In this document: one piece after another, positions 1 through 64,000 of the stretch
How the letters are laid out: every line of letters starts with the position of its first letter
Position numbering within the stretch: the first letter of the stretch is position 1
Source: an uncultured Candidatus Saccharibacteria bacterium
Lineage (GTDB): Bacteria; Patescibacteriota; Minisyncoccia; Phycocordibacterales; DATGWK01
Length of the DNA stretch: 64,000 nucleotides
Assembly (NCBI GenBank): GCA_964356815.1
Contig: CAYHIR010000002.1
Coordinates: forward strand, 7,418-71,417
Direction: 5' to 3'
Position numbers and translations under genes: made by a program
Notes under the pieces: generated by a model
Database searches by the model: none
Seen by the model: the letters and a program-made list of their open reading frames with translations, nothing else
What the model was told of the DNA's origin: nothing

Positions 1-657
1 CACGGCAAGGCGGAAATAAATGAAAATGTTACATACGCGGTGAGCGAAGATCCGATTGAGTCGATGTTTTTCTTGGCGGTCGCGGCGGTGACGAAATCTC
101 GCATCATTATTCGCCGCTGTCCGATAGAATTTTTGGAACTCGAACTTTTACGGCTGTCGAAAATGAATTTCAAATATAAAATCCTCGAGCGTTACGAAGC
201 AAAAAACGGCCGCACGAAACTCGTCGACATCGAAACGTTTCCGTCGAAGCTCGTCGCGCTCAAAGATAAAATCGAGTCGCGTCCATATCCTGGCTTAAAT
301 ATCGACAATTTGCCTTTTTTCGCCGTCATCGCCACGCAAGCCAAAGGCACCACCTTTATCCACGATTGGGTTTACGAAAAACGCGCCATTCATTATAAAG
401 AGCTCGACAAACTCGGCGCCGACACTCTGCTCGCCGATCCTCACCGTATTTATATAACCGGTCCGACAAAGCTCAAAGCTGCGGAAGTCATTTGCCCGCC
501 CGCACTTCGCCCGGCCGCCATCATTCTCATCGGCATGCTCGCGGCACCCGGCCGTTCTGTGCTTCGAAATATTTACAGCATCAACCGCGGTTATGAAGAC
601 ATCGTGAAGCGACTCGCCGCAATTGGCGCGGATGTAAAAATTGTTGAGGATTTATAA
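1..657 (+). CDS. murA: UDP-N-acetylglucosamine 1-carboxyvinyltransferase (MurA), C-terminal part; gene continues upstream of window
   Basis: Open frame from nt 1 with no stop. The C-terminal RGYEDIVKRLAAIGADVKIVED and HRIYITGP motifs are typical of the MurA/EPT-fold C-terminus. Confidence 0.55.
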   Translation, partial: HGKAEINENVTYAVSEDPIESMFFLAVAAVTKSRIIIRRCPIEFLELELLRLSKMNFKYKILERYEAKNGRTKLVDIETFPSKLVALKDKIESRPYPGLNIDNLPFFAVIATQAKGTTFIHDWVYEKRAIHYKELDKLGADTLLADPHRIYITGPTKLKAAEVICPPALRPAAIILIGMLAAPGRSVLRNIYSINRGYEDIVKRLAAIGADVKIVEDL

Positions 658-693
658 ACGCCGCGGCGAACTGGCGAAAATTTCGCGAAAAAT

Positions 694-2643
694 ATGAAAG
701 TCATTGAAGTCATCCCAATAGCTCGCGGTATTGGTAAGGAAACGCTCACCTATTTCACGAGCAGTCAGCCAAAAATCGGCTCGATAATTCCGGCCGTTCT
801 TCGTGGCAAAAAAATTCGCGGCGTAGTGATTTCGTCTGAAGACGCGAGCGCACGCCGAGCTGAGCTCCGCGACTCGCCTTTTGTGATTAAAAAAGCGGGC
901 GATGAAAAAAGTTTAAAACAATTTTTCCTGCCAGAATTTTTAACCGCGGCGAGCGATACAGCCAAATATTTTGCCGGGACAGTGGGCGGCGCGCTCCATC
1001 TGCTCGTGCCGAAAATAATTTTAGACAATATTGATGAACTCGACGGCGCAGACACGGGCGCGGATTCCGGCGGTGATGACGCGGTGGAAGACAGCGGTGC
1101 AAAAAACAGTGCGAAAACCGCTGGCAAAACCACCTCGCACCACGTCCTCATTCTCCAAGCCGAAGATAGCGAAAGAATTGCCAATTACAAAAGCATTGTG
1201 CGCGAAGAATTTGCTCGCGGAAGATCGGTTTTTATTTGCGCACCAACGACCGCCGACGCCATTCGCATTAAAAGTCATCTCGATCGCGGCATTGAAGACT
1301 ACTCACACATTTTTCATGGTCAACTTCGCAAAAAAAATCTCATCGAGGCGTGGAATAAAGCGCTAGATCACAAACATCCGATGCTCATTGTGGCCACGGG
1401 CTCGTTTCTCTGTTTGCCGAGACGCGACATAGGCACGATTTTGGTGGAGCGAGAATGCTCGCGTGGTTATAAAATGCAGACGCGGCCATTTATCGATGTG
1501 CGAATGTTTGTGGAAATTTTGGCCAAGAAAATAAATGCCCGGCTCATTTATGGCGACACACTGCTTCGCACGGAAACTATTTGGCGTTACAAACAAGACG
1601 AAATTCACGAGCTATCGCCACTTGCATTTCGTTCCACCACTTCTGCCCGTCAACAAATTATTGACGCACGCACCAGCGCCACCGATCGCACGATTCGTGT
1701 AGACACGCTTTCGCACACACTGGCCGACATTATTGAAAAAAGTAATGAACGGAACGAGCACACATTTCTTTTTGCCGCTCGGCGTGGCCTCTCCCCGCTC
1801 ACACTCTGCCAAGATTGTGGCTCGATTGTGAGTTGCAAAAATTGTCGCGCGCCGATTGTCCTTCATTCAAAGTCTACCGAGCGATTTTTTCTCTGTCATC
1901 ATTGTGGCGAACGCAGAAGCGCGGAAGAAAAATGTAAAAATTGCACGAGTTGGCGGCTCCGATCTTTCGGCGTAGGCATTGAGCTTGTGGCTGACGAAAT
2001 AAAGTCGCGTTTCCCCGATGTAAATTTATTCCGCATAGATTCAGATACCGTAAAAACAAATGCGCGTGCAACGGCGATTGCCAAAAAATTTAAAGAAAAA
2101 CCGGGTGCAGTGCTCCTCGGCACCGAAATGGCCATTGGCTATCTCGATATGCCGATAGAAAATACGGCTGTCGTGTCGCTAGACTCAATGTTTAGCATTC
2201 CCGATTTTCGAATCAATGAAAAAATTCTTTCCACACTTTTGAAACTGCGCGGCCTCGCCACAAAGCAATTTCTCATCCAAACCCGCGATCCAAAAAATCG
2301 TCTTTTCGAATATGCGCTCGCGGGCAATCTTCTCGATTTTTACAAAGAAGAACTCACCGAGCGCGAACGCTTCGATTATCCGCCGCTCGTTGTGCTAATA
2401 AAAATTAGTTTCACTGGCACGCCAAAACAAGTGAAAGACGAAATGGAAAAACTCAAAAATATTTTCGCCAATTACGCCGCCGAAAATTATCAAGCTTCCA
2501 CGCCCGCCCGCCGCGGCGCCTACACCGAGCATCTGCTCATCAAAATCGGTCGCACACGCTGGATCGACGAAGAACTTTTGCACCTGCTCAAATCTCTGCC
2601 GCCGCAATTTACGATTGAAGTGGAACCGGAGAGTGTTATGTAG
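694..2643 (+). CDS. priA: primosomal protein N' (PriA)-like helicase with degenerate ATPase motifs
   Basis: N-terminal 3'-DNA-binding-like domain, then the PriA Cys-rich zinc region CQDCGSIVSCKNCRAPIVLHSKS...CHHCG...CKNC. No canonical GxxxxGKT Walker A; only a degenerate SAKTAGKTT. Confidence 0.65.
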   Translation: MKVIEVIPIARGIGKETLTYFTSSQPKIGSIIPAVLRGKKIRGVVISSEDASARRAELRDSPFVIKKAGDEKSLKQFFLPEFLTAASDTAKYFAGTVGGALHLLVPKIILDNIDELDGADTGADSGGDDAVEDSGAKNSAKTAGKTTSHHVLILQAEDSERIANYKSIVREEFARGRSVFICAPTTADAIRIKSHLDRGIEDYSHIFHGQLRKKNLIEAWNKALDHKHPMLIVATGSFLCLPRRDIGTILVERECSRGYKMQTRPFIDVRMFVEILAKKINARLIYGDTLLRTETIWRYKQDEIHELSPLAFRSTTSARQQIIDARTSATDRTIRVDTLSHTLADIIEKSNERNEHTFLFAARRGLSPLTLCQDCGSIVSCKNCRAPIVLHSKSTERFFLCHHCGERRSAEEKCKNCTSWRLRSFGVGIELVADEIKSRFPDVNLFRIDSDTVKTNARATAIAKKFKEKPGAVLLGTEMAIGYLDMPIENTAVVSLDSMFSIPDFRINEKILSTLLKLRGLATKQFLIQTRDPKNRLFEYALAGNLLDFYKEELTERERFDYPPLVVLIKISFTGTPKQVKDEMEKLKNIFANYAAENYQASTPARRGAYTEHLLIKIGRTRWIDEELLHLLKSLPPQFTIEVEPESVM

Positions 2644-2696
2644 CGCGGCAAAATTTCGCCGCGCAAAAAAAGAACCCCGCAATCCATGCGGGGCCT
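2643..2696. terminator. two adjacent hairpins between convergent genes (bidirectional terminator region)
   Basis: GCGCGGC-aaaatttc-GCCGCGC followed by an A-run, then CCCCGCA-atcca-TGCGGGG. On the minus strand the second hairpin is followed by a T-run. Confidence 0.5.
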
Positions 2697-2718
2697 TGAG
2701 TGGTGCCAACCACTCCGA

Positions 2719-3288
2719 TCAGAGAACGGGCAAAGCTTGGGGATGAAAAACCTTGAGGCCGGCCTCGAACCATCGAGTACGCGGATCGCCGCGTGAGTTC
2801 TTTTCGGGACCGCCGTCTGTAAGAAAAGCATCGATATGCCAATTTCCCTCAGAAAGCGAAACCGTCACACCCCACAGTTGATCATGTCCGTCGAGCAGAT
2901 AGAACAAACCTCCGCCCCAATCACCTCGTCCGCGATTCGACTCAGTGATCAAATAGCAAATGTGCACAAGTTCGCAGTTGATGAAGCACTCATCTGGTTT
3001 TCCCAGCGTGTCACCGGCCACCGCATACAAAATCTCGTAGTCAGCCGCTCCTCTGGTAAGAATACTGCAGTTAAGCAACACTTCGTCCATGATTCCCTGC
3101 AAAACCCCAGATCGATGGAAAGCCAGCTCTTTGAAATTGTCTCCTAGAATGAATGGTCTTTGACCCCACCCATTTCGGGCGAAAAAATCTACAACATTTA
3201 CCATCCTGAGAGATGGACGCAGACTGATCCGACTGGAACTCTCGAGTAGCGGCAACGGCCGCTCGTTTTGAACGACCTCGGTGCTCAT
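2719..3288 (-). CDS. hypothetical protein (GC-rich cassette gene, Cys/His-containing; possible hydrolase)
   Basis: 190-aa ORF with strong SD (AAAGGAG 6 nt before ATG). Putative TTGACA-N17-TAAATA promoter at 3320-3348 and a terminator downstream. GC is well above neighbours. No family recognised. Confidence 0.5.
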   Translation of the reverse strand: MSTEVVQNERPLPLLESSSRISLRPSLRMVNVVDFFARNGWGQRPFILGDNFKELAFHRSGVLQGIMDEVLLNCSILTRGAADYEILYAVAGDTLGKPDECFINCELVHICYLITESNRGRGDWGGGLFYLLDGHDQLWGVTVSLSEGNWHIDAFLTDGGPEKNSRGDPRTRWFEAGLKVFHPQALPVL

Positions 3289-3377
3289 GATGACTCCTTT
3301 CTGTTTTCGTTCTGTCCAATATTTAATCACAAACCGCCACATTGTCAAATATGCCGAAAATGTGTCATAATGAACAA

Positions 3378-3953
3378 ATGTCAGACAAAATGGTCGAGAT
3401 TCTCCAAAAAGACGCGCCTGAGCTTCGTCTCGTGGCCGAGCCGGTCGCTCTTGCCGACATCAAATCGCCAAAAATCGCGGCGATTATTTCGCACATGAAA
3501 AAAGCCCTTCTCGAACAAGACGACGGCGTAGCTATCGCCGCACCACAGATTGGCGAGAGTTTGCGTATTTTTATCGTCGCCAGTCGCGCTTTAAAAATGA
3601 TTGCTGAAGATGAAGGACTTATTGCCCATGATGACACTGGTGGTCTCAATAACACCGACGCAAAATTTTCCGATTTAATTTTCATCAATCCCGAAATAAT
3701 TAAAGCCTCAAAAAAAACGGAATGGATGGAAGAGGGCTGTTTGAGCGTGCGTTATCTTTACGGCAAAGTGAAACGCTCACCGAAGGTGACTGTGAAAGCC
3801 CACGATGAAAACGGCAAAATTTTCACCCGCGGCGCATCTGGCCTGCTCGCTCAAATTTTTCAACACGAAATCGACCATCTCGACGGCACACTCTTTATCG
3901 ACAAAGCCAAAAACATCAAGGAAATTTTGCCAGAAAAACCCGACGCGCTTTAA
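3378..3953 (+). CDS. def: peptide deformylase
   Basis: Carries the three PDF motifs GVAIAAPQIG, EGCLSV and QHEIDHLDG. Confidence 0.9.
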   Translation: MSDKMVEILQKDAPELRLVAEPVALADIKSPKIAAIISHMKKALLEQDDGVAIAAPQIGESLRIFIVASRALKMIAEDEGLIAHDDTGGLNNTDAKFSDLIFINPEIIKASKKTEWMEEGCLSVRYLYGKVKRSPKVTVKAHDENGKIFTRGASGLLAQIFQHEIDHLDGTLFIDKAKNIKEILPEKPDAL

Positions 3954-3972
3954 ATTTGCCGCGATTTTATAA

Positions 3973-4941
3973 ATGAAAAAAATTAATTTCACATTTCTTG
4001 GCTCTTCCCGCTTTTCGCTCATCGTTTTGGAAGCGCTCGAACGCGCAGGCTTTTTGCCAACTCTCATCATTACTGCACCAGACCAAAAGAAAGATCGTGG
4101 GCAGAAAGTTCATTCCACACTCGTAAAAGATTGGGCCGAGGCGCGAAAAATTCCTGTTGAGACTCCGCTCACGCTCAAAAATAATTCTGAAATCGCGGAA
4201 AAACTCGCCGCGGTCAGCACAGCCGACGGAACAAAGCCGCAAGTTTTCGTTACTGCTTCATACGGCAAAATTATTCCCAAAAATATTTTAGACATTCCGA
4301 AACATGGCACATTAAATGTGCACCCCTCCCTTTTGCCAAAATTTCGCGGCCCAAGCCCACTCGAAACTTCGATTCTCGAACTCGGCACAGAAAAAAACGT
4401 TGATAAAAATTTGCCGCGCGGTGCCGACCAAAATCCTGTCACACCCACCGGCGTCACAATCATGCTTACAGATGAAGATATCGACCACGGACCGATCGTT
4501 GCTCAAATAGAAGTTCCGATAGATGGTTGGCCGCCTGTACCGCCATATACAGAACAACTCGAAACAATTCTCGCGCGTGCGGGTGGCAATTTGCTCGCTG
4601 AAATTTTGCCGAAATGGATTGCGGGTGAAATAAAACCGAAGCCGCAAAAACATTCCGAAGCAACATTTACAAAAAAGTTTGAAAAAGCCGACGGACTCGT
4701 TGATCTTTCCGACGACGCCGCAATGAACCTCCGCAAAATCCGCGCTCTTCACCGTTCGCCTGGGACGTATTTCTTTGTTAAGAAGTCCGACGAGAAAATC
4801 GCGGCTAGTGGTGGTGAAAATAATATCCGCATCCGCATAAAAAGCGCCGACATAAAAAACGGTGAATTAATGCTCGACAAAATCGTACCAGAAGGCAAAA
4901 AAGAAATGACTTTTAAAGATTTTTGGCGGGGGTTTAGGTAG
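3973..4941 (+). CDS. fmt: methionyl-tRNA formyltransferase
   Basis: Formyltransferase N-domain with the HPSLLPKFRG motif and a C-terminal Fmt domain. Conserved def-fmt adjacency. Confidence 0.85.
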   Translation: MKKINFTFLGSSRFSLIVLEALERAGFLPTLIITAPDQKKDRGQKVHSTLVKDWAEARKIPVETPLTLKNNSEIAEKLAAVSTADGTKPQVFVTASYGKIIPKNILDIPKHGTLNVHPSLLPKFRGPSPLETSILELGTEKNVDKNLPRGADQNPVTPTGVTIMLTDEDIDHGPIVAQIEVPIDGWPPVPPYTEQLETILARAGGNLLAEILPKWIAGEIKPKPQKHSEATFTKKFEKADGLVDLSDDAAMNLRKIRALHRSPGTYFFVKKSDEKIAASGGENNIRIRIKSADIKNGELMLDKIVPEGKKEMTFKDFWRGFR

Positions 4942-4942
4942 C

Positions 4943-4971
4943 TTGACAGATTTATAAAATCGTGCTAGCAT
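4943..4971 (+). promoter_or_regulatory. sigma70-like promoter TTGACA-N17-TAGCAT
   Basis: Consensus -35 box with 17-nt spacing, upstream of the SD-bearing ORF at 5008. Confidence 0.45.
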
Positions 4972-5007
4972 TGAGACAGCCTGAATAGATAGAAAGGAGC
5001 CGCAAAA

Positions 5008-5370
5008 ATGTGCACGGCAATACTGTCCACGGCCGATTTGCCCGCATACAACGTCGTATGCCGGACATGTAATCATGTCTTTTCACCGGCCCGCAAAAGT
5101 TCTTTGTGGTGGAGAGCGGCGAAGTGCGCCGAAGGAGGTCGACTCAATGCGATGATGATCAGCGGAGAAGAATGCGGATGCGTCAGCACACCCGTCGAAC
5201 CAAATGCTCCCTTCAGACTTTTCGGGTACGATGACCTGTGCAGGCCATTCGACATACCGCTCGCCAGATTCATCGATGCAGTGAGGGGGTTCAAGAAACT
5301 GGAACGTACGGGATGCACGGTCTTCATTTCCGGAATTTCCAAGGAGGTCAGAGACCGAATAGGTGCGTGA
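5008..5370 (+). CDS. hypothetical Cys-rich small protein (GC-rich cassette gene)
   Basis: 120-aa ORF with SD AAAGGAG 8 nt upstream and a TTGACA promoter. About 55% GC. An overlapping minus-strand ORF (5083-5493) has no SD, so strand choice is uncertain. Confidence 0.4.
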   Translation: MCTAILSTADLPAYNVVCRTCNHVFSPARKSSLWWRAAKCAEGGRLNAMMISGEECGCVSTPVEPNAPFRLFGYDDLCRPFDIPLARFIDAVRGFKKLERTGCTVFISGISKEVRDRIGA

Positions 5371-5470
5371 AAACAACCCGCCGTCGACAAAGAGAACCAA
5401 TCTCCATGTCGAGGGCGGTTTTCTTTTTGTAAAATAAACAGTATCTACAAATTTTTGATATGATTTGTAA

Positions 5471-5752
5471 ATGACAACAATCGGAATTATCACCGTTATT
5501 TTATCTCTAACAGTAACAGGCCTAGGTTTAACCTCTCAGGTTAGAAAGAATAGGAAAAGAAAAAGCATGGAGGGATTGTCTTTTTTCTACTTTTCAATTC
5601 TTGCCATATCTTATTCTTTTTGGGTTTTGTATGGAATCGTTTTAAGAGACTGGATTCTTATCATTCCAATGTCCATAGGAGCAATTATGTCTTGGGTTAT
5701 GGTGGTCCAATTTTTTATTTACAAAAATTCAAAAATCTCAATTCAATCCTAA
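5471..5752 (+). CDS. small integral membrane protein (3 predicted TM; SemiSWEET/LAB-N-like size)
   Basis: 93-aa hydrophobic ORF with three hydrophobic segments. No SD, like host genes. Confidence 0.4.
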   Translation: MTTIGIITVILSLTVTGLGLTSQVRKNRKRKSMEGLSFFYFSILAISYSFWVLYGIVLRDWILIIPMSIGAIMSWVMVVQFFIYKNSKISIQS

Positions 5753-6252
5753 TCCCGCCTCTTCTTCCTCCAGTTCAACTTTTTCAATTGTTTGTAGCCG
5801 ATTTCAAAACCACTGCCGATACCGCTACCAACACTACCGATTCCACTTCCGATACCGCTACTAATTCCACTGCCGATGCCCCAAATGCCGCTACCAGCGC
5901 TTCGCAAGATATTTTTCACAGCCGCACCACCGCGGCGAAGCATGGTGATTTGTTTGGTTTTGTAATTTGAAAGTTCGCGCGCCATTTCGTCTTTGGCATC
6001 GTCGATTGAAGAATTTGGCGTTGTGTCTTCGGCCACAGCGCGAAATTGTTTGCCGTCCATGCGAATGTTAATTTCGGTTCGAAAAATGTCACCCGATTTG
6101 TGATGATTGGAAGTGCGCCCAATTTCTACTTCGCACAGCGTGCTCGTGTCGGTAGGGTCAATAAATTTATCAAGCATATCGATCTTCTTCTGAAGATAAT
6201 CCGCGACCTCGTCGCTCACATTCATATTTGTGCCCTTGATGTGAAATTTCAT
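5749..6252 (-). CDS. hpf: ribosome hibernation promoting factor (HPF/RaiA family) with C-terminal Gly-Ser-Ile repeat tail
   Basis: MKFHIKGTNMNVSDEVADYLQKKIDMLDKF...VEIGRTSNHHKSGDIFRTEINIRMDG matches the YfiA/HPF fold. C-terminal GSGIWGIGSGISSGIGSGIGSVGSGIGSG is encoded by a DNA tandem repeat at 5790-5900. Confidence 0.8.
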   Translation of the reverse strand: MKFHIKGTNMNVSDEVADYLQKKIDMLDKFIDPTDTSTLCEVEIGRTSNHHKSGDIFRTEINIRMDGKQFRAVAEDTTPNSSIDDAKDEMARELSNYKTKQITMLRRGGAAVKNILRSAGSGIWGIGSGISSGIGSGIGSVGSGIGSGFEIGYKQLKKLNWRKKRRD

Positions 6253-6433
6253 GCTTGTGTGATATTTATTAACTGATAATCGATGACTACATTCTAACAG
6301 ATTTTGCACGGATTTAAAAAAGTGGAGGAGGTTAATATTTTGCTTTTTTTGTAAACTGTGTTATTATCCTTTTAGAGCATGGGGGTTGGAAGTTCCAACA
6401 CTCAACCTTGTTTTTTACAGAAGGAGGTCTACT

Positions 6434-6952
6434 GTGCGCATGAATGAGGTTTGTCATCGGATGAATGACGAGAAACTGGATTTCCAAACATTTCTCATCG
6501 GCTGTCTTAGCCACGGTAAGCCTTTCCAAGATGAAGATACATCTGAGATGCTGGCTGTTCTCGAGCGTGATTGGGCACTTAAACAAAAACAATCTCTCGA
6601 GCAGGCTGAGCATGGTGCGCTCTTCGAAATGGCCGTTGAAGAGCTCGAGCAAAAGAAGACCCGGATCAAACGGAGGGTTGATTTGTTTGAAAAGACAATC
6701 AATGACTCGGGCTTGCTGACTGGTGGAAGCATCTTCACAAACGCAATCGAATGTCTAAGGGGCATTCATGGTGTGCAGGGGTTGAAGATAAGTTCAATCG
6801 GGTTCGATTCCGAAAAGTATAGACAACTAAAACTCGAGGAGCTGAAGAAGTTCCTCGGAAAAAGGTGTCGTACTCTTGAAGATGTCTGGCCCCACAGTGA
6901 CGGACCTCGTCAATTTGCTCGCGTGGTATACGAACTGGCACGCACAATCTAG
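6434..6952 (+). CDS. hypothetical protein (GC-rich cassette gene)
   Basis: SD AGAAGGAGG 6 nt before GTG at 6434 (ATG at 6440 is an alternative start). An extended -10 sits upstream and a weak hairpin plus T-run at about 6970-7010. No recognisable family. Confidence 0.45.
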   Translation: MRMNEVCHRMNDEKLDFQTFLIGCLSHGKPFQDEDTSEMLAVLERDWALKQKQSLEQAEHGALFEMAVEELEQKKTRIKRRVDLFEKTINDSGLLTGGSIFTNAIECLRGIHGVQGLKISSIGFDSEKYRQLKLEELKKFLGKRCRTLEDVWPHSDGPRQFARVVYELARTI

Positions 6953-7067
6953 CCAAGAGAAAAGAGAAACTAGCCCACGTGGTCAAACACGGAGGGCTTT
7001 TTTATTAAAGATTTTCAACTTCATCCTGTTCTGCTATACTGCCCATGGTTCTTTCTAGAAACAACAT

Positions 7068-7376
7068 TCCGCGATAGCTCAGCTGGTAGAGCGAGCGACT
7101 GTGAACAAAATCGCAGCTTCCCGAAGTAATTCGGGTTGAAAAACGAGGTTAATTGCTGGAAGCCCACCCGATCGAAAGATCGCGGGTAATCAGCAGCCGA
7201 GCCTGTCATTCGACAGGAAGGTTCAGAGACTATCCCTAACGGGAGTACTTGGCCGAAAGGTCTAGGAAACACCTCGCGCCCCATTTATTGGGGCGATGAT
7301 ATAGTCCATCCCTTTAAGAAATTTTAGGATCGATGTAATCGCTTGGTCGCAGGTTCGAGTCCTGCTCGCGGAGCCA
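7068..7376 (+). tRNA. tRNA-Asn (anticodon GUU) interrupted in the anticodon loop by a group I intron
   Basis: 5' half 7068-7102: acceptor TCCGCGA, D-arm GCTC/AGCTGGTA/GAGC, anticodon stem AGCGA, loop CTGT. 3' half 7336-7376: TAA, TCGCT, variable TGGTC, T-arm GCAGG/TTCGAGT/CCTGC, acceptor TCGCGGA, discriminator G, CCA. The spliced anticodon loop is CUGUUAA. Confidence 0.75.
7103..7335 (+). ncRNA. group I self-splicing intron (233 nt, no ORF)
   Basis: R element GTTCAGAGACTA (7221-7232) and S element GATATAGTCC (7298-7307) form P7. The 5' exon ends in U and can pair with intron GCAG (7113-7116) as P1. The terminal nucleotide is G (omega-G) at 7335. Confidence 0.7.
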
Positions 7377-7380
7377 AAAC

Positions 7381-7409
7381 TTGACTTTTCTATGAAAACC
7401 TGCTATCAT
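7381..7409 (+). promoter_or_regulatory. sigma70-like promoter TTGACT-N17-TATCAT
   Basis: Consensus spacing, immediately downstream of the tRNA and upstream of the ORF at 7479. Confidence 0.5.
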
Positions 7410-7478
7410 GGTAGTAGCGTTTTCCAGTACCTTGTAACCCCGGGTTTAAACAAACCCATAAGAACCAAAGGAGTAGCC

Positions 7479-7775
7479 ATGAATATCTCACTCACGGATC
7501 CAAAAACTCTCGTGATCAATGGAGAAGATACTGAGGTCGGAGAAGTCGCACGCGCTGTGGCAATCTTGATGGAAGAAGGAAAGATTCCAAAAGGTTGCAC
7601 ACTGAAGTATGGCGGGTTCTCCGGCAGTGGCGTTGCCCTGTGTGTAGCACTTTGCAACGTGGTCCGTGATTTTTTTGTGGTGTTCCCAGTTTGCGCTGAA
7701 CAACAGCCCGATGGGAAGTACCTCGTTCAGGCAAGTTTCGACCCTACCGTGAAAACCGGTGCGATCATTGACTAA
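7479..7775 (+). CDS. hypothetical small protein (GC-rich cassette gene)
   Basis: 98-aa ORF with SD AAAGGAG 5 nt before ATG. Good promoter upstream and a long hairpin terminator downstream. Confidence 0.45.
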   Translation: MNISLTDPKTLVINGEDTEVGEVARAVAILMEEGKIPKGCTLKYGGFSGSGVALCVALCNVVRDFFVVFPVCAEQQPDGKYLVQASFDPTVKTGAIID

Positions 7776-7776
7776 C

Positions 7777-7833
7777 CCCACCATCAACACAAAGAACGGA
7801 AAGCCCGTCACAAGTGTTGAGGTGGGTTTTCTG
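7777..7833 (+). terminator. rho-independent terminator
   Basis: CCCACCATCAACAC...GTGTTGAGGTGGG long stem followed by TTTTCTGTT. Confidence 0.6.
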
Positions 7834-7868
7834 TTATACAAATTATTTCAATTTGATATCGTTAAAGT

Positions 7869-8330
7869 ATGACCACAATAAACCCTTGGATTAACTTCAA
7901 CGGCAATGCTGAAGAAGCATTTACATTTTACAAATCAGTTTTTGGCGGTGAGTTTACAAAAATTATACGTTTCAAAGACCTGGCGAGCGCTGAATTCAAA
8001 GTTGCAGAAAAGGAGGAAAATAAAATTATGCATATTGCTTTGCCTATCGGTAACGGCGCAAAGTTAATTGCAAATGATGTCCCAGAATTTATGGGAAAAG
8101 TTAACGAAAACGAAAACAGGAGTAAAATTTCGATAAACACAGAAAGCAAAGAAGAAGCGGATAGATTATTTAATGGTCTTTCTGCTGGAGGAACAGTAGA
8201 AGGGCCTATGGGTGATAGTCCTTGGGGAACATACGCTGGTATGTTTAGGGATAAATACGGTATTGAGTGGATAATTGAATTTTCTACCGATGCCCACACC
8301 CAGCCCAACAGCAATAAATCGATAAAATGA
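7869..8330 (+). CDS. VOC-family (PhnB/glyoxalase-like) protein
   Basis: N-terminal INPWINFNGNAEEAFTFYKSVFGGE is characteristic of the PhnB-like VOC / 3-demethylubiquinone methyltransferase-like family. Confidence 0.7.
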   Translation: MTTINPWINFNGNAEEAFTFYKSVFGGEFTKIIRFKDLASAEFKVAEKEENKIMHIALPIGNGAKLIANDVPEFMGKVNENENRSKISINTESKEEADRLFNGLSAGGTVEGPMGDSPWGTYAGMFRDKYGIEWIIEFSTDAHTQPNSNKSIK

Positions 8331-8494
8331 GCACCAAATCTATCATCTGGATTTTCATGTTTATTGGCTCGACAATCGGTGGCTTTATTCCGACTCTTTG
8401 GGACGCTGGTTTTCTGTCTTTCTCTTCCCTACTTCTTACGGCCGTCGGCGGTCTTTTGGGTATTTGGTTGGCGTTTAAGTTGAATCATGGGTAA
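8327..8494 (+). CDS. small membrane protein (55 aa, 2 TM)
   Basis: ATG overlaps the stop of the upstream gene (ATGA). Two hydrophobic helices. Not in the >=60-aa ORF track. Confidence 0.35.
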   Translation: MSTKSIIWIFMFIGSTIGGFIPTLWDAGFLSFSSLLLTAVGGLLGIWLAFKLNHG

Positions 8495-8525
8495 ATGAGG
8501 ACGCGCGTTGGTGTATAATTTACAC

Positions 8526-8945
8526 ATGAAAAAAGAAAAAATTGTTTTACTGCTTCTTCGTTTATCAATGGGTTTTATTTTCCTATGGGCGTTTTTTGAT
8601 AAGGTTTTTGGTTTGGGATTTGCCACAACAGCCGAAAAAGCGTGGATCAATGGCGGCTCACCGACTTTTGGTTTTCTCTCCAATGCCGCAAAGGGTCCGT
8701 TTGCGGATATTTTTCACAGTCTCGCTGGCATGCCTGCTGTCGACTGGCTATTTATGCTCGGCCTACTTTTCGTTGGCCTTACACTCATATTCAACAAATT
8801 CGTAAAGTGGGGATGCTTAGCTGGCAGTGTGATGCTCCTTCTTATGTACCTCGCCCTTCTCTTACCCGAAAATAATCCGATCATAGACGATCACCTTGTA
8901 TACATTCTTGTTTTGGCACTTGTGGCTTTTAGAAGCGAGAACTAA
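8526..8945 (+). CDS. DoxX-family membrane protein
   Basis: Four-TM pattern with a DoxX-like N-terminus (LLRLSMGFIFLWAFFDK). Start chosen at MKKEK. Confidence 0.6.
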   Translation: MKKEKIVLLLLRLSMGFIFLWAFFDKVFGLGFATTAEKAWINGGSPTFGFLSNAAKGPFADIFHSLAGMPAVDWLFMLGLLFVGLTLIFNKFVKWGCLAGSVMLLLMYLALLLPENNPIIDDHLVYILVLALVAFRSEN

Positions 8946-10006
8946 TTTCCCTCAAGTGGCCCCGACGAACCACCTCGCCCAGCAATAACCGAGACGCTAA
9001 TACCACTTTCATTTGCCACATACACTTTTTTACCAAAACCAAGCATTGCGAAAGGTTTTGATCCAACACCGAGAGTAGACACAGTATTGCTGTTCAAAGT
9101 ATCGATAACCGACACAGAATCGTCGGCAAGATTGGCGACATAAACCTTAGAGCCAAGTACGGCTATTTCTTTCGGCAGATTACCCACGGGGATAGTAGAG
9201 ACGGCGTTATCACTGGCAGTATCAATAATAGAAATCGTGTCATCGATACTGTTGGTAACATAAACTTTTTTACCCAAAGTAGCTAAAGCAGGACCGTAAA
9301 AAGAGCTCTGACCGACTGTTATAGAAGAAACGGAATAGTTGTTTGCGGGATCGATAATTGAAACAGTGTTACCAACATTGCCCACAAAGACCTTCCCGCC
9401 GAGTGTGGCTAGAGAATGAGGCTTAGTGCCAAGATCTATGCTCGTAACAGCATTGCCGTTGGCGATGTCGATAATAGACACACCACTACTTTCAGCCACA
9501 TAAACCTTTTTACCCACCACGAGTAAATCTTTCGGACCGAAGCCAACTTGAATGTTGGAGGCAGAATTACCATTGGCAGTGTCGATGATAGAAACCACAC
9601 CCTTGCTCTCACTTGCGACATAGACCTTAGAATCGGTGGCTGCTACGGCGTAAGGAAACTGACCAACTGTTACGGAAGTTACAGAGTTGGCATTTGCAGT
9701 ATCAATAACAGACACGGAATTGTCGCCACTGTTTACCACATACACCTTCGATCCGACACTGACCATAGACTGAGGCGCGGCTCCAACATTTACAGTCGAA
9801 ACTGAATTTGCATTGGCAGTGTCGATGACGGATACGGTCGCATCGTCAAAATTGGCTACAAAAACTTTAGAGCCTACGGTTGCAAAAGCTCGGGGTCCTC
9901 CACCCACAGGAATTGTGACCAAAACAGTATCTGCTGAAACTAGATTGGAAAATATACCGAAAAGTATGAGAACGAAGACAGCAATGAAGGGTAGAGATTT
10001 TTTCAT
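8942..10006 (-). CDS. secreted YVTN-family beta-propeller repeat protein
   Basis: Signal peptide followed by about 8 repeats of about 40 aa: VGxxPxxxxxxGSKVYVxNxxDxSVSVIDTANxNxV. Confidence 0.7.
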   Translation of the reverse strand: MKKSLPFIAVFVLILFGIFSNLVSADTVLVTIPVGGGPRAFATVGSKVFVANFDDATVSVIDTANANSVSTVNVGAAPQSMVSVGSKVYVVNSGDNSVSVIDTANANSVTSVTVGQFPYAVAATDSKVYVASESKGVVSIIDTANGNSASNIQVGFGPKDLLVVGKKVYVAESSGVSIIDIANGNAVTSIDLGTKPHSLATLGGKVFVGNVGNTVSIIDPANNYSVSSITVGQSSFYGPALATLGKKVYVTNSIDDTISIIDTASDNAVSTIPVGNLPKEIAVLGSKVYVANLADDSVSVIDTLNSNTVSTLGVGSKPFAMLGFGKKVYVANESGISVSVIAGRGGSSGPLEGN

Positions 10007-10146
10007 AATGAACAGACTGAGTGCAGTTTTTTAAATTATTAATAAAATAAACGACGACAAACGACCATGAACAGAAGTAACAGAATAATTCTAGCAAAAC
10101 CACTTAGAAGAGTATACTCGGCTCATTTCGTGTTATATTTCTAGGA

Positions 10147-11016
10147 ATGGAACCAGCCCAAAAAAATCGCGCCTTGGGTGTCGTCCTGATTGCTATTATT
10201 CTAATCGGTGGCTTTTTCTTCTACCGCACATACACCAAGCTAAGCGACGCTCGAAGCGAGCTCTCCTCTTCAACAGCCGCCGCAGAGGAGTTCCAATTTC
10301 AACTTTCTGAAGCGGGAGAAGAAAACGCTGAGCTTAAAGAATCACTAGAAAATGAGCGCGCTCGAGCCGAAGAGCTTTCGGAGAAATTGTCTGATGCAAC
10401 GGGCGCAATAGATGAATTTGAAAAATTGAGTCGCATCGATCCAGAGCTTCTCCAAAAATATTCCAAGGTCTTCTTTCTAAATGAAAATTACAAACCGGCA
10501 GATCTCCAAGACATAACCACAAAATATTTATACACACCCGCCAAGCCAGCTACGATTCACGATGAGGTTTGGTCGAATCTTCGCCGCCTTCTTGCCCGTG
10601 CCGAAAGAGACAAGGCGCCCTTAAAGGTCGTCTCGGGCTTTCGTTCCTTCGAAGATCAGACCACGCTAAAAGGTAAATACACAACCGTCTACGGTTCTGG
10701 CGCTAATCAGTTTTCCGCCGATCAAGGCTACTCCGAACATCAGCTTGGCACAGCCGTCGACTTTGCTACCGTCGACACTCCACCCGCTGAATTAATTTTT
10801 GAAAATACTGCCGGTTACAAATGGCTCCAGAAAAATGCTCACAATTACGGCTTCGTCCTTTCCTATCCAAAAGGCAATTCGTTCTACCAATTTGAGCCGT
10901 GGCACTGGCGCTTCGTCGGTGTTGACTTAGCTACGGATCTTTACAACGACGAGAAAAATTTCTACGAAATGGATCAGCGTGAGATTGATAAATATTTAAT
11001 TAAGATTTTCGATTAA
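10147..11016 (+). CDS. peptidase M15 (VanY/D-Ala-D-Ala carboxypeptidase family), membrane anchored
   Basis: N-terminal TM plus coiled coil. Motifs SGFRSFEDQ, SEHQLGTAVDF and EPWHWRFVG match zinc D,D-carboxypeptidases. Confidence 0.75.
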   Translation: MEPAQKNRALGVVLIAIILIGGFFFYRTYTKLSDARSELSSSTAAAEEFQFQLSEAGEENAELKESLENERARAEELSEKLSDATGAIDEFEKLSRIDPELLQKYSKVFFLNENYKPADLQDITTKYLYTPAKPATIHDEVWSNLRRLLARAERDKAPLKVVSGFRSFEDQTTLKGKYTTVYGSGANQFSADQGYSEHQLGTAVDFATVDTPPAELIFENTAGYKWLQKNAHNYGFVLSYPKGNSFYQFEPWHWRFVGVDLATDLYNDEKNFYEMDQREIDKYLIKIFD

Positions 11017-11129
11017 AGAATCGGCAGAGCGCGAGCGATATTGCGAGCGCGGAAAACTGGCTAATTTGAGCCGTTTTTTCATGCTTTTTATTGTATACCA
11101 AATTTACCTGTTTTCTTTGTGTTTTTTGC

Positions 11130-11390
11130 TTGACAAAAAGATTTAAGTATGATAAGCTAGTAATGGATCGGTAATCGCGATGTTAGCGAAAGATACTCGC
11201 GCGAAGGGGCCGCGTTTCATTTCACGCCCCTATCTCTTATCTCTCTGTGATTTACTCTTCCAAATCACAGAGGGGTGCTTAAATTGAAATCGGAGGGAGA
11301 CTCGGTGTCGTTCGTCCAACGACGCCTCGAGTAATGGGGTAAAGGACATGACCCTCGATTGCGCAAGCAACCGGGGGTCAATTTTTATAA
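11130..11390 (+). ncRNA. candidate structured small RNA of unknown class (promoter-like box, several hairpins, terminator)
   Basis: 380-bp non-coding gap between convergent genes. TTGACA at 11130 with a weak -10. Perfect hairpins AGGGGC...GCCCCT, CTGTGATTT...AAATCACAG and GGTGTCGTT...AACGACGCC. Ends with GACCCTCG...CCGGGGGTC plus AATTTTTAT. Confidence 0.35.
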
Positions 11391-11395
11391 ATGAT

Positions 11396-11638
11396 TTATA
11401 AATCAACAGAAAGAATTTTACTCGGCGAATGATGACCGCTAATTATGCGCACTTTACCAACTGGAATTTTATAATTTCTAGCCACCAACTCCACCACTCG
11501 ACTATTAGCCATATTTCTTTCGGCTTTTTGTTTTACAGATATTTCAAAATGGTCAGCACCATGCGCGGCTTCGTTCGTTGATTTTTTTGTAAACCTCTCT
11601 ACCTTTGCACTAGGAGTAACTCTGACCTTTACATACAT
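11396..11638 (-). CDS. DUF167 (YggU-like) family protein
   Basis: 80-aa protein whose VRVTPSAK...HGADHFEISVKQKAE pattern resembles UPF0235/YggU. Confidence 0.5.
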   Translation of the reverse strand: MYVKVRVTPSAKVERFTKKSTNEAAHGADHFEISVKQKAERNMANSRVVELVARNYKIPVGKVRIISGHHSPSKILSVDL

Positions 11639-11743
11639 AAATTGATATTAGCATGAAGCCTACGGTAAAGCGCCTGCCGAAGTGGTATACTTGATACAGA
11701 GTCGTTTTCGTTCTTTTCATCACCCAATACCCTGGAGGGGAAA

Positions 11744-12613
11744 ATGTACACAAGAAAAATCGCAGGTTTAGACCGTGAGCTTCATTGGCCGGCGGTGCTT
11801 GGCCTCGGATTTATTCATGTAGTAGCCCTATGCGCCATCTGGCCAGGCTTCTTTTCGTGGAGTGGTCTGATTATCGCCGTCTTTCTTGGCTGGCTTTCTG
11901 GCTGGCTTGGAATCACACTGTGCTTCCATCGTCTGCTCACCCACCGAAGCTTTGAGACGCCAAAATGGTTTGAATATTTTCTGACCATCTGCGGCACTCT
12001 GGCTTGGCAAGGTGGGCCGATCACTTGGGTCGGCACTCATCGCATTCACCACGCTTATTCCGACGAAGATGGCGACCCTCACTCGCCCCGACACGGACCT
12101 TGGTGGGCACATGTCTTTTGGACCGTCTTCAAGAGACCGATCGGTGCCAGAGATCCGTGGAGCGTTGCCAAAGATCTTTCGGGCGATAAAGGGACTTTCC
12201 TAATCGACCGATTTTTCGGGGCTCCGCAATTCGTTGTGACAATCGCTCTTCTCACCGCCGGTTACTTTCTCTACGGAGCCGAGACAGCACTTTCGTGGTT
12301 CGTTTGGGGTATTGGAGTCCGCACTTTCGTGATCTACCATATCACATGGGCAGTCAATTCGATTTGCCACATGTGGGGCTACAGAAACTTCGAAACCTCT
12401 GACCAGTCACGGAATAATCTACTGGTTGGCATCCTTTCAGCAGGAGAAGGTTTCCACAACAACCATCACCGCGACCAACGCTCCGCGAGACACGGCATGA
12501 AGTGGTGGGAAATTGATGTCACCTGGCTGACGATCAAAATCCTGTCCTTCCTCGGACTTGCTTGGAACATCAAACAACCCAACTCCGAGACGCTCACAAA
12601 ACTCGCCGGATAA
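11744..12613 (+). CDS. acyl-CoA/acyl-lipid delta-9 fatty acid desaturase (membrane, three His boxes)
   Basis: His boxes HRLLTH, HRIHHAYSD and HNNHHRD. SD GGAGGGG upstream. About 52% GC. Terminator at about 12640-12672. Confidence 0.75.
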   Translation: MYTRKIAGLDRELHWPAVLGLGFIHVVALCAIWPGFFSWSGLIIAVFLGWLSGWLGITLCFHRLLTHRSFETPKWFEYFLTICGTLAWQGGPITWVGTHRIHHAYSDEDGDPHSPRHGPWWAHVFWTVFKRPIGARDPWSVAKDLSGDKGTFLIDRFFGAPQFVVTIALLTAGYFLYGAETALSWFVWGIGVRTFVIYHITWAVNSICHMWGYRNFETSDQSRNNLLVGILSAGEGFHNNHHRDQRSARHGMKWWEIDVTWLTIKILSFLGLAWNIKQPNSETLTKLAG

Positions 12614-12715
12614 AAACTAAAAAACGCCAACACAGACAACAAAGAGCCGCCCACGGGCTCTTTTTTCATGCATTTTTAGCACATTTTCTTGTGCACAGGC
12701 GTAGCTTGTGCGGGC

Positions 12716-12744
12716 TTGACGAATTCCCTGATTTGTCCTAGTAT
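12716..12744 (+). promoter_or_regulatory. sigma70-like promoter TTGACG-N17-TAGTAT
   Basis: Consensus spacing, followed by the palindrome GACGAAACGTTCGTC, then an SD and the ORF at 12824. Confidence 0.45.
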
Positions 12745-12823
12745 ATCGTGAGAAAAGTAGCTATTTTGACGAAACGTTCGTCGAAGGTTGCGATTCGCAA
12801 ACCCCTTTGCAGGAGGCCTCCAA

Positions 12824-13327
12824 ATGATGAGCGGAGCTCATGGACAGATCTACCCCAGAGATTTCGGGGAGCTCGATGAAGACGACAGCGTGGGATTTTT
12901 CATGGAGCATGAGGGTGCTGTTTGCTCAATTGCGAAGGTCTTCTGGTTCTCATTCGCCGCCATCGCCCTCTGTCTCGGTCTCCTCCTCATGGCACAGAGG
13001 CCCACTGATCCAAACGGCCCAATGAGCTGGCAAGATGGCCAATTCTTCGTGGTCAACCGAAGCTTCGGAGACCTTCATGTTCTCAGGATCAACCGACTCT
13101 ACCGAGTCGTGGGAACTGATCAGGACAACAGCCTGCGCGTTGAATACATGTACGGGCCGTGGCCACTTAATAAGGAAAGGCGTGAGAGCACGCTTTCAGC
13201 CAAGTGGCTCAAAGAGAACGTGCGACGGTCAGACTGTACTGTGGTGAACGGGAGCGACCGCAAATACACCGAGCAGATAGCGGAGCTCACGGGTGTAATC
13301 AAAAACGCCGCTCTCGCTGGCAGATAA
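12824..13327 (+). CDS. hypothetical membrane-anchored protein (GC-rich cassette gene)
   Basis: SD AGGAGG 7 nt before ATG. One TM segment. Terminator downstream. Confidence 0.45.
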   Translation: MMSGAHGQIYPRDFGELDEDDSVGFFMEHEGAVCSIAKVFWFSFAAIALCLGLLLMAQRPTDPNGPMSWQDGQFFVVNRSFGDLHVLRINRLYRVVGTDQDNSLRVEYMYGPWPLNKERRESTLSAKWLKENVRRSDCTVVNGSDRKYTEQIAELTGVIKNAALAGR

Positions 13328-13343
13328 GATAGTCGCTCCAAAA

Positions 13344-13373
13344 CGCCCGATCGATCTGATCGGGTGTTTTTTC
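13344..13373 (+). terminator. rho-independent terminator
   Basis: CCCGATC-gatct-GATCGGG followed by TGTTTTTTC. Confidence 0.6.
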
Positions 13374-13406
13374 TTGACTTTTGTACATTGCTTCGCGACC
13401 CACGGC

Positions 13407-13808
13407 TCAATACCGCCGTAAACTCAAAACCCTACCAGTTCCCTTTTCTATTTCCGTTTCGATGTTATTTTCGATGCGAATTTTTAAATAATTTTGCGTT
13501 TCATCTATTTTTTCTATCTCACACTCACCGCCTCGCAATTGCCAAATTATCTCGTCGTCTGAAAATCCACCAATCGCGCCCGTCATGCCCATCGCGATTT
13601 TTTCGCGCGCAATCGAAATGCAGGACAAATAAAGTGTTTCTGCGATTCGCGCATTTTCATAATGACCGACATTTTCACGCATCATTATAGATTGACGACC
13701 CATGTCGACAGAAATCAAAAGCATAGCGAGAGAAATGGTTGAGATTATACCGAGAGCAATGTAGCCACCTTTTATCAAACGGCCGTTTTTTGTTTTTAAA
13801 TTATTCAT
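13407..13808 (-). CDS. pseudopilin / minor pilin (prepilin-type N-terminal domain)
   Basis: Starts MNNLKTKNGRLIKGGYIALGIISTISLAMLLI, a pilin-like hydrophobic N-terminal helix. Last gene of the pilus cluster. Confidence 0.45.
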   Translation of the reverse strand: MNNLKTKNGRLIKGGYIALGIISTISLAMLLISVDMGRQSIMMRENVGHYENARIAETLYLSCISIAREKIAMGMTGAIGGFSDDEIIWQLRGGECEIEKIDETQNYLKIRIENNIETEIEKGTGRVLSLRRY

Positions 13809-14298
13809 GAATAAAAATATGAGCCGACGAAGTGCCATATCCAAATCCGTATTCAAATATTTCAAAAGTATCCGAATCACTTTTTCTGTAGACATTAAAA
13901 TTTTGCGCAGAAAAACTGTTGCCATGAAGTAGCACAGGCTCGTCGTGATTTTCGGTTAGAAATAATTTTTGATCCTCGAGATTTATTTTTATTAAATCAC
14001 CACTAGAGCCGCCGCCACTACCGCCGAACAATCGGACCTCAAATGTGTCGGAGTCTTCGTCTAGTCCTGGCTCTAATATATCCCTCTGATTTTTAATCAG
14101 TTGACGAATGTTCGATTCGATAAAAATTCTGTCGGAAAGCTCTACGCTCGACCTACCAATTCGACCTCGCGTTTGTTCCAGAGCGTAAAATGTTGGCACA
14201 ATCGCCGTCATTATGATGGAAAGGATTGCAAGATAAATAAGTGTTTCCACCAAGCTAAAACCGGAATTGAAATTTGAATTGTAATTCGAAGTTTTCAT
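13801..14298 (-). CDS. pseudopilin (prepilin N-terminal cleavage/methylation motif)
   Basis: N-terminus NSGFSLVETLIYLAILSIIMTAI gives the G-F-S-L-V-E prepilin peptidase site. Confidence 0.6.
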   Translation of the reverse strand: MKTSNYNSNFNSGFSLVETLIYLAILSIIMTAIVPTFYALEQTRGRIGRSSVELSDRIFIESNIRQLIKNQRDILEPGLDEDSDTFEVRLFGGSGGGSSGDLIKINLEDQKLFLTENHDEPVLLHGNSFSAQNFNVYRKSDSDTFEIFEYGFGYGTSSAHIFIHE

Positions 14299-14304
14299 AA
14301 TTTT

Positions 14305-15690
14305 TTAGGGCATTAAGTTGACCATCGCAAAATATGGCTCGCCAAATATCGAAATCATAAGACGATTGTCTTCGTAGTCGACACCAGTTATTTTTTGCGC
14401 TGTAGACGCTGTTGCGACGGGTAAAATATTGGTTGTCGAGGCAATATTTAAAATTTGAAGAGTTGAGCTGTTTGAGGCAATTTTTGAAGTGCCGAGAATT
14501 GCCAAGTCGTGCTGAATGGAGATAGAATTTATATCGGCAAAAACTGTGTACGAGCCTAAAATTTCGGGCATTTCCCCGTCGAAAATTTTTGAAATATCAA
14601 TAATATAAAAATCTGGATGGATACTGCTGGCCGGACTTTTGAATCGCCCGAGATATAAAGTTTTACCAAGAAGGGCGAGTGAGCGACCGTCTTCATTACC
14701 TGGCAAATCCATTTCAGCAACCGGAAAAATGGCTTGCGGATTTAAAACATCGAGAACTATCAAATCGCGAGCATTACCTGATGTTGCCAAAAAAGCTAGG
14801 CCACTCTGCACAACGATGCTGTTTATATTGTGATTGATTTCCCGACTGCCTAGCCACACCGGTTCGTGCGGGTCACTAACATCAAAAATATGAAACTCGT
14901 GGCCGGCAGTGCGCCGTGTACCGATATAAATGCGATTGTCGTAATAAAAAATGCTCCAACCTTCCGGCCGCGAGCCCGCCACACCCGGCAAAGTGCTCGT
15001 GGCGATAAGAGAAGGTGACTCACTTAGATGAATCTTTGGATCAATTATTGCCAGCTGGCCTGTAGAATTTTTTAAGGCGGCGAAAATGGTTCCGTTTGCT
15101 ACGTCTAAAGCATTGATGCCAGAACCTAGGCCGGCGGCGAGGTGAAATTCATATAAAGAATCGTCAAAAGAGCCGGCGATTAGATCTGGCCGATCCTCGT
15201 CGGCTTCTGGACTAATTAGAGAAACGAAAAAATTTTGCCCCAAAATATCTACGCCAGTCGCCTCCACTGCACCAAAATTTTCTGCGGCGGAATCGAGCGT
15301 GGGATCAACATCGCCCGTTTTTATAAAATCGGGATAACCACCGCAATCTTCACCGCGCCGTTTGAGTTCGGGGATGTCGGCCACTAGCAAGCTTTCCGAA
15401 ATTTCCACCAAGCACGGCGTAATATTTCTAAATTTTTCTGAAATCCCCTCCACACCTGCCCATGATAAATCGAGCGACTTAAAAAAATAATTTTCGAGAG
15501 CATCGTGCGCGATGCCCACTGCAGAAAATCGCAAGCCCGTTCGTACTGAAATATCGTCAGATTGAAAAACTAACACCCAAACCGAGGAAGAAATCAAAGC
15601 AAAAAGCCCGAGAGCGATCATGGCTTCGATGAGGGCGATGCCTGCGCGCTTCGATCGTCCGCCGAAATTTTTAAATAATGGCACCGACAT
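14305..15690 (-). CDS. large minor pilin / pilus-associated protein with pilin-like N-terminus and beta-propeller-like (LVIVD-type) repeats
   Basis: N-terminal KRAGIALIEAMIALGLFAL pilin-like helix, then 430 aa with repeated hydrophobic beta-strand motifs. Confidence 0.5.
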   Translation of the reverse strand: MSVPLFKNFGGRSKRAGIALIEAMIALGLFALISSSVWVLVFQSDDISVRTGLRFSAVGIAHDALENYFFKSLDLSWAGVEGISEKFRNITPCLVEISESLLVADIPELKRRGEDCGGYPDFIKTGDVDPTLDSAAENFGAVEATGVDILGQNFFVSLISPEADEDRPDLIAGSFDDSLYEFHLAAGLGSGINALDVANGTIFAALKNSTGQLAIIDPKIHLSESPSLIATSTLPGVAGSRPEGWSIFYYDNRIYIGTRRTAGHEFHIFDVSDPHEPVWLGSREINHNINSIVVQSGLAFLATSGNARDLIVLDVLNPQAIFPVAEMDLPGNEDGRSLALLGKTLYLGRFKSPASSIHPDFYIIDISKIFDGEMPEILGSYTVFADINSISIQHDLAILGTSKIASNSSTLQILNIASTTNILPVATASTAQKITGVDYEDNRLMISIFGEPYFAMVNLMP

Positions 15691-16171
15691 GATTTATTTT
15701 TATTTCTTGATTACAGGCCGGGCCGCTTAGGCCCAGAGAAGCCTCGCTACTTCTTACCCCAGACTTGTCTATTACAAACTCAACGCGATTTTCCGGAAAA
15801 AATTCCGACGAAGATGTGGCGACGAAACCTTCGGAAAGTAAAAATGATTCAAGTAACACATCTCCGTTGTCACCATCGGCAAAAATTTTTATTTCATTTT
15901 CATCAAAAATAGCCACAATATTTTCATCCGTTTTTGCTGACGTCGCCGCTAAATTTCTAGCGCGCAAAATTGCGCCGTGAAGCAAATTGAATTCTGTGTG
16001 ACAAATATTTTTAGCTGCGGAACCAAGGCCGAGACCAACACCCATTGCCGCTATTGCTGCCGCGATTCCCATAACCACCACGATTTCTATCAAGGTGAAA
16101 CCACGCCGAACCGCGCGCCAAAGCCTCCGCGTGAGGCGCCACCTATCTCCTGACATTGCTCGTAATTTCAT
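15671..16171 (-). CDS. pseudopilin (type IV pilin N-terminal methylation motif)
   Basis: RRGFTLIEIVVVMGIAAAIAAM carries the canonical G-FTLIE motif. Confidence 0.65.
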   Translation of the reverse strand: MKLRAMSGDRWRLTRRLWRAVRRGFTLIEIVVVMGIAAAIAAMGVGLGLGSAAKNICHTEFNLLHGAILRARNLAATSAKTDENIVAIFDENEIKIFADGDNGDVLLESFLLSEGFVATSSSEFFPENRVEFVIDKSGVRSSEASLGLSGPACNQEIKINHVGAII

Positions 16172-17219
16172 AAATTGGCGTGATTATCGAGATGGCAATA
16201 AAACCAACGGCCAAGCCAAGAGCGATCATGAGTGCCGGCTCGATCATTTTGGAAAAAGTCTCGATGTCCGACTCAAATATCTCAGAATTTATTTTGGCAA
16301 TTTGCCCGCAAACATCCGAAAGTGAGCCGGTGCGTTCGCCTATTGCTAAAATATTTATATACATTTTTGGGAAAAGCCAAGTGCCAGTGCTTCCGAGTGC
16401 CTCCGCCAACTGTTCTCCTTGAGTGATTTCTTCTTTCGCACTTTCAAGAGCCTGCCTGTACAAATCACTCGTCACAGTGAGTTTCGTCACCTCTATCGCT
16501 TCGACCAAATTGGTTCCAGAAGATGTCAAAACGCTAATCGATTTAAAAATATGAGAGACGGAATACGCCCGATACAAACCACCAAAAAGCGGTGCAAGCA
16601 AAAGAAATTTTTCTAAAAATATTCGCACGCTGGAAAATTTTTTGACAAGAAAGAAAACCGCCGTCACAAAAACGCTTAATCCGAGCACCAAAAATACCCA
16701 GTAATGTTTCAAAAAATCAGCCAGAAATATTACGACCCGAGTCGAGATCGGCAAATCACCTCTCACACTCTGAAGAACAGGAATGATTTTTGGAAAAATA
16801 AAACTCACAATGCCAGTTATTAAAATAAGTGCGAAAACCGCCACGCACGATGGGTAAATAAGCGCACCAATAATTTTTTTGCGAATTTCATTAGAGCGAG
16901 AAAGTTCATCCGCGGCATTTCCAAAAGAATCGCCAAGCGAACCACTCACCTCCCCCACCCTCACCAAAGCCAAAACTATCGATCGCCAACCAGAACTTTT
17001 ACCACCAGCAACAAAAAATTCGCTCAAAGCTTCACCACGATTTACTTCATCCGCCGCTTCCACAAAAAACGCACTGACTTTTTTCGAATGCGATTCATCG
17101 GCCAAAGTCGTCAAGCTTTCGTGCAAAGTCAGGCCAGAGCCGATCAAAACAGAAAGCTGGCGCGAAATGTAAATTTGATCCGCGAGACTTAGTTTTTTAA
17201 AATTAAACATATTAAACAT
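16143..17219 (-). CDS. pilC: type IV pilus / T2SS inner-membrane platform protein (GspF/PilC family)
   Basis: Two T2SSF-like repeats and three TM segments. Lies between the ATPase and the pseudopilins. Confidence 0.75.
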   Translation of the reverse strand: MFNMFNFKKLSLADQIYISRQLSVLIGSGLTLHESLTTLADESHSKKVSAFFVEAADEVNRGEALSEFFVAGGKSSGWRSIVLALVRVGEVSGSLGDSFGNAADELSRSNEIRKKIIGALIYPSCVAVFALILITGIVSFIFPKIIPVLQSVRGDLPISTRVVIFLADFLKHYWVFLVLGLSVFVTAVFFLVKKFSSVRIFLEKFLLLAPLFGGLYRAYSVSHIFKSISVLTSSGTNLVEAIEVTKLTVTSDLYRQALESAKEEITQGEQLAEALGSTGTWLFPKMYINILAIGERTGSLSDVCGQIAKINSEIFESDIETFSKMIEPALMIALGLAVGFIAISIITPIYEITSNVRR

Positions 17220-18438
17220 GTAAAACTCTAAAAAGCTCTTCGAATGTCGTCACGCCTCCGGCCACGGCATCGACACCGCAACCAAGCAAGCTCCGCCAAC
17301 CAATTTTTTCAAAATAATTTTTCAGCGCGTCATAACCAGCGCTTGATCTTATAAGTTCGCGCAGTTCATCATCTACAAAAACAATTTCGTAAACTACCGA
17401 CCGGCCACGAAAACCAGTCTTGCCACAAGCTTCACAGCCAGTACCGCGCATTTCTTTTTCGAGTCCGATCGGCTTTTTTAGCTTTAGCTCAGCCGCTTTC
17501 AAGCACCAGTTTGGGATTGGCGAAGGCTTAGCACACACAGAACAAACTTTTCTAACCAACCTTTGCGACACAACCACCGAAAGTGATGGCGCTAGTACAA
17601 AGCTCGGCACACCCATCGTAATGAGCCTCACGATTGTCCGCGGTGCATCCATAGTGTGCAGAGTAGAAAGAACCAAATGACCAGTGAGCGCCGCCGAGGC
17701 CGCAAGCTCGGCAGTTTCTGCATCACGAATCTCGCCAACCATCACCACATCCGGATCCTGTCTCAAAAGAGCGCGAAGCGCGGTGCTGAATGTAAAATTG
17801 TGCCGATGATGAACGGGTATCTGGGTCACTTTGCCGAGCGCATACTCTATCGGATCCTCTAGCGAGACAACAGAAATGTCTTTTTCTGCGACCATTTCCA
17901 AAATTTCATAAAGAGTTGTCGTTTTTCCAGAGCCTGTTGGGCCGGTTATGAGTATTAGGCCATCAGGCTGGCCAATGGCCCGCTCTATGAGCACACAATC
18001 GGCACTGGAAAAACCAAGATCGTACAACTTTCTCCTACCAGACGGCTTCGTGAGCAAACGCATAACCGCCTTTTCGCCCCAATATGTGGGCATAATAGAA
18101 AGACGAATATCGGCGAGCAAGCCAGCATAACGAAAAGTGTATCGGCCATCTTGCGGCAGAGTGTGAATATCTGTACGGAGGCGTGCCAGCACCTTAAGCC
18201 TAGCAATTAAACTGTCGTGTAAAGCGGGCGCAGGCGAATCTACTTCTCGCAATAAACCATCGACACGAAAACGCACAAATGAAGCACCTTCGCGTCTCTC
18301 TATATGAATGTCTGAAGCGCCTTTTTTAAGCGCCGACTCAATAAGCGTGTCTAAAGCCCGGGCCACACCCGGCACAACGATAGAAGCCGCATGAAGCGAG
18401 ACACCAATTGGACGAATTGAGATCTTTTCGTTGCTCAC
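17212..18438 (-). CDS. pilB: type IV pilus assembly / T2SS ATPase (GspE/PilB family)
   Basis: Walker A LITGPTGSGKTTTLY, Asp box VVSLEDPIEY, Walker B VMVGEIRD, His box GHLVLSTLHT and a C-terminal tetra-Cys motif CSVC...CEAC. Confidence 0.85.
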   Translation of the reverse strand: MSNEKISIRPIGVSLHAASIVVPGVARALDTLIESALKKGASDIHIERREGASFVRFRVDGLLREVDSPAPALHDSLIARLKVLARLRTDIHTLPQDGRYTFRYAGLLADIRLSIMPTYWGEKAVMRLLTKPSGRRKLYDLGFSSADCVLIERAIGQPDGLILITGPTGSGKTTTLYEILEMVAEKDISVVSLEDPIEYALGKVTQIPVHHRHNFTFSTALRALLRQDPDVVMVGEIRDAETAELAASAALTGHLVLSTLHTMDAPRTIVRLITMGVPSFVLAPSLSVVVSQRLVRKVCSVCAKPSPIPNWCLKAAELKLKKPIGLEKEMRGTGCEACGKTGFRGRSVVYEIVFVDDELRELIRSSAGYDALKNYFEKIGWRSLLGCGVDAVAGGVTTFEELFRVLHV

Positions 18439-18493
18439 ACAACAGAGAGTAGCCGATCGACTTCAAGGAAAGTTTAATTTTTATTAAAAATTT

Positions 18494-19108
18494 TTAGCTC
18501 GTTTTTGTACAATAATCATTCATCGCAATGCCCGCCGCCACGGCGACATTTAAAGAGCGCACACTACCGCGCTGAGAAATAGCCACTGTCGCTTGGCATT
18601 TTTTTAAAATTTCTTCTGGTATACCAGCGCTTTCTTGACCGAAAATCATGAGCGTTTTACGCGCGCCGTCCCATGAAAAATCTTTAAGCGACACAGCGTC
18701 GGGTGTATTTTCAATAGCCACCACCGATTCATATTCAGCAAAAAGCGCGTCGAGATCTTCCACAAATTTTATATGTTTGAAACGAGAATAAAATTCCGCC
18801 CCCACGCTCGCGCGGCGATCAAATTTGCGGTGACCGTAGAGAATTATTTCCTGCGCACCAAAAGCATTAGCTGAGCGCACAATATTGCCGGCATTGTTGT
18901 CGTAAAGAACATTCAGAATGAGGACGCTAAAATTTAATTTCTGCTCGTTTAAATATTTTTCTGTTTCTTCTGCCGAAAGCCATTTCAAATGATCCGCCAC
19001 ATTTCGTGGTTTGTTTTCTTCGAAGGCTAGGGTTTTGCCGGCATCGACTTCGCCCGATTTGCCCGCGCCAAACTCTAGATCTTGCGCCGTCTTTACTTGC
19101 TTTTCCAT
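18494..19108 (-). CDS. RNA 2'-O-methyltransferase, TrmH/SpoU family
   Basis: SpoU motifs NAGNIVRSANAFG, IFGQESAGIP and VAISQRGSVRSLNVAVAAGIAM. Confidence 0.75.
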   Translation of the reverse strand: MEKQVKTAQDLEFGAGKSGEVDAGKTLAFEENKPRNVADHLKWLSAEETEKYLNEQKLNFSVLILNVLYDNNAGNIVRSANAFGAQEIILYGHRKFDRRASVGAEFYSRFKHIKFVEDLDALFAEYESVVAIENTPDAVSLKDFSWDGARKTLMIFGQESAGIPEEILKKCQATVAISQRGSVRSLNVAVAAGIAMNDYCTKTS

Positions 19109-19662
19109 AAGATTTTGTGCGGGCCAGTCACCTTATCGCCCTCGCGATTGTGATGAGAAAAAATCACTGAGCGCATTTTTTCTGGCTGGGCTACATTTTT
19201 TATTTGAAAACTCCGACTATCTTCAGCCGCAGTCTGCACGCGAATGTCGCCAAAATCTAAGAAGGTCGGGATTATGCCATTCACCTCGATAGAAATATCT
19301 TGAATTTTGTCGAAACGCAAATTGGAAACTTCGCGATGAAAAAGGCTTTTCTGATCAACATCAATAATTCTTTTTTCGGTGATGTACCAGACATCAAGAT
19401 AATAATTGGTCCATTTTATAAAAAACAAAACCCAAAAAAGGAGAAGCCACAGAGAATATAAAAAGAAAACCACAGCCAAATTTGCATTAAAAGTTTGGAC
19501 AATTTTTGCTGGCAAAAAATCGCTGGCCACCGCCCATATAAGAAGTGGGCCAAAAGCACCCAAAATGATGCCTGTGCTCTGCATCCAAAAAACAAACCAG
19601 TGGCGGCGCACCTCGAAAATAATTTTCTCTCCCGGATCTAAATTGAGTTTGGAAACAAGCAT
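19093..19662 (-). CDS. membrane-flanked bacterial PH domain protein (YdbT/DUF304-like)
   Basis: Two TM helices followed by a PH-like beta region. Overlaps the trmH-family gene by 16 nt. Confidence 0.5.
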   Translation of the reverse strand: MLVSKLNLDPGEKIIFEVRRHWFVFWMQSTGIILGAFGPLLIWAVASDFLPAKIVQTFNANLAVVFFLYSLWLLLFWVLFFIKWTNYYLDVWYITEKRIIDVDQKSLFHREVSNLRFDKIQDISIEVNGIIPTFLDFGDIRVQTAAEDSRSFQIKNVAQPEKMRSVIFSHHNREGDKVTGPHKILWKSK

Positions 19663-19983
19663 TTTGGGGTTAAATTATTTATAAAGATTTTTTAAAGATA
19701 ATGTAAAGAAATAAGACTAAAACAAATAAGCACAATGGAAGCCGTGAGATACACAACCTCAGCCGTAATAATCTGTTTACTACTTATGCCATATGTCCGC
19801 CAGTGATACAAGAGCACAAAGCTCGCACCGCCAAACAAGACCATAGAAATCACAAAAAACCCCCAAGCGGCGGCCGAAAAACTGTTGGAAGATATCGAGG
19901 GTAAAATTGATAAAACGCTTAGAGAACTTTCCATAACTCAATTCTATTGCATACTGTCTAAAAATGCTACAATCTATTCCAAC

Positions 19984-21342
19984 ATGACAAAAGAAAACAA
20001 AAAAGGGTCGGTCAAAAAGCTCTCCACCGAAAGCTACAAAGGTGTGCGCGATTTCTATCCCGAAGACATGTTTATTGAGAAATACATGTTTGAAAAAATG
20101 CGCGCGGCCGCAGAAAAGTTTGGCTATGTCGAATATAGCGCATCCATCCTCGAGCCCGCCGAGCTCTATCGCAGCAAAACGAGTGAAGAAATTGTAAACG
20201 ACCAGACTTATACTTTTAAAGATCGTGGCGACAGAGAAGTGACGCTCCGCCCAGAAATGACGCCTTCTGTAGCCCGCATGGTTGCCGACCGTAAACGCGA
20301 ACTCTCATTCCCCCTTCGTTGGTATTCTATCCCCAATGTTTTCCGTTATGAACAGCCCCAGCGCGGCCGTCTCCGCGAACATTGGCAGTGGAATGTCGAC
20401 ATTTTTGGCGACATGGGTGATGCAGCGGCCGAAACAGAAGCAGAAATAATTTCTCTCACCCACTCTTTCTTCACTTCGCTTGGTGCCACGGAAGAAAACT
20501 TTGAAATTTTGGTTAGCAATCGCAAAGCTTTGGGTGAACTTTGGGACAAATTTGCTATCGCTCCCGAAAAACGCGCCGAGCTCAATCGCCTCATCGACAC
20601 CAAAGAAAAAATGAGCGGCGAAAAATTTGCGGCGGCACTCACAGAAAAAATTGACAGTAGTGAAAGCGCGTCAAGCATTGCCGAGGCATTAGAATCCGCG
20701 GAGTCTTTTGTCGAAGCCCTCGGCGAAGATGGTGAAAGCGAAGCAATGAAGGAAATTGGCCAGCTTCTCACTCTTCTTGGTGAAATGGGTATCAAAAACG
20801 CTCGCTTCTCCCCCACTCTCGCCCGCGGTTTCGATTATTACACTGGTACCGTCTTTGAAATTTTCGACACCGACCCGAAAAATCGCCGCTCTCTCGCCGG
20901 TGGTGGCCGCTACGACAACCTACTCTCCATTTTCGGTGGCGACACGGTGCCAGCTTTCGGCTTTGGCTTGGGCGACGTCACTCTTCGCGATTTCCTCGAA
21001 AGTCACAATCTTCTACCCGAATACACTTCCACCGCCCAAATTTTCATCGCCGTAATGGGCGGCACGAGCGTGCCTGCCACCACATCTGCCGCCAATTCCC
21101 TTGCCACCAAGCTCCGCGCTCTCGGTGCGTCCGTCGTACTCGATTTTAGCGGCCGAACCTTTGGCGATTGCATTAAAAAAGCTTTAAAAGACGGCGTGCC
21201 ATTTTTTGCGGTGATGGGTGAAGACGAAGTAAACGAAAATTCAATCACCATAAAAAACTTGTCCGAAAAATCTGAGAAAAGTTTCACCCTCGACGAAACT
21301 GGCATCGCCTCTTTGGCGGAATTTTTGGCCAATAAAAATTAA
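19984..21342 (+). CDS. hisS: histidyl-tRNA synthetase
   Basis: Class II motifs including GGGRYD and RGFDYYTGTVFE, plus a C-terminal anticodon-binding domain. Start chosen at MTKENKK. Confidence 0.9.
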   Translation: MTKENKKGSVKKLSTESYKGVRDFYPEDMFIEKYMFEKMRAAAEKFGYVEYSASILEPAELYRSKTSEEIVNDQTYTFKDRGDREVTLRPEMTPSVARMVADRKRELSFPLRWYSIPNVFRYEQPQRGRLREHWQWNVDIFGDMGDAAAETEAEIISLTHSFFTSLGATEENFEILVSNRKALGELWDKFAIAPEKRAELNRLIDTKEKMSGEKFAAALTEKIDSSESASSIAEALESAESFVEALGEDGESEAMKEIGQLLTLLGEMGIKNARFSPTLARGFDYYTGTVFEIFDTDPKNRRSLAGGGRYDNLLSIFGGDTVPAFGFGLGDVTLRDFLESHNLLPEYTSTAQIFIAVMGGTSVPATTSAANSLATKLRALGASVVLDFSGRTFGDCIKKALKDGVPFFAVMGEDEVNENSITIKNLSEKSEKSFTLDETGIASLAEFLANKN

Positions 21343-21370
21343 GCGCGCAAACAGGCGCGCAAATAAACCG

Positions 21371-21955
21371 ATGAACAAAGTAGTTTTCGACATTGAAACA
21401 AGTAATATTTTTGCCGATGTTGGCAAACGCGACCCAGCCTTGCTCGACATTTCTATCGTCGGTCTTTACGACTACGCGACAGACAGCTACAAATCATTTG
21501 CTCAAAATGAGTTTGCCGGACTGTGGCCAATTCTCGAGCGCGCTGATTTGCTCATCGGCTTCAATTCCGAGCATTTTGATTTGCCACTTTTAAACAAATA
21601 TTATCAAGGCGACCTAAATCAGATCAGACACCTCGATTTACTCAAAGAAATCCGCGAATCTTTTGGTCGACGCATGAAGCTCGATCAGCTCGCCGAAGGC
21701 ACACTCGGCACCAACAAATCCGGCCACGGCCTCGAAGCCATAAAATGGTGGAAAAACGGCGAGCATCAGAAGGTGCGCGACTACTGTATAGATGACGTCA
21801 AAATCACCAAAGACATTTACGAATACGCCATCAAAAACAACATGCTGAAATTTAAAGAAGACGGTAAAATTCACGATATCAAGCTCGACACATCTAAATG
21901 GCAGTCGGCGGGGGCGGAGAAGAATCCACTCACGTTTTCGTTGCCGTTTTCTTAA
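21371..21955 (+). CDS. DEDD-family 3'-5' exonuclease (DnaQ/RNase T-like)
   Basis: Exo I VFDIETS, Exo II GFNSEHFDLPLL and Exo III YCIDDVKIT. Confidence 0.65.
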   Translation: MNKVVFDIETSNIFADVGKRDPALLDISIVGLYDYATDSYKSFAQNEFAGLWPILERADLLIGFNSEHFDLPLLNKYYQGDLNQIRHLDLLKEIRESFGRRMKLDQLAEGTLGTNKSGHGLEAIKWWKNGEHQKVRDYCIDDVKITKDIYEYAIKNNMLKFKEDGKIHDIKLDTSKWQSAGAEKNPLTFSLPFS

Positions 21956-22095
21956 AAATAAATCTGCCTTATATTTTTTCTTTGCTTATGACGCTACCTG
22001 TGGATAAGTCTCACCCCCCCTCATTTTTTGTTATGATTCATCTTGTAATCATTTAATCTTATCAGAAGCTAATTTTTGAAAAATAATTTACACTT

Positions 22096-22845
22096 ATGAA
22101 AGAATATAAATTAATCGCTTCTCTATTTATATTTACTGCAGGTTTAATTGTTGGGGTACAGCTTTTTAATATATCACCAAATCAGTTTTCATCCAGCACT
22201 TTTTCAGAGCAGTACAATAACACAGCCGCTGTTTTAAATGCTGAGAACAGCAAATTGTCACCCATAATCCGTGATTCTTATACACTCACACAACCCCACT
22301 CTTTTTTAATTCAACCATTTATCAACATAATTAAAGGTTTAGATTTTGGTTCTTCTAGCCAAAATGTCACTGTTCTTCAACAATTTCTTAATTCAATAGG
22401 TTATTTCCCGTCAAGCGTTGCACCTACTCAATATTTTGGACAAATTACTTCAAATGCTTTGAAGAACTTCCAAAAGACAAACAATCTTCCTCAAACTGGG
22501 GAGGTGGACAGTCCAACAGCTTCTGCTATTGAAAATTACTTTGGAGGTTCGTTTTCTTCTACAATGGACTTTGAACCAGGTGAAATTTCCACCAATCAAA
22601 ATGTTCCTGGACCCGAATTTGATTTTGGTGGCGTTTGCACAAATTATCCTCCTCCAGGTGGTTACGAACATTTTGGTGAGCAGTGTAATTGTATGCCGAC
22701 AGATATAGTTGCCAATTGGCAGGCTGTTGGTGAAGATGAATCAATTCTGGGCCCAGGAACATGTAAGGGCTTCGGTTATCGTCAAAGGTGCGATGGTAGT
22801 ATGTATGTTGGTTACTTTTTTAACTATTGTGAGGATGTGCTATAA
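22096..22845 (+). CDS. secreted/membrane-anchored hypothetical protein with putative peptidoglycan-binding domain and Cys-rich C-terminus
   Basis: N-terminal TM. VTVLQQFLNSIGYFPS...ITSNALKNFQKTNNLPQTGEVD resembles PG_binding_1. AT-rich; eight Cys in the last 70 aa. Confidence 0.5.
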   Translation: MKEYKLIASLFIFTAGLIVGVQLFNISPNQFSSSTFSEQYNNTAAVLNAENSKLSPIIRDSYTLTQPHSFLIQPFINIIKGLDFGSSSQNVTVLQQFLNSIGYFPSSVAPTQYFGQITSNALKNFQKTNNLPQTGEVDSPTASAIENYFGGSFSSTMDFEPGEISTNQNVPGPEFDFGGVCTNYPPPGGYEHFGEQCNCMPTDIVANWQAVGEDESILGPGTCKGFGYRQRCDGSMYVGYFFNYCEDVL

Positions 22846-22942
22846 AACCCAACAACCATAAACAACAAACTATAGAAAACCGTTGACTAATAAAGTGTGC
22901 TTGAGTGTGCTTGATTGCCAAGATTTGCTATAATATCCCCTT

Positions 22943-23758
22943 ATGGAAAAAAACACACTTTCAATGCCGATCGCGATTGTGATTGCAGGAATTATTATTG
23001 CCGGAGCTGTTTATTTTTCTAATGTAAATCGCCCTGCCGGGCCGACTGGAACAAACACTGCTACACCAACAGGCTTAGCAGAAGTGGCTCTAGAAATTAA
23101 ATCCGTATCAGCAAGCGATTACATCGTCGGCAATCCAGACGCGCCACTCGTGATCGTCGAATATTCAGATACAGAGTGCCCTTTTTGTAAAAATTTTCAC
23201 AATAGCCTAAACAAGCTAATGTCCGATCTTGGTAGCTCTGGCAAAGTGGCTTGGGTCTATCGCCACTTCCCGCTTTGGAAATCAGAAAGTGGTCGTCCAG
23301 CCCTCCATCCAGCAGCAGAGAAAGAGGCTCAGGCTTTTGAGTGTGCTGGTTTTCTCGGTGGCAATACTAAGTTTTGGGAATACGCCAATCGTCTATATTC
23401 GATAACTCCGTCAAACAATCAACTCGATCCAAAAGAATTGCCAAAAATCGCTGTGTATGTAGGCCTCAAAGAAGCCGACTTCAACACTTGCCTCGAAAGC
23501 GGTCGTTTCTCACCAAAAATTGAAGAGCAGTATCAGGAAGCCAAAAATGCTGGATCTAGTGGCACACCTTTCAGCATCATCGTCTCTCGCGAGCCACTCG
23601 ATAGAAAAAAGGTAGAAAAAACTTTAAAAGAATTGACTCTAAAATATCGTTCGGGTTTAGAAAATTTTGCTATGAGCCCTGACAATCGCCGAATAGGAAT
23701 GAACGGCGCACAGCCCTATGAGCTCGTTAAGGCGCTGATCGAAGCTCTCCAGCCGTAA
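22943..23758 (+). CDS. DsbA-family thiol:disulfide oxidoreductase
   Basis: N-terminal TM, thioredoxin fold with CPFC active site. TGnTATAAT extended -10 upstream. Confidence 0.8.
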   Translation: MEKNTLSMPIAIVIAGIIIAGAVYFSNVNRPAGPTGTNTATPTGLAEVALEIKSVSASDYIVGNPDAPLVIVEYSDTECPFCKNFHNSLNKLMSDLGSSGKVAWVYRHFPLWKSESGRPALHPAAEKEAQAFECAGFLGGNTKFWEYANRLYSITPSNNQLDPKELPKIAVYVGLKEADFNTCLESGRFSPKIEEQYQEAKNAGSSGTPFSIIVSREPLDRKKVEKTLKELTLKYRSGLENFAMSPDNRRIGMNGAQPYELVKALIEALQP

Positions 23759-26700
23759 GAAGCGTTTTTCGCAAAGCGCAAAATTCGCAATCGTTTTTGC
23801 CACAGTCTTTTTCAACAAAAGAAAGATTTAGAATGTCGCGTGCCGTTTGACGGATCGTTTCTGTGAGCTCTTCAATGTGTGCGTCTTCTATAAAAAACTT
23901 TTCTTTTTTATACTCTTTTTTACCGTCACTTTTTTCATTTGGTTCGACGAAATCAATCTCTCCTGATTCCATAAAATATTTACCGTCTTCATGACCATCG
24001 AGAAGCAATCGATAGAAAACAAGCTGGCGGAAATAATCGCCAGATGAATTTTTCGTTTCGCCGAGAATATCGTTTCTAGTTTTTGGCTTGGCAGTTTTAT
24101 AATCCACAACATTCACCCGAGCATCTGAGAGAAATTCTATTTTATCGAGTTTGCCACGAATAAGGATTTTTGTGCTTGCACCAGCGGCAAAATCGGGCAG
24201 ATCGACAAACACGCCGGCAATGCCGTATTCGGAAATAGTGTTAGTTATCCAAGAGCTACTGTATGCGTCGAAATAGCCACTTAGAGCATCGGTGCCGCGT
24301 TCGAGAAATACAGCCAAATCCTCATCTTTAAGCGGCTGGCGTGCGAGCATTTTTTTGAAACTGGCGATCAAATATTCTTTCGATGCTTCCGGACGAGTTT
24401 CATCCGCCGTGCTTTGCCACTCCGCTCCGCTTTCCATCCCACCATCCGCCAAACGACCGAAAAATTGCTTCAGTGCCGCATGAATAGCCACACCATAAAG
24501 CTGACTTCGATTTTGCGCGCTTGGCAAACGGATGAGGTTTAGGAAAAAATATTTCCACGGGCAGTCGAGAAAATTATTTAGAGCGGTCACAGAAAGACCC
24601 TGCTCCAAAAATCGCGCATTGAGAAAAGTTTTATCGAGCAAACGCGGCGCTGGCGAGGCGCTAAAATCTTTGACAATAGCCGGCGTAGCCGCGAGCTCAC
24701 GCACCGCGCTGGAAACATCTTCGTTTTTTATAAATATTGAATCGATTTCTTGAATAAACTGACTCGGCAATCTATCGCGCCCTTCTGCATCGCGTCGGGA
24801 AAAACTCACAAAAAGCGAGTGCTTGGCACGCGTGAGAGCAACATAAAAAAGACGGCGTTCGTCTTCGGTGCTATTTGCGGCAGAAGAATCATCCTTGGCA
24901 CCATCAGCCGCCGCACTTTCTGAGGCTGTGCTCGGCGCGGGAAAACGAAAAAGTTTATGATCTCTTTTATTACCCCAATGTTTATCAACGACACCCACAA
25001 TATAGACATGTTCAAATTCCAAACCCTTAGACTTGTGGGCAGTCATGAGCTCGACAGCGCTATCTAAAAGACCGGAGCGATCGGAGCGGATAAGCACATC
25101 GTAGTCATCGACCGTGTCGAGATATTTGGCAAAATCGTGGAGCGTGGCGGCGCGATTGATTTCCAAAAGTTTCCCTGCCTCGCGAAAAAGCGCATCAACC
25201 TTCAGAAGCAAATTTGGCGAATCGGCCGAGTCTAAAATGTGAGAAATAAAGCCTGAGTCTTTGGCGATTTTCTCAAAAGCCTTTGTGGCCGAAGAATTAC
25301 GAGCAATAACGCTCCAGCTTTTTATTTTTCGCGCCAATTCCTTAAATTTCCGCGCATCATCTTCGGCAATTTTAGGGTTTCTCTCGCTCGCCGATAGCGC
25401 CCGAAGAATTGGCTGGCGATTTTGCCTCGCCCAATCTGTTACCAAGCTAACTTCAAGCGGATCTAAATTTAGAAAATCAAAATATAAAATGTGGCCGATA
25501 AATTCGTCGCGTGACGGCTCAAGCACAGCCCGAAAAAGCGTAATGAGCTTTCGAATTTCCACATCGGCCAAAACATTCTGATCCGAACGCACCACATACG
25601 GCACGACCACTTTTTCAAAAGCGCGAATGATTGGAAAAGCATCGCGATTTTCGCGATAGATGACTGCGATCGAGCGCGGACTAGCTCCATTTTTTATTTT
25701 TTGCTCTATATCATGCGCGAGATAGGCAAACTCCAAGCTTTCCTCAGCAAATTCGCGGAGGTTTATGGCTGGGATCGGGCCGGCGGCGTCTGAAAGCGCA
25801 CCGGCGGCACCAACAGCATCTTTCTCTGCCCCACCAAAATCCCCCGCCGCGACGAGCTTCGCGCGAAGTGATTCGTCCTCTACGTTATTTTTCAAAATCA
25901 AGTTGTGAGCGGCGTCGAGGATGGGCTGGCGAGAGCGATAATTTTCTTCGAGTGAGACAATTTTTGCCTTCGGAAATTTTTTCTTGAAAGACAGGAAATT
26001 TTCGAGTGATGCACCTTGAAAACGAAAAATGGCCTGTTTCTCATCGCCCACTACGCAAATATTTGGACTGTCGTCGAAGCTAGCAAGCAATTCGAGGATG
26101 CGATTTTGCGCGGCATTGGCATCTTGATGCTCATCGGCCAAAATAAATTGATAATTTTCCTGAAGCTCCAAAAGTAAGCCGGCATTTTCTTCGAGTGTGC
26201 GAATAGTTTCCAAAATCATGTCTTCGTAGTCATATAAACGCTCTTCCAAAAGCACTTTTTCGTAAAGCGCATAGACGCGCACGAGCTCTTTGTTTTTTTC
26301 GATTTGTTTTTCGAGGTCGCGGTAGTCGGCTTTGAGTTTGCCTTTGTGGGCACCTTTTTCATGCAAACGATCCGGCGCATTTTTCACTCGTTCTTCTTCC
26401 GCCAAAACCAATTTTTCAAAATGAGCGGCCGAAATATTTTCGCGTTTGAGATTGCGAATCATGTGGAGCGACGGCAAAACATAATACGACGGATCACCAA
26501 ACGGTTTCAGAAGCGAAAAATTATTTTCTGCCGACAATTCCGCGGATCCCGCCGACAAAATTATTTTTTCAATAATGCCAATCTGCCGAATGTCGCTCGC
26601 AGGTCGCGCGCCAATGATACGCGGAAATTCGTCGGGAAAATCGCGAATGATGTTGTTGCAAAAGCTGTGGAATGTCGTGATGTTTACCCGATACGCCGCC

Positions 26701-26963
26701 GAGCCAATAATATCCACCAACCGCCGCCGCATGCTGTGCGCCGCCGACTCGGTAAACGTGAGGGCTAAAATGCTGTCGGGCGTGGTGTCTGTGAGCTGTA
26801 AAATATTGGCAATTCGAAGCGACAAAATCTGCGTCTTCCCCGTCCCTGGCCCAGCAATAATCATGAGCGGGCCATAAATAGTGTCGACCGCCTCTTTCTG
26901 ACGCGGATTGAGCTTTTTATAGAGGTCGACAAAAGTAGGGCTTGAGAGAGGCGCGGAGGACAT
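23727..26963 (-). CDS. UvrD/PcrA/AddA-type DNA helicase fused to C-terminal PD-(D/E)XK (RecB/Cas4-like) nuclease with Cys cluster
   Basis: Walker A AGPGTGKTQ and UvrD motifs through VALTRAK. C-terminal VDYKTAKP...CGKNDCEFC nuclease region. Confidence 0.8.
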   Translation of the reverse strand: MSSAPLSSPTFVDLYKKLNPRQKEAVDTIYGPLMIIAGPGTGKTQILSLRIANILQLTDTTPDSILALTFTESAAHSMRRRLVDIIGSAAYRVNITTFHSFCNNIIRDFPDEFPRIIGARPASDIRQIGIIEKIILSAGSAELSAENNFSLLKPFGDPSYYVLPSLHMIRNLKRENISAAHFEKLVLAEEERVKNAPDRLHEKGAHKGKLKADYRDLEKQIEKNKELVRVYALYEKVLLEERLYDYEDMILETIRTLEENAGLLLELQENYQFILADEHQDANAAQNRILELLASFDDSPNICVVGDEKQAIFRFQGASLENFLSFKKKFPKAKIVSLEENYRSRQPILDAAHNLILKNNVEDESLRAKLVAAGDFGGAEKDAVGAAGALSDAAGPIPAINLREFAEESLEFAYLAHDIEQKIKNGASPRSIAVIYRENRDAFPIIRAFEKVVVPYVVRSDQNVLADVEIRKLITLFRAVLEPSRDEFIGHILYFDFLNLDPLEVSLVTDWARQNRQPILRALSASERNPKIAEDDARKFKELARKIKSWSVIARNSSATKAFEKIAKDSGFISHILDSADSPNLLLKVDALFREAGKLLEINRAATLHDFAKYLDTVDDYDVLIRSDRSGLLDSAVELMTAHKSKGLEFEHVYIVGVVDKHWGNKRDHKLFRFPAPSTASESAAADGAKDDSSAANSTEDERRLFYVALTRAKHSLFVSFSRRDAEGRDRLPSQFIQEIDSIFIKNEDVSSAVRELAATPAIVKDFSASPAPRLLDKTFLNARFLEQGLSVTALNNFLDCPWKYFFLNLIRLPSAQNRSQLYGVAIHAALKQFFGRLADGGMESGAEWQSTADETRPEASKEYLIASFKKMLARQPLKDEDLAVFLERGTDALSGYFDAYSSSWITNTISEYGIAGVFVDLPDFAAGASTKILIRGKLDKIEFLSDARVNVVDYKTAKPKTRNDILGETKNSSGDYFRQLVFYRLLLDGHEDGKYFMESGEIDFVEPNEKSDGKKEYKKEKFFIEDAHIEELTETIRQTARDILNLSFVEKDCGKNDCEFCALRKTLLTAGELRSAP

Positions 26964-27121
26964 AGGAGAACTATAACATAAGGCAAAATATGGCTAGAAA
27001 TATGGGGTTTTAATCGAAACTCAAGGTATTGACTTTTTTCTCTGCTATGATACACTGTGCGCAGAAATCGAACGACTACTCATGGTGAGGAGTCGTAAAA
27101 GCACATTCAAGGAGATCAATC

Positions 27122-27748
27122 ATGAACATTTCGAGGAAAGGTCTCGCGTTCAAGATTCGCTGGTTTCTTTTTGAGCCCAGTGAAAAAATGCTGTGGCAGG
27201 ACAGTCTCTGCAAATTCTGGTGGATGTTCCTGTTCAGACTACTCTTGGTGATTCCAGTGGTGGTGGCCTTCTTCGCGATCGTCATGACTCTGATGATTTC
27301 GTGGGAGCTGTTCTGGATGATCGTCGGCTTGCCTTTTGGATTCAGAACTCTTCTGTTTTTTGAAGAACCACGAAGGGATGACGTTCCAGTGTACCTTGAA
27401 CCCGAACAGGAATGCTGGGGCATGACCTGGCGGAAAATTCCGTACTGGCCGCTCCGTGGCGGATGGCGTTTGCTACCCATCACACTGGTGTCGCTAACCA
27501 CCATCGTGGCCAGCCTCTTCATCTTCAGAGAACCGATCCTGCATTTTGTCTCGGCAGTTGGCATGTGGTCTGTCGAGACGATGCCGCGAATTGCCCTTAT
27601 GGGTATCGCCTTGGCTCTGTCCGTAACCGCTGGCATTGGCGCAATCAAGGTCTTCCGAGCCATCAAGCGGAGTGAAATCGGTCGAATCGGTCGCGCCAGG
27701 TACGACGCCTTCAAGCAAGGTGTTTGCCCGAAGATCAACTACGTCTAG
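27122..27748 (+). CDS. hypothetical polytopic membrane protein (GC-rich cassette gene)
   Basis: SD AAGGAGA 6 nt before ATG. Five or six TM segments. About 52% GC. Terminator downstream. Confidence 0.45.
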   Translation: MNISRKGLAFKIRWFLFEPSEKMLWQDSLCKFWWMFLFRLLLVIPVVVAFFAIVMTLMISWELFWMIVGLPFGFRTLLFFEEPRRDDVPVYLEPEQECWGMTWRKIPYWPLRGGWRLLPITLVSLTTIVASLFIFREPILHFVSAVGMWSVETMPRIALMGIALALSVTAGIGAIKVFRAIKRSEIGRIGRARYDAFKQGVCPKINYV

Positions 27749-27770
27749 CTAGTCCAACAAGCACCTACAT

Positions 27771-27800
27771 CGCCGCGACTCACACTCGCGGCGTTTTCAT
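27771..27800 (+). terminator. rho-independent terminator
   Basis: CGCCGCGA-ctcaca-CTCGCGGCG followed by TTTTCATTT. Confidence 0.6.
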
Positions 27801-27858
27801 TTGCAAAAATTATCTCCCCACTCCGAAATAAATAGTTTTGAGTAAGTATAAGAAATTA

Positions 27859-27968
27859 GAAAATCCCCCAAGTGTGTTGAAAAATGACTACGCAGGCCGA
27901 AGAGGCCGAGGACTAGGAAATTTCACCAGAAATTTCCGGTCATTTTGAAGCACACTTGGGGGATTTTC
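27859..27968. repeat. MITE-like palindromic element: 18-bp perfect terminal inverted repeats flanking a 70-bp core (copy 1 of 2)
   Basis: TIRs GAAAATCCCCCAAGTGTG / CACACTTGGGGGATTTTC. Core 27879-27948 differs at one base from 39128-39197. It contains GGCCGAAGAGGCC and GGAAATTTC-acca-GAAATTTCC. Confidence 0.6.
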
Positions 27969-27973
27969 TATTA

Positions 27974-29257
27974 CTAATAATTCCTCAACCTATTAATATC
28001 CGCATGTTGCCTAATCTTCTCATGCGCTTTTGCCTCAATCTGTCGAATACGCTCGCGAGTCACACCAAATTCCTTGCCCACCTCTTCAAGTGTGTGGGTG
28101 ATGCCGTCTACCAAACCGTGACGCATTTCGAGAATTTTGCGCTCTTTGGCTGGCAAGTGATCTAAGATTTGTTTAACTTGATCAGAAATAATTCGGCGAG
28201 AAGATTCTTGGTCGGGAGAAAGAATTTTGTCGTCGGCAATAAAATCGCCAAGAGTTGATTTGCCATCGTCGCTGTCGTCGCCTACCGGGCTTTCAAGTGA
28301 GACTGTGTTTTGGTCAATTTTTTCTATTTGATAAATTTTCTCCACATCCATATTCATTTCAGTGGCTACTTCTTCGGGCATCGGATCGCGGCCAAGGTCT
28401 TGAGAAAGTCGGCGTACGACTTGCTTGTATTTAGCAATCGTCTCCACCATATGCACCGGCACGCGAATGGTGCGCGACTGATCAGCTAACGCACGAGTAA
28501 TGGCCTGACGAATCCACCATGTGGCATAGGTAGAAAATTTATAACCCTTCGTCCAATCGAATTTGTCGACAGCTTTGAAAAGGCCGAGATTGCCTTCTTG
28601 AATGAGATCGAGCAAAGTGAGATCTGGGCTACGGCCAACATATTTTTTAGCGATAGAAACCACGAGGCGAAGATTTGAACGAGCGAGCAAATTTCGCGCC
28701 TCTTCTTCACCAGCGATAATGCGCCGAGCAAAATCTTTTTCTTGGGCGCCGGAAATGAGCGGATATTGGCCGATTTCTTTGAGATACATTTGAATGGAAT
28801 CGTACGAAGAACCCTCGCCACCGTAAGAATATTTCTTGCCCACGACAGGATCGTCTGGCGACATGTCAAGCAAGCCGCCGCTTTCAAGGACATCCACACC
28901 CGCTTCGGCGAGGCGCAAATATAGATCTTCGAGAAATACGAGGTCAGTTTCGATTGTTGGAAATTCTTTGAGAATTTCGTCGTAGGTAATGAAGCCGCGC
29001 TCTCTGCCCTTAGTGAGTAAGTGCTTCACACCAAGCTCGAGCTTTTGAGCCTTTTTCTGAAGTATTGGTGAGAGTTTTACTTTTGGTTTTGACGACTTTG
29101 ATTTTGAAACTTTTGCCAACTTCACTTTCTTCGCAGACTTGGCGACTGTTTTTTTCTTAGGAACTTTTTTCTTGGCCGGCTTTTTTGATTTATTTGACTT
29201 CTTTGCGTGAGTTGCCTTTTTTGCTGACTTTGTTTTTTTGTTTTTTTGTTTTTTCAT
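27974..29257 (-). CDS. rpoD: RNA polymerase sigma factor RpoD (sigma70) with lysine-rich N-terminal tail
   Basis: Regions 1.2 through 4 ([47 protein letters not shown]). First 65 aa are K-rich. Confidence 0.9.
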
Positions 29258-29267
29258 GTTTTTGGTT

Positions 29268-31028
29268 TTACTTCGCCGTGTTTTTTTCTGTTTTTTCTAA
29301 TTTTATCAAATGATTGCTAATTTCGTTACACTTTTTTAAAAGCTCCTCTATCTTTACTGGATCACGCGCCTGCTCGGCCACCCGAAGCTCAGCCATTGTT
29401 TTGGCAAATTGCATTTTAAATTCTTCAGCTTGTAAATCTCGGAGAAGTTCTTCAACGATCTCCGCCGCTCGATCGCTACCTTCCAAATATTTTTCGACTT
29501 CAAAAATCAATCTATCTTTCTCCAGAGCCACCTCGGCCTCAAGTGCCACAAATCTTTCTTTGCCAATTATTTCTTTGAGTTTATCCGCAAGCTCCACCTT
29601 GTCTCGCCAATAAAATACGCCAAGCAATGTGCGCTCGATCGAAAACTTGCGAGAGCCTTGAGGAACTTTTGGTGCGAGCGGTCCAGCCGTAGCTCGTCCG
29701 CCCTGACCCGCCGGCGAATTTTGCCCAGCTGGTGAAGCTTGTACCTTAGACGCCGCCTTTAGATCTTCCCACAGAGACTCCTCCCGTGTACCCAGTGCTG
29801 TAGCGACTTTTTTCAAGAAGTGCGCACGATCGACAGAATTTTTGAAAAACAAGAGAAGTGGAAAAACCTCTTCTCGTACTTTTCGAAGACGCTCGCGGTC
29901 GTTTGTGGTACTTCGCAATATTGCCGCCACAGAAAAATCGATGATGTGCTCGGCGGTTTTTAGAGATTGAGCATACGCCGCCGGCTTTTTTAGAAGAAGC
30001 GAGGCTGGATCTTCGCCCTCTGGCAGTGGCGCGATCTTCACCTCCATACCGAGGCCCAAACCAAGCTCCGCCGCGCGTCGCGCGGCGGAAATACCCGCCG
30101 TGTCGCTATCGAAAGCAAACATTACCTTCGGAGAAAGGCGCATCAAACGCTTCAAGTGCAAGTCCGTAAGAGCAGTGCCGGAGGTAGCCACCGTATTTTC
30201 GAAGCCAGCTTGATGCGACATTACGAGGTCCATCTGGCCTTCCACAACGATAGAATACTCTTTGCGACGAATAGCCGCTTTGGCACGGTCGAAGCCGTAC
30301 ATTGTGTCGGATTTTTTGAAAAGAACGGTTTCTGGGCTATTCAAATATTTCGGTGCAGAATCGTCGTTGGGAAAAATTCGCCCCGAGAAAGCCACGATCT
30401 TTCCGCTGGCATTCCAAATCGGGAAAACAATTCGACTTCGGAAAACGTCGTAGTAGCCGGCGTGCGAATCGCGACCTGCGCTTTCGTTTGCCGTCTTCTT
30501 TATGAGCCCAGCCGCCAGCATGTCTGGCACTTTGAAGCCGTTCGACAATAAATAATCATACAGGGAGCGCCACTCATTGCTCGCGTAACCAACGCGCCAA
30601 TCGCGAATAGTTTTTTCTTTGAGGCCACGGCCGAGCAAATACCTCTGAGCTTCGGGCGCGCCTTGCAATCCCCGCTCGAAGAAAATTGTCGCCGCTTCCA
30701 TCACGGTGTAAAGATTTTGTTTGTCTTTATCGTGAGAGACGCTTTGTTCGTCGAGAGACACATGCGCTCGTTCGGCCAAAATTTTGAGAGCCTGAGGAAA
30801 GTCGAGGCCATCAAATTGCTGAATAAAACTAAATATGTCGCCCTTCGCGCCACAACCAAAACAATAGAAAGTACTGCGATCGGGCGAGACGAAGAACGAT
30901 GGCGTTTTCTCGTTGTGAAATGGGCATCGGCCTTTGAGATTTGCCCCCGCCTTTTCCAATTTCACGAAAGATGACACCACTTCCACTATCCCCACTCGTT
31001 CTTTTATTTGTTCAACGACTGACGACAT
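29268..31028 (-). CDS. dnaG: DNA primase
   Basis: CHC2 zinc finger [11 protein letters not shown]...CFGC, TOPRIM EGQMD. dnaG-rpoD adjacency. Confidence 0.9.
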
Positions 31029-31078
31029 ATTTTTTACTCACCATGTCGCACGTTATCGCACACCGCCCGCGAAAAATC

Positions 31079-34000
31079 TTACAAGTTCTGCTGTCGTTTC
31101 TTTTCTTCGAGAATAAGGGCGTGCTTTGGACCACCGACGAAACCCGTACCGGCCGGAATCAAATTTCCAATGATAACGTTTTCTTTCAAACCAATGAGGC
31201 GATCTTCGTGACACTTCACCGCACCACCAATGAGCACGCGAGTAGTGTGTTGGAATGAAGCAGAAGAAAGGAAGCTTCGGCGTGAAAGAGAGACTTCAGT
31301 GATACCCATAATAATGAGCTCGCTTTTTGCTTCAGCACCGCCAGTAGCTTTCACACGCTTATTTTCTTCGAGGAACTCTGAGAGCTCAACAACATCACCA
31401 GTAGAGAAATTGGTTGCACCTTCTTCTTTGATGCGACGGCGCGCAAACATTTGGCGAACGATAACCTCAATGTGCTTTCGAGAAACATTTTCTCCCTGAA
31501 GCTCGTAGAGCTTGCTGATTTCACGAATAATGTATTGCTCTGTGCGCTCACGGCCAGCGTAACGGAAGAGTTCGTCGAGATCGGCTGAGCCGTCGGTGAG
31601 AAGGTTGCCCATCGCTACTTTGTCACCAGTGCGAACAAGAATAGTACGGACCATATTGACCTCATGCTCCACAACTTCACCCTTCTCGCCGCTCTCGAGC
31701 TCAGGCATAATGCGAATCATTTTCTCTGTACCGTTTTGAACAACTTCCAAAACTACGCCATCTACATGGCTCACGACAGCAGGATTTTTTGGCTTTCGTT
31801 TCTCAAAGACTTCCTCAACGCGAGGTAGACCCTGAGTGATGTCGCCACCAACAGAAGCGGTACCACCGGCGTGGAATGTACGCATTGTAAGCTGTGTACC
31901 TGGCTCACCAATAGCTTGAGCGGCTACAGTTCCCACAGCTTCACCAAGGCCGATAGGCTTATTGTTTCCAAGGTCAGCACCGTAACAAATTTGGCAAATA
32001 CCTTGAAGTGTCTTACAGCCAAGTGGAGAACGAACAGAAACACCCTCTACACCAGCGTGCTCGATAGCCAAAGCCAATTCTTTTGTAATGTATTCGCCTT
32101 TCTTAGCGATGAGCTCGCCTTCTTTTTCGCCTTTGGCGCCCTTGCCAGCCTTCGCAAAAACATTTTCCGCCAAGTATCGGCCTTTAATATTTCTTGATAG
32201 TGGGAGCTCGATACCAGAAGCGGTTTCTTTTACGATTCTAATGCCCTCTTTAGCACCGCAATCGTCTTCGGTGATGATGATATCTTGAGCAACATCAAAG
32301 AGGCGGCGTGTGAGATAACCAGCTTTAGCGGTGTTCAAGGCTGTGTCGGTGAGACCTTTGCGTGAACCGTGAGTGGTAATGAAGTACTCGATCGGTGTGA
32401 GACCTTCTTTTGAAGATGAGAGAATTGGAAATTCGATCGTTTCGCCAGCAGTGTTTTGGATCAAACCTTTCATACCACTCATCTGAGTGATGTTTGAAAG
32501 TGAACCTCGAGCACCGGAAGAAATCATATCGCCGAGAGAGCTGCGCTTGTCGAGATTTTCGGAAATGAGTTTTTCAACTTCATTTTTTGCGCCGTGCCAA
32601 ATCTCAATATTTTTTCGCATGCGCTCTTCTTCAGAAATGAGACCGTCGTTGAACTGATCGCCGATAACTTCCGACTTGGCTTTAGCGCGATCAATAATCT
32701 CATGTTTACCTTTTGGCACAATAACTTCATCGATACCCCAAGTGGTACCAGAGTGAGTGGCATATTTGAAACCGAAATTTTTCACGCTGTCCATAATCGC
32801 CGGCACCGCACCAACACCGTAGCGGTCGATAAGATCGTCCACCATAGCCGACATTTTTTTGCGATCGATCTCGAAGTTCATGTAAGGATAATCGGCAGGC
32901 AAAACTGCATTGAATAGCAGGCGGCCGACAGTCGTTTCGAAGAGTTTTCCTTCAAATTGCCCGTACTTAGGATCGCCCTCTGGTGGCAAAACTTTTATTT
33001 TTGCTCTGTAGCCCACCGCGCCAAAAGAGCGAGTGGTGATGGCTTGGTCTGGGCTCGCAAAATGCAGACCCTCACCTTTCTCTCCTGTAACATTTTTGGT
33101 CATCCAAAAAGCGCCGAGCACGATGTCGAGTTTGTTGATGGATGCGATAAGGTCGCCGCTTCCTGGCTTTAGAATGTTTTTATCTGATGCCATGATCTCA
33201 CGAGCTTCCATTTGAGCTTCGAAAGAAAGAGGCACATGTACGGCCATCTGATCACCGTCGAAGTCGGCGTTGAAAGCTGTACAAACGAGTGGATGCACGC
33301 GGATAGCATCACCTTCGATAAGGATAGGCTTGAAAGCTTGAATACCAAGACGATGTAAAGTTGGCGCGCGGTTTAAGAGAACATATTTGTCTTTAATCAC
33401 CTCTTCAAGGATTGCCCACACTTCTGGAATTCCGTCTTCGATGAGGCGACTAGCGCCACGAATGTTGAAAGCTAATTCTTTTTTGAGTAGACCAGAAATG
33501 ACGAACGGCTTAAAGAGTTCGAGGGCCATGTGCTTTGGCAAACCACATTGGTCGAGATAAAGCTCAGGACCAACGACAATAACGGAACGACCAGAATAAT
33601 CTACACGCTTACCCAAAAGATTGGCACGGAAAAGACCGCGTTTGCCTTTGAGATTGTCGGAAAGCGATTTGAGCGGACGGCGTTGTAGCTGACTCACAGC
33701 AGAAGACTGAGAATTGCTGTGACGGATTGTGTTGTCGATTAGAGAATCAACAGCTTCTTGCAAAATACGCTTTTCGTTGCGCAAGATAACCTCTGGTGCA
33801 TTAATTTCTTTGAGCTTTTTGAGGCGATTGTTGCGATTGATGACGCGTCGGTAAAGATCGTTTACATCTGATGTAGCATAACGACCGCCGTCGAGAGGCA
33901 CCATCGGGCGAAGCGCTGGTGGAATAACTGGAATACGAGTCATAAACATCCACTCTGGGCGAATGTTGTTGCGGATCATGGCACGAATAAAAGAGATACG

Positions 34001-34804
34001 CTTTTGAGCTTTTTCGGTCTCCATTGCACCAGCTTTTTCGAGCGACGCAACAAGGTTGGCTTCGAGTTTCTTGAGATCGAGCTTCTTGAAAATGTTGAAA
34101 ATAGCTTCAGCGCCGATTTCTGCTTCGAAAAGACCGCCATATTTCATCGAGAACGAATGATATTTCACTTCGTCGAGCACCACACCTTCTTCAATGCCAT
34201 CAATCTCAGACTTAGCCGCCGTGAGAAGTTCACGGAGAGCCTCTTTTGTCTTTTCGTCGGCAGAAGATTTCATCTTCGACTTAAACTCGCTGTCCAAATC
34301 TTTCAAAATGCGAGTGCGCTCTTCTTCTGAGACGCTCGTGACGATATAGCCCGCGAAATAAATTACCTTTTCTATTTCACCTGTAGGCAAACCCATAACC
34401 AAGCTCACGCGTGAAGGCATACTTCGGAGAAACCAAATATGAGACACCGGTGAAGCGAGCTCAATGTGACCCATGCGTTCACGGCGCACGATAGAGCGAG
34501 TGATTTCCACACCACATTTTTCACACACAATGCCTTTGTAACGAATACCGCGATATTTTCCACAATAACATTCGAAATCTTTGTCCGGACCGAAAATTTT
34601 CTCATCGAAGAGGCCGCTTCTTTCGCTTCTTTGTGTGCGGTAATTGATAGTTTCAGGTTTTGTAACTTCACCGAAAGACCACTCTCTGATTTTTTCCGGT
34701 GAAGCAAGCTTCAACACGATAGTGTCGAAACGCTCAGCACCTTGGCCAGGAACTCGCGCTTTTGTCTTTGCCCCAAACTTTGATTCAAATTTTGATGTTT
34801 GCAT
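31079..34804 (-). CDS. rpoC: DNA-directed RNA polymerase subunit beta'
   Basis: NADFDGDQM catalytic motif, zinc-binding Cys, 1241 aa. Confidence 0.95.
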
Positions 34805-34830
34805 GTTGTTTTTTTAATTATTTGGGACTA

Positions 34831-37800
34831 TTAAGCGTCGAGTTCTCCACTTGCTTGGGCATCAGCATTCGAGGCGGTCGACTTATCCGCTTTTTCTGCA
34901 CCAGCACCAGCGCCAAGTTTGTCTATTTTCTTAAGATCGATATCCAAGCCAAGACCACGAAGATTGTTCAAAAGCACATTGAAAGAGGCGGGAATATTTA
35001 GCTCACGGATCGGCTCACCTTTGACGATCGCATCGAAAGCGGCTGAGCGACCAGGGATGTCGTCGGATTTGATTGTGAGCATTTCACGAAGTGTGTACGC
35101 GGCGCCATGACCAAGAAGTGCCCAAACTTCCATTTCTCCAAATCGCTGACCTCCAGCTTGGGCTTTTCCACCGAGAGGTTGCTGAGTGATGAGAGAGTAC
35201 GGACCAATAGATCGCATGTGAATTTTGTCTTCAACCATGTGATGAAGCTTCAAGACATACATGTAACCAATTGCAATTTTCTGACCAAATTCTTCGCCAG
35301 TGCGTCCATCGAAAAGAGTGACTTTGCCATCTGCTTCGAAGCCAGCTTTCACCAATTCTTCTTTAATTTCAATATCACTCGCGCCAGTAAACGGAGGCAC
35401 GATAGCTTGGTAGCCAAGAGTGTGAGCGGCAAGACCAAGATGAAGCTCGAGAATTTGTCCAAGGTTCATACGAGAAGGCACGCCGAGAGGAGTAAGAATC
35501 ACATCCACAGGTGTACCGTCGGCCATGTAAGGCATATCTTCTTCAGGCAAGATGCGAGAAATAACACCTTTATTGCCGTGGCGGCCAGCGAGTTTGTCAC
35601 CCACAGACACATTTCGGAGTTGGGCGACTTCAATATGAATACGCTTGATAATGCCCGAGTCGAGCTTGTCGCCGCGCTCGCGTGAGAAGACCTGCACATT
35701 TATAATACGACCGCGCTTGCCACCTTCCATGCGCTTTGATGTGTCTTTGACATCGCGAGCTTTTTCACCAAATAGAGATCGGAGCAAACGCTCTTCAGGA
35801 GTAAGTTGTGTCTCACCTTTTGGTGTAATTTTTCCTACCAAAATATCACCCGGACGGACTTCTGCACCGATGCGAATGATGCCGTCTTCAGCCAAGTTTT
35901 TTAGCTTCGCTTCGCCAACGTTTGGAATGTCGCAGGTTGTAACTTCCGGACCGAGTTTTGTATCGCGCACATTCACGACAAATTCTTCAATATGAATAGT
36001 TGTAAATTTGCTGTCTTTTACGAGGCGCTCAGAAAGGATAATGGCGTCTTCATAATTTGATCCAGACCATGACATGAAAGCCACCAAAACGTTTTGGCCG
36101 AGTGCCATTTCGCCGCGATCGCTAGAAGATGTATCAGCAAGGACATGGCCTTTCTTCACTTTCTCACCAAGGCCAACGCTCGGTCGTTGATGGAAACATG
36201 TAAAGCCGTTTGTGCGTGAGAATGTGACGAGCTTATATTCTTTTTCTTTACCCTTTTCGTTTTTCACAGTAATGCTTTTCGCATCTACTTGAGTGACAGT
36301 CCCCGCTTCTTCTGCAAGAACGAGGCGGCCAGTGTCGCGGACAGCGCGAGCTTCGATGCCAGTGGCAACGAGTGGCGCTTCAGGCACGATACAAGGTGTA
36401 GCTTGTTTCTGCATGTTTGAACCCATGAGTGCGCGATTGGCATCGTCGTGATTCAAGAAAGGAATCATGGAAGTAGCAACAGAGAAAGCTTGGTTTGTAT
36501 CGACATCTATATAGTCGACCTTATCGGCAGTGACCATACCCGGCTCGCCAGCAATGCGTACCTCGACATTTTTATCAATAATTTTTCCACTTTCATCTAC
36601 AGGCGTCGCGGCGTGAGCGATGTTGCATTGCTCTTCTTCGAGAGCGTTCAGGTAAGAAATTTCGGTTGTCACAACGCCATTTTTCACGCGGGCGTACGGC
36701 GTTTCGATCATGCCGAATTCGTTGAGACGAGCGTACAAGCTCAAGCGCAAAATGAGACCGATGTTTGGACCTTCAGGTGTGTGAATTGGACAAAGACGAC
36801 CGTAATGAGAGGGGTGAACATCGCGCACCTCGAAGCCGGCGCGAGCGCGATTCAAACCACCAGGGCCGAGTGCGGAAAGTGTACGCAAATGCTCAATTTC
36901 TGAAAGCGCATTTTCCTGTTGCATGAATTGCGAAAGCTGATTGGTCGTGAAAAATTCTTTAATGCGAGCTTGGAGAGGCTTTGGGCTGATGAATTGCACA
37001 GGCAAAGTGACATCGCTCTCAACGGTCGACATTCGGTTTTGAATGTTGCGCTTAATCTGCGTCATACCAACACGAATCTTTTGCTGGAACATTTCGCCCA
37101 CAAAGCGCACGCGGCGTGAACCGAGATGATCGATATCATCTTCCATCGCGCCAGGGGTCGTGTTGAGTTTAATAATATTAGAAACAATTGTCTTCAAATC
37201 TTCGAGAGAAATAGTCTTTCGAGAAAGCTCGGGCTCTGTGAGCTTCTTTTCAAAACGCTGATTGAAGCGGAAACGACCGACGCGAGAAAGATCGTAGCGT
37301 TCTTCGTCAAAAATAGATTTTACAAATTCGCGGGCATTGTCGGCTGTTGCCAAATCGCCGTCGCGAAGGCGTTTGTGAATTTCAATAAAAGCTTCTTCAG
37401 GAGTTTTGGCGTGATCTTTGGCGAGAGTCTTCTCAATAAATTGCTTGGCGGCAGGATTGTCCTCAAAAAGCGCCGAAATGTCTTTATCTGTAGACGCACC
37501 ACGGACACGAAGGAGAGACGTGACCGGGAACTTTCGCTTGCGATCGATGCGTACATATAGAGTGTGATCGCCATCTGTCTCGATTTCTACCCAAGCACCG
37601 CGAGCAGGAATGATCTTCGCACCAAAAACCATTTTGCCCTTCGCTTCTTGAGATGTGAAGAAAACACCGAAAGAACGAGCGAGCTGTGGCACCACCACGC
37701 GCTCAATACCACCCACGACGAATGTACCGTGACTCGTCATCATCGGAAAATCGGTCATGAAAATCTCTTGCTCTTTTGTGGTGCCGAGTGTGAGATTTTT

Positions 37801-38130
37801 TAGCTTCACAATCACCTTAAGCGGTGCTTCGTAGGAGAGTTTATTGTCTTTGGCGTAGTATTCGTCAAACTTGGGCTGTGCCAACTCAAACTTCACAAAT
37901 TCAAACTCAAACTTTTTACCAGAATAATCTTTAATAGAAGAAAATTCTGCAAACACATCTTTGAGGCCTTTCTCAATAAGCCAATTGAAAGAGTTGATCT
38001 GAGACTCAACCAAATTTGGCATTGGCGAAAGAGCTTTCTTCCACTTGCCGAAATATTTCTTCTTGAGCTCTTTCGGTGCGTTTGTGAGAGCAACACTAGC
38101 GCCGCCTTTTTCTTCAGTGTGAGTGGTCAT
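34831..38130 (-). CDS. rpoB: DNA-directed RNA polymerase subunit beta
   Basis: Conserved rpoB blocks throughout 1099 aa. Immediately upstream of rpoC. Confidence 0.95.
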   Translation of the reverse strand: MTTHTEEKGGASVALTNAPKELKKKYFGKWKKALSPMPNLVESQINSFNWLIEKGLKDVFAEFSSIKDYSGKKFEFEFVKFELAQPKFDEYYAKDNKLSYEAPLKVIVKLKNLTLGTTKEQEIFMTDFPMMTSHGTFVVGGIERVVVPQLARSFGVFFTSQEAKGKMVFGAKIIPARGAWVEIETDGDHTLYVRIDRKRKFPVTSLLRVRGASTDKDISALFEDNPAAKQFIEKTLAKDHAKTPEEAFIEIHKRLRDGDLATADNAREFVKSIFDEERYDLSRVGRFRFNQRFEKKLTEPELSRKTISLEDLKTIVSNIIKLNTTPGAMEDDIDHLGSRRVRFVGEMFQQKIRVGMTQIKRNIQNRMSTVESDVTLPVQFISPKPLQARIKEFFTTNQLSQFMQQENALSEIEHLRTLSALGPGGLNRARAGFEVRDVHPSHYGRLCPIHTPEGPNIGLILRLSLYARLNEFGMIETPYARVKNGVVTTEISYLNALEEEQCNIAHAATPVDESGKIIDKNVEVRIAGEPGMVTADKVDYIDVDTNQAFSVATSMIPFLNHDDANRALMGSNMQKQATPCIVPEAPLVATGIEARAVRDTGRLVLAEEAGTVTQVDAKSITVKNEKGKEKEYKLVTFSRTNGFTCFHQRPSVGLGEKVKKGHVLADTSSSDRGEMALGQNVLVAFMSWSGSNYEDAIILSERLVKDSKFTTIHIEEFVVNVRDTKLGPEVTTCDIPNVGEAKLKNLAEDGIIRIGAEVRPGDILVGKITPKGETQLTPEERLLRSLFGEKARDVKDTSKRMEGGKRGRIINVQVFSRERGDKLDSGIIKRIHIEVAQLRNVSVGDKLAGRHGNKGVISRILPEEDMPYMADGTPVDVILTPLGVPSRMNLGQILELHLGLAAHTLGYQAIVPPFTGASDIEIKEELVKAGFEADGKVTLFDGRTGEEFGQKIAIGYMYVLKLHHMVEDKIHMRSIGPYSLITQQPLGGKAQAGGQRFGEMEVWALLGHGAAYTLREMLTIKSDDIPGRSAAFDAIVKGEPIRELNIPASFNVLLNNLRGLGLDIDLKKIDKLGAGAGAEKADKSTASNADAQASGELDA

Positions 38131-38456
38131 GATTAATTATTTAGCGATTGATAAGTTCTAAACCGACGGTCAGACCGGCAAACGCACCGGCAAAAACAAC
38201 AAATTTCGCACAAACAAACAAAAACACGCCCTATCCACAATAGGGGCTTGTTAACCTCTTAAATATTTATCTATTAAAATGGGACAAAATACCGAAAGGA
38301 TTAAAACGCCTTGCTAATCCTTCATTTTCTAGCCGTAACTCAATCGTATTTGAAGTATCGCGATTATAGTCGACTATCAATTTTCTGTCAAGAAGGGTTA
38401 AAGGAGGGTGTGGGGATAGCCCAGTTTGCTATATGTCTCGAAATGACCATGGCGAG

Positions 38457-39107
38457 CTAACCCCTCCTCCACCCCTCTATCCTCTTATGATCCCCCGATA
38501 GCAAAACTTTCGGCACATTATATTTTTTTCCTTTATAAACGAGCTTTTCCGGGCGCGTATACACATCCGAGCTGGCGGCGCGCGACTCTTCAATAGACTC
38601 GGCATTGCCGAGGACTTCTGGCACTTGGCGGGCGACAGCATCTAAGATAATCATGGCTGGCAATTCCCCACCAGTGAGCACGAATGGGCCAACAGAAATT
38701 TCTTCAGCGCGGAAAATTTTTCTCACGCGAGCGTCGACACCTTCATAACGACCGCAGATGATAATTATGTCTGTGAATTTTTTAGAAAATTGCGAGGCGA
38801 CTTCGTTTGTAAATTGTTTGCCGGACGGCGAGAGAAAGACGATCTTCGGCTTCTTTTTAGATTTTTTGGCTGCAGTGCCGAGGGCTTTTTCAATTGCCTT
38901 AATAATCGGCTCGGCACGCATCACTCGGCCGGGGCCGCCGCCGTAGGGTTTGTCGTCGGCACGCTTGGCAGAACCTTTCGGCTCAAAATCTTTTGGATCG
39001 TAAAATTTGACCGCGATTTTTTTGTCTTCTATCGCACGCTTAATAATCGACTCGCCGAGGTATGAGTCAAATGATTTTGGGAAAAGGGTGATTATATGAA
39101 AAATCAT
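38457..39107 (-). CDS. trmD: tRNA (guanine37-N1)-methyltransferase
   Basis: SPOUT/TrmD motifs (ICGRYEGVDARV, GGELPAMII). Short form of 216 aa. Confidence 0.8.
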   Translation of the reverse strand: MIFHIITLFPKSFDSYLGESIIKRAIEDKKIAVKFYDPKDFEPKGSAKRADDKPYGGGPGRVMRAEPIIKAIEKALGTAAKKSKKKPKIVFLSPSGKQFTNEVASQFSKKFTDIIIICGRYEGVDARVRKIFRAEEISVGPFVLTGGELPAMIILDAVARQVPEVLGNAESIEESRAASSDVYTRPEKLVYKGKKYNVPKVLLSGDHKRIEGWRRG

Positions 39108-39127
39108 TTTGGTTTTTTCGTTTGTAA

Positions 39128-39197
39128 ATAATGTATCGAAAAATGACTACGCAGGCCGAAAAGGCCGAGGACTAGGAAATTTCACCAGAAATTTCCG
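39128..39197. repeat. 70-bp palindromic repeat core (copy 2 of 2), without outer TIRs
   Basis: 69 of 70 nt identical to 27879-27948. Lies between trmD and the upstream KH-domain gene. Confidence 0.6.
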
Positions 39198-39233
39198 GTC
39201 ATTTTGAGATATTTTATTTACAAACGAAACTAA

Positions 39234-39545
39234 CTAAAGCTTGAGATCCGCCATCGCCTCATCTACCGTCTTCGAAGCCTTAACACCCTTTGTACTACCT
39301 TCAGGTTCGTTGATTTTTAGATTGACACGAGCGTTGTTTTTCATACCGACGACTCGGAGAAGGGTGCGGACGGCCTTTGCGGTGTTGCCTTCGCGACCGA
39401 TGACTTTGCCCATGTCGGCGGAGTGGACATCGAGGGTGAGGAGAACGCCCATTTCGTCTACCGTGCGCTGAATCTTGACATCATTTGGATTATCTACTAG
39501 AGATTTGATTACAAATTCCAAAAACTGTGCGTCGTTTTCCATCAT
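39234..39545 (-). CDS. KH-domain RNA-binding protein (YlqC/UPF0109 family)
   Basis: VIGREGNTAKAVRTLL KH motif. Lies between rpsP and trmD as in many bacteria. Confidence 0.75.
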   Translation of the reverse strand: MMENDAQFLEFVIKSLVDNPNDVKIQRTVDEMGVLLTLDVHSADMGKVIGREGNTAKAVRTLLRVVGMKNNARVNLKINEPEGSTKGVKASKTVDEAMADLKL

Positions 39546-39683
39546 ATTGGTTTGGGTTAGATCGTTAAATCAGTTAATTACCGATATTTGATTAAAAAGT
39601 CGGGCAGTAATGTAGGAATGTACTGCTATTAAAAGAGTACAAATAAAAGACGGCTTGGTCAACTGACTTAACCACAGGAGAAC

Positions 39684-40127
39684 TTAGGCGGCGACTTCAG
39701 CTGGAGCTGGTTCTGCAGGAGCAGATTCGATGGAGGCCTCTTGGGCGGCCTCGGCGACAGGAGCTTCGGCGACAGGAGCTTCGGCGCTAGCGGCTGGTGC
39801 CTCGGCGACAGCAACAGGAGCAGATGCAGCAGCGTCACCCTCTTTCTTAATCGGGCGTTTGAGAGGAAGAACGTTGATCTTTTTGCCGGCGATGACTTTT
39901 CGGGTGACCAAAAGATTGTGGACGGTGTCGGAAACTTGAACGCCTTTAGACATCCAGTGTTTGATTTTTTCGACATCAAAAGTGGCCTGTTCGGCGCGGC
40001 GAGAATCGAAAGAGCCGAGGACTTCGAGAGATTTGCCGCTCTTTGGACCATTTTTAGAGTCGGTCAAAACAAGCCGGAATGACGGCTCGTTCTTTCGTCC
40101 AACTCTCTGTAAACGGATTTTTAGCAT
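39684..40127 (-). CDS. rpsP: 30S ribosomal protein S16 with Ala/Pro-rich C-terminal extension
   Basis: MLKIRLQRVGRKNEPSFRLV S16 signature. C-terminal 60 aa are APAEV repeats. Confidence 0.9.
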   Translation of the reverse strand: MLKIRLQRVGRKNEPSFRLVLTDSKNGPKSGKSLEVLGSFDSRRAEQATFDVEKIKHWMSKGVQVSDTVHNLLVTRKVIAGKKINVLPLKRPIKKEGDAAASAPVAVAEAPAASAEAPVAEAPVAEAAQEASIESAPAEPAPAEVAA

Positions 40128-40175
40128 TCGGGTATGGTAACAGAAGATACAAAAAGGGTCAACGATGGCAACAAA

Positions 40176-40757
40176 CTAGCTTGTTGCCTGTAGACCCTTT
40201 CTTTTACCAAGCAAAATTGCTGCAACTATCGAATAATTGGCAACTATTATGTAAATCGGAAAGGCAAGAAGAATTGGATTGAGGCTTCCGACAGCGAGCA
40301 GGCCAAATATGCCTGATGTTCCAGACATAACGAAAGTGCTTGTGGTTTCTGTTTCGGGTTCTTGATACGCCTTGATGACAGTAAGAAATGTGCCGATCGC
40401 GTCAATGATGATGGCAATAAATAGAGCGTAGGCTGGCTCGTCTGTTAAATACCAAATCACTAAGCCGATACCCGCCGCAATTAGAGCTTTGATGTCTCGT
40501 TTTGTCAGACCGCCGACACCGTATTTAGTTGATAAGATAAAAACAATCAAAACCGCAAGTGTTTGACCGCCCGAAAGCCAAAGAGAATCTGTTGCGCCTT
40601 TTGCCAATTGAGAAAAGAAAGCGATTGAGGTGAGAACTGTCCAAATAAACCATGATGCGCGCTCGGGTTTTGTTTCTTTAAGAAAAATATCCCGAATATA
40701 AGGCGCGACCATTATTACACTGAGAAAGGCAGATATGTAGCCGAAGATTTGGAGCAT
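40176..40757 (-). CDS. hypothetical integral membrane protein (about 6 TM)
   Basis: Hydrophobic 193-aa ORF. No confident family assignment. Confidence 0.45.
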   Translation of the reverse strand: MLQIFGYISAFLSVIMVAPYIRDIFLKETKPERASWFIWTVLTSIAFFSQLAKGATDSLWLSGGQTLAVLIVFILSTKYGVGGLTKRDIKALIAAGIGLVIWYLTDEPAYALFIAIIIDAIGTFLTVIKAYQEPETETTSTFVMSGTSGIFGLLAVGSLNPILLAFPIYIIVANYSIVAAILLGKRKGLQATS

Positions 40758-40766
40758 GTTGATTAA

Positions 40767-41483
40767 TTATCTCTTTTCGGCTATCACAATGGCATCAGTT
40801 AGGTGTCGGAACGAAAGTGAGATATTAATAAACCCAGACTTCTCCAATAAGTTTATTTGATCACTTTCCGTCATTTTTATTTTGTCATCTTCTAAGTAGT
40901 GTTTTGTCCACTGTTCTGCGAGTTCGGGTTGACCTTTTTGGGTAAAAATTTTAAGAGCCTCTAATTGTGCATCGAGGTCTTTTTTGTGTGCCTCCAAATC
41001 GTTCTGAGCAATCTTATCTCCATTTATAAGCAGCCCTCCCGATTTCATTTTTTCACCAATTTTTCCAAATAGATTTTCTCGATACTCGGGAAGCATGTTA
41101 TGAATCGTAAATACAGAAACAAAAATGTCCAACTCATTTAGATTTTCTATTGCTTCTAGCAGATCAGACTCGATGAAATTAACTCTTTCTCCGTATTCCT
41201 TAAAAGATTCTCGAGCTTGATCCAACAACACAGGTTCATTATCAATAGCAAAAACACGAACTCTCGGATCAATATCTAAAAGAACTTTTGTCGTAAGGCC
41301 GGTCCCACAGCCACCTTCATATACATTAATTGGTCCCAAATAATCACTCGGATAACGAGACTTAATATATTTAGCTAATAGATTTCCTGCCTCTTGCTCA
41401 AAAGCATCATAATAAGGCGCGGCGAGTTTAAACATGTTGTAATCATGTCCGATCGATCCAGAAAATCTTTTATCTTGTTGCAT
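40767..41483 (-). CDS. class I SAM-dependent methyltransferase
   Basis: Motif I VYEGGCGTGLTT and post-I D-x-E (FAIDNEP). Confidence 0.7.
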   Translation of the reverse strand: MQQDKRFSGSIGHDYNMFKLAAPYYDAFEQEAGNLLAKYIKSRYPSDYLGPINVYEGGCGTGLTTKVLLDIDPRVRVFAIDNEPVLLDQARESFKEYGERVNFIESDLLEAIENLNELDIFVSVFTIHNMLPEYRENLFGKIGEKMKSGGLLINGDKIAQNDLEAHKKDLDAQLEALKIFTQKGQPELAEQWTKHYLEDDKIKMTESDQINLLEKSGFINISLSFRHLTDAIVIAEKR

Positions 41484-41487
41484 GGAT

Positions 41488-42189
41488 TTAGAAGAATGCC
41501 AGGAACTCTTTTGTTCGAGCTTCCTTAGGGTCCGAGAGTACTTCCTTACCCCCGATCTCGATTATTCGACCTTTATCCATGAAGACAATTTGGTCACTAA
41601 TACGTTTAGCAAAATGAAGAAGGTGTGTGACGGCCACAATTCCTGTTCCATTTGATCTTAACTTCTCAAGATATTTCACAACCGATTCGATTTGTTCAAT
41701 ATCAAGAGCAGAAGTTACTTCATCCAAAAGTAGGTAGCGTGGCTTAAGAGCTATAGCTCGTGCCAAAGCAGCACGCTGGCGCTGACCTAAAGAGGTTTGA
41801 TTTGGATACCGGTCAATAAAACCTTCCATGCCGAAAGCTGAAATTAATTCCCTAACTTCTGACTCACTTGATTTGTTTGATATGGTTATATTTTCACGCA
41901 AAGTAAGATGCGGCCACAAAAATAGCTGCTGGAAAACCATCGCGACCGATGAAGATGCGTGTGGTGTTAATTCACCATTAATAGGAAAAGAGAATTTTTT
42001 ATCATCAATAGTAATTTCACCTTTATCGGGAAACGCTGAGAATGCCATAACATTCAAGAGAGTTGTTTTACCGGCCCCACTAGGACCGATAAGAGAAGTT
42101 ATGGTCCCTGGCTTTACCTCAATATCCACTGATTCGAGTACAGTGGTCTTTTCTTGATTATATTTAGTAATATTTTTTGTGGTAAGCAT
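41488..42189 (-). CDS. ABC transporter ATP-binding protein (polar amino acid type)
   Basis: Walker A GPSGAGKTT, signature SLGQRQR and Walker B LLLDE. Confidence 0.85.
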   Translation of the reverse strand: MLTTKNITKYNQEKTTVLESVDIEVKPGTITSLIGPSGAGKTTLLNVMAFSAFPDKGEITIDDKKFSFPINGELTPHASSSVAMVFQQLFLWPHLTLRENITISNKSSESEVRELISAFGMEGFIDRYPNQTSLGQRQRAALARAIALKPRYLLLDEVTSALDIEQIESVVKYLEKLRSNGTGIVAVTHLLHFAKRISDQIVFMDKGRIIEIGGKEVLSDPKEARTKEFLAFF

Positions 42190-42190
42190 A

Positions 42191-42853
42191 TTAGTAATCT
42201 GAAAAATCTCTAGTGAATCGTTTCTTTAAAACAAATGCCGCATAGTTTATCGGTGCAAGAGTTATGATAAAGAAAACGGCAAGTGCTGTATAAATCTCAA
42301 TCGGTTTGTAGATTGCTGCGTTGATATTTTGAGCCACTCGAAGTATTTCTGGTACTGCAATCAAACTTGCAAAGAGAGTAGCTTGAATAATGAATATTTG
42401 GTTTGTCAGCAAAGAAGGAATGATCTGTCTAAAAATCATTGGAAATTGGATCTTATAGAATATCTGTTTTGGTGTTAATCCAGACATTTGTGCGACAAAA
42501 ATATACTGTCTAGGAAAATCCACCAGCACTCCTCGAATAAGCTCGGCAATCGCGGCAATATTAACCAAAGCAAGCGCAAAAACGGCTGTAGAAAAAGCAG
42601 ATATGGAGATCCCAAGAATAGTCTGAAACGGATAGTAAAACCAAAACAAAATTACCAATAACGGAATGCTCGCAAACACGAAAGAAGCGAGCCTAACAAC
42701 TACGCCAAATTCTTTGTAACGTGCACCCAGTGCTCCAAAAAGAATACCGAGGACAATACCAATAGCAGATGTTATCAGGAAAAGCTCAATCGTTACCCAT
42801 AATCCACTTAATAGCTGAGAGTGATAATTAATAATTATGTCGAGAACAGACAT
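42191..42853 (-). CDS. amino acid ABC transporter permease (HisM/GlnP family)
   Basis: 220 aa, five TM segments, EAA-like loop. Adjacent to the ATPase and binding protein. Confidence 0.75.
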   Translation of the reverse strand: MSVLDIIINYHSQLLSGLWVTIELFLITSAIGIVLGILFGALGARYKEFGVVVRLASFVFASIPLLVILFWFYYPFQTILGISISAFSTAVFALALVNIAAIAELIRGVLVDFPRQYIFVAQMSGLTPKQIFYKIQFPMIFRQIIPSLLTNQIFIIQATLFASLIAVPEILRVAQNINAAIYKPIEIYTALAVFFIITLAPINYAAFVLKKRFTRDFSDY

Positions 42854-42855
42854 TT

Positions 42856-43710
42856 TTATTTCGTGTAAGGTGGAGCAACTTGCAATGCAGTTGGATCATA
42901 CTTTTCGAGAATTTGTTTAACCGTTCCTGTGGTAATAAGCTCCTTTACAACAACATCGAGCATATTTTTAAGATTTGTTTCACCTAATTTAACTCCGATA
43001 GTTATTTCATAAATTCTCACAGGAGTATCAGACACCCTCTTAAGAGTTCCAGGGTTTGCTTTCGAGAATGCGAGAGCTGAAGCTGGTGGAAGAAACGTAA
43101 TATCAGCTTTGTTTGAGATGACTTGCAATGCAAGCTGATCAAAAGGAGCTGTTTGAGGAAGACTAACTCTCTGGGCACTTGAGAAAGTCTCTCTTGCAAT
43201 AGTATCGGCCAGTTCTCCATCGATGGTAGAAATTTTAATCTGGGATGAGTTAATTGCGTCAAGATTGTTATTGAACCTCTGATCATTATTTCTTGCATAT
43301 GCATAGATAGCGTCGTAATAAATTGGAGCACTGAAAGTTATGGCTTTTGAACGATCCGCGCTTGGCCAAAGGCCTGCATATAGATCATAACGACCCGCCT
43401 CAAGACTGGTTGATATAGTTCCGTATCCAGCCTCCTCAACCCACTCAACTTTTACGCCGAGTCTTTTTCCAACATCGTTTGTGAGGTCATAAAGGATTCC
43501 GGAAAGTTCGCCGTTTTTCGGGTCTTTAGCAATATAAGGAGCATAAACGATGTAGCCCGCCTTTAATGTGCCGGATGAGAGAATTTTATTGAAAGCGACA
43601 TCTGATACTGCGTTCTGCTTTGAGCCGCCGCCAAATGCAAGGAGGGACATAAGAAGAGCGACCGCTGCAAGACCAATGCCCACATATGAAAGCGTTTTGT
43701 TATTATTCAT
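42856..43710 (-). CDS. amino acid ABC transporter substrate-binding protein (family 3)
   Basis: N-terminal anchor/signal then SBP_bac_3-like fold. Start chosen at MNNNKT. Confidence 0.7.
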   Translation of the reverse strand: MNNNKTLSYVGIGLAAVALLMSLLAFGGGSKQNAVSDVAFNKILSSGTLKAGYIVYAPYIAKDPKNGELSGILYDLTNDVGKRLGVKVEWVEEAGYGTISTSLEAGRYDLYAGLWPSADRSKAITFSAPIYYDAIYAYARNNDQRFNNNLDAINSSQIKISTIDGELADTIARETFSSAQRVSLPQTAPFDQLALQVISNKADITFLPPASALAFSKANPGTLKRVSDTPVRIYEITIGVKLGETNLKNMLDVVVKELITTGTVKQILEKYDPTALQVAPPYTK

Positions 43711-43852
43711 AAACTTATAATTGTATTTTTTATAATGACCTGACACCGAACACCTAATATCCAACAAAATACCATGTTTTTGCAAAATCAGGAAGTTGTC
43801 TGCCCTTAAAACATAATTCTAATTTTCCCCCAACTCTGCTATAGTTTCCTCA

Positions 43853-45880
43853 ATGAAAGAAAGTGGTAAAAATGCCGGGCAGTCGCAAAGTCCACTCCAA
43901 GGCCTAGTATCCGTCAGCTCAAAAGGCATCGGGTATTTTCGTTTGCCGGAGGCGAAGGCGGATGATGAATCTGTCGAGATAGACACAGCCGGGCTCAAAA
44001 CAGCTCTCAATCGCGACCTCGTGGAGATAGTCCTCCATCCTGCCGTAGCTGGCCGAAAGCAGACGGGCGAAGTGGTGAAAATTGTAAAGCGCAATAAGAC
44101 GCGTTTTGTGGGTATTGCTCAGAAAAATGGTGGGCTCTATGTGGTGCCGGATGATCGCCGCATGTATCGCGACATTTTGATTACGGAAAAGGCGGCCGCG
44201 GCGAGTGGTGCGAAAGTTGGCGACAAAGTGCTCGCGCAGATTGTTGATTGGACCGACTCGGCGAAAAGTCCGATGGGTGAAATTGTTTCTGTTATTGGAC
44301 GCGCGGGCGAACACGATGCCGAGATGCGAGCGATCGTTGCTGAAAGCGGTTTTGATATTTCTTTTCCGCCAGAAGTGGAACACGAAGCAGAAACAATTGC
44401 CGCGGAGGAACGCGCCCGCCTCGACGAAGAAGTAAAACTCCGTCGTGATTTCCGCGACATCACCACCTTCACCATCGACCCTGCCGACGCAAAAGATTTT
44501 GACGATGCGCTTTCTGTGCGTGAGTTGAGCGCGGCAGAAGTGGCAAAAAAGTACGCCTCCCGCGGCGAAAATTCTCCCGGAAAAATTTACGAAATCGGCG
44601 TCCACATTGCCGATGTCTCCCACTACGTCCGCCCCGGCACAGCGCTCGACGATGAAGCAATAAAGCGCGGGCTTTCTGTGTATCTCGTTGATCGCACTAT
44701 CCCGATGTTGCCCGAAGTGCTTTCAAACGATCTCTGTAGCCTAAATCCAAATGTCCCCCGCCTATCTTTCAGCGCCGTTTTTGAGATGAACGGAGAGGGC
44801 GAAATTTTAAACGAATGGTTTGGCAAAACGGTCATCAATTCCGACAAACGCTTTAGCTATGAAGATGCGCAGAAAGTCCTCAATGCCGGCGCAGGAGAAT
44901 ATTTCGATGAACTTAGTTTGCTCAATCGCATTGCCAAAAAATTGCAGGCGAAAAAATTTGCGGCGGGAGCGATTGATTTTGAGACGGAAGAAGTGAAGTT
45001 TCGCCTCGACGAGCACGGCGTGCCAATAGAAGTGTATAGAAAAGAGCGACTCGAAACGCACAAACTGATCGAAGAATTTATGTTGCTCGCCAATCGCCGC
45101 GTGGCCGAGCATGTTTTCAAAGCAAATAAAAATAAAGGCGCGACGTTTATCTATCGCATTCACGATTTGCCAAACCCAGACAAAATTGCCGACCTCGAAA
45201 CTTTTCTTAAGGCGCTCGATATTGATCTCGTTGCCGGCGCGAGTGGCAAAAAAGGCAAAGGTTCGGGCAACATCAGCTCAAAAGATATAAATAATTTGCT
45301 CAAACGCATTGAAGGCACACCACACGAGTCGCTTATAAAGACAGCTGCCATTCGCTCGATGGCCAAAGCGATTTATTCTACAAAAAATATTGGTCATTTT
45401 GGTTTGGCTTTTGAATATTACACACACTTCACATCGCCGATTCGTCGTTATCCTGATCTTTTGGTGCATCGTTTGCTTCAACGCGAACTCACGGGCGGCA
45501 AAATCAAGCAAGATGAATTTGCTTTTTATGAACGCATTGCCGCCGACGCCTCTGAAAAAGAAATTTCTGCGTCTGAAGCTGAGCGCACATCTATTAAATA
45601 CAAACAAGTTGAATACATGTCGAAACACATCGGCGAAGTTTTTTCTGGCACGATCACCGGCGTGGCCGACTGGGGCATTTTTGTGGAAGAAAAAAATACT
45701 AAGTGCGAAGGTCTCGTGCGCATGCGCGATCTCGGCAACGACTTTTGGAATCTCGATAAAAAACGCTACGCAGTCATCGGCGAACGCACCAAAAAAACTT
45801 TTTCTCTCGGTGATGAAGTAAAATTTAAAGTTGTTGGTGCGGATTTGGAGAAAAGGATGTTGGATTATGTGTTTGTCTAA
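43853..45880 (+). CDS. rnr: ribonuclease R (RNB-family 3'-5' exoribonuclease)
   Basis: Cold-shock/OB N-terminus, RNB domain with DPADAKDFDDALSV, and a C-terminal S1 domain. Confidence 0.85.
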   Translation: MKESGKNAGQSQSPLQGLVSVSSKGIGYFRLPEAKADDESVEIDTAGLKTALNRDLVEIVLHPAVAGRKQTGEVVKIVKRNKTRFVGIAQKNGGLYVVPDDRRMYRDILITEKAAAASGAKVGDKVLAQIVDWTDSAKSPMGEIVSVIGRAGEHDAEMRAIVAESGFDISFPPEVEHEAETIAAEERARLDEEVKLRRDFRDITTFTIDPADAKDFDDALSVRELSAAEVAKKYASRGENSPGKIYEIGVHIADVSHYVRPGTALDDEAIKRGLSVYLVDRTIPMLPEVLSNDLCSLNPNVPRLSFSAVFEMNGEGEILNEWFGKTVINSDKRFSYEDAQKVLNAGAGEYFDELSLLNRIAKKLQAKKFAAGAIDFETEEVKFRLDEHGVPIEVYRKERLETHKLIEEFMLLANRRVAEHVFKANKNKGATFIYRIHDLPNPDKIADLETFLKALDIDLVAGASGKKGKGSGNISSKDINNLLKRIEGTPHESLIKTAAIRSMAKAIYSTKNIGHFGLAFEYYTHFTSPIRRYPDLLVHRLLQRELTGGKIKQDEFAFYERIAADASEKEISASEAERTSIKYKQVEYMSKHIGEVFSGTITGVADWGIFVEEKNTKCEGLVRMRDLGNDFWNLDKKRYAVIGERTKKTFSLGDEVKFKVVGADLEKRMLDYVFV

Positions 45881-45887
45881 GCGCACC

Positions 45888-45916
45888 TTGACAGAAAGAA
45901 TTTCATATGCTAGGAT
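45888..45916 (+). promoter_or_regulatory. sigma70-like promoter TTGACA-N17-TAGGAT
   Basis: Consensus -35 box and spacing, upstream of the SD-bearing ORF at 45989. Confidence 0.45.
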
Positions 45917-45988
45917 GGATTGGGATTTATTGAGCCATTTTGGTTCAAAATCTGCACATTCCAAACTTCAAACAAAGGGAGATAGGAC

Positions 45989-46516
45989 ATGAATCGCATG
46001 AACCTCGATAGAATGTATCAGATTCTTCAGGAAACCACTGTTCAGCTTCGAAAGGGCGAGGAAATCGAGGGCGACCCGAAACTCGTCGGTGCCGTCAAAA
46101 ACCTCAAAGAGGGCGACGACATCAGCAAACTCCCCGGCGGCGTGGTGCACATCTACGCCATGCCGCACGAGGCAGAAGCGAAGAATGGTGTTGAGAAAGT
46201 GGATTGCCACTTCATCATCATCGGTGTGGACAAAGCCAAAGCGAAGACGCACAAGGACGAACTCGTTGCCATCCTAAAGGACTGGCCCTCGGAAGCACAC
46301 GGTAGCACCATTCCAAAACTGTCGGAGGGTCCGAGCTACATCCATGTCGGTGGTGCGATCGGAAGCCAAGGGGCGGCGTTCCAGTTGTTCGCTCTCGGTA
46401 AGGTTCTCGGTCTCTGGGACATCATCACACCCGCAAAGCTCGGTATCACCGGACCTAATGCGGATCGGATGGCTGGTTCAGGATTCGTGATGATCGACGG
46501 TTTCAAGGCAGCATGA
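45989..46516 (+). CDS. hypothetical protein (GC-rich cassette gene)
   Basis: SD AAGGGAGA upstream. About 56% GC. Strong terminator downstream. No recognised family. Confidence 0.45.
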   Translation: MNRMNLDRMYQILQETTVQLRKGEEIEGDPKLVGAVKNLKEGDDISKLPGGVVHIYAMPHEAEAKNGVEKVDCHFIIIGVDKAKAKTHKDELVAILKDWPSEAHGSTIPKLSEGPSYIHVGGAIGSQGAAFQLFALGKVLGLWDIITPAKLGITGPNADRMAGSGFVMIDGFKAA

Positions 46517-46545
46517 CTCATCTTTCTGTTCTATAAATCAACCAT

Positions 46546-46583
46546 AGGCGCACGACTCTCGAGTATGTGCGCCTTTTATTTTG
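46546..46583. terminator. rho-independent terminator (bidirectional, between convergent genes)
   Basis: AGGCGCAC-loop-GTGCGCCT followed by TTTTATTTT. Confidence 0.65.
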
Positions 46584-48885
46584 CCACCGCGACGGCCTCG
46601 TCAAATTTTATAGAAAGCAATTTTGAAATGCCGGTCGCCATCGTCACGCCATAAAGCACGCCAGCGCGCGACATTGTTTCGCGATTGTGGGTGATAAGAA
46701 TGAGTTGAGAAAGTTTGGAAAGATTTTCGATCATGTCGCCGTATTTGCGCGAATTGGCTTCGTCGAGAGCAGCATCGGTTTCGTCGAGAATAATAAACGG
46801 TGGCGGCTTCACCTGCGACATGGCAAAAATGAGCGCGATGGATGTGAGCGCGCGTTCGCCACCAGAAAGCATCATGAGACCCTTCACCTTTTTCTTCGGC
46901 AAAGAAACACTGATGTCGATGCCGATATCTTCTGCTTCATCGCCTTCCATTTCGCCCATCACACTCGCACTTGCAACACCGCCCGATTCTAAATTTTCTC
47001 CGTCTAAGAGAGACGACAAATCAGTATCGCGCTTTTTGTGCTTCACAGGCCGCGAGACATCGAGCGACGCTGAGCCACCACCAAACATAAGGGTGAAAAA
47101 GTTTTGAAATTGTTTATTTATTTTCTCAATTCCCTCTTTAAATTCTGTTTCGATTTTTTCTTCGAGTTCGTCGATGAGTTTTTTGAGCGACTCCGACGAC
47201 TTTTCCAAATCCTCTATTTCGCGCATTAAAAACGTGTCGCGTTCAGAAACCTCTCTGTATTCTTTGAGAATTTCATCGCTCGATCCGAGGCCGCTGTCTT
47301 CTAAGCGAATTTTTATTTTTTCTATCGCTCGTCGGCGGTCTGCTTGAGCGGCGCGAGATTCGGCGGCACTAGCGACACCCTCGCCCACTGCAATCTCAAA
47401 ATTTTCATAATCCAAAACTTCGCGGCCGATGAGAGCACCGGCTTCGCCGAGTTCACGTTTAAAATCTTCGGTTTCGATTTTGAGTGTCTCTTCGCGAGCA
47501 GAAAAAGTGGCGAGTTCGGCTGTGAGCTGATTTTTCTTGGCGTGAATTTCAAAAACTTTTTTCTCGGCTTCGCGATTGCTGTCTTTTTCTTTTTCAATTT
47601 CATCTTGGAGAGCAGAATATTTGGCGGAAATTTTTACCTCATCGGCAGACAAAGCGGCAGAAATGCGCTCGAGCTCGGCTTTGCGCGCCAAAAGTTTTTC
47701 AATAATTTCTTTTGAGTCGTTTTCTGAAGCTACACCAGCAGACGATCGACTGTGCTCAACAACAAACTTTTTAAACATTTCGCGCACCGTGGAAATGATT
47801 TTTCGCAGAGCATTGATGTCGTTTTCGTTCGCCGCAGAAGTAGTTGCGCTTTCTATTTGCTCGGTGATTTTTTTGAGTTCGGAAAGAGGGACGGTCTGCG
47901 TTTCGCTGGCTTCTGCCATCTCTTTTTGTTTGGCTTGTAAGCGTTTTTCAGCCGAAAGCTCGCCTTCTACCTGGCCGAGCTCGCGAGCACGGGCGTCGCG
48001 TTCGGTGCGGATAGCGCGTAAATTTTCTTCGAGGGCGATTATTTCTTTGCTCTTGGCATCGAAAGTTTTTGATGATTCAAGAATCGTTTTTGCGGCCGCA
48101 AATTCTTTTTCGAGCCTGCGGAGCTCATCTAGTGCAGGCTTTTTTTCGTAATCAATTCGCACCCGCTCGCTGTCGAGAAAAATCTTTTCACGCTTGAAAT
48201 ATTCTTTGTAGAGCAATGCGAGCTGGGATTTTTGTTCTATCGCCTGCTCCACTTTTTCGACCTGTTTTTTGAGAAATTTGAGATGCGGCAAAATTTCGCG
48301 ACGCAAAGATTCTACGGACTTAATATTTTCCTCCGTTTTTTCGAGCTTTCGCTCGCTCTCTTGCCTTTTGTATTGATAAATTTTCAAGCCAAGCGCCTCT
48401 TCGATCATACTTTTGCGCTCTTTTGGATTGGAATTGAGCACGCGATCAGCTTCACCTTGAGAAATAATGTGGTGTCCTGATGGACCAATGTGCGCCACAG
48501 AAAGAAGCTCGATCACATCGCGAAGACGCACCACCGAGCCGTTGATCAAATATTCATTTACACCATCGCGATACACAATGCGCTCCACAGACACTTCGTC
48601 AAAATCAACATTCAAAAAACGGCGAGAATTATCGAAAATGATTTTCACTGCCGCGCGATTGCCGCGTGCTGAGTCGCCGCTACCGTTGAAAATGAGATCT
48701 TCACCTCTCTTACCACGCAAAGATTTTATAGATTGCTCGCCAAGTACAAAACGAAATGCCTCCGCGATATTTGATTTGCCCGAACCGTTTGGACCGACGA
48801 CAGCCGAAATTGGCACATTAAAATGAAGCTCGCTCTTTTTGGCGAAAGATTTGAAACCCGAAATTTCGAGAGACTTTAAGTACAT
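46576..48885 (-). CDS. smc: SMC-family chromosome segregation ATPase (short, 769 aa)
   Basis: N-terminal Walker A GPNGSGKSN, long coiled coils, C-terminal signature LSGGERALTSIALIFA and D-loop ILDETDAALD. Confidence 0.75.
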   Translation of the reverse strand: MYLKSLEISGFKSFAKKSELHFNVPISAVVGPNGSGKSNIAEAFRFVLGEQSIKSLRGKRGEDLIFNGSGDSARGNRAAVKIIFDNSRRFLNVDFDEVSVERIVYRDGVNEYLINGSVVRLRDVIELLSVAHIGPSGHHIISQGEADRVLNSNPKERKSMIEEALGLKIYQYKRQESERKLEKTEENIKSVESLRREILPHLKFLKKQVEKVEQAIEQKSQLALLYKEYFKREKIFLDSERVRIDYEKKPALDELRRLEKEFAAAKTILESSKTFDAKSKEIIALEENLRAIRTERDARARELGQVEGELSAEKRLQAKQKEMAEASETQTVPLSELKKITEQIESATTSAANENDINALRKIISTVREMFKKFVVEHSRSSAGVASENDSKEIIEKLLARKAELERISAALSADEVKISAKYSALQDEIEKEKDSNREAEKKVFEIHAKKNQLTAELATFSAREETLKIETEDFKRELGEAGALIGREVLDYENFEIAVGEGVASAAESRAAQADRRRAIEKIKIRLEDSGLGSSDEILKEYREVSERDTFLMREIEDLEKSSESLKKLIDELEEKIETEFKEGIEKINKQFQNFFTLMFGGGSASLDVSRPVKHKKRDTDLSSLLDGENLESGGVASASVMGEMEGDEAEDIGIDISVSLPKKKVKGLMMLSGGERALTSIALIFAMSQVKPPPFIILDETDAALDEANSRKYGDMIENLSKLSQLILITHNRETMSRAGVLYGVTMATGISKLLSIKFDEAVAVAK

Positions 48886-48940
48886 CTTTTAAACCGCGTC
48901 GGTGCGACACATTGCCGCACGACGCAGACACATCGCACCG

Positions 48941-49639
48941 CTAAAACTTTTTCGTCGTAAGCGCCTTTTCGGCCGCCGCTTGTTCGGCATCTTGTTTTGA
49001 TTTGCCTTCACCGGTCGCCACGAGTTCACTGCCGAGATACACACCGACGGTAAACTTTTTATCGTGATCAGGACCGGTCTCCTTCATTGTACGATATACA
49101 GGGGTCTGACTGGTAGCATCTTGTGCTTGTTCCTGAAAAAGACTTTTCGAGTCAATCCACTCACCTTTTTTAATAATGTCTTCAATGAGCGGTGAAATGT
49201 TGTCTAAAATAAATTTTTTAACCACGTCAAAACCCTGATCCATATAAATCGCGCCGATTATTGCTTCGAGAGTGTTGGCTAAGATAAATTGACGAGCCCG
49301 ACCTTCGGAATCTTTGGCCTCGCCGCGAGAAAGACGGAGAAAATCATTCACTTCGAGCTCTGTAGCTACGTGTGCGCAAGTGGTGGCATTTACGAGCGCC
49401 GAACGGTAGGCAGTGAGATCGCCTTCGTTGGCCTTTGGATATTTTTTGTAAAGAAAATCGGTAATAACGAGCTCGAGTACTGCATCACCCAAAAATTCGA
49501 GGCGTTCATTATGATCGTTCGCGGTGTCTTTGTTTTCGTTTATAAAAGAGCGGTGCGTAAAAGCCTGCTCTAAAAGAGCCTTGTTTTCAAAAGATATACC
49601 AATCTTTTTTTCAAAAATTCCGAAATCAATCTGAATCAT
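48941..49639 (-). CDS. rnc: ribonuclease III
   Basis: ERLEFLGDAVLEL signature plus a C-terminal dsRBD. Confidence 0.9.
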   Translation of the reverse strand: MIQIDFGIFEKKIGISFENKALLEQAFTHRSFINENKDTANDHNERLEFLGDAVLELVITDFLYKKYPKANEGDLTAYRSALVNATTCAHVATELEVNDFLRLSRGEAKDSEGRARQFILANTLEAIIGAIYMDQGFDVVKKFILDNISPLIEDIIKKGEWIDSKSLFQEQAQDATSQTPVYRTMKETGPDHDKKFTVGVYLGSELVATGEGKSKQDAEQAAAEKALTTKKF

Positions 49640-49643
49640 AAAC

Positions 49644-50543
49644 CTATTTTTTCAATAAAATATTTATAGCTTTTGTAACGATCGGTAAAATGTCGTTGTA
49701 AAAATTGAGATCGAGAATGTCGGCGAGCTTAAACCACTTTGCGTCGTCGAGACCACCGTTGCCTTCTTCGAGCTTTAGATCTGTGAACTTTGCTTCGGCG
49801 AGGAAATACATAACGTGCTTTTTCTTTTTGCCAGTTTCAGGATGAAACGCAATGTATTCGTTTTCGCCGAGTTTTTCCTTTATCTCCACATCGAGACCAA
49901 TCTCCTGCTTAAGCTCACGCTTGGTACCGGCATCATCGGCCTCCCCTGGCTCAATATGGCCCTTAGAAAGCGTCCAGTGGCCGAAAACGTCGTGAACGAG
50001 CGCTAGATAAATGTCGCCCTCGTGGTGAGCATATACGATAGCGCCGCCCAATTTTTCCACCGGAAGCTGATCATCGGGCACGTCTTTAAATTTCTTTTTT
50101 TTTGAGACTTCGTTTTTGCCCGGCTCGCCCATTTCCTTATAAACAGCACCGAGCACGCCGTTTACAAACTTACTACTCGTGTCGCCACCAAAAGTTTTTG
50201 CAAGCTCGATAGCTTCGTTGATGGCAACCTTCGGCGGCACTTCTTTATGGTCGGCAAAAATGAGTTCGTACAAGCCGAGTCGAAGAATATTTCGATCAAC
50301 GACAGAAATTTTTTCTAGTGGCCACTCAGGAGCGGCTTTGACAATAATATTGTCTAGATCGGGCTTTTTGCGAAAAACCTGACGCATCAGATTTTCCATA
50401 AAAGAAAAATCGTTCATTCCAGGAGCGAATTCCTGGACGTTTCGAGAAAAAATCTCCATAGCCTCGGCTTCAGTTTTGACGTTGAAGTCGGCTTCGAAAA
50501 GTGATTGTACAACTATAGATCTTGCAAGGTGTCTATTTGCCAT
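49644..50543 (-). CDS. nusB: NusB-like antitermination domain fused to a C-terminal NUDIX hydrolase domain
   Basis: N-terminal 140 aa are NusB-like (ARSIVVQSLFEADF...FVNGVLGAVYKEM). C-terminal domain has the Nudix box GHIEPGEADDAGTKRELKQEIGL. Confidence 0.7.
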   Translation of the reverse strand: MANRHLARSIVVQSLFEADFNVKTEAEAMEIFSRNVQEFAPGMNDFSFMENLMRQVFRKKPDLDNIIVKAAPEWPLEKISVVDRNILRLGLYELIFADHKEVPPKVAINEAIELAKTFGGDTSSKFVNGVLGAVYKEMGEPGKNEVSKKKKFKDVPDDQLPVEKLGGAIVYAHHEGDIYLALVHDVFGHWTLSKGHIEPGEADDAGTKRELKQEIGLDVEIKEKLGENEYIAFHPETGKKKKHVMYFLAEAKFTDLKLEEGNGGLDDAKWFKLADILDLNFYNDILPIVTKAINILLKK

Positions 50544-50610
50544 CGGCTATTTGAGTATATTTTTTTGACAAGAAACCGAGCGCTTTCCCCTTTTTGGCTT
50601 AGGCTCTCGG

Positions 50611-50838
50611 CTACGCCCTAACCTTGGCCTTCTCCTTAACCTTTTTGGCCTTTTTAGCGAGCTTGGCGGCCATATCTATGACCTTTTTACCCCTATACAT
50701 GCCGCAATTTAAGCAAACCGCATGAGGGAGCTTTGAGGCTTTGCAATTTGTACATGTCAAAAACTGACCAGCCTTTAAAGCGTGATGGGATCGGCGGTTG
50801 CCGGTATGGGATCTAGTTGAACGCATTCTGACTACCAT
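50611..50838 (-). CDS. rpmF: 50S ribosomal protein L32 with lysine-rich C-terminal tail
   Basis: RSTRSHTGNRRSHHAL plus the CxxC...CxxC zinc ribbon. Confidence 0.75.
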   Translation of the reverse strand: MVVRMRSTRSHTGNRRSHHALKAGQFLTCTNCKASKLPHAVCLNCGMYRGKKVIDMAAKLAKKAKKVKEKAKVRA

Positions 50839-50887
50839 GGGTTGGATTGTACACGATTATTTAATAAAGACAATGCTCACAGCAGAA

Positions 50888-51000
50888 AGTATGACTGAAG
50901 TAACCGGCGTAGATTTCTACTGAAATCTCGCCTCACTCGGAGCCGCCTACGCGGCTTCCGAGAGTTACTTCAGTCATACTTTCTGCTGTGGCCACTAGTT
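50888..51000. repeat. 113-bp nested palindrome: 27-bp perfect inverted repeats enclosing two internal hairpins
   Basis: Arms CACAGCAGAAAGTATGACTGAAGTAAC / GTTACTTCAGTCATACTTTCTGCTGTG. Internal AGATTTC/GAAATCT and CTCGGAGCCGC/GCGGCTTCCGAG hairpins. Confidence 0.6.
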
Positions 51001-51053
51001 ATTAAAATAATTGTTAAAAAACTGGCAAGAAAAAACTCCCTGGGTCCACGGAC

Positions 51054-51377
51054 TCAGGGAGCTTGGTTCAAATTGCACAGGAGACCTTGGCCACTGTGGC
51101 GTTGGTCGAACAGGTGAAGCTTCGGGGGAGCTCTGGACCGGCGTGGAGAGAAAATGCGAGTTGACAACACACGGCTCCTACTCATTGAGAGTTTGGAGCT
51201 CTCACTCTCACGGTTAGGAAATTGCCATTCAGCAACCCCCTTTCCGCCGTAAGAGTATCGCAGCAAGGGACAGAACGCCCAATCTTCAGTGATGTATCCC
51301 GCCACTGCCCCAGGAGCAACGAAAATGAGGCAGATTGCCGGAAACAATGCATCGACGATGCCAGATGTATCGATCAC
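51054..51377 (-). CDS. hypothetical small protein with hydrophobic N-terminus (GC-rich cassette gene)
   Basis: GTG start preceded by AAAGGAGGAAGG. TTGACA-N16-TAAATT promoter overlaps the rnhB 3' end. About 56% GC. Confidence 0.35.
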   Translation of the reverse strand: MIDTSGIVDALFPAICLIFVAPGAVAGYITEDWAFCPLLRYSYGGKGVAEWQFPNRESESSKLSMSRSRVLSTRIFSPRRSRAPPKLHLFDQRHSGQGLLCNLNQAP

Positions 51378-51478
51378 AACCTTCCTCCTTTCTGTGTCTG
51401 AGGTTAATGGTCAAGATGACGACAGAAAACGCTAGAGAACGCGCCTAGTAAAGAAATTTACTCCAAAAGATTTTTCTG

Positions 51479-52123
51479 TCAAGTAAAATTTTTCACAAAA
51501 CTCCTCCGATGCAAATCGCAGAGGCCATTTTCGCGGATTTTTTTAATATGAAAACTGGTGCCATAACCCTTGTGTTTTTCAAAACCAAACTCGGGATAAA
51601 TTTTGGCGAGCTTGCACATTTTTCTGTCGCGCAAAACTTTGGCCGCGATGGAAGCCAAAGAAATTATTGGTTCGAGTCGGTCACCGCCGCTAATTGTTTC
51701 TTGAAATAAAAAATATTCGGGCGCTTTGAGGCCGCCGTCAAGCAGAATAAGTGTCTGACTCGGATTAAGATTGAGCCTGTCGAGAGCACGACGCATGGCG
51801 AGAGAGATGGAATGAGTCAGACCGTGAGTGTCAACTTTTTCTGCGCCAACAAATGCCACGCGAAAATCGAGCAGACCATCGCGCTGACCAATGCGAATTT
51901 TTTTAAACCATTCGTCGCGAGCATCTGGTGAAAGTTGTTTTGAATCGCGAGCTTGACGGAAATTTTTGGGCAATTTACCCACCGCAAAAACCATCGCGCC
52001 AACTGCAACCGGCCCTGCGAGTGGACCACGGCCAACTTCATCGACACCAACGATGTATTTGATTTGACTTGGCTTTTGTGTTTTAAAAATGAGGCGCATA
52101 CGATTAGTGTATAATTTTATCAT
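51479..52123 (-). CDS. rnhB: ribonuclease HII
   Basis: VGVDEVGRGPLAGPV active-site motif. Confidence 0.85.
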   Translation of the reverse strand: MIKLYTNRMRLIFKTQKPSQIKYIVGVDEVGRGPLAGPVAVGAMVFAVGKLPKNFRQARDSKQLSPDARDEWFKKIRIGQRDGLLDFRVAFVGAEKVDTHGLTHSISLAMRRALDRLNLNPSQTLILLDGGLKAPEYFLFQETISGGDRLEPIISLASIAAKVLRDRKMCKLAKIYPEFGFEKHKGYGTSFHIKKIRENGLCDLHRRSFVKNFT

Positions 52124-55100
52124 GTCTCGTTTTACACACCTGCATGTCCATAGCCATTACAGCTTGCTCGAAGCGGTACCAAAAATCTCGGATCTAATAG
52201 AGAACGCGAAAAAGTTTGACATGAAGGCGCTGGCTCTTACAGACAATTGCAATCTCTATGGCACGATTGAGTTTTATAAAGAATGCACAGCGGCTGGTAT
52301 AAAGCCGATCATTGGCATTGATGCTTATGTGGCGCCGCGAAGCAGACTGAGTAAAGAAAATATGGTGGATGCAACCCGCAGCCGTTTGATTCTTTTGGCA
52401 AAAAATGTGACGGGTTATAAAAATCTCATCAAGCTCGTCACAGCCGCACACTTCGAAGGTTTTTACTACAAACCGCGTATTGATAAAGAATTAATTGAGA
52501 AATACAAAGATGGTCTCATCGCTATTTCAGCCGCCACAAACGGAAGCATTGCCCGTGCCTTAAAAAGCGACGATCGCGAACGCGCCACAGAAGAAGCCAG
52601 ATGGTACAGCCACACTTTCGGACCGGATAATTTTTTTATCGAAATCACCGAGCCAGCCAAAATGAAGTCGCTCATCGATTTTGCACACGAAGTTGGCGTG
52701 CCGATTGTTGCTTCGCAAGATGTCTACTACATCCACGAAGATGATCGCGCCGCTCGCAATACCCTTCTCTCGATTCAAAATACAAATTGGGGCAATCACG
52801 GCGATATTGGCAACGAAGAGGAAGACTTATCTTTCGGTTCGCCGGAAAAAATTGCGAAAAATTTTGAGAAAATTTTGGGCGCGGAAGCGGCGGAACAGGC
52901 CATCGCAAACAACGAAAAAATCGCAGCTATGTGCGACTTGAAACTCGAGCTTGGTAAGTGGCTGTTTCCGGCATTTGTGGTTGAAAGCGGTCTCTCGCAC
53001 GACGATGAGCTTCGCCGGCTCGCATATGAAGGTTTGGAAAGACGCGGTATGGAAAAATCGCCCGAGGTGCTCACGCGTCTCGAGTATGAGCTCAAGGTTA
53101 TTAAAGACAAAGGTTATGCGCCGTACTTTTTGGTGGTGGGCGACCTCATGGATTTCGCGCATAAAAATAATATTCTCACGACCATTCGAGGTTCGGTCGC
53201 TGGCTCACTCGTCACCTACTGCGCGCACATTACAAACGTCGATCCGCTCAAATATAAATTGCCTTTCGAGCGATTTCTAAATCCCGAGCGTCCATCTGCT
53301 CCCGATATCGACATGGATTACGCCGACAACAGACGTGATGAAATGATTGCCTATGCCAAAGAAAAATATGGCCACGACAACGTCGCCCAGATTGGTACAT
53401 TCGGTACGATGGCGGCGCGCGGTGCTGTGCGCGACGTGACACGCGCGCTCGGCTATCCTTACACACTCGGTGACACACTTTCCAAACTCATTCCGATCGG
53501 CGCGCAGGGTTTCCCAATGACCATCGACCGCGCACTCAAAGAAGCGCCAGACTTTGCAAAAATGTACAAAGACAATGAAGACGCGACAGACATTATCGAC
53601 ATGGCGAAAAAAATCGAAGGCGGTGCGCGACACATTTCCGTGCACGCCGCGGGTGTCGTTATTTCTCCCGTGCATCTCACCGAGCTCGTGCCGCTACAGT
53701 ACGACACAAAAAGTGCGGAAAATATTATCACTCAGTACGACATGTATTCGGTGGAAGAAGCCGGCCTTTTGAAGTTCGACTTTCTTGGCATTAAAAATTT
53801 GGCCATTCTCGCCGACGCTGTGCGCTTGGTGAAAAAGCTCGATGACATAGAAATCGACATTGAAAACGTACCGATAGACGACAAAAAAACTTTTGAAATG
53901 CTCGCGCGCGGCGAAACGATCGGCCTTTTTCAGCTAAATGGTTCGGGTATGACAAAATTTTTGAAAGAATTGAAACCGAGCTCCATCCTCGACATCAATG
54001 CCATGGTCGCCCTCTATCGTCCTGGCCCGATGGAATCTATCCCTCAATATATTGAACGCAAACACAATCCCGCGCTCGTCACCTTCCTCGATCCACGTCT
54101 CAAAGATATTTTGTCGCAATCGTACGGCGTCATCACCTATCAAGACGATGTGATGCTCACCGCTATTCACCTCGCCGGCTACTCGTGGCTCGAGGCCGAC
54201 AAACTCCGCAAAGCCATGGGTAAAAAAATTCCCGCGGAAATGGAAGCCCAGAAAGGCAAATTGCTCGAAGGCTTGGTGAAAAACGGTCTGAGCGCCGCCA
54301 AAGCCGATCAGCTATGGAAACTCATCGAACCTTTTGCCGCTTATGGTTTCAACAAAGCTCATGCCGCAAGCTACGGCAAAGTGGCCTATCAAACCGCCTA
54401 CATGAAGGCCAATTTTCCGGTCATTTATATGTCTGCTGTGCTCACCGCCGACTCTGGCGATGTGGATAAAATCGCCGAAACAATCGCCGAGTGTAAGCGC
54501 ATGAAAATTCCGGTTTTGCCGCCGAGCGTCAATGAAAGCTTTTCTGAATTTACGGTGGTGCGGGAAAGTGCGCAAAAAAACGTCGCGGGTGGCACTGACG
54601 GCGCCGAAAAAATCCGCTTCGGTCTTTACACAATAAAAAATTTCGGTGAGACAGTTGGCGAAACGATAATCACCGAGCGCGAGAAAAATGGCCGCTTCAC
54701 ATCTATCTCGAATTTTTTGAATCGCATCAAAGATAAAAATTTAAATAAAAAATCACTTGAGTCGCTTATTAAAACCGGGGCACTCGATGAATTCGGCGAA
54801 CGCGGGCTTCTTCTTGGCAATCTCGATCGTCTGCTTGCCTACAGCAGAGAAAAACATCGCGGACCAGAAAATCAAGAGTCACTTTTCGGCCTCATGACCG
54901 ATCAAAAAGCGGCGAGTGCCATGAGCGACATTTCTCTCGACCCAGCGCCACCTGCGACACAAGAAGAAAAACTCGCCTGGGAACGCGAACTCCTCGGCCT
55001 CTATGTTTCCGGCCATCCACTTGATCGTTTCAAAGAAAAAATTGAAAAACACGGCGGCTCGATTGCCAAGGTGAAAGAGAGCGGCATCAACGGCTCGACG

Positions 55101-55337
55101 ATCGTCGTCGCTGGCCTCATCGAAGAAATAAAAGAATTTAGCACCAAAAATGGCGAGATGATGGCCTTCATAAAAATCGCCGACTACTCCGGCAACATGG
55201 AAGCTGTCGCCTTCCCCCGCACCAAAACCGAATTCGCCTCCATCCTTGTGGCGGAAAATTGCGTGGCGATAAAGGGAAAAATGTCCAACAGAAACGGCGT
55301 GCCGAGTGTTTTGATTGAGAAGGTGAAGGTGTTGTAG
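52122..55337 (+). CDS. dnaE: DNA polymerase III alpha subunit (DnaE-type, PHP domain)
   Basis: PHP motif HLHVHSHYSLLEA, polymerase core and OB domain; 1072 aa. Its ATG overlaps the divergent rnhB ATG (CATG). Confidence 0.85.
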   Translation: MSRFTHLHVHSHYSLLEAVPKISDLIENAKKFDMKALALTDNCNLYGTIEFYKECTAAGIKPIIGIDAYVAPRSRLSKENMVDATRSRLILLAKNVTGYKNLIKLVTAAHFEGFYYKPRIDKELIEKYKDGLIAISAATNGSIARALKSDDRERATEEARWYSHTFGPDNFFIEITEPAKMKSLIDFAHEVGVPIVASQDVYYIHEDDRAARNTLLSIQNTNWGNHGDIGNEEEDLSFGSPEKIAKNFEKILGAEAAEQAIANNEKIAAMCDLKLELGKWLFPAFVVESGLSHDDELRRLAYEGLERRGMEKSPEVLTRLEYELKVIKDKGYAPYFLVVGDLMDFAHKNNILTTIRGSVAGSLVTYCAHITNVDPLKYKLPFERFLNPERPSAPDIDMDYADNRRDEMIAYAKEKYGHDNVAQIGTFGTMAARGAVRDVTRALGYPYTLGDTLSKLIPIGAQGFPMTIDRALKEAPDFAKMYKDNEDATDIIDMAKKIEGGARHISVHAAGVVISPVHLTELVPLQYDTKSAENIITQYDMYSVEEAGLLKFDFLGIKNLAILADAVRLVKKLDDIEIDIENVPIDDKKTFEMLARGETIGLFQLNGSGMTKFLKELKPSSILDINAMVALYRPGPMESIPQYIERKHNPALVTFLDPRLKDILSQSYGVITYQDDVMLTAIHLAGYSWLEADKLRKAMGKKIPAEMEAQKGKLLEGLVKNGLSAAKADQLWKLIEPFAAYGFNKAHAASYGKVAYQTAYMKANFPVIYMSAVLTADSGDVDKIAETIAECKRMKIPVLPPSVNESFSEFTVVRESAQKNVAGGTDGAEKIRFGLYTIKNFGETVGETIITEREKNGRFTSISNFLNRIKDKNLNKKSLESLIKTGALDEFGERGLLLGNLDRLLAYSREKHRGPENQESLFGLMTDQKAASAMSDISLDPAPPATQEEKLAWERELLGLYVSGHPLDRFKEKIEKHGGSIAKVKESGINGSTIVVAGLIEEIKEFSTKNGEMMAFIKIADYSGNMEAVAFPRTKTEFASILVAENCVAIKGKMSNRNGVPSVLIEKVKVL

Positions 55338-55424
55338 GAATTTTTGACAGATAACCGACAAACAAAATGACGGCGTCTTGACTTTTTGATTGATATTTGA
55401 TAGCATATGCATATTACGACGAAA

Positions 55425-55462
55425 AAGGTTCCGAACGGCTAATTACCTAAGGAGCCTTTTTC
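55425..55462. terminator. bidirectional rho-independent terminator
   Basis: AAAAAGGTTCC-loop-GGAGCCTTTTT between convergent dnaE and the NYN gene. Confidence 0.55.
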
Positions 55463-55980
55463 ATTTCTATTTTTCTTCTGGTGTCCCCATCATCAAGCGC
55501 CGCAAAACATGGTGCGCCAAGCTTGTCGTACAACGATGAAGCTCTCTCGCCGTCAGGAAAAAGAATTTTTTCAAGCTTTTGCTCGGTGATTAAAAAATCA
55601 ACAAGCTGTCTGTAGTCACCATCCCCAGAAACCAGCACGATTTTATCAAACAATTCTTTATAGTAGAGTTTTTTCATAACATTAAAAATAATGTCGGAAT
55701 CAACATTTCCTTTCTTTTTGCCAAGCATAAGTGATGTGTGTTCACGAAATAGCAAAATGAACCCGGCACTTTGTATGTTTTCATACAATGATTGCTGTGA
55801 TTCATCTAGATATCCCAAAAAATAAAAGGCTTTTGATACATCGTATTTTTTCTCAAGATAAACACGAAATCGCGCAAGATCAACTTTCCATGGGTCAATT
55901 TCTCGCTTTGCAGTACCTAGGTAAAGATTTTGTCCATCTATGAATGCGAGGTTTTTTATTTGTTCATCGTTTGTGGCCAT
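55447..55980 (-). CDS. NYN-domain (LabA-like, PIN-fold) protein
   Basis: AFIDGQNLY and LVSGDGDY acidic motifs of NYN nucleases. Confidence 0.65.
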   Translation of the reverse strand: MATNDEQIKNLAFIDGQNLYLGTAKREIDPWKVDLARFRVYLEKKYDVSKAFYFLGYLDESQQSLYENIQSAGFILLFREHTSLMLGKKKGNVDSDIIFNVMKKLYYKELFDKIVLVSGDGDYRQLVDFLITEQKLEKILFPDGERASSLYDKLGAPCFAALDDGDTRRKIEMKKAP

Positions 55981-56089
55981 TTTGGTATTACAAAACAGCA
56001 ATATAACAAAAGTTGGCTCAATATTTTTTTAAGAAATAATAAAGAATGAACGATTTGGCCTTTTACCCTAAAAAAGCTATTATTTTGAA

Positions 56090-57907
56090 ATGAAAAAAGA
56101 AAATTCTGACCCCAACTCCCTACCCGCCAAGCGCCACTCGCTCGCCCATCTTTTGGCCGCGGCTGTGCTTGAAATTCGCCCCGACACTCTCCCTTCCATC
56201 GGTCCAGCAATAGACGACGGTTTTTACTACGATTTTGATTTCAGCAACGGCGAGCCGATTTCTGAAAAAGATTTGGTGGCAATAGAAAAACGAATGCGAA
56301 AAATTTTGCCGTCGTGGAAAGAATTTTCACACAAAGAAGTTTCGGCGGCCGAGGCACGTGAAGTGTTTGCAAACAATCCATACAAACTTGAGCTCATAGA
56401 AGAAATAGAAAACGGCGCGGTGCAAACCGGCGAAAAAATTACTCTTTATACGATCGGCGAATTTACCGATCTTTGTCGTGGCGGTCATGTTGAAAATCCA
56501 GCGAAAGAAATCGATCCAGAATCTTTCAAACTCGATCGTGTGGCTGGTGCGTATTGGCGTGGTGATGAAAAAAATAAAATGCTTACACGCATTTACGGCC
56601 TCGCGTTTGAAACCGGTGCAGAGCTTGCGAGCCACATTGCGATGCGTGAAGAAGCTAAAAAGCGCGATCACAAAAAACTCGGCAAGGAGCTCGGGCTTTT
56701 CATTTTCTCCGATCTCGTTGGTCCTGGCCTGCCACTTTGGACACCGAAGGGCACAATCGTGCGAAATTTGCTCGACGATTATGTTTGGTCGCTCCGTCGC
56801 GAAAAAGGTTTCATGAAAGTTACAATCCCCCACATCACCAAAAAAGATCTTTACGAAACTTCTGGCCACTGGGGGAAATATGCTGACGGACTTTTCAAAA
56901 TTACCACGCGCGAAAATCATCTCTATGCCATGAAGCCAATGAATTGCCCGCATCATGCTCAAATTTTCGCCGCCACTCCAAAAAGCTACCGCGACATGCC
57001 ACAGCGCTACAGCGAAACCACCATGGTCTATCGCGATGAACAGTCTGGCGAGCTCTCCGGCCTCTCCCGCGTGCTTTCTATTACTCAAGACGACGCGCAT
57101 GTTTTCTGCCGTCAGAGCCAGATCGAGCAAGAAGTTTTTGCTATTTGGGACATCATCGATGAATTTTATGGCGTTTTTGGTTTTGAAGATTTAAAAATTC
57201 GCCTCTCGCGCCACGATCCATCACACTTCGAAAAATATCTCGGTACACCAGAGATCTGGAAAAACTCTGAAGCCGCGCTAACGAAACTGATCGAAAAGCG
57301 AGGTATCAAAGAATGGGTAGACGGCCTCGGTGAAGCTGCTATCTACGGCCCCAAGATCGATTTCATTGCCAAAGATTCTATCGGCCGCACGCTGCAAGTG
57401 GCCACAATCCAACTCGACTTCAATCAACCAAAAAACTTCGGTCTCACCTGCACAAATGAAAAAGGTGAGAAAGAAGATGTTGTGATGATTCACTGCGCCA
57501 TCATGGGATCAATCGAACGCTTCATGAGTGTACTTATCGAACACTACGCCGGTGCATTTCCATTCTGGCTCGCGCCTGTCCAAGTGGCCATCGTTCCCGT
57601 CTCCGAAGCACACGAAGAATACTCTCGCCAAATTTTAGAAAAAATAAAGGCGGAGAAAATCGACGGCGCCCAAATCCGCGCAGAACTTTTTCTCGCCGAC
57701 GATTCTCTTGGCAAACGCATCCGCGAAGCTAAAGTACAAAAAATTCCTTACACTCTCATCATTGGCGACAAAGAAATTGCAAACAGCGACGCAAGCGAAG
57801 CCAACCTAAACGCCACACTAGAAAACCGCGATAAAGGCAATCTCGGCGCCCTCTCCGTAGAAGAAATCATCGCGAAATTTAGAAAAGAAATTGAGGAGAA
57901 GAAATAG
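56090..57907 (+). CDS. thrS: threonyl-tRNA synthetase (lacks N-terminal TGS domain)
   Basis: Editing-domain remnant, class II core (HRDEQSGELSGLSRV), anticodon-binding C-terminus. Confidence 0.85.
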   Translation: MKKENSDPNSLPAKRHSLAHLLAAAVLEIRPDTLPSIGPAIDDGFYYDFDFSNGEPISEKDLVAIEKRMRKILPSWKEFSHKEVSAAEAREVFANNPYKLELIEEIENGAVQTGEKITLYTIGEFTDLCRGGHVENPAKEIDPESFKLDRVAGAYWRGDEKNKMLTRIYGLAFETGAELASHIAMREEAKKRDHKKLGKELGLFIFSDLVGPGLPLWTPKGTIVRNLLDDYVWSLRREKGFMKVTIPHITKKDLYETSGHWGKYADGLFKITTRENHLYAMKPMNCPHHAQIFAATPKSYRDMPQRYSETTMVYRDEQSGELSGLSRVLSITQDDAHVFCRQSQIEQEVFAIWDIIDEFYGVFGFEDLKIRLSRHDPSHFEKYLGTPEIWKNSEAALTKLIEKRGIKEWVDGLGEAAIYGPKIDFIAKDSIGRTLQVATIQLDFNQPKNFGLTCTNEKGEKEDVVMIHCAIMGSIERFMSVLIEHYAGAFPFWLAPVQVAIVPVSEAHEEYSRQILEKIKAEKIDGAQIRAELFLADDSLGKRIREAKVQKIPYTLIIGDKEIANSDASEANLNATLENRDKGNLGALSVEEIIAKFRKEIEEKK

Positions 57908-57987
57908 CTATTATCCAATTAAAATTAAAAGCCGTCCGTATGCAATGCCAATTGCTACGGACGGCTGTTCAGAAAGCCACAGAGACA

Positions 57988-58236
57988 TCACTCGATTTCT
58001 TTGATGATGACGTACACGACCCTACTCATTTCCGGCTTGGCGACTTGGGCCACCCTCACTTTTTCGCCCCTGTGGTAGAGATGATAGATTCCCCCAAGAG
58101 TCACCTTCATACCCGGTTGAAAATACTGGAGTTGAATAAGGTGATCACTAGCAGGATCCTGCCTCACAAAAACCCTGAGCTCCTTGCCAATCACAACCAC
58201 AGAACCACTACCTAGATTTGCATGAACAATGCCCAT
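57988..58236 (-). CDS. hypothetical small protein, paralog of 58549-58812 (GC-rich cassette gene)
   Basis: SD AAAGGAGAAAG 7 nt before ATG. C-terminal half aligns with the neighbour: PGMKVTLGG...RGEKVRVAQVAKPEMSRVVYVIIKEIE. Confidence 0.5.
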   Translation of the reverse strand: MGIVHANLGSGSVVVIGKELRVFVRQDPASDHLIQLQYFQPGMKVTLGGIYHLYHRGEKVRVAQVAKPEMSRVVYVIIKEIE

Positions 58237-58325
58237 CGTTCGCTTTCTCCTTTCATTTTAGATGGTTTCGATACACCCTCAACACATCTAATCTTATAAA
58301 AACAAAATAGTCAATAATTTTGGGC

Positions 58326-58372
58326 AAAAAAAAGCCCCCGAGACCAAAAATCGCGTTAGGCGTTCTCGGGGG
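58326..58372 (-). terminator. rho-independent terminator (minus strand) between the two paralog genes
   Basis: CCCCCGAGA-20 nt-TCTCGGGGG. On the minus strand it is followed by TTTTTTTT. Confidence 0.55.
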
Positions 58373-58548
58373 ACTTTGAGGGTCACAAGTAAAAATAATT
58401 GCGAAAGGGATAAACGGACACCTCCCGAAGAGCCATGCCCTTGCACTCTCCGAGAGGGTCCGCCACAGAAGGAAGGACTTATTACACTCCTGTTTACAGT
58501 TTATACGAGAGTTGAACCATCTGTCAACAAAAGCTTGGGGTGACACTC

Positions 58549-58812
58549 TCACTCAAGATCGTCAACGATCACAAAACTTGCCTGCGGCATCGCAGGAGCA
58601 ATGATCTGAGCAACTTTTCTCGTTGAGCCATCGCAGTGCTCTGTTCTGGATTCTCCAAGAGTGACCTGAGTACCCCACGGAATCAGACCATGATAAGAAA
58701 GTCCCTTTCTACTTCCCCCCCCTTCGCTTCTTCTAAAAAATCTGGCATCCTTGGTGAGCTTGAACACTGGCCCTTCTTTCTTTGGCTTTCGATACTTTTT
58801 CCTAGCACCCAT
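58549..58812 (-). CDS. hypothetical basic small protein, paralog of 57988-58236 (GC-rich cassette gene)
   Basis: SD AAGGAGAAAAC before ATG (MGARKKY). C-terminus WGTQVTLGE...STRKVAQIIAPAMPQASFVIVDDLE. Upstream the TGTGATTAAATAT motif is shared with the 2719-3288 gene. Confidence 0.5.
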   Translation of the reverse strand: MGARKKYRKPKKEGPVFKLTKDARFFRRSEGGGSRKGLSYHGLIPWGTQVTLGESRTEHCDGSTRKVAQIIAPAMPQASFVIVDDLE

Positions 58813-58950
58813 CGTTTTCTCCTTGTTAAAACGTCCCGCCATATTTAATCACACACAGTAAAAAAGTCCATACCCAGGCAAACTTATTGAGCCCAAAAAA
58901 AATTTGCGCCATGGTTTGCGAAAACTGCCGCAGAAAAATTTGTTTGGGCG

Positions 58951-61089
58951 TTAGATATCAATCGTCGCCTTCTTAGCATTCGACTGAATGAACGACTTTC
59001 GCGCTGGCACATCAGTACCCATGAGAATGTCGAAAACCTTGTCGGCATCTTGGGCGTCTACCACACCCACACGCTTCATCACGCGACGCTTTGGATCCAT
59101 GGTCGTCTCCCACAACTCTTCGGAATTCATTTCTCCAAGACCTTTGTAACGTTGAATTGAAATTTTATCTTTCTTTGGTGCGAGTTTGGATTTTTTGCCC
59201 GAAGCATCTTCGTCGGCGGCTTCTTCATTCTCTTCACCGTTTGCATTTTCTCCGTCACCTTCGCCATTCGCATCTTCCTCATCCCCAGCAATATCCTCCA
59301 TCTGCATACTAGCTTCTTTGCCGATGATGGCGATTTTTTCGTCGTCGTTGTAGGCGTAGAAAATTTCTTTACCTTTTTTTATTTTATAAAGCGGCGGCTG
59401 AGCGATGTAGATGTGGCCGGCATCGATAAGCGGACGGAAGAAACGATACAAAAGTGTGAGAATGAGTGTGCGAATGTGCGCACCGTCAACGTCGGCATCG
59501 GTAGCGATGACGATTTTGTGATAACGAAGCTTAGTGATATCGAAAGTGTCGCCAATGGCTGTGCCAAGTGCGAGCACGAGATTTTTGATCTGCTCAGAAC
59601 CGAGCATGCGGTCGAGCCTAGCGCGCTCAATATTTAAAATTTTACCGCGAAGTGGTAGCACCGCTTGCGTACGACGATCGCGACCGCTTTTGGCAGTACC
59701 ACCAGCAGAATCTCCTTCCACAATGAAGAGTTCGCTTTCTTCGGCGCTCGTGCCAGCTTGGCAATCGGCGAGCTTACCAGGCAAAGTCATGCCTTCGAGT
59801 GCGCCTTTGCGGAGCACGCTGTCTTTGGCGGCCTTGGCGGCTTTGCGGGCCTTCATGGCGAGCGTCACTTTGCCAATGATAGCCCGCGCATCTTCAGGGT
59901 TTTCTTCTAGGAAATAGGCAAACGCTTCGCTGAAAACTGTCTCCACCATACCGCGAGCTTCCACCGTACCAAGCTTGGCCTTTGTCTGACCTTCAAACTG
60001 CACTTCGCGAAGCTTTAAAGAAATAACGGCCGTGAGACCCTCCATCACATCGTCGCCAGTGAAAGAGTCGTCTTCTTTGCCGCCGCTCTTGCTACCACTG
60101 CCGCTGCCTCCCGCACTTTTGCGCACCAAAGTATTTATTGTGCGAGTGAGAGCCGTCTTAAAACCAGTGACATGCGTACCACCTTCGGAATTGTAGATAT
60201 TGTTGGCAAACGCGTTGAGACGGCTAGAAATGTCGTCGACATATTGGAGTGAAATTTCGACAGACTCATATTCATTGGTTTTTTTCTCAATGTAAAAAAT
60301 GTTTTTGTGAATTGGTTTGAGAGCGTTGTTGTAAAACTTTACGAGCGAATAGAGACCACCCTCAAAATAGAAAGATTGGGACGGCGCATTTGGCTTTAAA
60401 TCGCGCAAATAGAAAACTTCGTCTTCGAAAAAATCGCCTTTCATTGAGCCATCAGCCGCAACTTCGCGAGCATCGATGACGCTAATTCGCAAACCTTTCA
60501 CGAGGTAGGCTTGCTGGCGCATGTGAGACACGATGCGATTGAAATCGAAATCTTGTTTGCCGAAAATTTGCTCATCGGGCTGAAAGAAAACGATCGTGCC
60601 GTTTTGCTTCGTTGAAGCCACTTTTTTCACAGTCGCTTTTCTCTTGCCACGCACATATTCCTGCATATAAATGCCGCCCTCTTTGTGCACCACGACTTTT
60701 GTATATTCTGAAAGCGCGTTTACAACAGACGCGCCCACGCCGTGCAAACCGCCAGATACTTTATAACCTTCGCCACCAAATTTTCCTCCGGCATGCAAAG
60801 TGGTCATGATCGTCTCGAGCGCTGAAACTTTCGTTTGCTTATGCATATCGACAGGAATACCGCGGCCGTTGTCTACTACACGCACATGATTGTCGGGCAA
60901 AAGGGCGATCTCGATGTCGTTCGCAAAACCACCCATCGCTTCGTCGCGGGAATTGTCGAAAATTTCGGTGACCAAATGATGAAAACCGTCCGGACCCGTT
61001 GTACCAATGTACATACCCGGCCTCTTGCGTACTGGCTCTAAGCCCTCAAGTACGGAAATATCCGACGCTGTATAGTTTGATTTGGCCAT
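58951..61089 (-). CDS. gyrB: DNA gyrase subunit B (type IIA topoisomerase B) with Gly/Ser and acidic low-complexity insertions
   Basis: GHKL ATPase N-terminus, TOPRIM EGDSAGG and PLRGKILN. Acidic insert GDEEDANGEGDGENANGEENEE near the C-terminus. Confidence 0.85.
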   Translation of the reverse strand: MAKSNYTASDISVLEGLEPVRKRPGMYIGTTGPDGFHHLVTEIFDNSRDEAMGGFANDIEIALLPDNHVRVVDNGRGIPVDMHKQTKVSALETIMTTLHAGGKFGGEGYKVSGGLHGVGASVVNALSEYTKVVVHKEGGIYMQEYVRGKRKATVKKVASTKQNGTIVFFQPDEQIFGKQDFDFNRIVSHMRQQAYLVKGLRISVIDAREVAADGSMKGDFFEDEVFYLRDLKPNAPSQSFYFEGGLYSLVKFYNNALKPIHKNIFYIEKKTNEYESVEISLQYVDDISSRLNAFANNIYNSEGGTHVTGFKTALTRTINTLVRKSAGGSGSGSKSGGKEDDSFTGDDVMEGLTAVISLKLREVQFEGQTKAKLGTVEARGMVETVFSEAFAYFLEENPEDARAIIGKVTLAMKARKAAKAAKDSVLRKGALEGMTLPGKLADCQAGTSAEESELFIVEGDSAGGTAKSGRDRRTQAVLPLRGKILNIERARLDRMLGSEQIKNLVLALGTAIGDTFDITKLRYHKIVIATDADVDGAHIRTLILTLLYRFFRPLIDAGHIYIAQPPLYKIKKGKEIFYAYNDDEKIAIIGKEASMQMEDIAGDEEDANGEGDGENANGEENEEAADEDASGKKSKLAPKKDKISIQRYKGLGEMNSEELWETTMDPKRRVMKRVGVVDAQDADKVFDILMGTDVPARKSFIQSNAKKATIDI

Positions 61090-61246
61090 TTATATAAGAT
61101 TTATGAGGATTTGCAACACTTTTAGAACACTTATTGTAGCAAAATTACCCCCTTAAAACAAGCTCAAAACAGACCCCTTTATACACAATAATAAGCCCCA
61201 TTTTGGGCCTTTTTTCGGCTTTTATCAATTTAAATCGATTTCATGC

Positions 61247-61275
61247 TTGACAGAATATACATAGTATGATATGAT
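61247..61275 (+). promoter_or_regulatory. strong sigma70-like promoter TTGACA-N17-TATGAT
   Basis: Perfect -35 box, 17-nt spacer, 5/6 -10 match. About 80 nt upstream of the SD-preceded small ORF. Confidence 0.6.
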
Positions 61276-61356
61276 TAAAGCAGAAGAAGTTTGGTTTGTC
61301 TAGCACAGCGTTTGTGCAAGACACTCCGAACAAGGCTCCACAGAAGGAGTTTGTCC

Positions 61357-61467
61357 ATGTATTACGACTCATTCACCGGCCTCTACTTCAACCCCACCAC
61401 CGGAATGGTCTTCACCGCCGCCGAGATCATCGGCTTCGCCTCGGGCGACGGCGAGTGGGGCAGGTAA
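61357..61467 (+). CDS. 36-aa small ORF (possible leader peptide or small protein)
   Basis: SD GAAGGAG 7 nt before ATG. Sequence MYYDSFTGLYFNPTTGMVFTAAEIIGFASGDGEWGR. About 60% GC. Terminator 35 nt downstream; pheS starts at 61583. Confidence 0.35.
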   Translation: MYYDSFTGLYFNPTTGMVFTAAEIIGFASGDGEWGR

Positions 61468-61502
61468 GCCCAACCGCCCGACAACATGGGGAAGAAGAGA
61501 TT

Positions 61503-61538
61503 AGACCACGCTACTTTGTACGGCGTGGTCTTCTTTTT
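61503..61538 (+). terminator. rho-independent terminator just upstream of pheS
   Basis: AGACCACGC-tactttgtacg-GCGTGGTCT followed by TCTTTTTG. Confidence 0.6.
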
Positions 61539-61582
61539 GCCAATTTTTGTAAAATCGCGGTGGCTGGTGTATATTTTAAGCC

Positions 61583-62734
61583 ATGAAAAGAACGCAATAT
61601 AATGTCTCACTCGACGAGCAGACGCAGATTCTAAAGACACTAGACGACCGAGCAGACACTCAAGCTGAGCGACTCAAGCGTTACATTGCTCTCCCCGACC
61701 TCACTCGCACTGAGGGTGGGCCACTGAAAGTCATTACCGACACAATCATCAGTCTGCCGAGCTTAAAAGATTTCGATATTATTGAGACACCAGAAGTTAT
61801 TTCCCCATCTATCGTCTTCGACCTTTTTAATTTTCCCAAAGATCATCCCGCTCGCACCCAGAGCGACACATATTATGTAGACGACACGCACATTCTCCGC
61901 CCGCACACGAGTCTCATGTGGAAATATTACCTTGAGATTCCAGAGGTTTTGGAAAAACTCGAAAAAGACGGCCAAGTGGGCGCGCTATGCTACGGCACTG
62001 TATATCGTCGTGACGAAATAGATTGGCAACACACAAACGTCCTTCATCACATCGACGGTCTTTATCTTTGCAAAAAATCGGTGAAAGAACTCGGTCAGCC
62101 AGACCTCGAAAACATTCTATGGGAAGTGGCACGACAAATTTTCGGCAAAGATGTAAAAGCAGAGTTTCGTGTAGATCATTTCCCTTACACCGATCCGAGT
62201 CTCGAAATGAATATTGCTTGGGGTGAAAAATGGATTGAAATTTTGGGCGCAGGTATCGTCCATCCGGCGGTTATAAAAAATCTCGGCCTCGACCCAGAAA
62301 TTTACAATGGCTGGGCATTCGGTTTTGGTGTCGATCGTCTTGCAATGATCAAAATGCAAATTCCCGACATTCGCCTCCTCCGATCTGAAGATGAGCGCGT
62401 AAAAAAACAACTCGCCGACATAAATCACAAATATCAAGCGGTGAGCAAATATCCGTCAGTGGTGCGCGATATTTCTTTCGTTGTAGACAAAGCTTCATTC
62501 AACGAATTCCGTTATTACGAAATCGTTCGCGAAATTGGCGACGATCTTATTGAAGAAGTTAAACTGCTCGACAAATACGAAAGCGAGAGCAAATTCGGCG
62601 CCGGAAAAATTAGTTACACATTCCGAATCACCTATCGCGACCTAGACCGCACACTCACAAGCGAAGAAGTTGATGTTGTACACAAAAATATCGAGAACAA
62701 AACCACTGAGGAATTTGGCGCGATGATCAGATAA
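61583..62734 (+). CDS. pheS: phenylalanyl-tRNA synthetase catalytic (alpha) chain fused to a C-terminal FDX-ACB anticodon-binding domain
   Basis: Class II core (FPYTDPSLEMNIAWGEKWIEILGAG, GWAFGFGVDRLAM). C-terminal 95 aa match the ferredoxin-fold anticodon-binding domain normally found at the PheT C-terminus. No pheT adjacent. Confidence 0.8.
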   Translation: MKRTQYNVSLDEQTQILKTLDDRADTQAERLKRYIALPDLTRTEGGPLKVITDTIISLPSLKDFDIIETPEVISPSIVFDLFNFPKDHPARTQSDTYYVDDTHILRPHTSLMWKYYLEIPEVLEKLEKDGQVGALCYGTVYRRDEIDWQHTNVLHHIDGLYLCKKSVKELGQPDLENILWEVARQIFGKDVKAEFRVDHFPYTDPSLEMNIAWGEKWIEILGAGIVHPAVIKNLGLDPEIYNGWAFGFGVDRLAMIKMQIPDIRLLRSEDERVKKQLADINHKYQAVSKYPSVVRDISFVVDKASFNEFRYYEIVREIGDDLIEEVKLLDKYESESKFGAGKISYTFRITYRDLDRTLTSEEVDVVHKNIENKTTEEFGAMIR

Positions 62735-62774
62735 AATTGCCACGGTCGATGACGCGACGTGCTTAGTAAGCTAC

Positions 62775-63563
62775 CTAGAGCTCCGTCGTGGCAATATAGG
62801 CTCCGTCTTTTACATATACGAAACCACCACTAATTCTAAAGTCTGGGTTTTGGCCGCGAAAAATGGGGTAAATATTTTGGTAGGCAGAAGTGTCGAGCTC
62901 GAGAGCGTAAATGCCGTTGTCGAAAGAAATCAACACTGCGTCTTCCCTGCCGGGGAAAAAGTCGAGGGTGTCGATTTTAGAATTGGCTGTCCAGATATTT
63001 ATGTTTTTTTGGCAAACTGCTCGCTCTTCGCAGAAATAGTATGGTGCAGTGCTCGTAGCCTCGAGCCACTCAGCACGAATGCTCGGACCAGATGCAGAGA
63101 CTCGTATATCACCGCCCACTTTTAAGGCAGGTGTAGATGTGGCAAAAAGTTTGGCCGCGATCAAATAATCGGAAGAATTTTTTAAAACTTCTTCAAACTG
63201 CATAATTTTTGGCACAAGGAGTGGAAACCGAGCGGCCACTTCTCCCTTTTTTACATCCACAAACTTTGCCCATGGCCAAAAATTTTCGTGGGAAACTAAG
63301 AGCAAATAATTTTTAGCCTCCAAATTTTTTACCAAAACTTCTTTTTCAAAACGGCTCGTAGTGGCACGCAAATCGTCACCGATAAAAATCTGCGCTCCAA
63401 TCTCCGGTACATACACATACACACCACCACGGCGCGTGAGATTGAACGCATCGTCGAGCGAGTAGCCAGTGGCGTAAAGCAAAAGTGTGGGAATGGCAAC
63501 GATAAAAATAAAAGCAAAAAACAGAAAATAGGCTATTCGAACTTTTTTTGGCATCGCTCCCAT
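62775..63563 (-). CDS. hypothetical membrane-anchored protein
   Basis: N-terminal TM followed by a 230-aa soluble region. No family recognised. Confidence 0.4.
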   Translation of the reverse strand: MGAMPKKVRIAYFLFFAFIFIVAIPTLLLYATGYSLDDAFNLTRRGGVYVYVPEIGAQIFIGDDLRATTSRFEKEVLVKNLEAKNYLLLVSHENFWPWAKFVDVKKGEVAARFPLLVPKIMQFEEVLKNSSDYLIAAKLFATSTPALKVGGDIRVSASGPSIRAEWLEATSTAPYYFCEERAVCQKNINIWTANSKIDTLDFFPGREDAVLISFDNGIYALELDTSAYQNIYPIFRGQNPDFRISGGFVYVKDGAYIATTEL

Positions 63564-63587
63564 GTGTTTTTTATGAGATTAAGTATA

Positions 63588-64000
63588 TCAAGATTTGAGC
63601 TTCTGATGTTTCGGCGTAACCCAAAAGCCCATATAGCGACCAAACATTAGCCGTGTCTGAGATTCAAGGCCAGGAATAGAACCGAAGACGGTGATGGTGA
63701 TCGGAATCAAAATCCACTGCAGAATCATAATGAGGAAATTGCCACGACTTTTCCCGACTGGTCGTTTTGGGATGAGGCTAAAAGAAATAATGGCTGAAAT
63801 AATGAGGCCAGACATTGCGGCAATCATCAGACTGCGGGTGAAAATTGGCAGATTGTAGGAAAGAATTGTCGTGTTGAACTTCGCACCGCCGAGCCAGAGA
63901 GGTAGCCAACCGAGCATGAAAATGATTATCGGATTGGTGGCCAAAGACCAGTAACCCTCGAGCTGAATAAGGGCCACTTTTATTCTCTGCCAGAGCGGAA
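63588..64000 (-). CDS. polytopic membrane protein, C-terminal part (ORF continues beyond window end)
   Basis: Hydrophobic ORF with no stop upstream to nt 64000. Confidence 0.35.
   Translation of the reverse strand, partial: PLWQRIKVALIQLEGYWSLATNPIIIFMLGWLPLWLGGAKFNTTILSYNLPIFTRSLMIAAMSGLIISAIISFSLIPKRPVGKSRGNFLIMILQWILIPITITVFGSIPGLESQTRLMFGRYMGFWVTPKHQKLKS

Follow-up and report, generated by a model that had tools for sequence, protein, structure and literature searches.

Genes and signals around the palindrome

A long palindrome, which we call element T, lies upstream of rpmF (50611-50838) in the window, that is, the whole stretch of 64,000 nucleotides (64 kb) that was analysed. All of the surrounding genes are on the minus strand; by increasing coordinate they are smc, rnc, the gene for a NusB-NUDIX fusion and rpmF, followed by the palindrome, an ORFan unit and rnhB (51479-52123), with rnc the third gene downstream of T. 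An earlier note on this DNA had correctly placed the palindrome between the rpmF start (at 50838) and an ORF at 51054-51377, and had pointed out the proximity of rnc, which is about 1.24 kb from T. The NusB-NUDIX hydrolase fusion (49644-50543, minus strand, 299 aa) is conserved in thousands of Patescibacteria homologues.

The rpmF promoter lies between T and its gene (Table 1), and only 4 nt separate the edge of T, which is upstream, from the −35 box. A common promoter pattern, TTGnnT-N17-TGTAyAAT, is found 6-7 nt before the ATG in five genomes (50836-50873 in the window and the relatives L004, L005, L006 and L007; relatives are cited by L number throughout). The closeness of the −10 box to the start codon, conserved in five genomes, implies that the rpmF mRNA is leaderless in this lineage and, since T is upstream of the −35 box, that T is not part of an rpmF 5′ UTR. 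On its other side T is separated from the ORFan unit by a canonical intrinsic terminator of that unit.

The spacing between rnhB and rpmF is only 32-41 bp, with no element, in the closest relatives (L004, L007 and L010 are empty), and the gap ranges from 37 to 2952 bp across about 60 relatives. Thus, the window carries a 640-bp lineage-specific insertion at a hotspot. This hotspot (50839-51478 in the window; L004-L087) holds unrelated, often GC-rich ORFans, among them one of 188 aa in L005 that is NUDIX-like and one of 222 aa in L006. ORF107, in the insertion of the window, had no homologues among 1.8 billion representatives searched, no Pfam domain and no RNA-fold signal. Long hairpins of other kinds, without the core described below, also occur upstream of the rpmF promoter in relatives (L024:493-546, L011:3583-3667 and L058:3233-3405); among these are a perfect hairpin of 25 bp, another whose arms are 31 nt long, and ACTACAGTTAACTGTAGT palindromes in tandem.

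Table 1. Coordinates of element T, its neighbouring signals and the two other family members in the window
Feature	Position	Strand	Description
T 3′ outer arm (sense = minus-strand orientation)	50878..50904	-	27 nt, perfect pairing with 50964-50990
T 5′ outer arm (sense orientation)	50964..50990	-	Contains ...CUGAAGUAAC; fully Watson-Crick paired
T core hairpin h1	50936..50962	-	GC-rich arm of three-way junction; sense CUCGGAAGCCGC-GUAG-GCGGCUCCGAG; aligns to model positions 8-30
T core hairpin h2	50906..50932	-	Family AGYA tetraloop and bulged A; sense GGCGAGAUUUC-AGUA-GAAAUCU-A-CGCC
T match to family-core covariance models	50901..50968	-	52.1 bits with R1; 35.1 bits (E 2e-6) with R2
rpmF promoter	50846..50873	-	Sigma-70-type, TTGTCT-N16-TACAAT; -10 box 7 nt before ATG at 50838; arrangement kept in five genomes
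Intrinsic terminator of upstream ORFan unit	51029..51064	-	Canonical; 13-bp stem and U6, -19.8 kcal/mol; between that unit and T
ORF107	51054..51377	-	Part of GC-rich unit in insertion between rnhB and rpmF; strong SD
Member A	27857..27970	+	70-nt core, tandem GA loop; outer stem AAAATCCCCC.../...GGGGGATTTT, unrelated, terminator-like; between ORF208 and rpoD 3′ end
Member B	39107..39238	+	Core 1 nt from that of A; outer stem unrelated to that of A; fills gap between KH-protein gene and trmD, antisense to that operon

Anatomy and folding of T

T has two perfectly matching arms of 27 nt (CACAGCAGAAAGTATGACTGAAGTAAC and its reverse complement), with 59 nt between them. The earlier note had described these sequence features exactly as we find them, but had placed the arms 10 nt too high, at 50888-50914 and 50974-51000. 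Both hairpins that it had proposed within the centre are borne out: AGATTTC pairs with GAAATCT (50911-50917 and 50922-50928), and CTCGGAGCCGC pairs with GCGGCT(T)CCGAG within 50936-50962, with one bulged base. The base of the stem reads CACAGC...GCUGUG, and GTTAC is found only at the inner end of the arms.

Folding predictions, which had been suggested for both strands, give a three-way junction from either strand of T. The minimum free energy (MFE) of T as RNA is −83 to −87 kcal/mol (z = −13.5 and −14.0) and that of T as DNA is about −54 kcal/mol (z = −14 and −16), values equalled by no shuffle in either case; similarly, a 27-mer match with up to three mismatches is absent from all 100 shuffles of the window. 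At least five assemblies made independently from this population, one of them of a strain 1.5% diverged across the region, have T with an unchanged sequence, and T is therefore not an assembly artefact.

The candidate role of T as a canonical terminator does not hold. On the sense strand the T stem is followed by AGCAUUGUCUUUAUU, with no U-tract, and a terminator scan was silent at T and reported a separate terminator at 51064-51029. We also considered whether the outer stems of the family described below are ordinary bidirectional terminators; this holds for A and L054, which have A-tract/U-tract flanks, but not for most members or for T.

A conserved core with locus-specific arms

The earlier note had proposed a genome-wide search for the 27-mer arms and had taken arms unique to this locus, in combination with a lack of discrete transcript ends or processing products, as evidence against its reading, and the arms are indeed unique. 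None was found elsewhere in the window (up to three mismatches), in metagenomes or in viral contigs, and 596 Gb of genomes yielded one one-armed chance match, inside a Clostridia CDS; the searches of genomes, metagenomes and viral contigs used a 20-23-mer of the arm. Among relatives collected through the NusB-NUDIX protein, L006 and L081 have a three-way junction upstream of the rpmF promoter, at the same position as T, with a wholly different outer stem and a recognisably homologous centre. A search with the conserved hairpin core brought out two more elements in the window, A and B (Table 1), which together with T make up the three longest inverted repeats of the 64 kb. Thus, the arm search came back empty because the outer arms are locus-specific, and T is a family member despite its unique arms by virtue of its conserved centre. 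As a test of whether T is a repeat, the arm search would have misled.

Two covariance models define membership in the family: R1 is a model of the family core, and R2 was built from other genomes only, with no window sequence. In the window, R1 detects only T, A and B, at 52-60 bits, with the next match at 15 bits; it also recovers members outside its training set (L078, L086, L041, L042, L051, L017, L263 and L272), all of which fold as long-stem three-way junctions. With R2, applied to both strands of the window with filters off, T is the top match (Table 1), and A and B, which belong to a more divergent sub-type, score about 17 bits. In total, the core is common to T, A, B and at least 14 elements from related Patescibacteria (Parcubacteria/Paceibacteria-like) genomes of groundwater bacteria.

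A weak match at 16586-16630 (plus strand), inside pilC/T2SSF, scores 15-18 bits with both models and is probably due to chance. Two further inverted repeats of the window, at 22601-22762 and 17921-18014 (24-nt and 19-nt arms), were rejected as members, as they are of a non-family type and fall within the genes for a PG_binding-domain protein and PilB/T2SSE, respectively.

The elements of the family, which we term capped hairpins, are ∼100-140 nt long and intergenic, with a core of 55-70 nt. Read along the sense strand, the consensus order is outer stem, GA, inner stem, h1, h2, inner stem, GA, outer stem. Hairpin h1 is GC-rich, usually GNGAGCGC-GACG-GCGCGAN and usually with a GA/GA internal loop, while h2 is A/U-rich, about AAAAUUUC-AGCA-GAAAUUU-A, with an AGYA tetraloop and a bulged final A. 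In most cases a short inner stem and a tandem G.A loop close the core, and the sequence of the outer stem is specific to each locus. The tandem G.A loop between outer and inner stems is present in A, B, L006, L263, L047, L054, L081 and L272, but absent in T. T is thus an atypical member: its outer arm has Watson-Crick pairs where most family members carry the tandem G.A internal loop, and the loop of its h1 is GUAG.

The pairing of h2 is maintained while its sequence changes. All cells (100%) of the h2 alignment are paired and eight of the nine pairs change on both sides, a result matched by none of 500 shuffles and far above that of slid controls, in an alignment that was fitted to the model and thus somewhat favours structure. 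The h2 stems vary widely (AAAUUUC/GAAAUUU, AAACCCU/AGGGUU, CGUUUUU/AAAAACG and AAAAGCC/GGCUUUU), but the loop and the bulge are constant. Relatives with NusB identity as low as 65% keep the AGYA loop, the bulged A and the GA loops.

Besides the site upstream of rpmF, the family occupies the 3′ end of rpoD, the gap between the KH-protein gene and trmD, the 3′ end of smc and a site upstream of rpsP. Its density is about one element per 20-40 kb of sampled sequence, beside the core genes rpmF, rpoD, trmD, rpsP and smc. In the nusB-rnc gap of another relative (L036:1105-1250, minus strand) there is a divergent long-stem three-way junction with an h2-like GCUUUUC-GCAG-GAAAAGC, which was missed by the covariance model and suggests a wider superfamily. 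An unrelated perfect palindrome, GATAACATACGATATATCGTATGTTATC, directly follows the element at the 3′ end of smc (L078:7829-7856 and L051:7822-7848).

A whole-window scan with Rfam 15 gave no match at T, A or B at the gathering threshold, permissive scans of T, A and L006 gave only generic long-hairpin noise far below threshold, and T showed no tRNA or tmRNA identity. Viral origin was rejected as well: the h1 16-mer and h2 pattern match many viral contigs, but these matches reach at most 28 bits and consist of the pre-selected hairpin only, with no full element. In the literature that we searched on structured or palindromic repeats in CPR/Patescibacteria, we found no prior account of the capped-hairpin family.

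Elsewhere in the window, the Rfam scan identified a group I intron at 7093-7328 (plus strand; RF00028, 70.9 bits, E 5.6e-16), and ARAGORN found no tRNA anywhere in the 64 kb. It has been reported that group I introns conceal tRNA-Asn and tRNA-Asp genes in Patescibacteria (PMC13011429, 2026). The intron of the window may be such a case.

One strand of the element is distinguished

The two strands of the elements are not equivalent. The sense strand, as defined by the model, is more stable in 15 of 15 members, with a ddG of −3.8 to −14.5 kcal/mol. In the same 15 members G.U pairs number 45 on the sense strand versus 11 on the antisense strand, and the GA/GA loops exist on the sense strand only. 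The stability bias, the excess of G.U pairs and the sense-only GA loops together point to one strand as the functional one, either as RNA or as single-stranded DNA.

This polarity tracks neither transcription nor replication. The elements T, L006 and L081 are oriented as rpmF, but the element of L054 is at the same site as T in the opposite orientation, and B, L041 and L054 are antisense to their host operons. Overall orientation to neighbouring genes is mixed, with about 8-10 of 13 copies lying just 3′ of a co-directional gene in sense orientation. A link to the direction of replication was rejected, since T is opposite to A and B with no switch in GC skew between them.

Gain, loss and rearrangement of the elements

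Copies within a genome resemble each other more than copies in different genomes. The cores of A and B differ at one of 70 nt, and their outer stems are unrelated. In the genome of L006 and L263, the elements upstream of rpmF and upstream of rpsP, respectively, are near-identical over their whole length, arms included, and the differences between them are compensatory. By comparison, the site is the same for T and L006, whose genomes share 81% NusB identity, and yet the two cores are very different; the core of L006 is nearly the same as that of L047, an element at a different site in a more distantly related genome. The 64-kb window has three copies, all of them intergenic.

Elements are present in some close relatives and missing in others at three loci: the rnhB-rpmF gap, the 3′ end of smc (L039 empty) and the 3′ end of rpoD (L271 empty, L272 filled). 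Just 5′ of A, the segment 27076-27748 is 52% GC, has long ORFs on both strands (208 aa plus, 220 aa minus) and has no Pfam match; about 600 nt of it are missing from L271. Contigs also begin in or next to elements, inside the core of B (L259 and L260), 10 nt after T (L267) and inside another core (L017), as is expected for repeated or palindromic sequence.

Two comparisons bear on how core and arms are related. In a sister species (L262, TrmD 89% identical), the element in the gap between the KH-protein gene and trmD has outer arms homologous to those of B, with three compensatory T-A to C-G changes, but between these homologous arms its core is in the orientation opposite to that of B. In L272, the final 17 nt of the rpoD CDS (LRNY-stop) form part of the rpoD-side arm, which the far arm nearly repeats in inverted orientation; the arm that contains rpoD coding sequence argues that arms are made out of the host DNA next to them. 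We considered whether, as a general rule, the core had inserted into a ready-made outer hairpin and found this unsupported, as the ‘empty’ sites of L039, L263 and L271 carry different, short hairpins.

We found no direct repeat indicative of a target-site duplication at T, L006 or L263, and the empty-site comparisons, including that of the nusB-rnc site, are too diverged to define boundaries. The GC-rich units upstream of the elements have no mutual similarity (blastn, tblastx), no Pfam matches and no folding signal that would point to shared cargo or a large RNA. Among the roughly 40 ORFs of the 64-kb window (∼6% of a genome assumed to be ∼1 Mb), there was no gene for a transposase, an integrase, a Y1/RAYT protein or a Nop-domain protein, nor any other candidate partner such as an autonomous IS with matching ends.

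Interpretation and alternative explanations

We give about an even chance to the interpretation that T belongs, as one copy, to a dispersed family of structured repeats resembling REPINs or MITEs, whose cap is conserved and strand-specific and whose arms are generated at each locus. Among the candidates of the earlier note, an insertion-sequence remnant or MITE came closest, in that the elements form a dispersed, multi-copy family subject to gain and loss; the conserved terminal inverted repeats of a MITE, however, are not found, as the arms of T, A and B are unrelated and only the L006/L263 pair shares arms. The anatomy of T, its place in the family, the covariation, the strand asymmetry, gain and loss, the near-identity of copies in one genome, the flipped core and the arm with coding sequence are all observed, whereas how the elements might move, where their arms might come from and what function, if any, the family might have are inferred.

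The core would be a module that is copied, homogenised, flipped, gained and lost, in the manner of a non-autonomous repeat of the REPIN or MITE kind. The arms may be made and kept complementary locally, by inverted duplication or by template-switch correction of neighbouring host DNA, and the template switching may be nucleated by the inner stem of the core itself, as one clear case, L272, and the ‘corrected’ GA loop of T would suggest. Such local making of arms would explain why the arms of T are perfect and yet unique, and why its GA loop is lost. The conserved strand-asymmetric features imply a trans-acting factor that recognises one folded single strand, which might be either single-stranded DNA, with a transposase-like enzyme as the partner, or RNA. 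Within the 640-bp insertion, T has the terminator of the ORFan unit on one side and the promoter of the leaderless rpmF on the other, and its effects there, if any, would probably be by-products; it might block read-through or, if transcribed, be a substrate for RNase III. It is not obvious that a mobile unit consisting of the core only, as A and B would have it, and a copy of the whole element, as in L006 and L263, are products of one mechanism.

A functional structured non-coding RNA family is the main alternative, possible if somewhat unlikely. The element would be either a cis element at 3′ ends or between operon genes (with a conserved protein bound, and acting in stability, in processing or as an insulator) or a small RNA gene; its outer stem would serve as a helix for processing, for instance by RNase III, or for protection, and the dynamics at the DNA level would be secondary. 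The strong covariation of h2 around an invariant loop and bulge argues for such an RNA, as do the more stable sense strand in 15 of 15 members and its 45 G.U pairs versus 11. The tandem internal loops of sheared-G.A type in P1 and h1, found on the sense strand only, point the same way, but T has lost its GA loop. About 8-10 of 13 copies lie in sense just 3′ of a gene in the same direction, but B, L041 and L054 are antisense to their operons, and the core flip between homologous arms in sister species would place the wrong strand in any fixed transcript. No conserved promoter or terminator flanks the elements, T itself sits between a strong terminator and the next promoter, and Rfam has no match, even in permissive searches. 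The outer stems of the orthologous L078, L086 and L042 present a series from A-U to G.U to G-C; compensatory changes with G.U intermediates are classical signatures of RNA, and they count against the repeat interpretation. Similarly, conservation of the core down to 65% NusB identity goes deeper than usual for selfish repeats and suits a functional RNA equally well; against a functional RNA, the elements are dispensable, being missing at the same sites in close relatives.

We consider two further explanations very improbable. If T were a locus-specific regulator of the rpmF-nusB-rnc-smc operon (a terminator, an attenuator or an RNase III autoregulatory site), the 27 bp of perfect double-stranded RNA predicted on either strand would be a structurally plausible substrate for RNase III, in principle long enough for the enzyme, whose substrates have about two or more helical turns of uninterrupted duplex, and rnc is the third gene downstream; moreover, T, L006 and L081 are placed identically with respect to the rpmF promoter. 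This explanation is already largely refuted by the distribution of the family, which recurs at the unrelated rpoD, KH/trmD, smc and rpsP loci. It also has to accommodate the element-free gap of 32-41 bp in the closest relatives, a promoter that lies downstream of T and yields a leaderless mRNA, a stem without a U-tract and the reversed element of L054 at the same site. The link to rnc that had been drawn from its proximity is thus unsupported: because other copies are at unrelated loci, the closeness of T to rnc is coincidental, and any effect of T on rpmF or rnc would be incidental.

According to the other such explanation, the element would be a single-strand recombination site that resembles attC and ends a mobile cassette on its 3′ side; a GC-rich ORFan and its structured site would have been inserted at the hotspot by a site-specific recombinase. 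Integron attC sites are likewise imperfect palindromes of ∼60-140 nt that keep structure over sequence, and they function, as the elements of the family may, when one particular strand is folded on its own. Five members (T, A, L006, L047 and L051) have an unrelated GC-rich ORFan segment directly on their 5′ side (sense), which places some copies 3′ of ORFan cassettes, and the rnhB-rpmF gap, at 37 to 2952 bp, behaves as an insertion hotspot; but L081, L027, L041 and B have no cargo, and the cargo ORFs have neither homologues nor Pfam domains. The family keeps its structure with variable stem sequences, but its pattern of conservation is reversed: attC sites conserve the R/L boxes at the base, vary the apex and have extrahelical bases, whereas the family conserves the apex and varies the base, has no R″/R′ core sites (RYYYAAC / GTTRRRY) at the stem base and, in T, has no extrahelical bases. 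Moreover, no integrase was found in the 64-kb window, and no attI context was seen.

A bolder picture can be drawn, which we offer tentatively and regard as unlikely. In this picture, a compact, protein-less, self-folding three-way-junction cassette would spread or be exchanged among the intergenic hairpins of streamlined CPR genomes, flip between arms and grow a locus-specific stem from host flanks, with its conserved asymmetric cap as the putative binding site of a conserved factor encoded by the host or the element; a structured RNA class that is abundant in Patescibacteria and has a conserved protein partner would be equally novel. Patescibacteria genomes are roughly 1 Mb and are thought to be stripped of repeats and mobile DNA. 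The family would therefore represent either a REPIN-type replicator that persists within genomes of a phylum where none was expected, or a previously overlooked RNA whose partner is conserved. In practical terms, these elements break metagenome assemblies, escape arm-based repeat searches and can pass for terminators or locus-specific regulators.

Comparison with known systems

Quasipalindrome template-switch correction is a mutational process known from E. coli and phage. It fits the near-perfect arms, changes that look compensatory without selection, growth into the flanks (L272/rpoD) and the loss of the GA loop in T; however, it is a mutational process rather than a family of elements, and it leaves the conserved asymmetric core unexplained. 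TIGR stem-loop arrays are also found in CPR bacteria, with variable palindromic stems, an interior of conserved format and GA-containing (box C/D) motifs, but they are tandem arrays with variable spacers beside a Tas (Nop-domain) gene (PMC12045711). We rejected a TIGR array on architecture, as the copies in the window are dispersed singletons separated by 11-23 kb, their interior is conserved and fully base-paired, and the window lacks a Nop-domain gene.

The closest known classes are REPINs and Correia elements/MITEs, and T stands apart from them in that its arms are not conserved, no target-site duplication was evident and the window has no known transposase. The CREE/NEMIS elements of Neisseria and other MITEs are likewise intergenic, ∼100-150 bp long, and composed of inverted repeats of ∼26-27 bp and a core; they are promoter-adjacent, closely related strains differ in carrying them, and the long duplexes formed by their transcripts can be bound or cleaved by RNase III (PMC2649163, PMC2229807, PMC10969869). 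The terminal inverted repeats of CREE and other MITEs, however, are conserved, and a target-site duplication is present (TA in CREE), whereas the arms of the family differ between near-identical cores, no duplication was found, and one arm comes from host coding sequence.

The likeness to REPINs and the REP-RAYT system extends to dynamics: these are short extragenic long hairpins with many copies per genome and higher resemblance within a genome, are inherited mostly vertically but gained and lost locally, are found in both orientations, and show strand-specific features of the hairpin that might be read by a trans-acting enzyme (PMC3116915, PMC3337134). In contrast, a REPIN is two inverted copies of one REP around a variable spacer, while the capped-hairpin family has an asymmetric two-hairpin apex and locus-specific arms, and there is no RAYT (Y1 transposase) in the 64-kb window of T. 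A conserved apex combined with arms that are made locally would be the reverse of the arrangement in classical MITEs, REPINs and attC sites, and would provide a natural example of palindrome growth from host flanks.

Follow-up and report, generated by a model that had tools for sequence, protein, structure and literature searches.

A pair of paralogous small basic proteins with a predicted SH3b-like barrel fold, encoded between thrS and gyrB in a Patescibacteria genome from groundwater

Two short open reading frames lie between the genes thrS and gyrB in a Paceibacteria/Nomurabacteria-like metagenome-assembled genome (MAG) of the Patescibacteria from Hainich groundwater, and they raise the question of whether they are genuine genes, how they are related to one another, and what their products might bind. 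An original prediction had read them as a duplicated small-protein module. Both frames, here called A and B, are present on the strand and at the coordinates that it gave, within the window (the whole 64,000-nt stretch of DNA that was analysed), and the Pfam domains of the neighbouring genes agree with its placement of the pair.

56090-57907, plus strand: thrS, convergent to B; ThrS assigned from Pfam domains
57988-58236, minus strand: ORF B, 82 aa, hypothetical according to NCBI (AAB726_00010)
58549-58812, minus strand: ORF A, 87 aa, NCBI hypothetical protein AAB726_00015
58951-61089, minus strand: gyrB, neighbour of A; GyrB assigned from Pfam domains

The evidence set out below makes it highly probable that A and B are, jointly, real paralogous genes of an orphan family, encode proteins with an SH3b-like fold, and form independent units. 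What the proteins do is a matter of more tentative interpretation.

Paralogy, family breadth and predicted fold

A and B align in BLASTP with 30% identity over 74 residues (E=3e-7). Their Smith-Waterman score of 62 (z=10.1) was reached by 0 of 20,000 shuffled versions of B, which had a mean score of 22.5, a standard deviation of 3.9, and a maximum of 50. The pairwise alignment against shuffled controls, which the original prediction had itself proposed, thus confirms at the sequence level that the two alignable proteins are true paralogues. The motif it had described, (W/P)G(T/M)(Q/K)VTLG ... G ... (K/R)VAQ ... P.M ... VI...E, is common to both, and both proteins begin with MG.

Orthologues of each gene are present on short contigs. 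The orthologue of A, 78% identical, was found on a 906-nt contig (L001) from another Hainich well (H51), and the two differ with a dN of 0.129 and a dS of 0.707 (dN/dS ~0.18). The orthologue of B, P0004 (85 aa), comes from a 673-nt contig of sample ERZ27247828 (L008), where, as with B, a convergent thrS is its immediate downstream neighbour; for this pair dN is 0.60 and dS is saturated at ~2. P0004 mixes features of the two paralogues, with A-like KDARVF and SFVIVEEL stretches and a B-like LGGIYHMY stretch. Judged by such comparisons, both A and B are real genes under purifying selection.

The family proved to be exceedingly small. An exhaustive search with a profile HMM, covering 1.84 billion representative proteins, returned four true members (A, B, P0003, and P0004), and word-index searches of 5.8 billion clusters returned the same four only. 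Pattern and tblastn scans of GTDB species representatives, JGI metagenomes, and IMG/VR recovered homologues, and co-occurring homologue pairs, from the same strain only, and no third paralogue or pseudogene copy was found in the spacer between the genes or anywhere in the 64-kb window. A 1310-aa protein (P0005, E=3.6e-6) was rejected as a further member since its match is made up of eight near-identical tail-fibre-like repeats of ~5 bits each. With A and B as queries, hmmscan against Pfam-A matched 0 families at E<=10, and so no SH3_3, SH3_5, SLAP, KOW, CarD, or Tudor family; NCBIfam gave chance matches only (E about 0.08 to 0.1), PHROGs gave 0 matches, and PADLOC gave no credible match. A profile match in the PDB to the Helicobacter pylori gamma-glutamyltranspeptidase (E=4e-4) was likewise rejected, as its per-domain E-values are 0.16 and 160; the matched stretch of that structure presumably includes a helix, whereas the model of A and B is all-beta. 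The earlier statement that the proteins match no recognised family therefore stands, and its suggestion that they form a new family of small proteins is apt, given four true members among 1.84 billion representatives. A and B are a genuine new sequence family that is very rare and has a known fold.

Genomes of the Candidate Phyla Radiation (CPR) commonly contain tandem duplicates and small genes of narrow taxonomic range, and taxonomically restricted gene families are reportedly discussed in AGNOSTOS-type surveys. A and B resemble the orphan families of Patescibacteria/CPR in being short hypothetical proteins confined to a narrow clade and carried by a small genome that has many genes of this sort. 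Unlike the usual CPR orphan families, they have an assignable fold, purifying selection, and a duplication history.

All members of the family are basic. The product of A has a pI of 10.1 and a net charge of about +8, with a disordered, Lys/Arg-rich N-terminal tail in which 7 of the first 14 residues are Lys or Arg, while the product of B has a pI of 9.5. Across the four members the pI spans 9.4 to 10.4, with a net positive charge in each case. Kyte-Doolittle scores in 15-residue windows do not exceed 1.46 in any of the four, which argues against a signal peptide or membrane segment. No catalytic motifs are present in A or B.

AlphaFold2 models built on the four-sequence alignment predict the same topology for both proteins, a six-stranded beta-barrel of equal strand order with a short C-terminal helix (pLDDT 74.6 and pTM 0.57 for A; pLDDT 80.3 and pTM 0.68 for B). 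In the models, disorder is confined at the N-terminus to ~12 residues in A and 7 in B. Comparison of the models with known structures gave the following structural scores.

SlpA teichoic-acid-binding domains: 7.6 and 7.5
SlpX: 6.2
Lysostaphin SH3b: 6.1
LytB: 6.1
TagH C-terminal domain: 6.0
NlpC/P60 SH3b modules: 5.0 to 6.0
Several endolysin wall-binding domains: 5.0 to 5.5
CarD/CdnL, Spt5 KOW, eukaryotic SH3, and OapB: 4.1 to 4.6

Foldseek searches of the PDB and BFVD with the same models gave nothing at E<=1e-3 (the best BFVD E-value was 0.014); the higher-probability matches, although not every top-ranked one, are of SH3 type, among them a phage "SH3 domain protein" and ALE-1 (probability 0.98). 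Both models form an SH3b-type small beta-barrel, and the SH3b-like small beta-barrel is the fold class to which modelling assigns A and B. At the level of the predicted fold, the earlier description of the proteins as KOW/SH3-like thus holds, and can be made more exact as SH3b-like. It does not extend to sequence, since no HMM match was found to the SH3b families (Pfam SH3_3, SH3_4, SH3_5, SH3_8, or SLAP), and neither an HMM match to the KOW domain (PF00467) nor a KOW motif in the hairpin of strands 1 and 2 was detected.

The predicted fold is shared with the SH3b-type domains of lysostaphin and ALE-1, with those of NlpC/P60 proteins and the wall-binding regions of endolysins, and with SlpA and SlpX. 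A and B differ from these domains in having no sequence similarity to them (structural alignments show 5% to 13% identity), in being free-standing without fusion to a hydrolase or S-layer module, in having no signal peptide, and, for A, in the presence of the Lys/Arg-rich tail. Their structural scores to the small-barrel binders Spt5/NusG KOW, the CarD/CdnL N-domain, Tudor, and OapB are weaker than those to SH3b domains, and Pfam matches to the KOW, CarD, and Tudor families are absent.

Possible ligands of the two proteins

For small beta-barrels of the SH3 class, the ligands bound at the surface are nucleic acids, proteins, or glycopolymers. Nucleic acid or protein is very often the ligand of a small beta-barrel, with surface charge tuning the binding of nucleic acids (bioRxiv 10.1101/140376). 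From the basic, signal-less character of the family and its predicted fold, we infer that the ligand of A and B is a polyanion, probably a nucleic acid. In the reading that we tentatively prefer, which remains short of probable as a whole, a local tandem duplication of a unit that took in the promoter and Shine-Dalgarno sequence would have given rise to A and B, and these would represent a lineage-restricted orphan family of ~85-residue basic proteins lacking a signal peptide and folding as SH3b-type small barrels. They would act in the cytoplasm as non-enzymatic modules that bind a polyanionic partner, with RNA or DNA the most probable one, and the disordered Lys/Arg tail of A would add electrostatic affinity. 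Divergence after the duplication to about 30% identity may reflect different partners or a joint hetero-oligomer. If this reading is correct, the pair would extend the very large SH3-like small beta-barrel fold by a further sequence family, in the form of a probably cytoplasmic, free-standing barrel whose closest structural relatives are extracellular wall binders. The form of the family, free-standing, basic, and signal-less, is unusual.

Alternatively, the barrels might serve as protein-protein adaptors that dock on housekeeping machinery, for instance RNA polymerase (as the CarD/CdnL N-domain does), the ribosome, or gyrase. This is an unlikely explanation, as structural matches of the CarD/CdnL type are weaker than those to SH3b domains and the family is too rare for a general factor. 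The nearness of the pair to gyrB and thrS carries little weight in this respect because the gene neighbourhood is a variable slot, as described below.

The best structural matches favour the canonical SH3b role, in which A and B would bind an envelope polymer, either the stem or bridge of peptidoglycan or a teichoic-acid-like polyol phosphate. Binding would have to occur either after non-classical export or on cytoplasmic precursors. However, A and B are free-standing proteins of 82 to 87 aa, unfused to a hydrolase or S-layer module and without a signal peptide or membrane segment; the N-terminus of A is Lys/Arg-rich rather than hydrophobic; and even at E<=10 there is no Pfam match to SH3_3, SH3_5, or SLAP. 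We regard an envelope role as distinctly unlikely.

Transcription signals and the structured spacer

The sequence signals around A and B bear both on the history of the pair and on a possible third component of the locus. The following elements were read on the minus strand.

58843-58870, minus strand: promoter-like element of A, TGGACT-16-TTAAAT, read from sequence and aligning with the B promoter block
58819-58824, minus strand: Shine-Dalgarno sequence of A, AAGGAG, 6 nt before the ATG
58500-58527, minus strand: near-consensus promoter, TTGACA-16-TATAAA, beginning 21 nt past the stop codon of A
58326-58493, minus strand: candidate structured transcript of ~170 nt, its ends inferred from the promoter and terminator
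58326-58372, minus strand: intrinsic-terminator-like hairpin between A and B, CCCCCGAGA-N20-TCTCGGGGG, then C and T8
58286-58314, minus strand: promoter-like element of B, TTGACT-17-TTAGAT, read from sequence by upstream alignment
58247-58252, minus strand: Shine-Dalgarno sequence of B, AAGGAG, read from sequence
57921-57965, minus strand: terminator-like hairpin of B, GCCGTCCGTA-N15-TACGGACGGC, then TTTTAATTTT, between B and the convergent thrS

The near-identical Shine-Dalgarno sequences noted earlier are present as AAGGAGAAA ahead of both start codons, and the hairpin with a U-run said to separate the two frames is found as CCCCCGAGA/TCTCGGGGG followed by C and T8 at 58372-58326. Promoter-like elements occur in the same place in the orthologues, as TTGACA-18-TAGACT at the A orthologue on L001 and TTGACC-17-TTAGAT at the B orthologue on L008. 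The four aligned upstream regions (those of A, B, and the two orthologues) share a T-run, a -35-like element, GATTA(A/G)AT, and the Shine-Dalgarno sequence. Given the match between A and B ahead of their coding sequences, the duplication appears to have copied the promoter, Shine-Dalgarno sequence, and coding sequence together. On L008, the terminator's position ahead of the B orthologue is taken by a hairpin of another stem sequence (CCCCGTAC/GTGCGGGG) that lacks a U-run.

The original prediction had also assigned each gene its own promoter, Shine-Dalgarno sequence, and terminator. The Shine-Dalgarno sequences, the promoter-like elements kept in the orthologues, and the hairpin downstream of B bear this out; the hairpin proper of the B terminator spans 57965-57931 and was missed by an automated terminator scan owing to its 15-nt loop. 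The hairpin at 58372-58326, however, is not directly the terminator of A, as it lies 177 to 223 nt beyond the stop codon of A, past a separate near-consensus promoter and a 52-nt hairpin. From these signals, A and B are probably separate monocistronic units with independent transcription signals.

The spacer between A and B is 312 nt long, and its candidate transcript of ~170 nt folds stably (-66 kcal/mol, z=-4.2) into the 52-nt hairpin, located at 58464-58413, and the terminator, with 0 of 200 shuffled sequences equally stable. An Rfam search of the spacer found no family at E<=1, and the sole match for the spacer and L001 together was a chance match to atpB (E=0.25). The spacer matched L008 in nhmmer (E=6e-7) in the B promoter and leader block only, at spacer positions 213 to 303; across all loci compared, the structured part of the spacer had no homologue, and the 90 nt available of the equivalent L008 region could not be aligned to it. 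Region 58326-58527 is a candidate small RNA or small-peptide gene. The structured stretch may be transcribed on its own as a small RNA, may belong to A as a long, structured 3' UTR, or may be a scar left by the duplication. A 17-codon ORF is also present in the spacer (MALREVSVYPFRNYFYL), with its ATG at 58436 in the loop of the long hairpin.

On L001, the region upstream of the A orthologue (positions 1 to 574) contains no gyrB and comprises ~570 nt without a convincing ORF. A promoter (TTGACA-17-TATTTT) at positions 17 to 45 is followed by a stably folding region (z=-3.5), and two terminator-like hairpins, at about 268-300 and 498-535, precede the A promoter. Nothing similar to L001 positions 1 to 574 was found in the window. 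Past the stop codon of its A gene, L001 has a counterpart of the near-consensus promoter (TTGATC-16-TAAATT), just before the end of the contig.

These features would fit a three-part RNA-protein module, in which a structured spacer RNA of ~170 nt (58493-58326) is bound by both flanking barrel proteins. The near-consensus promoter follows immediately on the A stop codon and its position is kept in L001, the ~170-nt region folds stably, a strong terminator stands at its end, both flanking proteins are basic, and L001, too, has units of a promoter, a structured non-coding stretch, and a terminator just ahead of its A orthologue. We nevertheless consider such a module improbable, given that the RNA has neither a homologue nor covariation, that it matches nothing in Rfam and its available L008 counterpart does not align, and that the region could be just the 3' UTR of A and a duplication scar. 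If true, it would amount to a small ribonucleoprotein not described before and confined to a single Patescibacteria lineage. The wider importance of the family is limited because it has been seen in only a few groundwater samples; a partnership with a structured RNA encoded between A and B would change this.

A variable slot between thrS and gyrB

The closest ThrS proteins among GTDB representatives (64% identical) belong to Nomurabacteria/Paceibacteria-type MAGs, and at least 14 of these genomes retain thrS and gyrB in convergent orientation. In 14 relatives, the stop-to-stop gap between the two genes ranges from 52 to 2154 nt, and the gaps are either too short for a gene or hold ORFs unrelated to each other and to A and B. 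Among GTDB relatives, 80 thrS loci contain no member of the A/B family. The gap is a variable slot and looks like a gene-gain hotspot. Its variability and unrelated occupants, and the absence of family members from all 80 loci, suggest that the A/B pair is lineage-specific cargo, and the locus illustrates how CPR/Patescibacteria gain and duplicate tiny lineage-specific genes in slots between housekeeping genes.

By eye only, the gap ORFs of the relatives (L010 to L056, at about 6700-8900 in locus coordinates) include pilin-like, transporter-like membrane, and ClpP-like proteins, an ITPase/Maf-type-like enzyme, and a uracil-DNA glycosylase-like protein. On the other side of thrS in the window, between dnaE and thrS, a protein of 177 to 184 aa with a NYN domain (PF01936) is encoded at 55447-56001 on the minus strand.

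Mobile elements typically carry small orphan genes, and this, together with the variability of the slot among relatives, would be in keeping with a phage or mobile-element remnant inserted between thrS and gyrB, as had been suggested earlier. The searches speak against such an origin and make it very improbable. PHROGs yielded no match and the BFVD structures none at E<=1e-3, IMG/VR viral contigs contained 0 phage homologues of A or B, tblastn of A and B against GenBank phage records gave nothing at E<=1, and tblastn of B alone against PLSDB plasmids also gave nothing at E<=1. The ~1-kb slot contains only the two ORFs and the spacer, without an integrase or other mobility genes, flanking repeats, or a tRNA, and its neighbours are housekeeping genes. 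The GC contents of A (48.1%) and B (48.2%) resemble those of thrS (47.4%) and gyrB (48.6%) and show no compositional deviation from the 47% to 49% of the flanks (the window as a whole has 45.9%). The pair had been called GC-rich; with a GC content of ~48%, the same as that of the flanking genes, this description does not hold, and the argument that the genes are GC-rich and therefore foreign was dropped.

A toxin-antitoxin-like pair had also been put forward. Like type II toxin-antitoxin modules, A and B are two small adjacent genes, their function is unassigned, and SH3-like barrels (SCOP fold b.34) include the MazF and CcdB toxins. Unlike such modules, they are homologous to each other over 74 residues rather than being a toxin and an unrelated antitoxin, and neither Pfam nor PADLOC relates them to a known family of toxins or antitoxins. 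They also do not appear to be co-transcribed as one operon, since a 312-nt spacer with a T8 hairpin lies between them and B has a second, separate promoter-like block that is conserved in L008. The mutual homology, the spacing, the separate conserved promoters, and the terminator together argue against a toxin-antitoxin pair, which we judge to be highly improbable.

The annotation of B is inconsistent among assemblies. A 91-aa antisense ORF (57940-58215, plus strand) overlaps B and was chosen over it by the gene caller on two contigs (L002 and L004) that match the window in this region, so that some assemblies carry the antisense ORF instead, which needs correction. This ORF is not conserved in L008, and the minus-strand reading (B) is therefore the correct one. 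In L004, a contig with a coverage of 3 from the same population, a G>T change at window position 58182 (L004 ~633) converts codon 19 of B from GAG to TAG. The change reflects a sequencing error or else a null allele that is rare; if real, B would be dispensable in part of the population. Although the preference of gene callers for the antisense ORF and the stop codon within B might be taken to mean that A and B are chance reading frames, this is hardly credible and is already refuted by the dN/dS of A and the A-B shuffle test, and the frame, Shine-Dalgarno sequence, and promoter kept in the orthologues and the confident predicted fold also speak against it.

Elsewhere in the window, at about 7068-7376 on the plus strand, a group I intron (Rfam RF00028, 70.9 bits, 7093-7328) splits a tRNA gene. 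ARAGORN called no tRNA in the intact window, and called one after in silico removal of the intron. An alternative junction would give a tRNA for His (GUG) but breaks the rule that group I introns end in G, whereas splicing after U7102 and after G7335 yields tRNA-Asn (GUU).

Follow-up and report, generated by a model that had tools for sequence, protein, structure and literature searches.

What does a strongly promoted open reading frame (ORF) of 36 codons do when it stands, with an SD motif and a terminator of its own, directly in front of the gene for PheRS? The question is raised by one locus within a 64-kb stretch of DNA (hereafter the window) from a groundwater Patescibacterium, at which local GC content climbs to 0.66 against 46% for the window as a whole, and at which the leader is identical in all contigs of the same species. 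In Enterobacteria, the transcription attenuators of pheST and pheA use the leader peptides pheM and pheL. The first-pass annotation of the window had weighed an attenuator-like leader against an independent small gene of foreign composition; the promoter, SD, 36-codon ORF and terminator that it described were all recovered in place (Table 1).

Table 1. Features of the locus between promoter P1 and pheS, in window positions
Feature	Position	Strand	Description
Promoter P1	61247-61275	+	TTGACA (61247-61252), 17-nt spacer, TATGAT (61270-61275)
5′UTR	61282-61356	+	75 nt; stable hairpin 61289-61331, second hairpin 61333-61352
SD	61343-61349	+	GAAGGAG, followed by a 7-nt spacer and the small-ORF ATG
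Small ORF	61357-61467	+	36 codons, ATG 61357, TAA 61465-61467; product MYYDSFTGLYFNPTTGMVFTAAEIIGFASGDGEWGR
ORF 3′ block	61447-61461	+	GACGGCGAGTGGGGC, against AACGGCGAGTTGGGC in relative L001; 13/15 positions identical
Post-stop blocks	61473-61500	+	ACCGCCC (61473-61479) and CATGGGGAAGAAGAGA (61485-61500); conserved in L001
Possible second frame	61486-61602	+	From CAUGGGG through the terminator, overlapping the pheS start
Intrinsic terminator	61503-61538	+	Stem 61503-61512/61522-61531, 9-nt loop, UCUUUUU 61532-61538
Predicted promoter P2	61547-61575	+	TTGTAA, 17-nt spacer, TATATT
pheS	61583-62734	+	383 aa, single-chain mitochondrial-type PheRS

Results

P1 agrees with the consensus at 11 of 12 positions and possesses in addition an extended -10 element (its spacer ends TGa), with transcription predicted to start near 61282-61283. 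Sites departing from TTGACA-N17-TATAAT by at most one mismatch number two in the 64 kb, against 0.29 expected, a count reached in 7 of 100 shuffles; the second of them stands upstream of rpoB. A gene for an RpoD-type sigma factor is also present in the window (27974-29257). Both hairpins of the 5′UTR occur in the minimum-free-energy and centroid folds, the second pairing the SD with a CUCC located 5′ of it. At the other end of the unit, the terminator has a GC-rich stem of 10 bp, counting a terminal U-G pair, and a predicted free energy of -25.8 kcal/mol when its A-tract/U-tract extension is included; the hairpin forms in every fold, also when the ORF is held single-stranded. A simple terminator scanner limits the loop to 8 nt and therefore misses it.

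The pheS start codon follows 44 nt past the terminator U-tract. The encoded protein comprises the Pfam domains tRNA-synt_2d and FDX-ACB, and the nearest solved structures are those of mitochondrial PheRS (E about 2e-56), in agreement with its earlier description as a single-chain PheRS. Alignment with the close relative L001 reveals that it lacks 9 N-terminal residues present in relatives. Immediately ahead of pheS, predicted P2 matches 9 of 12 consensus positions and ends 7 nt 5′ of the ATG, from which a leaderless pheS mRNA is predicted. This leaderless layout is the usual one for this genome, in which -10-like hexamers were counted 9 times at 5-8 nt before start codons against 16 times over the other 51 distances. 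Judged from the sequence, expression of pheS would be independent of the small ORF.

Such an arrangement sits uneasily with the attenuator-like leader of the first-pass annotation. A terminator does lie directly upstream of pheS, but the Phe codons of the small ORF (4 of 36, every one TTC) are scattered rather than clustered, with 1 of 49 in the L001 ORF, and a predicted promoter between terminator and pheS would relieve the gene of dependence on read-through. Nor do alternative folds offer any antiterminator that would exclude the core terminator stem. A fold from which the terminator 3′ arm has been left out keeps the core 5′ arm unpaired and pairs the A-tract extension only, and nothing comparable is conserved in L001. 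The comparison with relatives is equally unfavorable, as they do not keep the small ORF ahead of pheS and the L001 peptide differs, with its single Phe. With no Phe run, no antiterminator, an ORF unconserved in relatives and a separate pheS promoter, the attenuator reading of this ORF is not supported, and it fails by the refuting signs that the first-pass annotation itself had named.

The locus itself appears to have a history of attenuation. In sister lineages (PheRS 65-79% identical) it carries Phe-run leader peptides, among them MYMIFNYNIFFFFSFTFPTRTGAF and ...NFFFSFRFPAKVALF, both with a terminator after them; these leaders carry 4-8 Phe residues in clusters, and one lineage (L002) possesses a perfect 10-bp antiterminator besides its Phe-run leader. 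The attenuator therefore looks ancestral and appears to have been replaced here, the probable order being attenuator first and small gene later. The earlier instinct about the locus was sound in that true Phe attenuators reside there in sister lineages.

What stands in its place is a compositional anomaly. GC content by codon position in the small ORF is 0.43/0.49/0.89, a periodicity so strong that none of 20000 nucleotide shuffles equalled it, and GC3 over the 35 internal codons reaches 0.91, where the synonymous codon usage of the host would give 0.47±0.08 (a value as high arose in 0 of 20000 host-codon simulations). The L001 ORF behaves likewise, with a GC3 of 0.875 against 0.43 expected, again in 0/20000 simulations, and in both genomes the periodicity falls in the open frame. 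Among window ORFs of at least 30 aa, the small ORF alone attains a GC3 of at least 0.75. Its SD is similarly out of place: across the starts of the 40 longest ORFs an SD-like motif precedes one host gene only, and a wider scan added a handful of further SD-led ORFs with GC3 of 0.57-0.67. A GC3 outlier led by a strong SD, where SDs are rare, bears out the suggested foreign composition, and the unit's own promoter, SD and terminator together with coding periodicity favor the independent small gene. The ORF is probably translated and, on its composition, may well be of foreign origin. Foreign origin alone would nevertheless be insufficient, since a GC3 of about 0.9 in both alleles is more than simple amelioration would leave if the ORF predates their split.

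Other sources of this signature were considered and set aside. Translational selection for C-ending codons was rejected on finding that rpoB, rpoC, gyrB and all other large ORFs have GC3 of 0.27-0.57. A minus-strand gene was rejected likewise: an 85-aa ORF (61383-61640) does share the third positions of the small ORF, but it runs across both the terminator and the start of pheS, and L001 has nothing corresponding to it. For a phage or plasmid source, tblastn and blastn gave chance GC-rich matches only; viral contigs scanned with the SD block yielded 4 matches, in unrelated phage genes and at about the chance rate, and scanned with a 30-mer of the conserved flank yielded none.

Further insight came from L001, the only close relative, whose PheRS is 91% identical; a search with the GyrB N-terminus for closer relatives returned none above 79% identity. 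At the same ATG, L001 carries an ORF of 49 codons that can barely be aligned with that of the window, from which it differs by in-frame indels only, both frames being open. Around this variable body the 5′UTR with its SD, the ATG spacing, the ORF 3′ block, the terminator and the pheS promoter are all kept. Within the 5′UTR, the block GACACTCC..CACAGAAGGAG..TGTC(C)ATG is retained with the same CUCC/GGAG and GACA/UGUC pairing. Hairpin sequestration of the SD is predicted for both genomes, which, like the rarity of SD use in this genome, tells against a translated small gene. The stem of the terminator displays a compensatory A-U to G-C change; both P2 hexamers are identical, with the spacer differing at 5 of 17 bases; and the two differences in the ORF 3′ block are both non-synonymous, with no synonymous change. 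Identity from CATGGGG to the pheS ATG is about 85%, with the small ORF less conserved, whereas four-fold sites of pheS are only 49% identical and near saturation. Flanks more conserved than the ORF that they enclose point to a function at the level of RNA or DNA, as read from a set of two alleles, window and L001.

The peptide presents the opposite picture. The window product stands alone among about 15 billion proteins, the homologue search with the L001 peptide was empty, and the alignment of the two is weak (z = 2.3; 12 of 500 shuffles gave an equal score). Thus, purifying selection on the amino-acid sequence is not visible. A single-sequence AlphaFold2 model of the window peptide has three beta-strands and one helix (pLDDT 83.6), in keeping with a genuine protein. 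Its motif YYD..TG.YFNP.TG resembles OCRE-like and YYNPxTG repeat proteins; the Pfam OCRE profile (PF17780) scores 23.3 bits against a cutoff of 24.7 (E 6.5e-5), and the top Foldseek match, to the OCRE domain of RBM10 with an rmsd of 0.8 over 21 residues, is not significant (E 2). A resemblance of the L001 peptide to a window ORF at 57988-58236 (10 of 21 residues) was discarded as not significant, with an E of 4.3 in a six-frame search.

Taken together, we give about an even chance (roughly 0.5) to the locus being a micro-gene that stands on its own, is probably translated, evolves fast and has a composition resembling foreign DNA. A self-contained unit of ~258 nt, made up of the sigma-70 promoter P1, a structured 5′UTR with an SD, the 36-codon ORF and the intrinsic terminator, would encode a small, fast-evolving protein of foreign-looking composition. 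The unit would occupy the slot of the Phe-run attenuator of sister Patescibacteria, having replaced that attenuator, and pheS would be transcribed from its own P2 as a leaderless mRNA. As part of this explanation taken as a whole, the terminator would now mainly insulate pheS from P1.

It is tempting to speculate that, unlikely as this is, selection holds the ORF open, SD-led and GC3-rich while leaving its amino-acid sequence free, or even driving it to change. Such selection may take either of two forms. The unit may be a translation-sensing RNA module, for example one that reports the pool of SD-competent ribosomes, in a genome poor in SDs and given to leaderless mRNAs; it would then have taken the place of attenuation specific to one amino acid at the gene for an aminoacyl-tRNA synthetase. 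Alternatively, it may be a hypervariable micro-protein locus in an epibiont, under diversifying or balancing selection, with alleles swapped via the conserved flanks.

Of the rival explanations the most probable, though doubtful, is a non-canonical, translation-dependent leader, in which translation of the ORF rather than its peptide would set the passage of P1 transcripts through the terminator or the interference between P1 and P2. The conservation of start signals, ORF end, post-stop blocks and terminator, in the face of unconserved amino acids, is typical of regulatory upstream ORFs, and the element occupies the exact site of the Phe attenuator in relatives. Set against this are the missing Phe-codon run, core terminator arms without a competing structure and a terminator that forms with the ORF folded and open alike; moreover, the ORF stop lies 36 nt ahead of the stem, beyond the footprint of a ribosome, and with a conserved P2 in leaderless register pheS would have no need of read-through. 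Once the terminator 3′ arm is absent, GGGGAAGAAG pairs with ORF bases CUCUACUUCAACCCC in the predicted fold, and the A-rich part of the post-stop blocks pairs with the terminator U-tract. By eye, CAUGG may pair with UCCAUG at the ORF start, with one covarying pair (U-A to C-G) as a weak hint. A leader of this kind may also employ the second frame, which runs from CAUGGGG through the terminator: its ATG at 61486 opens a frame kept in L001 despite indels of +4 and -1, but preservation of frame by chance is one in three, and in alignment with L001 the changes to its peptide are mostly non-synonymous. As a relic Phe leader this second frame was rejected, its Phe codons being the terminator U-tract itself and its peptide not conserved.

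Still less probable is an abundant small RNA, perhaps dual-function, whose conserved 5′ hairpins and 3′ blocks would do the work, the ORF being left over as a relic from foreign coding DNA once captured. The 264-nt transcript does fold beyond its shuffles (z = -5.4, 0/200), non-coding blocks outdo the ORF body in conservation, the SD is sequestered in both genomes, and a very strong promoter is coupled to a strong terminator. The L001 version, however, has no unusual degree of structure (z = -1.4) and does not share the helices of the ORF body, and good folding is seen for the minus strand too (z = -3.7), which means that part of the fold signal derives from GC content and the terminator. An open frame from an SD-spaced ATG, with codon periodicity in both genomes, is likewise at odds with a relic. 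Searches for structured RNAs brought no Rfam family, even at E up to 1: cmscan of 60900-61900 gave nothing beyond a miRNA hairpin matched by chance, at 23 bits where the cutoff is 95, Rfam at gathering thresholds over the whole window detected a group I intron elsewhere and nothing more, and ARAGORN identified neither tRNA nor tmRNA. A T-box riboswitch was rejected, having no Rfam match.

Least probable of all is a functionless remnant, in which a foreign high-GC coding fragment would have landed in the pheS leader and broken the attenuator, the ORF now drifting and only the terminator and P2 mattering: the ORF body has diverged about as much as neutral DNA should, judged by four-fold sites, no relatives of the peptide are found, and the handful of further SD-led ORFs with elevated GC3 suggest a genome that takes up foreign DNA, but the 5′UTR, SD and ATG are nearly identical in L001 where neutral sites are saturated, both frames stay open through in-frame indels only, GC3 of about 0.9 persists in both lineages, and P1 is still near-consensus.

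Discussion

The micro-gene that we favor differs from each of the known systems that it brings to mind. With the pheM and pheL attenuators it shares a promoter, a short ORF and an intrinsic terminator just 5′ of a PheRS gene; it departs from them in possessing neither Phe run nor antiterminator, and in having a 75-nt, SD-bearing 5′UTR, foreign codon usage and a separate pheS promoter. It also brings to mind orphan or horizontally acquired microproteins of fewer than 50 aa with promoter and terminator of their own, which are likewise autonomous units with a short, SD-led ORF of atypical composition and no homologues. It is distinguished from these by residing in a former attenuator slot, by flanks more conserved than the coding part, and by a GC3 of about 0.9 kept across two lineages with saturated synonymous sites. 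As regards the OCRE or WW-like repeats of RBM5 and RBM10, residues 2-21 (YYDSFTGLYFNPTTGMVF) fit YYDxxTGxYYDPxTG and three short beta-strands are modelled; OCRE, in contrast, belongs to eukaryotes and spans about 55 residues, and the L001 allele has no such motif.

Two further identities were rejected. Type I toxin-antitoxin systems, exemplified by mRNAs of the hok and tisB types, combine a hydrophobic, membrane-spanning peptide with an overlapping antisense RNA. The small ORF resembles them in its strong promoter, sequestered SD, possible 5′-3′ fold-back and strong terminator, but neither peptide has a transmembrane helix, that of L001 is highly charged, and the minus strand of 61247-61583 holds no promoter-like site. 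Diversity-generating retroelements (DGRs), which combine a reverse transcriptase with a nearby template repeat differing from the variable region at adenines only, are common in CPR bacteria, and their targets share with this locus a variable coding stretch, a GC-rich conserved 3′ block and a downstream hairpin; NNC codons, moreover, make up 26 of 35 in the window allele. However, differences between the two alleles involve every base type, and indels as well, rather than adenine-templated sites alone; blastn at word size 7 detected no template-repeat copy in the 64 kb, and the ten ORFs scanned contained no reverse transcriptase domain.

The wider significance of the locus lies in the turnover of a regulatory device, in which one lineage would have exchanged a classical Phe-codon attenuator for a small gene insulated by a terminator, together with a leaderless promoter dedicated to pheS. 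Attenuation by Phe codons ahead of a monomeric PheRS gene is itself apparently widespread in Patescibacteria. The small ORF, furthermore, is an unusually clean compositional outlier, with a GC3 of about 0.9 and a strong SD in a genome where GC3 is about 0.47 and SDs are rare, and it combines conserved flanks with an unconserved peptide. If selection upholds this pattern, the ORF may represent an unrecognised class of small ORFs that count for their translation or composition and not for what they encode or, alternatively, a hypervariable micro-protein in an epibiont. Should more alleles fail to reveal selection, it would be a plain orphan gene.

A probable small gene with its own signals upstream of pheS

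The window (GC 0.46) comes from a groundwater Patescibacterium (CPR) whose genome encodes an RpoD-type sigma factor. Its pheS product (383 aa; 61583-62734) matches the MAG protein of an NCBI 'Patescibacteria group bacterium' at 100% identity and recurs on several Hainich well H41 contigs; it is a single-chain PheRS with tRNA-synt_2d and FDX-ACB domains, its best solved relatives being mitochondrial (E 2e-56). Immediately upstream, the first-pass annotation had described a promoter, a 36-codon ORF led by a Shine-Dalgarno (SD) motif and a terminator, and had left the choice between an attenuator-like leader and an independent small gene. All of these elements are present. Only two sites in 64 kb lie within one mismatch of the promoter consensus (0.29 expected), namely P1, the promoter of the small ORF, and one upstream of rpoB. 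Including its A-tract/U-tract extension, the terminator has a predicted free energy of -25.8 kcal/mol and ends 44 nt before the pheS ATG.

Features of the small-ORF unit and Phe-run leaders of relatives (positions refer to leader peptide plus terminator)
Feature	Position	Strand	Remarks
gyrB	58951-61089	-	upstream of the unit
P1	61247-61275	+	TTGACA-17-TATGAT, extended -10 TG; 11/12 positions match
SD GAAGGAG	61343-61349	+	7 nt before ATG at 61357
Small ORF	ATG 61357 to TAA 61465-61467	+	SD-led
Terminator	61503-61538	+	10-bp stem, 9-nt loop, UCUUUUU tract
P2	61547-61575	+	TTGTAA-17-TATATT; ends 7 nt before pheS ATG
Phe-run leader peptide	L002/L022; L002 2849-2974		MYMIFNYNIFFFFSFTFPTRTGAF
Phe-run leader peptide	L003 2773-2960		...NFFFSFRFPAKVALF
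Phe-run leader peptide	L004 about 176-320		...LFFRFTCPVMARFF
Phe-run leader peptide	L016, upstream of pheS		...SVFFFTFGNPSRVDLCV
Phe-run leader peptide	L028, upstream of pheS		...TTFFGFFFTPHNKASFF

The frame of the small ORF is real and compositionally foreign, as its appearance had suggested at first pass. Its GC by codon position is 0.43/0.49/0.89, and third-position G+C (GC3) over the 35 internal codons is 0.91 vs 0.47±0.08 expected for the same peptide in host synonymous codons, a value reached by none of 20000 simulated versions; three-base periodicity likewise exceeds that of all 20000 shuffles. Among window ORFs of at least 30 aa it alone has a GC3 of at least 0.75, whereas the large ORFs whose GC profile is gene-like span 0.27-0.57. 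An SD-like motif precedes just one host gene among the 40 longest-ORF starts, some of which are perhaps called too long. A wider scan found a few further SD-led ORFs (5008-5370, 11744-12613, 12824-13327 and 27122-27748) with a somewhat raised GC3 of 0.57-0.67, probably a horizontally acquired set corresponding to the 'foreign cassette class' proposed earlier, and the small ORF is consistent with being the extreme of this class. One of them encodes a fatty-acid desaturase.

pheS is predicted to have its own promoter, P2, placed in the leaderless register of this genome. Nine -10-like hexamers fall at the four distances of 5-8 nt before start codons, vs 16 at the other 51 distances; this pile-up indicates that many transcripts are probably leaderless and suggests that leaderless mRNAs are widespread in this genome, in which SDs are rarely used. 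The hexamers at 5-8 nt often carry an upstream TG (for example 10147, 22943, 26963(-), 43853 and 56090). A perfect TTGACA-17-TATAAT at 38363-38391 (-) precedes the rpoB ORF (34831-38130) by ~230 nt, a long leader for a genome favouring leaderless mRNAs.

Probable loss of Phe attenuation at the pheS locus

Although genuine, the feature is probably no attenuator. When the transcript was folded without the 3' arm of the terminator, the core 5' arm found no partner and GGGGAAGAAG alone paired with ORF bases, a pairing with no equivalent common to the window and L001, the closest relative. The terminator still forms with the ORF held single-stranded in mimicry of translation, the stop codon lies 36 nt before its stem, and the ORF holds no Phe run. 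Together with P2, these results leave the attenuator half of the first-pass proposal unsupported; the independent small gene is the better-supported reading, with signals of its own and a separate P2 for pheS.

Relatives with 65-79% identical PheRS present a different picture, their leaders being AT-rich and encoding Phe-run peptides, with a terminator hairpin and its U-tract after each of them. In L002, the stretch CCCAACACGG within the leader ORF complements the terminator 3' arm CCGUGUUGGG perfectly and thus constitutes a classical antiterminator, and the interval from terminator to pheS in L002 holds no promoter-like site. These features point to classical Phe attenuation at the pheS locus of the clade, which, judging from the compared leaders, was lost in the lineage to which the window and L001 belong. 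Literature searches found no report of leader-peptide attenuation in CPR bacteria, and we know of no earlier description. A further leader, conserved over the last ~100 nt before pheS in L012, L024, L026, L025, L033 and L015 (...CTTGCC(C/T)AAA...TCTTTCGATACACTATTTTCATACTAATATTATATAAAAACATG), is shared by another group of relatives and contains no Phe-run ORF; it could serve as a promoter or as some unknown cis element.

Conserved flanks around a divergent ORF

L001 PheRS is 91% identical to that of the window; contigs of the same species are identical across the leader and add no information. Window and L001 have in common a 5' block (GACACTCC..CACAGAAGGAG..TGTC-ATG) and 3' blocks comprising the end of the ORF (ACGGCGAGTKGGGC), ACCGCCC, CATGGGG.A.AAGAGA, the terminator, whose L001 copy shows a compensatory exchange of A-U for G-C, and P2. 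The two P2 hexamers are the same in both genomes, as is every base from there to the ATG, while 5/17 spacer bases differ. Between these blocks L001 carries a 49-codon ORF, MPKETSLSIENPPEAHEKFVIIGDVVVSEKELKRHGRPDRDSNGELGDN, with one Phe and a GC3 of 0.875. The two peptides align marginally (z = 2.3; 12/500 shuffles score equally well), with NP, F..IIG and (D/N)GE(W/L)G as common islands. The two genomes agree at only 49% of the four-fold sites of pheS, so that neutral DNA is close to saturated between them; the ~85% identity counted on the alignment from CATGGGG to the pheS ATG therefore implies constraint on the flanks but none on the ORF body, at least as far as its amino-acid sequence is concerned. 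At its start (61583-61612), window PheRS lacks nine N-terminal residues (MQNIYEMPHL-type) of L001 and more distant 390-393 aa homologues; that the 23 nt before the ATG are identical to L001 implies that codons directly behind the start were deleted in frame.

Protein or RNA

The small ORF is probably translated, given the open-frame periodicity in both genomes, the conservation of SD, spacing and ATG, and the fact that both frames have stayed open. The model that AlphaFold2 builds from the single sequence is confident (pLDDT 83.6; strands 2-4, 9-12 and 17-20, helix 21-28) and argues in the same direction, as does motif likeness to beta-hairpin repeats of the OCRE and YYNPxTG kinds: the Pfam OCRE score is 23.3 bits (cutoff 24.7), and in phmmer against 1.8 billion representatives the two best repeat proteins reached E 1.7e-5 and 2.4e-5, with two others at ~8e-4. 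The top Foldseek match, the RBM10 OCRE domain, was not significant. Alternatively, the unit may act at the RNA level, for which the folding of the window transcript (z = -5.4), the sequestration of the SD in a hairpin in both genomes and the better conservation of flanks than of ORF body would speak; however, the L001 transcript is not unusually structured overall (z = -1.4), the window minus strand folds well too, and no Rfam family matches.

The description that suits the unit best is that of an autonomous small gene that is probably translated, evolves fast and has a foreign-like composition. Such a gene would have taken the place of the ancestral Phe attenuator in front of a monomeric PheRS gene, leaving pheS on its own leaderless promoter. 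By rough estimate, the GC3 near 0.9 in both ORFs exceeds what amelioration toward 0.47 would leave if the two are orthologues that predate the split (~0.7-0.8, with a standard error of ~0.06 from few codons). The two alleles would fit either a later exchange or acquisition by way of the conserved flanks, or selection acting on third-position G+C itself. The unit would gain in interest if more alleles revealed that translation or composition, and not the peptide, is selected.

Elsewhere, the window contains no tRNA (ARAGORN) and has an Rfam match to a group I catalytic intron (7093-7328 (+), 70.9 bits, E 5.6e-16). Small ORFs at 57988-58236 (-) and 58549-58842 (-) are paralogous (30% identity, E 4e-7) and match no Pfam family; their GC-rich spacer of ~310 nt (58237-58548) has no Rfam match and contains CCACAGAAGGAA, similar to the block around the small-ORF SD.

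What the first reader, a model, noticed from the sequence alone, without database searches (positions are those of the whole stretch)
61583..62734. Single-chain (mitochondrial-type) PheRS: PheS core plus FDX-ACB domain, no pheT downstream
The ORF starts directly with the class II catalytic core, with no long N-terminal coiled coil. It ends with about 95 aa that align with the ferredoxin-fold anticodon-binding domain of the PheT C-terminus (DISFVVD...LLDKYES...KISYTFRITYRDLDRTLTSEEV...FGAMIR). The next gene is an unrelated minus-strand ORF, so the usual pheS-pheT operon is absent here. This architecture mirrors monomeric mitochondrial PheRS and is uncommon in bacteria.
Basis: partly seen in the sequence, partly recalled or inferred. 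Interest (0 to 1): 0.55.

Follow-up and report, generated by a model that had tools for sequence, protein, structure and literature searches.

The report
Single-chain bacterial phenylalanyl-tRNA synthetase
A tiny-genome (CPR/Patescibacteria) bacterium encodes a one-piece enzyme for loading phenylalanine onto tRNA, built like the mitochondrial enzyme and unlike the usual two-subunit bacterial one, so this "mitochondrial" design also exists as a widespread bacterial lineage.

Summary
ORF 61583-62734 (+, 383 aa) is a PheS class II core fused to a C-terminal FDX-ACB (PheT-B8-type) anticodon-binding domain. It has no long coiled coil, and no pheT or second pheS lies in the 64-kb window. The contig is from a Patescibacteria MAG (Hainich groundwater). 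Sequence, domain-by-domain comparison and a confident AlphaFold model all place it closest to human mitochondrial PheRS, yet it falls below the curated cut-offs of pheS_mito, pheS and SrmL. At least 431 species-level genomes of the Parcubacteria-type radiation carry the family. In an NJ tree it is a bacterial sister branch of the mitochondrial/viral single-chain group. PheRS catalytic and Phe-pocket residues are conserved, with motif-2 deviations. In relatives of 60-79% identity the gene is preceded by a Phe-codon-rich leader peptide with a terminator/antiterminator switch, which ties it to Phe-tRNA supply. The window's own copy has lost the Phe-rich leader and keeps only the terminator. Best reading: a functional, editing-less housekeeping PheRS. 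Not shown: that canonical pheST is absent from the rest of this genome, the oligomeric state, and enzymatic activity.

The parts
61583..62734 (+). Single-chain PheRS gene (383 aa), a PheS-type catalytic core fused to an FDX-ACB anticodon-binding domain
   Evidence: ORF; Pfam; NCBIfam; PDB; AF2 model; fold search
61721..62410 (+). Class II catalytic core (aa 47-276): HTS loop, motif 2 (R142, LHHIDG), FPYT Phe pocket, GAG, motif 3 (WAFGFG..R252)
   Evidence: Pfam tRNA-synt_2d E 6e-54; residue conservation in 117 family members
62444..62731 (+). FDX-ACB (PheT-B8-type) anticodon-binding domain (aa 288-383)
   Evidence: Pfam E 7.9e-22. Alone it matches the human mtPheRS ABD at E 2e-17 and bacterial PheT B8 at 4e-8 or weaker. 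D296, S298, F299, S344 and R383 are family-invariant or nearly so
61247..61275 (+). Distal promoter-like site TTGACA-17-TATGAT (11 of 12, TG-extended), upstream of the mini-ORF
   Evidence: a consensus match only
61357..61467 (+). GC-rich (61%) 36-codon mini-ORF with an AAGGAG Shine-Dalgarno. It is a diverged remnant or replacement of the Phe-rich leader peptide found in relatives (4 Phe of 36)
   Evidence: the partial peptide similarity SFT..F.PT.TG..F to the L011/L012 leaders was read by eye
61492..61538 (+). Strong intrinsic-terminator-like hairpin (inner stem AGACCACGCU/GGCGUGGUCU, outer A-run/U-run) about 45 nt before the PheRS start. It is homologous in position and sequence to the seg2/seg3 terminator of the attenuators in relatives
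   Evidence: RNAfold -26.6 kcal/mol, z -2.8; comparison
61547..61575 (+). Proximal promoter-like site TTGTAA-17-TATATT, 8 nt before the ATG (leaderless-type layout, as in the far clade)
   Evidence: a consensus match, and function is inferred
62739..62758 (-). Terminator-like hairpin between the convergent PheRS gene and the downstream minus-strand ORF
   Evidence: a consensus match only

Best explanation
The ORF encodes a compact single-chain phenylalanyl-tRNA synthetase of a Patescibacteria (CPR) bacterium. The class II core would activate phenylalanine with ATP. The fused C-terminal FDX-ACB domain, the same module that ends bacterial PheT and mitochondrial PheRS, would read the GAA anticodon of tRNA-Phe. 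There is no B3/B4 editing domain, so mischarged Tyr- or m-Tyr-tRNA-Phe is not proofread in cis. It is most likely the housekeeping PheRS of this reduced genome, and it belongs to a bacterial lineage that is sister to the mitochondrial/viral single-chain enzymes. In relatives of 60-79% identity, expression is governed by a classical leader-peptide attenuator. When a ribosome stalls on a run of Phe codons, an antiterminator forms. When it reaches the leader stop codon, it masks that segment and the terminator forms. In this window the Phe-rich leader has been lost or replaced, the terminator remains, and the gene is probably transcribed from a proximal promoter. Shown: architecture, family membership, structural similarity, residue conservation, distribution, and the leader anatomy in relatives. 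Inferred: enzymatic activity, Phe specificity, oligomeric state, sole-PheRS status, and regulation.
For: Domains. The closest solved relative by sequence and by fold over the full length is human mtPheRS, using a model with pLDDT 91.8 and pTM 0.88. Among 117 family members the following are invariant or nearly so: the HTS loop, motif-2 R142, P201-Y202-T203 of the Phe pocket (F or Y at 200), GAG, W244-A245-F246-G247 and R252. A245 equals E. coli A294 / ttA314, T203 equals the Thr of hmPheRS, and Tyr at ttF260 is the state found in eukaryotic cytosolic PheRS (PMC3275996). True SrmL proteins have a remodelled pocket and score 402-446 bits, against 219-239 for this clade. The gene lies among housekeeping genes (gyrB, thrS, dnaE, tsf, rpsB) with no conserved partner. 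The family occurs in at least 431 species genomes, including three closed 0.89-1.19 Mb chromosomes. No second PheS-like gene or PheT was found in 1.22 Mb of flanks. In a public matrix of 84 CPR genomes, 8 have FDX-ACB without the PheT-specific B5 domain, and none of those 8 has the canonical PheS N-domain, against 25 of 42 genomes that have both FDX-ACB and B5 (Fisher p 0.004). A Phe-rich leader ORF followed by a terminator occurs in 15 of 25 near-clade loci, 0 of 36 far-clade loci and 0 of 61 reverse-complement controls. The three RNA segments covary. Folding predicts the antiterminator in 11 of 12 nascent transcripts, the terminator in 12 of 12 when the leader stop is occupied, and the antiterminator in 9 of 12 when stalled on Phe codons.
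Against: The protein is below the curated cut-off of every NCBIfam PheRS model (pheS_mito 229 against 258; pheS 174 against 237), and NCBI annotates it as hypothetical. Motif 2 departs from the PheRS hallmark F-H-Q-x-E-G: L154 replaces the Phe in this clade, position 156 is His in 74 and Gln in 43 of 117, and D158 replaces Glu invariantly. Asp at that position is, however, common in other single-chain forms. Absence of pheS/pheT from the rest of this genome was not shown, since only 64 kb plus 10 kb were seen. Most CPR genomes in the public matrix do have the PheT B5 domain (57 of 84), and some CPR are known to have PheRS-beta (PMC5370408). The window's own upstream mini-ORF is not Phe-rich and no clean antiterminator is predicted, so the regulatory argument comes from relatives. 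There are no biochemical data.
Confidence: 0.7

Rival explanations
1. It is an accessory PheRS paralogue. The genome also carries a canonical (alpha-beta)2 PheST elsewhere, and this compact enzyme is a back-up or condition-specific copy, for example induced on Phe-tRNA starvation.
For: Only part of the genome was seen. 57 of 84 public CPR genomes have the PheT B5 domain, and CPR PheRS-beta proteins are documented. A non-CPR Oligoflexia MAG with a normal-looking gene neighbourhood also carries a single-chain homologue. An attenuator could equally control a starvation back-up copy.
Against: The 8 CPR genomes with FDX-ACB but no B5 all lack the canonical PheS N-domain. The family is well conserved across many candidate phyla, at 51-91% identity, and is embedded among housekeeping genes. 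No pheT or second pheS was found in 1.22 Mb around 80 copies. Genomes of 0.9-1.2 Mb rarely keep redundant synthetases; this last point is general knowledge and was not tested here.
Confidence: 0.18
2. It is a PheS-derived ligase with a non-canonical role or substrate, like the uncharacterised SrmL 'mystery ligase' family, and not a translational PheRS.
For: SrmL is the best-scoring NCBIfam model by E-value (4.4e-69). Motif 2 deviates at positions 154, 156 and 158, which align to the conserved PheRS motif F-H-Q-x-E-G.
Against: The score of 233 is below the SrmL cut-off of 300, while true SrmL proteins score 402-446. SrmL forms its own clade (100/100) apart from the CPR clade (99/100). SrmL has HPYT, LECG and GLA[SM]G where this family keeps F/YPYT, LGAG and WAFG. 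The anticodon-binding domain is retained and conserved. Phe-codon leader attenuators in relatives tie expression to Phe-tRNA.
Confidence: 0.08
3. It is foreign DNA, meaning a recent transfer from a eukaryote or virus, or an assembly or binning artefact, and not a resident CPR gene.
For: Compact single-chain forms occur on a 494-kb phage- or virus-like contig, and giant-virus PheRS groups with organellar enzymes (PMC11304981).
Against: The identical gene is found on 8 contigs from several samples with the same CPR housekeeping neighbours. Its GC content (0.45) matches the surroundings. The CPR sequences form one well-supported clade of hundreds of species, separate from the mitochondrial/viral clade.
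Confidence: 0.02

Closest known systems
Mitochondrial PheRS (human FARS2, yeast MSF1; NCBIfam TIGR00469 pheS_mito; PDB 3cmq, 3tup)
   Same: It has the same one-chain architecture of PheS catalytic module plus B8/FDX-ACB domain, with no B1-B7 and no editing domain. It is the best sequence and fold match over the full length. It has Thr at the ttV261 position, as in hmPheRS.
   Different: It is bacterial and lacks the insertion that splits the alignment to the mitochondrial enzymes into two stretches. It scores below the curated cut-off (229 against 258). It sits in a separate clade that is sister to the mitochondrial/viral group, not nested within it. Motif 2 reads LH(H/Q)IDG instead of FHQxEG/A. 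Relatives have a bacterial-type leader-peptide attenuator upstream.
Canonical bacterial PheRS, (alpha-beta)2 from the pheS-pheT operon (TIGR00468, TIGR00472)
   Same: The catalytic core is homologous (32% identity to E. coli PheS over 279 aa). The C-domain is homologous to the last domain of PheT.
   Different: It has no N-terminal coiled coil and no adjacent pheT. It has none of B1-B7, including the B3/B4 editing site and the B6/B7 catalytic-like module that forms the heterotetramer interface (PMC3275996). It scores below the pheS cut-off (174 against 237).
SrmL, 'PheS-related mystery ligase' (NCBIfam NF051887), function unknown
   Same: SrmL has a PheS-like core followed by a C-terminal region that aligns to the FDX-ACB part of this protein. 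It is the top NCBIfam hit by E-value and belongs to the same single-chain superclade.
   Different: The score is 233 against a cut-off of 300, while true members score 402-446. SrmL has a remodelled amino-acid pocket and forms a separate clade.
Single-chain PheRS of giant viruses and huge phages
   Same: The architecture is the same. A 367-aa example lies on a 494-kb contig with terminase, T4-type RNA ligase and another aaRS. Viral PheRS has been reported to group with organellar enzymes (PMC11304981).
   Different: The viral forms are shorter (about 345-370 aa) and cluster with the mitochondrial branch, not the CPR branch.
E. coli pheM-pheST leader-peptide attenuator and Rfam Phe_leader (RF01859)
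   Same: In relatives of the query there is a short ORF dense in Phe codons, followed by mutually exclusive antiterminator and terminator hairpins just upstream of the PheRS gene.
   Different: There is no sequence or Rfam similarity; the only RF01859 hit is 15.6 bits on the wrong strand. The leader peptide has a different consensus (F-x-F-[ST]-F-[TP]-F-P...G-L-W/F-stop). The organisms are CPR bacteria. The element is absent or degenerate in the window itself.

Membership tests
Mitochondrial-type single-chain PheRS (TIGR00469 pheS_mito) | PheS catalytic module and FDX-ACB/B8 anticodon-binding domain in one polypeptide, with no other PheT domains | tested here: met
   Pfam finds tRNA-synt_2d at 47-276 plus FDX-ACB at 288-383 and nothing else
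Mitochondrial-type single-chain PheRS (TIGR00469 pheS_mito) | Score at or above the curated equivalog cut-off (258.35 bits) | tested here: not met
   229.2 bits. The nearest 50%-identity representative, P0121, passes with 264.3, and L098's copy scores 254.8. The family straddles the cut-off.
Mitochondrial-type single-chain PheRS (TIGR00469 pheS_mito) | Full-length fold and domain arrangement like human mtPheRS | tested here: met
   Foldseek best hit is 3cmq: E 8.9e-30, 393 columns, TMq 0.67. Canonical PheS chains cover only the core.
Mitochondrial-type single-chain PheRS (TIGR00469 pheS_mito) | Groups phylogenetically inside the mitochondrial clade | tested here: not met
   In the NJ tree the mitochondrial plus short forms (97/100) and the CPR plus other bacterial single-chain forms (99/100) are separate clades
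Mitochondrial-type single-chain PheRS (TIGR00469 pheS_mito) | Active as a monomer | not testable with these tools
   Needs SEC-MALS, native MS or a complex prediction
Canonical bacterial PheS (TIGR00468) | Score at or above the cut-off of 237.45, N-terminal coiled-coil domain (PF02912), and a partner pheT | tested here: not met
   174.1 bits; no PF02912; no pheT in the window or flanks
SrmL PheS-related mystery ligase (NF051887) | Score at or above the cut-off of 300 bits | tested here: not met
   233.2 bits; true members score 402-446
SrmL PheS-related mystery ligase (NF051887) | SrmL-type active-site residues (HPYT / LECG / GLA[SM]G) | tested here: not met
   The query family has F/YPYT, LGAG and WAFG, as in PheRS
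Functional PheRS (any form) | Class II motif 2 and motif 3 arginines, the HTS loop, the aromatic Phe-pocket pair, and the specificity Ala (Ec A294) | tested here: met
   R142 (116 of 117), R252, H108, S110, F/Y200, Y202, T203 and A245 are invariant or nearly so; mapping via PMC3275996
Functional PheRS (any form) | Hallmark motif-2 end F-H-Q-x-E-G | tested here: inconclusive
   The query has L-H-H-I-D-G. Position 156 alternates between H (74) and Q (43) in the clade. D158 is shared with many other single-chain forms. L154 is clade-specific.
Functional PheRS (any form) | Charges tRNA-Phe with phenylalanine | not testable with these tools
   Requires a biochemical assay
Leader-peptide transcription attenuator (pheM-pheST type) | Short upstream ORF enriched in codons of the cognate amino acid | tested here: not met
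   The window's mini-ORF has 4 Phe in 36 codons and at most 2 in any window of 10. The feature is met in 15 of 25 near-clade relatives with 5-8 Phe in 16-28 codons.
Leader-peptide transcription attenuator (pheM-pheST type) | Intrinsic terminator between the leader ORF and the structural gene | tested here: met
   Window hairpin 61492-61538 with a U-run, -26.6 kcal/mol; present in all 15 relatives analysed
Leader-peptide transcription attenuator (pheM-pheST type) | Alternative antiterminator whose 5' arm is masked by a ribosome at the leader stop codon | tested here: inconclusive
   No clean antiterminator is predicted in the window. It is clear in relatives: covarying seg1'/seg2/seg3, and folding behaviour of 11/12, 12/12 and 9/12.

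The most novel reading that the evidence does not exclude
The fusion of the PheS catalytic module with the PheT B8 domain arose once, in bacteria. On this reading the mitochondrial (and giant-virus/huge-phage) monomeric PheRS descends from, or was exchanged with, a bacterial single-chain lineage such as the one now dominant in Parcubacteria-type CPR bacteria. It would not have been created in early eukaryotes by 'massive domain loss'. As a corollary, a large bacterial radiation translates with an editing-less minimal PheRS as its only PheRS, in some lineages under a Phe-leader attenuator and in one lineage genetically linked to a free-standing PheT-B2-like (YtpR-family) tRNA-binding protein.
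Probability: 0.3. Interest if true: 0.75.

Novelty: new variant of a known kind. Interest (0 to 1): 0.6.

Why it matters
The reference view is that PheRS comes in three forms and that the monomeric CAM+B8 'chimera' is unique to mitochondria (PMC3275996). Here the same design is the conserved, and probably the only, PheRS of hundreds of bacterial species. If confirmed, four things follow:
1. The origin of mitochondrial PheRS becomes a testable phylogenetic question with bacterial sister groups.
2. There would be a natural case of bacteria translating without PheRS proofreading against Tyr and m-Tyr.
3. It would provide very small bacterial PheRS scaffolds (about 380 aa) for structural work and genetic-code engineering.
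4. Automated annotation and marker-gene completeness estimates would need correcting for CPR genomes. NCBI calls the protein 'hypothetical', JGI calls it 'alpha chain', and pheT and B5 are used as universal single-copy markers.

The Phe-leader attenuator in relatives matched no Rfam family.

Tried and rejected
1. **Direct genome-wide test for pheT was not possible.** Loci are limited to 10-kb flanks, and the single genome-collection scan went to the family itself.
2. **KO and gene tables gave nothing.** K01889/K01890/phenylalanyl were absent from the supplements of four CPR papers. Only the anonymised anvi'o marker matrix was usable.
3. **Seeds for a CPR PheT failed.** Canonical PheS representatives closest to the query turned out to be a spore-forming Firmicute (L094) and a MAG of unclear origin without an adjacent pheT. 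The plan to match contig lengths between a PheT hit list and the single-chain contigs was therefore dropped.
4. **No classical T-box or Phe_leader.** The Rfam scan of the leader gave no T-box match and only a 15.6-bit Phe_leader hit on the wrong strand.
5. **Automatic covariation counting was not used.** MAFFT (alignment A2) did not keep seg2 and seg3 in register because linker lengths vary. Per-sequence segment matching and folding were used instead.
6. **SrmL context could not be learnt.** Only 1.3-kb contigs were returned, and no paper mentions SrmL.
7. **The 'mini-PheT' is not clearly a PheT relic.** It passes the curated cut-off of the YtpR tRNA-binding family, which is annotated in many genomes. 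I therefore do not use it as evidence that PheT was dismantled, only as a linked tRNA-binding protein in one lineage.
8. **Literature searches found no description.** Ten searches found no account of a bacterial single-chain PheRS. The library lacks most subscription journals, so this is not proof of absence.
Full report
**1. The observation**

The ORF 61583-62734 (+) is real: ATG to TAA, 383 aa. Pfam finds the PheRS-type class II core (tRNA-synt_2d, aa 47-276, E 6e-54) and the ferredoxin-fold anticodon-binding domain (FDX-ACB, aa 288-383, E 7.9e-22). It finds nothing else, and in particular not the PheS N-terminal coiled-coil domain. The first 46 residues are predicted as two short helices. 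The downstream neighbour is a minus-strand 262-aa ORF with no Pfam match. The ten largest ORFs of the window include housekeeping genes (rpoB, rpoC, dnaE, dnaG, thrS, SMC, RNase R, an AddA-like helicase) and two ORFs without any Pfam match; gyrB lies directly upstream of the gene. tblastn with E. coli PheS and PheT finds no other PheS- or PheT-like sequence in the 64 kb, or in the 10 kb beyond the window end.

**2. Source and distribution**

The identical protein is NCBI locus AAB726_00025 of a 'Patescibacteria group bacterium' MAG, annotated 'hypothetical protein'. It lies on eight contigs, including several from Hainich groundwater well H41.

- The best 120 database relatives (61-91% identity) all have both domains. 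They come from Minisyncoccia, Falkowbacteria and Moranbacteria MAGs.
- A scan of one genome per GTDB species, using two family-specific peptide patterns, found 431 genomes. The named ones span the Parcubacteria/Paceibacterota radiation: Nomura-, Yanofsky-, Zambryski-, Specht-, Vogel-, Kerfeld-, Falkow- and Moranbacteria, and Minisyncoccia.
- Three of the hits are closed chromosomes of 0.89-1.19 Mb.
- Some record titles ('uncultured Gammaproteobacteria' or 'Saccharibacteria') look like loose submitter taxonomy.
- Gene neighbourhoods differ between lineages and are housekeeping in character.
- No second PheS-like gene and no PheT occur in 1.22 Mb of flanks around 80 copies.

**3. What the protein resembles**

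- **By sequence:** the best solved relatives are human mitochondrial PheRS entries (E about 2e-56), ahead of bacterial PheS chains (7e-40 and weaker).
- **C-domain alone:** it matches the mitochondrial anticodon-binding domain at 2e-17, and bacterial PheT B8 domains only at 4e-8 to 4e-3. Both halves are therefore 'mitochondrial-type'.
- **By structure:** an AlphaFold model built on 62 family members is confident (pLDDT 91.8, pTM 0.88). Over its full length it superposes best on 3cmq, the closed form of human mtPheRS (393 columns, TMq 0.67, E 9e-30). Canonical PheS chains align to the core only.
- **By curated family models:** the protein is below every cut-off, with SrmL at 233 against 300, pheS_mito at 229 against 258 and pheS at 174 against 237. 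That explains the 'hypothetical' label.

**4. Relation to neighbouring families**

An exhaustive search of 1.84 billion cluster representatives gave 246 proteins at E<=1e-30. They fall into recognisable groups:

- **Genuine mitochondrial enzymes.** P0138, for example, is Msf1 of Schizosaccharomyces osmophilus.
- **Compact forms of about 345-370 aa.** These pass the pheS_mito cut-off. One lies on a 494-kb contig with terminase, homing endonuclease, T4-type RNA ligase and another aaRS, which suggests a huge phage or giant virus.
- **A few other bacterial single-chain proteins.** One is from an Oligoflexia MAG.
- **True SrmL proteins.** These score 402-446 bits.
- **Canonical PheS.**

In an NJ tree of 207 catalytic-core columns with 100 bootstraps:

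- all single-chain forms separate from canonical PheS (100);
- the CPR family is monophyletic (99) and groups with the other bacterial single-chain proteins (99);
- the mitochondrial plus compact forms make a second clade (97);
- SrmL makes a third (100).

The tree is distance-based and should be repeated with better models. As it stands, it argues for a single origin of the fusion and places the query in a bacterial sister lineage of the mitochondrial type, not inside it.

**5. Is it a PheRS?**

In 117 family members the following are invariant or nearly so:

- the HTS loop (H108, S110);
- the motif-2 arginine (R142, 116 of 117);
- the Phe-pocket motif F/Y200-P201-Y202-T203;
- G222-A223-G224;
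- W244-A245-F246-G247 and the motif-3 arginine R252;
- in the C-domain, D296, S298, F299, S344 and the terminal R383.

Three of these map to functional residues named in the Safro-lab review. A245 is E. coli A294 / T. thermophilus A314, which sets the pocket size. T203 corresponds to ttV261, which is Thr in human mtPheRS. Tyr at the ttF260 position is the invariant state in eukaryotic cytosolic PheRS and is called conservative there (PMC3275996).

SrmL proteins, by contrast, have HPYT, LECG and GLA[SM]G at these places.

There is one real deviation. The motif-2 end, F-H-Q-x-E-G in canonical and mitochondrial enzymes, reads L-H-H-I-D-G in the query. Position 156 alternates between His (74) and Gln (43) within the clade. 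Asp158 is invariant but is also common in other single-chain forms. Leu154 is specific to this clade. From my own knowledge, not tested here, these positions contact ATP and the amino-acid backbone. I read the changes as tolerated variation, but they keep the 'different substrate' rival alive.

**6. A regulatory element in relatives that bears on function**

The gene is preceded by a 490-nt spacer. In relatives of 60-79% identity the equivalent spacer encodes a short ORF dense in Phe codons. Examples:

- L011: MIFNYNIFFFFSFTFPTRTGAF
- L020: MIILKVRQFGFFFSFFFPSKVGLF
- L028: MTIQTLRFRFFFIFFFHS
- L006: MINHSFTLNFFSFPFRQRGLW
- L093: ...SSFFFFRSACFKRATLF

The leader peptides are homologous, with a core of F-x-F-[ST]-F-[TP]-F-P.

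Each leader ORF is followed by three RNA segments. Seg1' overlaps the last codons of the leader ORF. It has nearly the same sequence as seg3, and both are complementary to seg2. Seg3 is followed by a T-run 27-73 nt before the PheRS start. The segments covary between species: GGGTCT/AGACCC/GGGTCT, GCGAGTT/AACTCGC/GCGAGTT, GTGGGC/GCCCGC/GCGGGT and CGGGCCTTTT/GAAAGGCCCA/TGGGTCTTTT.

Folding predictions:

| Condition | Predicted structure | Count |
|---|---|---|
| Nascent transcript, before seg3 is made | seg1':seg2 antiterminator | 11 of 12 |
| Ribosome at the leader stop codon | seg2:seg3 terminator | 12 of 12 |
| Ribosome stalled on the Phe codons | antiterminator is the MFE structure | 9 of 12 |

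Under identical automatic criteria, 'Phe-rich ORF followed by terminator' occurs in 15 of 25 near-clade loci, 0 of 36 far-clade loci and 0 of 61 reverse-complement controls.

This is the anatomy of a classical leader-peptide attenuator of the E. coli pheM-pheST kind. It has no sequence or Rfam similarity to that element. It ties expression of the gene to the supply of Phe-tRNA-Phe, which is what one expects for the cell's PheRS.

**7. The window's own leader is different**

- A near-consensus promoter-like site (61247-61275) precedes a GC-rich (61%) 36-codon ORF (61357-61467) with a good Shine-Dalgarno. That ORF has only 4 Phe codons.
- A very stable terminator hairpin follows (61492-61538; -26.6 kcal/mol, z -2.8). 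No clean antiterminator is predicted.
- The mini-ORF peptide retains a faint resemblance to the L011/L012 leaders (SFT..F.PT.TG..F), but it reads on for 17 more codons.
- The closest relative (91% identity, L091) has a different GC-rich 50-codon ORF with one Phe at the same place.
- In this sub-lineage the Phe leader therefore seems recently lost or replaced.
- A proximal promoter-like site (61547-61575) ends 8 nt before the ATG. The far clade shows the same leaderless-type layout, with CTTTACTT..TATATT just before the ATG.

Regulation in this particular genome is thus inferred and uncertain.

**8. Is it the only PheRS?**

This could not be settled. The indirect evidence for and against is as follows.

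For sole-PheRS status:

- The anvi'o CPR training matrix, reproduced as a supplement of PMC8672522, lists Pfam single-copy markers for public CPR genomes.
- In the first 84 genomes, 57 have the PheT-specific B5 domain.
- Eight have FDX-ACB without B5. None of those eight has the canonical PheS N-domain, against 25 of 42 among genomes with both FDX-ACB and B5 (Fisher p 0.004).
- Because B5 and FDX-ACB lie on the same PheT polypeptide, FDX-ACB without B5 is the expected signature of a genome that has only the single-chain enzyme.

Against over-generalising:

- Most CPR genomes do have PheT, and CPR PheRS-beta proteins are documented (PMC5370408).

I therefore treat 'sole housekeeping PheRS' as the most likely reading for this clade, but as an inference.

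**9. A linked tRNA-binding protein in one lineage**

- In L028 (Moranbacteria), a 133-aa ORF that begins like PheT (MNFLYNWLKK...) and continues into the B2 OB-fold lies convergent to the PheRS gene.
- Its homologues form a family of 471 clusters. The 120 listed are 125-191 aa and carry only the tRNA_bind domain; the few named ones come from Moranbacteria, Parcubacteria-group and Patescibacteria-group MAGs, and JGI auto-annotates many as 'PheRS beta chain'.
- On a 278-kb contig the gene order is tyrS, this small gene, then a 380-aa single-chain PheRS (50% identical to the query) 20 nt downstream on the same strand.
- The small protein matches the N-terminal 120 positions of the pheT model (143-163 bits). 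It also passes the curated cut-off of the YtpR tRNA-binding family. It should therefore be called a YtpR-family protein, not a PheT relic.
- It is not encoded in the window or near the other 80 copies.
- It may act as a trans-acting tRNA-binding helper in that lineage. This is speculative.

**10. Verdict**

The protein is a bacterial single-chain PheRS of the mitochondrial design, belonging to a large CPR family that no curated model captures. In the searchable literature I found no description of it: ten searches, with most subscription journals missing from the library.

The field's stated view is that the monomeric CAM+B8 enzyme is unique to mitochondria. A conserved bacterial sister lineage is therefore noteworthy, and it makes the origin of mitochondrial PheRS testable.

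Activity, specificity, oligomeric state and absence of canonical pheST from the whole genome remain to be shown.

Noticed in passing
window 7068-7371 (+): A group I intron (Rfam RF00028, 70.9 bits, E 5.6e-16) interrupts the anticodon loop of a tRNA gene. Read by eye, the exons give stem AGCGA/TCGCT and the spliced loop CUGUUAA, that is tRNA-Asn(GUU). The 5' exon ends in U and the intron ends in G. ARAGORN reported no tRNA anywhere in the window.
   Followed up: partly
window 61357-61467 and L091 26-175: GC-rich (about 60%) mini-ORFs of 36 and 50 codons occupy the same spot upstream of the PheRS gene in two genomes whose PheRS proteins are 91% identical. The flanks are conserved but the peptides are essentially unrelated. 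The surrounding spacer is 36% GC. The origin of this GC-rich insert is unexplained.
   Followed up: partly
L028 2526-2927 (-); L098 10001-10429 (+); L099 153-581 (+): A family of standalone 125-191-aa PheT-B1/B2-like (tRNA_bind) proteins occurs in CPR bacteria (471 clusters). It passes the YtpR cut-off. It lies adjacent to the single-chain PheRS in a Moranbacteria-like lineage, and in L098 and L099 it is co-directional with a 20-nt gap, directly after tyrS.
   Followed up: partly
L009 (494-kb JGI contig), gene at 10001-11104: A 367-aa single-chain PheRS lies on a contig with terminase, NUMOD homing endonuclease, T4-type RNA ligase, PNKP-like protein, ClpP and a class I aaRS (tRNA-synt_1c). The contig looks like a huge phage or giant virus.
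   Followed up: no
protein P0150 (872 aa): This is a fusion protein. An AlaRS catalytic region (alaS model, 375 bits, aa 115-415) is followed by a full mitochondrial-type PheRS (pheS_mito 390 bits, aa 460-871). Its source organism is unknown.
   Followed up: no
L013, L039, L046, L048, L054, L080 (about 100 nt upstream of the PheRS start): In several far-clade genomes a tRNA gene sits directly upstream of the single-chain PheRS gene. Read by eye, the anticodons are CAT in four (L013, L039, L048, L080) and GTC in two (L046, L054).
   Followed up: no
far-clade loci, e.g. L033, L038, L043, L081 (last 45 nt before the ATG): A conserved promoter-like CTTTACTT..(17)..TATATT ends only 6-8 nt before the start codon. 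This suggests leaderless mRNAs for this gene in Paceibacteria-type genomes. The window shows the same layout at 61547-61575.
   Followed up: no
window 694-2643 (+) and 62775-63563 (-): A 649-aa ORF and the 262-aa ORF next to the PheRS gene have no Pfam match at E<=0.001.
   Followed up: no
window 61583 compared with L091 295: The query protein lacks the first 9 codons that its relatives have (383 against 392 aa). This reflects a 27-nt difference immediately after the ATG relative to L091. The relatives begin M-x-x-I-Y-x-x-x-H-L-K-R.
   Followed up: partly
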